Shown piece by piece: positions 1 through 6,681 of a stretch of DNA of 6,681 nt. The position numbers and the translations under genes were made by a program. The stretch spans positions 1-6,681 of the IMG/VR virus record IMGVR_UViG_3300005515_000473; one strand, given 5' to 3'. Numbering within the stretch: position 1 is the first letter of the stretch; each line of letters starts with the position of its first letter. Origin of the DNA: a virus. The notes beneath the pieces are model-generated. The model had not been told where the DNA came from and did not search any database. It saw only the letters and a program-made list of their open reading frames with translations.

Positions 1-120
1 TGGATTTCTTAGCTTGTTGCAGGCTCAAATGCACCAGGTACAAACAGCCGTTTAATCCATGCAGCCATTGCCCAGCGTAGGGCACGGCGGCGACGTCGCG
101 TATTTGACATAATATAGATT
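1..120. repeat. Terminal direct repeat, left copy (identical to 6562-6681); marks circular closure or a tandem junction of a 6561-nt unit
   Basis: Base-by-base comparison shows 1-120 equals 6562-6681 exactly. Both copies run up to the window edges, so this is an overlap rather than a bounded att repeat. Confidence 0.95.
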
Positions 121-491
121 CGTTCGGACTGCGGCTTCGAAGTAGGGCTGTAGGTACGGGCTTCCGCATTTTGCGGTGTCAAAAATCCAGTGACACCGAC
201 AGCCATAACTGCGCTAGCGGCCATCGCTGCCGTACGGCTCATAAAAACCGACCAGAGGGAGCTTTGTCCGGAGCGCTCGGCTCGATCTATGTCGGCGGCC
301 ATGATGACTTTGAGCGGGTCAATTTCGAGCGTTAGCGCAACTGCGAGGCACATCTCGTTTTCCATGATGCGTGCACCGCTCTTGTATTGACTAATGGCCG
401 CTTTCGTCACTCCGAAATGGTCGGCCAGCTCTTTGTCTGCATGAAGGCCAAGTTTGCTTTTGACCTGGTCGAGATATTGTGCGCTTTTCAT
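9..491 (-). CDS. Phage repressor, XRE/Cro-CI-type helix-turn-helix N-terminal domain; the C-terminal part has a hydrophobic segment and an Arg-run tail
   Basis: 160-aa ORF. The N-terminus DKELADHFGVTKAAISQYKSG (about nt 375-437) is a classic HTH_3-type motif. SD GAGG lies 6 nt upstream of the ATG (plus-strand CCTC 498-501). The ATG overlaps the upstream gene stop (ATGA). A minus-strand intrinsic terminator lies about 25 nt past the stop in circular coordinates. No S24 peptidase motifs are visible. Confidence 0.85.
   Translation of the reverse strand: MKSAQYLDQVKSKLGLHADKELADHFGVTKAAISQYKSGARIMENEMCLAVALTLEIDPLKVIMAADIDRAERSGQSSLWSVFMSRTAAMAASAVMAVGVTGFLTPQNAEARTYSPTSKPQSERIYIMSNTRRRRRALRWAMAAWIKRLFVPGAFEPATS
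102..129 (-). other. dif-like site (candidate attP for host XerCD): good XerD arm and central region, poor XerC arm
   Basis: The minus strand reads GTCCGAACGAA TCTATA TTATGTCAAAT. Against E. coli dif GGTGCGCATAA TGTATA TTATGTTAAAT, the central region plus XerD arm match 15/17, while the XerC arm matches only 3/11. No integrase is encoded. The core is duplicated at 6663-6679. Confidence 0.5.
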
Positions 492-847
492 TTTTGTCCT
501 CTTGTGAGGCGTTCCGTTTCTAATGGCCTGTTCGTCTGCTTTAGCCGTTGTAGCTCTTGTAATTGAGCTTTTTCCAATCGTAGCTTTTCTTCCGGCAGCG
601 ATTTCTTTTCCAGCTGTTGCCGCCTTAGTTCTTCAAGCTTCTTTTGCTGAAGCGCTTCAAGAGCTGGAGCAGGCTTTCTTACTTCAATGTCGGCTATCGC
701 GCCTCTAGTTGCAACGAAGGGTTGTTCGCACTCTTCGTTAGTCACAATCTTGCGTCCGTCTGGCGCTTGGCAAACATGTATTTCCGCGCGCGCGAGTGGT
801 GTGATTGTGGCAACAAATAGGAAAACCGCTATTTTTCCACTTGACAA
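488..847 (-). CDS. Secreted small protein: Sec signal peptide, Cys-containing DUF4124-like N-terminal motif, E/K/Q/L-rich coiled-coil C-terminus
   Basis: 119-aa ORF with a TTG start at 845-847, GGAG 6 nt upstream (plus CTCC 854-857) and an in-frame TAA just before it. The signal peptide MSSGKIAVFLFVATITPLARA has an A-X-A cleavage motif. IHVCQAPDGRKIVTNEECEQP resembles the DUF4124 pattern as I recall it. The C-terminal part shows heptad-like repeats. The TGA stop overlaps the repressor ATG. Confidence 0.7.
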   Translation of the reverse strand: MSSGKIAVFLFVATITPLARAEIHVCQAPDGRKIVTNEECEQPFVATRGAIADIEVRKPAPALEALQQKKLEELRRQQLEKKSLPEEKLRLEKAQLQELQRLKQTNRPLETERLTRGQK

Positions 848-869
848 TTAACGCTCCGTTAACTAAGGT
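841..869 (+). promoter_or_regulatory. Candidate sigma70 promoter for the plus-strand replication and structural operon
   Basis: TTGACA (841-846), a 17-bp spacer, then TAAGGT (864-869). It sits just upstream of the first plus-strand ORF, with a CGTTAACT motif in the spacer. Confidence 0.55.
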
Positions 870-900
870 TCACGCATCGTTAACTTAACACTGCGTGAAC
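868..900. promoter_or_regulatory. 33-bp near-perfect palindrome, candidate operator of the lysis/lysogeny switch
   Basis: The sequence is GTTCACGCA tc GTTAA c TTAAC ac TGCGTGAAC. Arms 868-876 and 892-900 are perfectly complementary, as are the inner arms 879-883 and 885-889. It lies between the -10 elements of both candidate promoters. Confidence 0.6.
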
Positions 901-1134
901 TGCATGAATCGTATTGGTTTACCGGCAACAGGTCAACAGGACTTTCTCTCCAATTGTCACAATGTGGCTCAGCGTGTACGCGCTCATGCCGCTGCCGGTA
1001 ACCGCGTGACCTGGTGGATGGACCAGGAGCGCGCCGAACTGCGTAAGGAGCCGGCCTGGCGCCAGGTGTTCGACCATTTGGCCGAGGCACATACCGGCGC
1101 GGCGGTTGCGGCCTTTCTCGGAGTTTCGAAGTGA
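895..1134 (+). CDS. Hypothetical 79-aa protein (76 aa if it starts at ATG 904), first gene of the plus-strand operon; possible early regulator
   Basis: It is the only sensible plus-strand ORF between the switch region and rep, and its amino-acid composition is balanced. Its TGA (1132-1134) overlaps the rep start (GTGATG), which implies coupling. No clear SD and no recognisable domain. Confidence 0.45.
   Translation: MNCMNRIGLPATGQQDFLSNCHNVAQRVRAHAAAGNRVTWWMDQERAELRKEPAWRQVFDHLAEAHTGAAVAAFLGVSK
908..936 (-). promoter_or_regulatory. Candidate sigma70 promoter for the minus-strand secreted-protein and repressor operon
   Basis: The minus strand reads TTGACC (plus 936-931), a 17-nt spacer, then TACGAT (plus 913-908). 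The predicted start near 900 would put the whole palindrome in the 5' leader. Confidence 0.45.
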
Positions 1135-2201
1135 TGGGCCAGAGCGGCGCAGCCGCCGCCCGAAGCCGAGCCCTGCGAGGCGAGGGGGGCGGCGTAGCCG
1201 CTTCACCCCGTACTGTAAAACGGGGTGAAAGTCCCAGCAGGACCGCTGACAGCGGCGTCATCGTTGACTGGCTCCGTTTTACCTTCCTACCTTCCGGGCC
1301 GATCTCTCATGCCCTGGAACAGTTGTCCCTCTATTTCAAGCTCTGGTTTCCGATCCAGGTGACGATGGTGCAGAGCAAGCGGGGCCTTCACGGCTATCAG
1401 GCGAGTCACGATGTGATGGCGCTGATCGATGGCGAGGCGGTGCGGCTGGCGATTGTGGCCTGTGGTGGCGATAACGTCGGCGGCACGATGTGTGTCGATC
1501 TGAGCGGTACAGGTTGTGCGGTGGTCGAAGACTGGCAAGCGGTCTATGCGACGTTGCAGGACCTCGATGCGCGAATCACCAGGTGCGATTTGGCGGTGGA
1601 CTTCCTGGATGGCCAGTACTCCCTGGAGCAAGTTGAGGACATGTATTTCGCCGGGCAGTTCAATGCTGGCGGTCGCATTCCGAAGTATTACCGGCACGAA
1701 GGAGGGGACTTGAATTCACGTGGCTGTTTGGGCAGGACGTTTGAAATTGGGCGTCGTGCCTCGGGCAAGCTGGTGCGGGCCTACGAGAAGGGCAAGCAGC
1801 TTGGTAACCAGGAGAGCAATTGGCTCCGGATCGAGATCGAGTTGCACAACAAGAATCGCGTCATTCCGCATGACGTGATCTTGAAGACTGCCGAATATTT
1901 CGCGGGGGCTCATAAGGCGCTGGAAGGCTTCATTGATGCGGCTTCCCGCAAGATTCCTACGCTGCAGAGGCAACATGAAGACGAGTTGACCCGAAGGGTG
2001 CGCCATATGCGCAACCAGTACGGCAAGACGCTCGATCAGGCCTGCAAGTTCTATGACGAAGATTTCGCCGCATTGATAGCTGATATCAGGGTGACGGGCA
2101 TCCCGGCATCGATGCATAAAACCGCCTTGGCAAGGCACGTGTACGGCCCTCACGACCCAGGGCCGAATGATGAAGGGGTATCACATGGAAATGCTGGCTA
2201 A
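1131..2201 (+). CDS. Rolling-circle replication initiation protein, Rep_trans (PF02486) / RstA-like family (inovirus gII equivalent)
   Basis: 356-aa ORF with family-typical motifs: VDWLRFTF, RCDLAVDF, VRAYEKGKQ (candidate catalytic Tyr) and WLRIEIEL. GGAG (1120-1123) lies 7 nt before GTG 1131 and 10 nt before ATG 1134. There is no alternative start between 1134 and the DWLRFTF motif. Confidence 0.9.
   Translation: MMGQSGAAAARSRALRGEGGGVAASPRTVKRGESPSRTADSGVIVDWLRFTFLPSGPISHALEQLSLYFKLWFPIQVTMVQSKRGLHGYQASHDVMALIDGEAVRLAIVACGGDNVGGTMCVDLSGTGCAVVEDWQAVYATLQDLDARITRCDLAVDFLDGQYSLEQVEDMYFAGQFNAGGRIPKYYRHEGGDLNSRGCLGRTFEIGRRASGKLVRAYEKGKQLGNQESNWLRIEIELHNKNRVIPHDVILKTAEYFAGAHKALEGFIDAASRKIPTLQRQHEDELTRRVRHMRNQYGKTLDQACKFYDEDFAALIADIRVTGIPASMHKTALARHVYGPHDPGPNDEGVSHGNAG
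1202..1229 (+). other. Perfect 10-bp GC-rich hairpin inside the rep 5' coding region
   Basis: TTCACCCCGT (1202-1211) pairs with ACGGGGTGAA (1220-1229) around the 8-nt loop ACTGTAAA. A second small hairpin, CCGCT gac AGCGG, follows at 1243-1255. Confidence 0.6.
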
Positions 2202-2496
2202 GGTCACTATTCGCGGCGCTAAGCTGTTTCGCGGCAATCTCGATGGCAAGGACATCGACAGCGGCAAGATCTTCACGGATGTGGAGTTGAGCGGGGAAAA
2301 CTCTTGGGGCGTCTGCACCCAGGAGATGAAGTGCGAAGGCTCGAAGCTGATCGATGGCATCAAGCACAACAGCTTCCCCTTCATCGCGGAGATCGGCGTC
2401 GTTCAGAAGAGTACTGGTAGCAAGACGTCGATGGTTGTTACGAGCATTAAGCCGCTGCAGCGCGAAGCTGGTAAGCAGGCTCCGGCGGCTGCTTAA
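2185..2496 (+). CDS. Candidate ssDNA-binding protein (gV equivalent)
   Basis: About 103 aa, immediately after rep and overlapping its end, as in other inoviruses. SD GAAGGGG (2172-2178) lies 6 nt before ATG 2185. The call rests on position and size only; ATG 2167 and 2191 are alternative starts. Confidence 0.5.
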   Translation: MEMLAKVTIRGAKLFRGNLDGKDIDSGKIFTDVELSGENSWGVCTQEMKCEGSKLIDGIKHNSFPFIAEIGVVQKSTGSKTSMVVTSIKPLQREAGKQAPAAA

Positions 2497-2498
2497 AC

Positions 2499-2753
2499 AT
2501 GGGGGTCTGTGCGAAGGTGGTGCGGCAGGATGATGGCACGTTACTGCTTGCGCTTGACCCCTCTGTGACGGATATCTCCACGTGCGCCTACGTGGTTGAT
2601 TCGGGTGCGAGTAATGCTTGGCGCGAGCTGGGCAATATGAGCATTCGGGATGCCGAAGTGATTAGCCTGAACGTTGGTTGGGTTTGGGCGGTCGCTTGGG
2701 GATGGAAGGCGATTTCGAGAGCAATCTCTATCAAACATGAAGACAAGGAGTAA
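2499..2753 (+). CDS. Small protein with a Trp-rich C-terminal hydrophobic segment; candidate minor virion or morphogenesis protein
   Basis: 84-aa ORF packed between the ssDNA-binding candidate (stop 2494-2496) and the coat gene. The segment VISLNVGWVWAVAWGWKAI looks like a membrane anchor. No family recognised. Confidence 0.5.
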   Translation: MGVCAKVVRQDDGTLLLALDPSVTDISTCAYVVDSGASNAWRELGNMSIRDAEVISLNVGWVWAVAWGWKAISRAISIKHEDKE

Positions 2754-2755
2754 CC

Positions 2756-2965
2756 ATGGATAAGTTTCTGAAGCGTGTTGCAGGTGTGGCGGTTGCTGGT
2801 GCGGCTGCTGCATCCACTTCCGCTTACGCGGCTGACGGGATCGACACCACGACCATTATTGCTGCCATCACCGCTGCCGGTGCTGCTGCTGTGGTGGTCG
2901 GTGCTGCATACACCGGTGTGGTCGCAAGCATCAAGGCGTTCAAGCTGATTCGTTCCGCGATGTAA
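2756..2965 (+). CDS. Major coat protein (g8p equivalent) precursor
   Basis: 69 aa. The signal peptide MDKFLKRVAGVAVAGAAAASTSAYA ends in an A-X-A site. The mature 44-aa peptide has an acidic N-terminus (ADGID), an Ala/Gly/Val hydrophobic core and a basic C-terminus (KAFKLIRSAM), similar to my recollection of the Xf coat ending KWVRRAM. Strong SD AAGGAG (2745-2750) lies 5 nt before the ATG, and a terminator follows. Confidence 0.9.
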   Translation: MDKFLKRVAGVAVAGAAAASTSAYAADGIDTTTIIAAITAAGAAAVVVGAAYTGVVASIKAFKLIRSAM

Positions 2966-2986
2966 GGGCTAGCGCTTTGACGTTCT

Positions 2987-3013
2987 AAGGGGCGCTTTTG
3001 CGCTCCTTTTTTT
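2987..3013 (+). terminator. Rho-independent terminator after the major coat gene
   Basis: AAGGGGCGC (2987-2995), loop TTTT, then GCGCTCCTT (3000-3008) give a 9-bp stem with one G-U pair, running into a T7 tract (3007-3013). A terminator after g8 is the classic Ff arrangement. Confidence 0.8.
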
Positions 3014-3090
3014 ATGGAGTGAGGTATGGGGCTTATTGTGCTGGTGACCTACTTGGGCGTGTGGTGGATTCTCTTTTCGGACTGATCGTG

Positions 3091-4533
3091 ATGCGGAAAT
3101 TATTTATATCGTTTTTGCTGCTGTTCGTTGCCGGGGCGGCGTCGGCTGAGACTGTCTGGTATCACTACAACTTCCCGAACGATACCTTTTCTTCTTCGCC
3201 GTCGGCATCGTGCGCATTAGGTATTGCGAAGATGTCCGGCAAGACGTCGACCGGCGCGTCTCAGGCTGCGAATGGTAGCTATGACTGTAATTGTTCTTGG
3301 AAGGCTTATCCGGGCGCTCCTGACACGTTTGGTTCCTGTGGTCAGGCGACGTCTACGACAAAGGCAAGTTGCGCTGTTGGTGATGAGCGGAAGCCTGATG
3401 GGTCTTGTGGCCCTCCGCCGCCAAAGCCTTGTAACACTCCCGCAGGCCAGCCTGTTAGCTGGGCGGGTTATGTGGGTCATTCGGCTAGTTCCAGCGCCAA
3501 TATGCCGGATGGCGGCGGTAGCGGTTTGCCGGGTCAATCTGATTCGTGCGGGATTGCGGGTGGCACGCCGGATAGTGTTGGTAAGTGCTATGCCACTCCG
3601 GCTGCTGGTGGTGGTCAGGACTTCTGGTGCAACTACACCGGTACATCCAATGGTCAGCAAGCTACTCCGTCAAGCGGCACGCCTAAGCCTCCTGGTGATG
3701 GAACTCCTTCCAAGCCTACAGGTATGCCTCCGTCGAAGGCTGGCCCCTCTGGCGGTTGTCCTGCTGGAACGACTCAAGGGGGCGTATCGCCTGACGGTAT
3801 GGCGGTGTGTGTCGGTTCTGGAACGAATCCGACGGGCGCTAATGGTGGGGCGGCTGGTGATGCGAATCCTACGACTTCCACTACTACTAAGTCGGTCGAT
3901 GCTAATGGTAATCCGGTCGAGACAACGAGAGAGACTCGCCCGAATGGTGATGGGTCTACTACGACTAAGACGACTGAGAAGACAACTAATCCGGATGGCA
4001 GCACTTCGACTACTACTAAGACGGTTACCGGTTTAGATCCGAATGGAAAGCAGGGCCAGCCTGACAAGCCTGATACCGATTTTTGTCGCCTTCATCCTGA
4101 GCTGAACATGTGTCGCAATTCGTCTATTTCCGGCCAGTGCGGGCAGATTAGCTGCATGGGTGATGCAATCCAGTGCGCGACCTTGCGCGAAGCTGCGACG
4201 ATTCAGTGTCGTCAGAAAGAGGCTGAGGATGCAATTAAAGCTAGTCCTCAGTACACGTTGGGTAACGCTGCTGGCAATGGTAATGATCCTGAAAAGGGAA
4301 GCTTGCCAGCACCTGGAAACGGCACGACTGTTGATGTTTCGGCGCTTAGTGCTGATGGCTGGTTGGGCGGTGGCGCACCCATTGAAGATGTGTCTGTGGA
4401 GTTTCAGGGTCAGTCGATTGTGATCCCCTTTTCTAAGGCTGCTAGTGCATTGATCGTGTTGCGGTACGCATTGATGGTGGCGGCTTCTCTTATTTCCTTC
4501 CGCATCCTGTCGGGTGCAGTTCTTGGGAGCTAA
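3091..4533 (+). CDS. Minor coat / adsorption protein (g3p equivalent)
   Basis: 480 aa from ATG 3091. It has the signal peptide MRKLFISFLLLFVAGAASA, a Cys-rich N-terminal region, Pro/Gly/Ser and Thr-rich linkers (PPPPKP; TPKPPGDGTPSKPTGMPPSK; STTTKT-type repeats), a Cys-rich C-terminal domain and a C-terminal membrane anchor (ALIVLRYALMVAASLISFRIL). It sits between the coat gene and the g6-like gene. Confidence 0.8.
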   Translation: MRKLFISFLLLFVAGAASAETVWYHYNFPNDTFSSSPSASCALGIAKMSGKTSTGASQAANGSYDCNCSWKAYPGAPDTFGSCGQATSTTKASCAVGDERKPDGSCGPPPPKPCNTPAGQPVSWAGYVGHSASSSANMPDGGGSGLPGQSDSCGIAGGTPDSVGKCYATPAAGGGQDFWCNYTGTSNGQQATPSSGTPKPPGDGTPSKPTGMPPSKAGPSGGCPAGTTQGGVSPDGMAVCVGSGTNPTGANGGAAGDANPTTSTTTKSVDANGNPVETTRETRPNGDGSTTTKTTEKTTNPDGSTSTTTKTVTGLDPNGKQGQPDKPDTDFCRLHPELNMCRNSSISGQCGQISCMGDAIQCATLREAATIQCRQKEAEDAIKASPQYTLGNAAGNGNDPEKGSLPAPGNGTTVDVSALSADGWLGGGAPIEDVSVEFQGQSIVIPFSKAASALIVLRYALMVAASLISFRILSGAVLGS

Positions 4534-4536
4534 ATC

Positions 4537-4839
4537 ATGCCTTTGCTCTATGCGCTTGGCGGTTTGTTGTTGCGGTTGACCGGGCCGCTGGTTGGTCGTG
4601 TGTTGCTTGCACTTGGTCTTACCTTTGTGACGTTTAAAGGTGTGAATGCCGGTATTGACTGGTTGCTCGTTCAGATCAAGTCGAATATGAGTGCGATGCC
4701 AGCCCAGGCATTGCAGCTTCTGGGTTATCTGTGGGTCGATAAGGCCATAAGTATGATGTTCTCTGCCTATGCGGCGGCTTCGGTCATCAAGATGGCTGGC
4801 AGTGCGACGTTTACGCGGCTTGTGACTAAGGGGGCGTAG
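4537..4839 (+). CDS. Minor coat membrane protein (g6p equivalent; DUF2523-like)
   Basis: 100 aa, strongly hydrophobic with several predicted helices. SD GGGAG (4525-4529) lies 7 nt before the ATG. Its position between g3-like and zot-like genes is typical of Xanthomonas/Ralstonia-type inoviruses. Confidence 0.7.
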   Translation: MPLLYALGGLLLRLTGPLVGRVLLALGLTFVTFKGVNAGIDWLLVQIKSNMSAMPAQALQLLGYLWVDKAISMMFSAYAAASVIKMAGSATFTRLVTKGA

Positions 4840-4841
4840 GC

Positions 4842-6681: not shown

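Follow-up and report, generated by a model that had tools for sequence, protein, structure and literature searches.

The filamentous Ralstonia phage RSS0 contains a 19-nt repeat that corresponds to the dif site of R. solanacearum, and the repressor-like gene ORF13 harbors it in its 3' end. The repeat flanks the prophage at both attL and attR, with the junctions identified by inverse PCR, and integration by the host XerCD recombinases shortens ORF13 from 156 to 130 aa (Yamada 2013, PMC3816273). For the satellite TLC-phi, integration and excision are the same reaction between the same sites (PMC9226527; also PMC6744903). In the site of VGJ-phi, both arms are present and the central region is homologous to dif on the XerC side only, with the result that XerC alone exchanges strands, and the exchange in CTX-phi is likewise carried out only by XerC, with homology required on the XerC side only (PMC5357621). 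The PM2-like dif-type phages have a "left-armed" attP of 17 bp, ATTTAACATAATATAAA (PMC12715192).

The stretch of DNA analyzed here, hereafter called the window, is 6681 nt long and consists of an inovirus genome of 6561 nt plus a perfect direct terminal repeat of 120 nt (Table 1). Domains of integrases, recombinases or transposases were not found in any substantial ORF by Pfam and PHROG scans. The rest of the coding capacity of the window is accounted for. A megablast search with the complete window gave no match among 50,697 phage records, and the nearest relatives at the protein level are Ralstonia inoviruses, among which the best hits to the Zot protein have 36-38% identity. Membership in the same species or genus as RSS0/RSS1 (Restivirus) was rejected, given the lack of a megablast hit in the phage collection and a Zot protein that is less than 60% identical to that of every phage record. 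Similarity to RSS0 and RSS20 at the DNA level amounts to 72-75% over two short segments, about 770 nt. The phage phiRs551 is irrelevant for the comparison, since it belongs to the RSM type, encodes a serine recombinase and has its attP in a tRNA gene.

Table 1. Coordinates of the features identified in the window of 6681 nt.
Feature	Position	Strand	Remark
Direct terminal repeat, 120 nt	1-120 = 6562-6681		Circular or circularized genome of 6561 nt
ORF13-type HTH, CI-like repressor, 160 aa in the attP form	9-491	-	
attP, dif-like, 28 nt	102-129	-	Identical to the attL 28-mer of integrated contigs
XerD arm, TTATGTCAAAT	102-112	-	11/11 to host dif
19-nt core, ATTTGACATAATATAGATT	102-120		XerD arm, central region and 2 nt
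Central region, TCTATA	113-118	-	6/6 to host dif
Degenerate XerC-side arm, GTCCGAACGAA	119-129	-	2/11 to host XerC arm
119-aa ORF	488-847	-	Overlaps the start of the repressor gene
Inovirus core	1131-6050	+	Context: filamentous phage without integrase
Rep_trans rolling-circle initiator	1131-2201	+	
phrog_4994 small protein, ssDNA-binding-like	2167-2496	+	
Inovirus Coat_B major coat protein	2756-2965	+	
pIII-like protein, 480 aa	3091-4533	+	
DUF2523 (pVI-like) protein	4537-4839	+	
Zot-type assembly ATPase	4842-6050	+	
93-aa Cys-rich protein gene	6360-6641	+	Stop 21 nt before the XerD arm
Intrinsic-terminator-like hairpin, 11-bp stem, T8	6521-6547	-	Inside the 93-aa gene
Second core copy, right window end	6663-6681		Equals the right boundary of the prophage (attR)

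The repressor gene at the left end of the window encodes a protein that matches phrog_638 (E=4.5e-30), with the Pfam domains Phage_CI_repr and HTH_3 scoring just under the cutoff. A palindrome at 868-900 is a candidate operator. It is 44% identical to ORF13 of RSS0 over 144 residues in a blastp comparison (E 3e-37), 45% identical to its counterpart in RSS20 over residues 1-127, and a tblastn search recovered RSS0 with 52% identity over residues 1-83 (E 5e-21). The dif-like site occupies codons 121-130 (QSERIYIMSN) of the 160-aa form, as read from the ORF translation, which is where the first-pass annotation of the window had placed it. The protein alignment puts it at the position that attP occupies in the repressor 3' end of RSS0, where TTTATC TTATGTAAAAT is found. 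In both phages the ORF is truncated on integration, and as in the RSS0-type sites, the 19-nt core comprises the XerD arm, the central region and another 1-2 nt, with an XerC-side arm that is not dif-like. A poly-T hairpin terminator after the stop of the full-length repressor is also shared with the RSS-type phages. Unlike RSS0, the host is affiliated with Duganella/Oxalobacteraceae and not with Ralstonia, the core follows the dif of the new host (TATAGA, TTATGTCAAAT arm), and the dif core is read in another frame of the repressor ORF. The same annotation had named a similar attP within ORF13 and a similar dif core in RSS0, in agreement with the published description (PMC3816273). The attP-in-repressor arrangement as such is already published, and the window represents another instance in a new host family, which extends the RSS0-type dif-like attP in a repressor gene from Ralstonia to environmental Oxalobacteraceae. 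To specialists on Xer recombination and IMEX, this core finding is expected rather than surprising.

The dif site of E. coli is GGTGCGCATAA TGTATA TTATGTTAAAT. The minus strand of the window reads GTCCGAACGAA TCTATA TTATGTCAAAT at positions 102-129 (ATTTGACATAA TATAGA TTCGTTCGGAC on the plus strand), and matches the E. coli site at 10/11 positions in the XerD arm and 5/6 in the central region (15/17 jointly), with 3/11 in the XerC arm; the counts of 15/17 and 3/11 had been given in the first-pass annotation and are reproduced by direct reading of the sequence. The arm structure described in PMC9226527 agrees with the E. coli dif used for this comparison. The 17-mer of XerD arm and central region was found with at most two mismatches at positions 102-118 and in the terminal-repeat copy at 6663-6679, and at no other place in the window; dinucleotide-preserving shuffles (n=200) gave no match to this 17-mer. 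The dif-like sequence at 102-129 is real and not a chance resemblance. There is a single such site per genome copy, with no inverted partner. When alternative XerC arms were searched for at spacings of 4-10 bp, the best candidate, at 7 bp, reached 6/11; it is confined to the window and is neither significant nor conserved.

An exact look-up of the pVI-like protein recovered 22 contigs, of which 10 public metagenome contigs, each from another sample, were taken for comparison. Samples that contain lysogens include ERZ27251941, JGI 3300002987, JGI 3300005262 and SRR3989453. The whole phage is integrated in seven of these (L003-L009), in which window positions 102-6681 are present at 100% identity (99.985% in L006), and the other three (L010-L012) are right-end fragments that run into attR. 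Positions 1-101 at the left end of the window were matched by 0/10 contigs. The left junction consists of host sequence ending in gtgattatgac, the core ATTTGACATAATATAGATT and phage sequence beginning with cgttcggac, and the right junction of phage sequence ending in gacgtcgcgt, the core ATTTGACATAATATAGATT and host sequence beginning with atgcgaagtt. Joining of the two host flanks rebuilds an attB of the form ACTTCGCATAA TCTATA TTATGTCAAAT, which matches the E. coli dif at 23/28 positions. The 28-mer at attL is the same as attP, and that at attR is the same as attB, i.e., a regenerated dif. Since attP, attB, attL and attR are all identical over the core, the crossover must have taken place inside 102-120.

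We searched for empty sites with a 43-nt pattern that covers attB and its flank. Two JGI metagenome contigs (L044 and L045) contain an empty site with both flanks 98.7-99.6% identical over 2.5-5.6 kb; the flanks abut, overlapping by exactly the 19-nt core. A total of 28 species genomes contain the attB 28-mer, each as a single copy; these are nearly all Oxalobacteraceae, and nearly all belong to Massilia, Pseudoduganella, Duganella or Herbaspirillum. Among these carriers, the genome of an uncultured Duganella sp. MAG (L029) also has an empty site, with both prophage flanks 96-97% identical. The conversion of attP and attB into attL and attR is documented to the single base, and the population is polymorphic for the prophage. 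All four sites are thus defined base by base for an uncultured phage-host pair, of which the host, as assigned by sequence alone, is a Duganella-like Oxalobacteraceae bacterium of soil or water. The GC skew of the left flank exceeds that of the right flank in 10/10 loci (flanks of 0.2-10 kb), and in such short flanks it is weakly consistent with a replication terminus, its magnitude being too small to prove one. The first-pass annotation had proposed a host dif that shares the XerD arm and central region, as well as prophage copies with junctions in 113-118. The attB, which is identical to attP at 19/19 nt of the core, bears out the former, and the integrated copies have their junctions in 102-120, a range that includes 113-118, with matching empty sites in addition.

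Positions 102-129 are very probably the attP of a 6561-nt filamentous phage that inserts at the dif site of a Duganella-like host via XerC/XerD. Use of the host XerCD, i.e., the IMEX lifestyle, is the best-supported inference from these sequences because the phage encodes no recombinase; the features of IMEX that were identified are a dif-like site, copies inserted in the host dif whose junctions are hybrid and include one regenerated dif, and no recombinase of its own. In a double-stranded phage circle, the XerD arm and the central region of 6 bp would pair with the identical segment of dif, and the host XerC and XerD would carry out a full crossover within the 19-nt core. At attL, the product would combine the host XerD arm, the central region and the pseudo-XerC arm of the phage, while attR would be a perfect regenerated dif, such that the host retains a working dif that is open to further insertions. 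Because attL equals attP and attR equals attB, integration and excision would be one reaction that makes use of the same two sites. A complete two-strand crossover is favored over the XerC-only exchange of VGJ-phi or CTX-phi since the central region is identical at 6/6 positions in every lineage. The XerC arm is essentially absent (2/11), and a canonical XerCD-attP complex would therefore need cooperativity or a helper: XerC would probably be drawn to the weak arm by cooperativity with XerD on the perfect arm, possibly together with a phage factor. By analogy with difGGI, the weak XerC arm may stabilize the prophage against FtsK-driven excision.

The attP has one canonical and one degenerate arm together with a central region that shows full homology to dif, and in this the site resembles that of TLC-phi, in which the prophage is likewise located between an attP-identical site and a true dif, implying a full double-strand crossover. 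The assignment to a TLC-phi-type site was rejected because of the opposite polarity, with the XerD arm here matching the host at 11/11 and the XerC arm at 2/11 positions. Also unlike TLC-phi, there is no XafT/DUF3653 protein, and the element is a complete inovirus rather than a satellite. Similar to PM2, the attP comprises only the XerD arm and the central region (ATTTAACATAATATAAA in PM2 versus ATTTGACATAATATAGA here), and a repressor gene and a small regulator gene flank attP and become the prophage termini. The attP of PM2 is however situated between P15 and P16 (in the small ORF b) and not in the repressor gene, and the small flanking protein in that phage is a DUF3653 protein (PM2 gp a), to which the 93-aa protein is unrelated. 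Like difGGI and VGJ-phi, the phage would use Xer at dif via a single double-stranded dif-like site (PMC5357621), but difGGI combines a good XerC arm with a divergent XerD arm, whereas the XerC arm is missing here. A VGJ-phi-type site was rejected on the basis of the XerC arm (2/11 at 6-bp spacing) and the central region (6/6).

We also identified the same arrangement in other lineages. The prophage of Massilia sp. NR 4-1 (L041) is 7630 nt long and has its attL in the 3' end of the repressor gene, with the core ATTTTACATAA TATAAA at both ends. The same core, ATTTTACATAA TATAAA, is found in a 10,120-nt prophage of Undibacterium sp. YM2 (L042), which encodes a replication protein of the Phage_CRI type. 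Repressors that are 73% and 50% identical to that of the window are encoded by a JGI contig (L047) and a Burkholderiaceae MAG (L048), respectively, both with attL at the same alignment position and the latter with the central region TACAAA. The central region of RSS20 is GATAAA, and its XerD arm is the same as in RSS0. Taken together, attL and attR have the XerD arm and central region in common in at least five independent phage-host pairs, in line with the dif of each host, while the XerC-side arm of the phage matches at only 2-5 of 11 positions across lineages and is never dif-like. An attP limited to the XerD arm and central region thus recurs in at least five lineages, in each of which it follows the host dif. 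Across lineages, the repressor ORF reads the dif core in all three frames (IYIMSN, LYYVKS and FILCKI); it is the DNA site that is conserved and not the peptide. A single-base difference separates the XerD arms of attL and attR in L047: the host-derived arm at attL, TTATGTAAAAT, gives a TAA stop codon such that the repressor ends in ...LYIM, and the phage-derived arm at attR has a C at the stop-forming position. Because the two arms differ there, the exchange in L047 must have occurred on the central-region side of the variant base. This position agrees with the cleavage positions of Xer.

The 93-aa gene is the right-terminal gene of the prophage, beside the regenerated dif, and its 3' end overlaps the repressor tail in antisense. 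The encoded protein has the pattern MQLELFPFD...KKRLxLAGVSKREILDxLACCRLxC...PC..C (CCRLKC in the window) and 73 database homologues with 54-99% identity, among which 18 residues are invariant, including the Cys cluster. Its stop codon is located 0-30 nt from the XerD arm of dif in 7/7 co-oriented loci (the window, L041, L042 and L046-L049), and the gene occurs together with three types of replication proteins (Rep_trans, Phage_CRI and REP_ORF2-G2P). These loci include a solo copy (L046) and a Tn3-disrupted remnant (L049), and another, decayed copy was found beside dif in L024. Moreover, RSS20, RS611, RSS30, RSBg and RSS-TH1 contain unannotated homologues with 45-52% identity at the same position, so that a gene of this family just upstream of attP is a feature common to the window and these phages. 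A conserved, unannotated small gene is thereby flagged beside attP sites, including those of published RSS phage genomes, and it is possibly the sole new element of the locus.

No Pfam domain was identified in the 93-aa protein, and a sequence search of the PDB gave no significant match. The AlphaFold model (pLDDT 87) shows three helices and a Cys knuckle, for which Foldseek found no similar fold in the PDB and BFVD. DUF3653 was not detected by hmmscan in any of the scanned ORFs (40 aa or longer) nor in the members of the 93-aa family (0/43), and homology to XafT was rejected, given a probability of 0.3% in an hhalign comparison with P15, the DUF3653 protein of PM2. The terminal position of the gene corresponds to that of XafT/P15 in the lysogeny modules of Vibrio CTX-I and DJR phages.

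Xer-dependent integration might need an accessory factor from the phage, for which the 93-aa Cys-rich protein is a tentative candidate; it is possible, though rather doubtful, that it has such a role. The protein would recruit or activate XerC/XerD on an attP devoid of an XerC arm, as a functional analogue of XafT that belongs to an unrelated family. This suggestion refines the main explanation and does not compete with it. The conservation of the gene, with its invariant residues and Cys cluster, argues for such a role, as do the short distance between its stop codon and the XerD arm irrespective of the replication protein, its persistence next to dif in solo (L046) or decayed (L024) form and its homologues at the same place in the five RSS phages. 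Against it stand the lack of similarity to DUF3653/XafT, both by hmmscan and in the profile comparison with P15, and the lack of a fold match in PDB/BFVD despite a confident model. The linkage to attP may furthermore be merely positional, and the protein could equally be a regulator or an antirepressor. In the Xanthomonas phage phiLf-UK, a DUF3653 protein acts in packaging and is dispensable for integration (bioRxiv 10.1101/2024.03.19.585677), and gene position alone is for this reason weak evidence. We also consider it conceivable, but unlikely, that Burkholderiales inoviruses share a Xer-hijacking module of three parts in which the 93-aa Cys4 protein represents a new Xer accessory factor. 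The other two parts would be an ORF13-type repressor and an attP made up of the XerD arm and central region, and the proposed carriers are the Ralstonia RSS-type, Duganella, Massilia and Undibacterium inoviruses. If such a module exists, the 93-aa protein would enable recombination without an XerC arm, in a mirror image of TLC-phi and XafT. Provided that the gene does help XerCD to act without an XerC arm, a second and unrelated class of Xer activation factors would be added.

Integration alters the repressor gene. Since attP is located in codons 121-130, the repressor is shortened from 160 to 135 aa: the prophage keeps codons 1-130, while codons 131-160 (window positions 9-101) are replaced by five host codons, and the gene calls on integrated contigs end in ...IYIMSNVIITV followed by a stop. 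The tail that is lost comprises 30 aa and is Arg-rich (TRRRRRALRWAMAAWIKRLFVPGAFEPATS). The hairpin, read from 6547 to 6521, is the strongest terminator-like structure of the window and lies about 22 nt past the stop of the 160-aa form. Its distance from the repressor gene grows to about 6.5 kb on integration, and no terminator-like structure was found behind the truncated ORF in the host flank. The hairpin is kept in RSS20 and in L024. Both the replacement of the repressor tail and the separation of the gene from its terminator had been predicted in the first-pass annotation, and the gene calls and the hairpin position agree with these predictions.

It is unlikely that the 160-aa episomal and 135-aa prophage forms represent functionally distinct isoforms with different targets, as suggested for RSS0 in Hypothesis 1 of Yamada (PMC3816273) and implied by the first-pass annotation. 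In all lineages that were compared, attP is read through by the ORF, with all three frames of the dif core represented, ORF13 of RSS0 is likewise known to be truncated on integration (PMC3816273), and loss of the terminator could alter expression, all of which would fit with two isoforms. However, the tails past the core in the prophage state have lengths of 0, 2, 5, 29 and 31 aa and consist of unrelated sequence derived from the host or a neighbor, and the PHROG repressor profile stops at about residue 135. The coding sequence of the episomal tail moreover runs antisense to that of the C-terminus of the 93-aa protein, which is Cys-rich and strongly conserved. Tails rebuilt for the episomal forms of the Massilia and Undibacterium relatives resemble that of the window, and all end in ...ATS; the antisense overlap with the conserved 93-aa gene explains this likeness across lineages and is sufficient by itself. 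Comparison of the tails across lineages provided no evidence of selection on the tail for a function of its own, and from these sequences the tail may be incidental. A pattern-based search of IMG/VR for relatives of the repressor yielded none that could be confirmed.

Integration by XerCD has also to be weighed against the use of the 19-nt identity by homologous recombination or by the HUH replication protein of the phage. The identity is present, but we consider such a route very improbable. The length of an efficient RecA substrate far exceeds 19 nt. In the lineage of the window, the limits of the identity coincide with those of the XerD arm and central region plus 2 nt (102-120), and the shared arm and central region track the host dif in the phage-host pairs described above. 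The nick site of a Rep_trans protein would be expected at the origin rather than in the repressor gene, and the arm polymorphism of L047 fits the Xer cleavage positions. Least probable of all is an irreversible insertion of the CTX-phi type, in which an ssDNA genome folds two inverted dif-like sites into a forked hairpin and XerC swaps one pair of strands: ssDNA would be at hand in an inovirus with rolling-circle replication (Rep_trans), but a folded attP is excluded by there being only one dif-like site per genome, without an inverted partner, and the identities of attL with attP and of attR with attB are the signature of a double-strand crossover between two simple sites. All 6 bp of the central region are identical to dif.

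The phage-to-phage junction that makes up attP consists of GACGTCGCGT, the core and CGTTCGGAC. The 36-mer across this junction was absent from the IMG/VR and JGI metagenome contigs, and an exact look-up of the 160-aa repressor gave no record anywhere; the attP junction (1-101 joined to 102-129), the 160-aa form and the free circle are attested by the window alone. The right end of the window corresponds to the last base that is common to the phage and the host dif (120/121). The window may be a cycle contig that was broken at a branch of the assembly graph, where phage-to-phage and phage-to-host paths separate, or it may be a prophage-delimited record (121-6681 = 6561 nt) that was wrapped in silico. 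A value of k = 121 would suit the 120-nt overlap of a broken cycle contig.

The 93-aa cysteine-rich protein encoded beside attP had 73 homologues in the database search, and no match to it was found in Pfam, PDB or BFVD. Unannotated homologues of its gene are present in the published genomes of Ralstonia RSS phages, and the XerD arm of dif was always located within about 30 nt of the gene at the loci examined. The gene and the repressor gene are convergent and overlap in antisense by 72 nt (window 9-80 / 6570-6641), with the cysteine-rich C-terminus of the 93-aa protein encoded opposite the last 24 codons of the repressor. The same layout of the overlap and the terminator hairpin was observed in the Ralstonia phage RSS20 (L002, 6560-6640).

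Features of the phage next to attP and in the repressor operon (window coordinates)
Feature	Position	Strand	Remark
Gene for conserved 93-aa Cys-rich protein	6360-6641	+	Adjoins attP
Repressor terminator hairpin	6521-6547	-	Within the conserved KKRLxLAGVS coding segment of the 93-aa gene
119-aa ORF	488-847	-	Upstream of the repressor

Decayed right ends of related phages were found to abut the chromosomal dif in two genomes. In Massilia sp. Root351 (L024, 6560-6872), the remaining 310 nt or so consist of the 93-aa gene, which is frameshifted at an A-run, and the terminator, while only about 55 nt are left in Duganella sp. Root336D2 (L035, 343-397). These remnants are traces of past occupancy by integrative mobile elements exploiting Xer (IMEX). 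To the left of attL, the left prophage-host junction, in Undibacterium sp. YM2 (L042, 1-184), the sequence codes for a repressor tail that closely resembles the one in the episomal form of the phage itself. This implies that an older related element or remnant is located adjacent to the prophage, and thus that a tandem IMEX array is present at dif. Undibacterium sp. Di26W (L043, 10001-10365) probably contains a rearranged array, in which a homologue of the 93-aa protein with an altered C-terminus abuts dif in the opposite orientation, with the XerC arm first. Upstream of this homologue are genes for a secretin and a ParE/PaaA2 toxin-antitoxin pair, and downstream is a Mu-like prophage.

[quoted passage not shown] The host version of the arm provides a TAA stop codon, at which the prophage repressor ends (128 aa). 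Directly past dif, both this contig (10349-11524) and the unrelated genome of Massilia sp. NR 4-1 (L041, 10399-11565) contain a gene for a tyrosine recombinase (Phage_integrase) of about 390 aa, which may be part of another integrated element or a conserved dif-adjacent gene. Phage PM2, too, has its attP within an ORF, in that the published 17-bp site (L050, 747-763 in the segment 663-773) is located in the small ORFs annotated as b and b*.

The 120-nt terminal repeat (window 1-120 and 6562-6681) ends at the last base in common with the host dif, which suggests that the window is either a contig broken at a phage/host branch in the assembly graph (perhaps with k = 121) or a prophage circularised in silico. 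The phage-to-phage junction was found in no other public contig in IMG/VR or the JGI metagenomes.

At residues about 86-106, the repressor (window 9-491, minus strand) has a run of hydrophobic residues, TAAMAASAVMAVGVTGFLTP, with xAEA after it. All homologues, RSS0 ORF13 among them, conserve this stretch, which resembles a transmembrane or signal-like segment. Such a segment is unusual in an HTH repressor. Since the 119-aa ORF overlaps the start of the repressor gene by 4 nt, the two are probably co-transcribed. The N-terminus of the 119-aa product resembles a signal peptide and its charged C-terminus a coiled coil. The product has no family match in Pfam or PHROG, and gene calls for the ORF are present in only some of the contigs. 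A near-perfect palindrome, GTTCACGCATCGTTAA / TTAACACTGCGTGAAC, with 16-nt arms and a 1-nt spacer (window 868-900), lies between the repressor and Rep operons, in their divergent promoter region, where GTTAAC motifs recur nearby, and represents a candidate operator.

Downstream of zot, a non-coding region of about 300 nt (window 6051-6359) contains the palindrome TTTACGTGACGTCACATTAA (e.g., 6177-6196) and is a candidate region for the origin or packaging signal. Short imperfect direct repeats in the pIII-like gene (window 3693-4025) encode Thr-rich linkers with TTTK and GDG motifs.

What the first reader, a model, noticed from the sequence alone, without database searches (positions are those of the whole stretch)
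488..847. Secreted coiled-coil protein translationally coupled upstream of the repressor: candidate lysogenic-conversion or exclusion factor
The first gene of the repressor operon encodes a protein with a clear Sec signal peptide. It also has a two-Cys DUF4124-like motif and a long E/K/Q/L coiled coil. Its stop overlaps the repressor ATG (ATGA). It should therefore be made whenever the repressor is made, that is in lysogens, and exported to the periplasm. Inovirus entry uses pili and periplasmic TolA-like coreceptors. A prophage-expressed periplasmic protein is thus a plausible superinfection-exclusion or host-phenotype-modifying factor. No such function is established for this family.
Basis: inference. 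Interest (0 to 1): 0.7.

Follow-up and report, generated by a model that had tools for sequence, protein, structure and literature searches.

The report
Exported small protein in phage immunity operon
A filamentous prophage of a soil Pseudoduganella/Duganella bacterium carries a real but usually unannotated gene for a small exported protein just upstream of its repressor gene; it is probably an optional envelope-acting accessory factor, and its function is untested.

Summary
The observation largely holds. Window 488-847 (-) is a genuine 119-aa gene. It has a TTG start with GGAG 6 nt upstream, and its TGA overlaps the repressor ATG (ATGA). Five independent loci carry homologues, all with the same TTG start and the same 4-nt overlap. 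dN/dS is 0.2-0.4. The N-terminus is a textbook Sec/SPase I signal peptide (ARA|E). It is followed by a C-x13-C beta-hairpin and a ~45-aa charged helix.

Two descriptors are weaker than stated:
- Pfam DUF4124 does not hit the protein. Full-length profile comparison gives 96% probability, but the hairpin domain alone gives only 10.6%.
- The helix shows no heptad periodicity.

The window is the circular form of a 6.56-kb phiRSS-like inovirus. It is found 100% identical as a dif-integrated prophage in Pseudoduganella/Duganella-like contigs. Close relatives lack the gene or carry other cargo in the same slot, so it is an optional accessory gene ("moron") of the immunity cassette.

A role in superinfection exclusion or envelope modification is plausible. 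The one characterised DUF4124 protein, TfpC, acts on type IV pili, and phiRSS-type phages need those pili. That role remains untested, and some published evidence argues against it. Interest is moderate.

The parts
488..847 (-). Gene for the 119-aa exported protein. It has a TTG start and a TGA stop that overlaps the repressor ATG.
   Evidence: ORF. TTG, SD and ATGA are conserved in 5 loci. dN/dS is 0.19-0.37. The gene is 100% identical in the integrated prophages L017-L020.
785..847 (-). Codons 1-21: Sec/SPase I signal peptide MSSGKIAVFLFVATITPLARA, with predicted cleavage ARA|E.
   Evidence: Rule-based n/h/c analysis. The cleavage motif is conserved in homologues. AF2 predicts helix over residues 5-19. 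It aligns to the signal peptides of PF13511 proteins.
713..784 (-). Codons 22-45: beta-hairpin module EIHVCQAPDGRKIVTNEECEQPFV carrying C26 and C40 (C-x13-C).
   Evidence: Invariant residues V25 C26 A28 P29 D30 G31 T36 N37 C40 P43. AF2 strands at 24-27 and 33-36. This is the most constrained part of the gene, dN/dS 0.1-0.2.
533..670 (-). Codons 60-105: charged, Leu-containing alpha-helix. It is fast-evolving and 28 residues shorter in three homologues.
   Evidence: AF2 helix 60-105, block-mean pLDDT 77-94. No significant heptad or amphipathic periodicity. Indels and dN/dS 0.3-0.5.
854..857 (-). Shine-Dalgarno GGAG, 6 nt upstream of the TTG start.
   Evidence: Sequence reading. Invariant in all loci.
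488..491 (-). ATGA stop/start overlap between the exported-protein gene and the repressor gene.
   Evidence: The same overlap occurs in L005, L007, L008 and L013.
497..501 (-). GAGGA, the repressor's own Shine-Dalgarno, located inside the 3' end of the upstream gene.
   Evidence: Sequence reading. GGAG/GAGG-type purine runs are present in all five loci.
9..491 (-). CI-like HTH repressor. It is 160 aa in the circular form and 135 aa in the prophage, and is a homologue of phiRSS0/RSS20 ORF13.
   Evidence: Pfam Phage_CI_repr/HTH_3, weak. phrog_638, E 4.5e-30. tblastn 45-52% identity to Ralstonia RSS phages. Prophage form.
908..936 (-). Candidate sigma-70 promoter of the exported-protein/repressor operon (TTGACC-17-TACGAT).
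   Evidence: Promoter scan. The scan finds about 0.7 such sites by chance in this region. Conserved in L005-L007, and its 3' part in L008, whose contig ends inside it. Function is inferred.
848..901 (.). Three 17-nt operator-like repeats (848-864, 869-885, 885-901) between the divergent operons.
   Evidence: the repeat finder family D1 and inverted repeats I1/I2. Nearly invariant across the loci although the proteins diverge. Repressor binding is inferred.
841..869 (+). Possible plus-strand promoter (TTGACA 841-846, 17-nt spacer, TAAGGT 864-869). Its -35 box overlaps the TTG start codon of the exported-protein gene.
   Evidence: My own reading of the sequence. It falls below the scan's threshold. 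It would explain why codons 1-6 (MSSGKI) are invariant at the DNA level.
102..120 (.). attP core ATTTGACATAATATAGATT (dif-like), inside the 3' end of the repressor gene.
   Evidence: A 19-bp direct repeat flanks the 100%-identical prophage in L017. This matches phiRSS0, where dif/attP lies within ORF13 (PMC3816273).

Best explanation
Window 488-847 (-) encodes a small accessory protein of a temperate phiRSS-like inovirus. The phage lives in Pseudoduganella/Duganella (Oxalobacteraceae).

Shown:
- It is a real gene under purifying selection.
- It is the promoter-proximal cistron of a two-gene immunity operon. A CI-like repressor follows, with a 4-nt stop/start overlap.
- This arrangement is conserved wherever the gene occurs.

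Strongly inferred from sequence: the product has a cleavable Sec signal peptide. After export it is a ~98-aa soluble periplasmic protein. It consists of a disulfide-capable beta-hairpin (C-x13-C), a flexible linker and a ~45-aa highly charged helix.

Inferred:
- It shares promoter and operators with the repressor, so it should be made whenever the repressor is made. That means in lysogens and in chronically infected cells.
- Close relatives replicate and assemble without it, so it is not part of the core life cycle.
- My preferred mechanism: the hairpin module docks the protein at an envelope structure, and the variable charged helix binds a periplasmic partner on the phage entry route. Candidates are the type IV pilus alignment or secretin complex, or the Tol coreceptor. 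Incoming related filamentous phages would then be excluded, complementing repressor immunity. Pilus-dependent host traits could change as a side effect.

Likelihoods: about 0.85 that it is an exported protein co-expressed with the repressor. About 0.6 that it is an envelope-acting accessory factor. About 0.3 that it specifically mediates exclusion through the entry apparatus.
For: - Gene reality: five independent loci share the TTG start, GGAG and ATGA overlap. dN/dS is 0.19-0.37 overall and 0.1-0.2 in the hairpin. An exhaustive phmmer search finds only this small family plus a DUF4124 protein.
- Export: signal-peptide features and conserved -3/-1 residues. AF2 architecture.
- Operon: one promoter-like site upstream and none inside the gene. 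Operators are invariant.
- Linkage to the immunity cassette: between window and L005 the Rep proteins are 47% identical, the exported protein 69% and the repressor 78%. The leader and operator region is almost identical.
- Accessory status: absent from Ralstonia RSS phages and WC36-1. The slot holds TM+DUF2726 in Collimonas prophages.
- Lysogeny: a 100%-identical prophage is integrated at a dif-like site.
- Entry-route link: the architecture and C-x13-C spacing are shared with PF13511 proteins. The DUF4124 protein TfpC acts on type IV pilus stability (PMC7593972). The phiRSS-type phage RSCq needs T4P genes (PMC12680784). The inovirus Pf4 encodes a T4P-directed exclusion protein, PfsE (PMC8764522).
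Against: - There are no functional data of any kind.
- Pfam DUF4124 is not matched. The hairpin-only profile comparison is weak, at 10.6%. The TfpC analogy therefore rests on architecture, not on demonstrated homology.
- The tfpC deletion in N. meningitidis does not change MDA phage transduction (PMC12819557).
- The receptor of this phage is unknown.
- No PHROG, PADLOC, NCBIfam, PDB or BFVD match exists.
- The repressor alone can give immunity, as proposed for phiRSS0 ORF13 (PMC3816273).
- No signature of positive selection was seen, which might be expected for a protein in an arms race.
- The TTG start suggests low expression.
Confidence: 0.45

Rival explanations
1. Lysogenic-conversion factor rather than an exclusion factor. 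The periplasmic protein would tune a host envelope machine for the benefit of the lysogen, without blocking phage entry. One example is stabilising extended type IV pili as TfpC does, changing adhesion, biofilm or twitching.
For: TfpC, a DUF4124 protein with a signal peptide, an extended linker and a charged helical C-terminus, stabilises pili (PMC7593972). phiRSS and phiRSM infections change twitching and virulence in Ralstonia (PMC3816273). The architecture is shared with PF13511 proteins.
Against: DUF4124 membership is not established. The Ralstonia phenotypes were attributed to the repressor ORF13/ORF15 or to virions, and those phages lack this gene. The host is a soil or rhizosphere bacterium with no known selected phenotype.
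Confidence: 0.2
2. Protection against another envelope-directed threat. The protein would be a periplasmic immunity or decoy protein against T6SS effectors, bacteriocins or unrelated phages, carried as cargo in a variable defence slot.
For: The same slot holds a membrane-anchored DUF2726 nuclease-like protein in Collimonas prophages. This suggests a cargo site for defence-type genes. DUF4124 genes sit upstream of vgrG in Ralstonia T6SS auxiliary clusters (PMC11481896).
Against: There is no PADLOC hit. No partner toxin gene is present. The T6SS association is a single descriptive sentence about a family to which membership is unproven.
Confidence: 0.1
3. The ORF is mainly a regulatory leader cistron. 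Translation from a weak TTG would set repressor translation through termination-reinitiation at ATGA, and the peptide itself would matter little.
For: The ATGA overlap and the TTG start are conserved in 5 of 5 loci. Start-codon and SD sequences overlap the divergent promoter/operator DNA.
Against: The repressor has its own SD in every locus, and no conserved structure masks it. The hairpin domain is under strong purifying selection, with invariant Cys, PDG and TN residues. A 119-codon exported protein is an unlikely leader. Relatives express the repressor without any leader ORF.
Confidence: 0.1
4. Morphogenesis helper. The phage has no secretin gene, so a periplasmic adaptor might link its Zot-like assembly ATPase to a host secretin.
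For: The genome encodes Rep, coat, g3-like, DUF2523 and Zot proteins but no pIV-like secretin. The protein is periplasmic by prediction.
Against: The gene lies in the repressor operon, on the strand opposite to all morphogenesis genes. It is missing from related phiRSS phages, which also lack a secretin yet produce virions. It travels with the immunity cassette rather than with the assembly module.
Confidence: 0.07
5. Spurious ORF. Gene callers skip or truncate it because it is not a gene.
For: It is not called in L017-L020. It is called only from GTG (V35) in the JGI data. It has a TTG start and 47.8% GC against 55% for the genome.
Against: The full-length frame with its signal peptide is conserved at 40-69% amino-acid identity across loci whose synonymous sites are near saturation. 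dN/dS is below 0.4. V35/GTG is not conserved, whereas TTG and GGAG are.
Confidence: 0.03

Closest known systems
DUF4124 (Pfam PF13511) periplasmic proteins, including N. gonorrhoeae TfpC
   Same: N-terminal Sec signal peptide, followed directly by a short beta-hairpin, then a linker and a highly charged helical C-terminus. In the methanotroph DUF4124 proteins nearest to it, the two Cys have the identical C-x13-C spacing and the hairpin Gly is in register. phmmer gives E 4.3e-4 against a bona fide member, P0005.
   Different: It fails the Pfam threshold, and the hairpin-only profile match is weak. It is shorter: the mature protein is 98 aa, against about 147 for TfpC. It is phage-borne and sits in an immunity operon, whereas the nearest DUF4124 relatives found here are chromosomal.
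PfsE (PA0721) of Pseudomonas inovirus Pf4
   Same: A small protein encoded by a filamentous prophage that acts in the envelope. PfsE blocks superinfection by inhibiting type IV pili (PMC8764522). This is the functional precedent for the preferred hypothesis.
   Different: [quoted passage not shown] It binds PilC (PMC8764522). No sequence relation was found: the target matches no PHROG family. The protein here is predicted to be soluble in the periplasm.
phiRSS0 ORF13 immunity module of Ralstonia filamentous phages
   Same: The repressor is homologous at 45-52% identity. It is divergent from the Rep operon. dif/attP lies inside the repressor's 3' end, so integration changes its C-terminus (PMC3816273).
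   Different: The Ralstonia phages have no gene between the operators and the repressor. The exported-protein gene is an addition specific to the Oxalobacteraceae-type cassette.
Accessory genes co-transcribed with a prophage repressor (lambda rexAB with cI; own knowledge)
   Same: Same logic: accessory genes ride on the maintenance transcript and so are expressed in lysogens.
   Different: Here the accessory gene lies upstream of the repressor and overlaps it. Its product is exported, and the phage is an inovirus.
Periplasmic exclusion by Ff g3p binding TolA (own knowledge)
   Same: A phage protein in the periplasm occupies the entry coreceptor and makes cells resistant to further filamentous-phage infection.
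   Different: That effect comes from the virion protein itself. This protein has no similarity to the window's g3-like protein and is not a structural protein.

Membership tests
DUF4124 (PF13511) | Scores above Pfam's gathering threshold (22 bits) against the PF13511 HMM. | tested here: not met
   The window protein has no hit at E<=10. Of the 5 family members, only P0004 hits, at 13.1 bits, E 0.12.
DUF4124 (PF13511) | Detectable homology to bona fide members by profile methods. | tested here: inconclusive
   Full-length hhalign gives 96.4% probability, E 1.4e-9, with both Cys in register. phmmer gives E 4.3e-4 to P0005, which scores 27.4 bits in Pfam. The Cys-hairpin region alone gives only 10.6% probability, P 0.003. 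Most of the signal therefore comes from the signal peptide and the charged helix.
DUF4124 (PF13511) | Architecture: signal peptide, then a short beta-hairpin at the mature N-terminus, then a low-complexity or helical tail. | tested here: met
   AF2 secondary structure. Alignments A2 and A3.
TfpC-type type IV pilus factor | Orthology to NGO0783 or Dsui_1049, and a pilus-stability phenotype. | not testable with these tools
   The TfpC sequence was not on hand, because the paper's figure is not held. The phenotype needs experiments (PMC7593972).
Sec/SPase I secreted protein | Positively charged n-region, 10-15-residue hydrophobic h-region, small residues at -3/-1, and no lipobox. | tested here: met
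   The signal peptide reads MSSGK / IAVFLFVATITPL / ARA|E. No Cys lies at +1. The feature is conserved in 5 homologues, and this is the only ORF of 71 to pass the filter. SignalP was not available, and export is not shown experimentally.
Coiled coil | Heptad repeat with hydrophobic a/d positions over at least 4 heptads. | tested here: not met
   The best register gives 6 of 14 a/d hydrophobic residues, and 3-4 of 8 per 28-residue window. Periodicity at 3.5-3.6 is reached by 308 of 2000 shuffles. A long helix is predicted. Oligomer prediction was not possible.
Translationally coupled gene pair | Stop/start overlap, with the downstream cistron lacking independent ribosome access. | tested here: inconclusive
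   The ATGA overlap is conserved in 5 of 5 loci. The repressor nevertheless has its own SD, and no conserved masking structure exists.
Known phage superinfection-exclusion or defence families (PHROGs, PADLOC) | Sequence match to a described family. | tested here: not met
   No PHROG, PADLOC or NCBIfam hit.
phiRSS-type XerCD/dif-integrating inovirus | Rep_trans replication protein, Zot-like assembly ATPase, ORF13-like repressor containing the dif-like attP, and a prophage flanked by dif repeats. | tested here: met
   Pfam hits. Rep is 56-62% identical to PE226, RSS1 and RSCq. Repressor homology. 19-bp repeats flank the identical prophage.

The most novel reading that the evidence does not exclude
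The protein is a phage-captured, miniaturised DUF4124/TfpC-like module. It would act from the periplasm on the type IV pilus machine or on its retraction-dependent uptake step, making lysogens refractory to filamentous-phage entry. That would be the first periplasmic pilus-directed exclusion factor of an inovirus, hard-wired to the repressor by a 4-nt overlap. It would also give a function to a branch of the uncharacterised DUF4124 superfamily.
Probability: 0.2. Interest if true: 0.7.

Novelty: new variant of a known kind. Interest (0 to 1): 0.4.

Why it matters
If the protein acts on the entry apparatus, temperate inoviruses of soil Betaproteobacteria would pair repressor immunity with an exported exclusion factor in one overlapping operon. 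A function would also be attached to a DUF4124-like module.

There are two practical points as well. TTG-initiated genes next to inovirus operators are systematically missed or truncated by gene callers. The slot between operators and repressor is a variable cargo site that is worth mining.

As it stands, this is a rare family of five known loci with no functional evidence, so the significance is moderate.

Tried and rejected
Searches that found nothing:
- Megablast of the genome against GenBank phages.
- tblastn of the protein against phages: only chance hits at E=1.
- Word-indexed protein search with the single sequence: only the window's own truncated gene call.
- Peptide-pattern scans for relatives of the protein in viral contigs, genome contigs and metagenome contigs.
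- Exact-DNA scans with the conserved leader in viral and metagenome contigs. The MSSGKI pattern may have been back-translated as ATG although the start is TTG.
- PDB sequence profile, and Foldseek against PDB and BFVD. This is expected for a hairpin plus a single helix.
- PHROGs, NCBIfam and PADLOC for the target protein.
- A conserved RNA structure at the junction.

Hypotheses rejected:
- Spurious ORF.
- The GTG (V35) start used by the JGI gene call. It is not conserved in homologues, whereas TTG and GGAG are.
- A canonical coiled coil.
- Positive selection on the helix.

- SignalP or DeepCoil predictions.
- Direct comparison with the TfpC sequence.
- Multimer or complex structure prediction.
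- Inspecting the Cys-Cys distance in the model.
Full report
WHAT THE WINDOW IS

The 6681-nt window is a circularly permuted inovirus genome of 6561 nt with a 120-nt terminal overlap. It encodes:
- a Rep_trans initiator (1131-2201, 98.6 bits);
- a CoatB major coat protein (2756-2965);
- a g3-like protein (3100-4533);
- a DUF2523 protein (4537-4839);
- a Zot-type assembly ATPase (4842-6050);
- a CI-like HTH repressor on the opposite strand (9-491).

Rep is 56-62% identical to Ralstonia phages PE226, RSS1 and RSCq. The repressor is 45-52% identical to ORF13 of phiRSS0/RSS20. No close DNA relative exists among deposited phages.

THE OBSERVATION

ORF 488-847 (-) exists exactly as described.
- It starts with TTG. 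An in-frame TAA lies directly upstream, and GGAG lies 6 nt before the start.
- Its TGA overlaps the repressor ATG as ATGA.
- The N-terminus MSSGK-IAVFLFVATITPL-ARA|E has the n, h and c regions of a Sec/SPase I signal peptide and no lipobox.
- It was the only one of 71 ORFs to pass a strict rule-based signal-peptide filter.
- AlphaFold2 was run on a 25-sequence alignment (mean pLDDT 74.7). It gives a signal helix (5-19), a beta-hairpin (24-27 and 33-36), a low-confidence linker and one long helix (60-105, block-mean pLDDT 77-94).

The helix is rich in E, K, R, Q and L but has no convincing heptad. The best register gives 6 of 14 a/d hydrophobic positions. Periodicity at 3.5-3.6 residues is matched by 15% of shuffles. 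'Charged helix' is therefore established; 'coiled coil' is not.

HOMOLOGUES AND SYNTENY

The word-indexed search found only the window's own JGI gene call, truncated to a GTG at V35. An exhaustive phmmer search of 1.84 billion representatives found four relatives and one chance repeat protein. A profile search added one more short homologue and many DUF4124 proteins.

The contigs behind them show one arrangement every time. This holds for L005 (a root metagenome), L006/L007, L008/L009 and L013. In each, a TTG-initiated MSSGKI... gene overlaps a downstream repressor gene by 4 nt. That repressor is 74-87% identical to the others.

Further points from these loci:
- Where upstream DNA is available, the pair lies divergent from a Rep_trans operon.
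- In L008/L009 the repressor is followed by host genes, so these are prophage ends.
- The cleavage motif varies only among small residues (ARA, ANA, GRA, SQA, GNA).
- V25, C26, A28-P29-D30-G31, T36, N37, C40 and P43 are invariant.
- Pairwise dN/dS is 0.19-0.37 for this gene and 0.04-0.16 for the repressor.
- By region, the hairpin is most constrained (0.1-0.2). The signal-peptide core drifts freely. The linker and helix evolve fast (0.3-0.5), with 28 residues of indels and no excess of non-synonymous change.

This is a real protein-coding gene. V35/GTG is not conserved, so the truncated JGI calls are miscalls. In four assemblies that carry the identical prophage, the gene was not called at all.

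AN OPTIONAL PART OF THE IMMUNITY CASSETTE

Between window and L005 the Rep proteins are 47% identical. The exported protein is 69% identical and the repressor 78%. The leader and operator DNA is almost invariant.

Ralstonia RSS20, RSBg and YO006_3, and phage WC36-1, have the homologous repressor directly next to the divergent control region, with no such gene. Collimonas prophages carry a membrane-anchored DUF2726 protein (68.6 bits) in the same position and orientation. A third relative carries an unrelated opposite-strand ORF there. The slot between operators and repressor is therefore a variable cargo site.

REGULATORY CONTEXT

- A minus-strand promoter-like site (TTGACC-17-TACGAT, 936-908) is the only one found on that strand in 1-1400. 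It is conserved in the homologous loci.
- Three 17-nt operator-like repeats fill 848-901.
- A possible plus-strand -35 box (TTGACA, 841-846) overlaps the TTG start. This would explain why codons 1-6 are invariant even at synonymous sites. This promoter is my own reading and was not called by the scan.
- Co-transcription with the repressor is thus likely but inferred.
- Translational coupling is possible, but the repressor keeps its own GAGGA/GGAG Shine-Dalgarno in every locus. No conserved RNA structure hides it.

PROPHAGE AND HOST

The window's Zot protein occurs on several ENA soil-metagenome contigs. In L017-L020 a prophage 100% identical to window 102-6681 is flanked by the 19-bp repeat ATTTGACATAATATAGATT. 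This dif-like attP lies inside the repressor's 3' end. The repressor is therefore 160 aa in the circular form and 135 aa in the prophage. The same was described for phiRSS0 ORF13 (PMC3816273). The flanking YcaO gene is 97% identical to Pseudoduganella proteins and 96% to Duganella proteins. The phage is thus temperate, and the target gene is present and intact in lysogens.

IS IT DUF4124?

- Pfam does not match the window protein even at E<=10. One family member reaches 13.1 bits against a cut-off of 22.
- phmmer links the window protein to a Methylosoma protein at E 4.3e-4. That protein is a bona fide PF13511 member at 27.4 bits.
- hhalign of the five-member family against 13 PF13511-annotated proteins gives 96.4% probability. 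Both Cys are in register with identical C-x13-C spacing.
- As a control I repeated hhalign on the 37-residue Cys-hairpin region alone. Probability fell to 10.6% (P 0.003).

The resemblance is therefore real at the level of architecture and motif spacing. Homology of the domain itself is unproven. 'DUF4124-like' is fair; 'DUF4124 member' is not established.

MECHANISM

Shown:
- It is a real gene.
- It has a conserved position and a conserved overlap with the repressor.
- It is present in lysogens.
- It is dispensable among relatives.

Strongly inferred: it is exported by Sec and cleaved after A21, giving a soluble 98-aa periplasmic protein with a disulfide-capable hairpin.

Inferred: it is co-expressed with the repressor and acts in the envelope.

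My preferred reading is exclusion of incoming related inoviruses by interference with the entry route (about 0.3). It draws on four points:
- The only characterised DUF4124 protein, TfpC, is a periplasmic factor that keeps type IV pili extended (PMC7593972).
- The phiRSS-type phage RSCq cannot infect pilA, pilB or pilN mutants (PMC12680784).
- Pf4 encodes the pilus-directed exclusion protein PfsE (PMC8764522).
- Ff g3p excludes through TolA (own knowledge).

Against it:
- DUF4124 membership is unproven.
- Deleting tfpC in N. meningitidis leaves MDA phage transduction unchanged (PMC12819557).
- The receptor of this phage is unknown.
- Repressor immunity may be enough on its own.

The rivals are host-phenotype conversion through pili (0.2), protection from other envelope threats (0.1), a regulatory leader cistron (0.1), a morphogenesis adaptor (0.07) and a spurious ORF (0.03). 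Each has its evidence and refutation test in the structured fields.

NOVELTY AND VERDICT

Accessory genes riding on a prophage's maintenance transcript are a known kind. So are small envelope proteins that block superinfection. The new elements are:
- a Sec-exported DUF4124-like protein placed upstream of an inovirus repressor and overlapping it;
- the conservation of the pair as a mobile immunity cassette;
- the systematic failure of gene callers to annotate it.

The family is tiny (five loci plus identical copies) and its function is untested. I rate interest at 0.4. The most novel reading still open, a periplasmic pilus-directed exclusion factor derived from a TfpC-like module, gets probability 0.2 and interest 0.7 if true.

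Noticed in passing
window 102-120 (= 6663-6681); L017 5261-5279 and 11822-11840: The 19-bp dif-like core ATTTGACATAATATAGATT is the attachment site. It flanks a prophage 100% identical to the window. It lies inside the repressor's 3' end, so the repressor is 160 aa in the circular form and 135 aa when integrated. The window's 120-nt terminal overlap ends exactly at this core.
   Followed up: yes
window 848-901: Three 17-nt operator-like imperfect palindromes (TTAACGCTCCGTTAACT and two variants) lie between the divergent operons. They are nearly invariant in five loci whose proteins have diverged strongly. This suggests a single immunity type.
   Followed up: partly
L010 7276-7887 and L011 7276-7887 (Collimonas prophages); L012 7348-7917: In related prophages, the slot between the control region and the repressor holds different cargo. 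Two prophages have a 203-aa protein with an N-terminal TM segment and a DUF2726 nuclease-like domain, with a weak PADLOC hit to mREase_II. A third has an unrelated 189-aa ORF on the opposite strand.
   Followed up: partly
L017-L020 5647-6006; JGI proteins P0001 and P0002: Automatic gene callers either skip the TTG-initiated gene entirely or start it at an internal GTG (V35), which removes the signal peptide. Database searches therefore under-report the family.
   Followed up: yes
window 6360-6641 (+): A conserved small phage gene (phrog_27692, E 6.8e-21) is present. Its 3' end is antisense to the C-terminal extension that the repressor has only in the circular form.
   Followed up: no
window 895/904-1134 (+); L005 1095-1298 (-); L006 1553-1783 (-): The first plus-strand gene begins MNRIGLPATGQQ... 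in all loci, but its remainder differs. In L006, extra small genes (119 and 47 aa) lie between it and Rep. The conserved N-terminus overlaps the minus-strand promoter.
   Followed up: no
window, whole genome: No pIV-like secretin gene is present, so virion export presumably uses a host secretin. The target gene has 47.8% GC against 55.3% for the genome.
   Followed up: no
L016 3868-5507; L014 540-2227: The nearest chromosomal DUF4124 relatives, from methanotrophs, sit directly downstream of a conserved 367-379-aa protein with no Pfam hit. In L016 they also lie upstream of an SNF2-family helicase; the 763-aa gene downstream in L014 has no recorded Pfam annotation. This neighbourhood was not examined further.
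   Followed up: no
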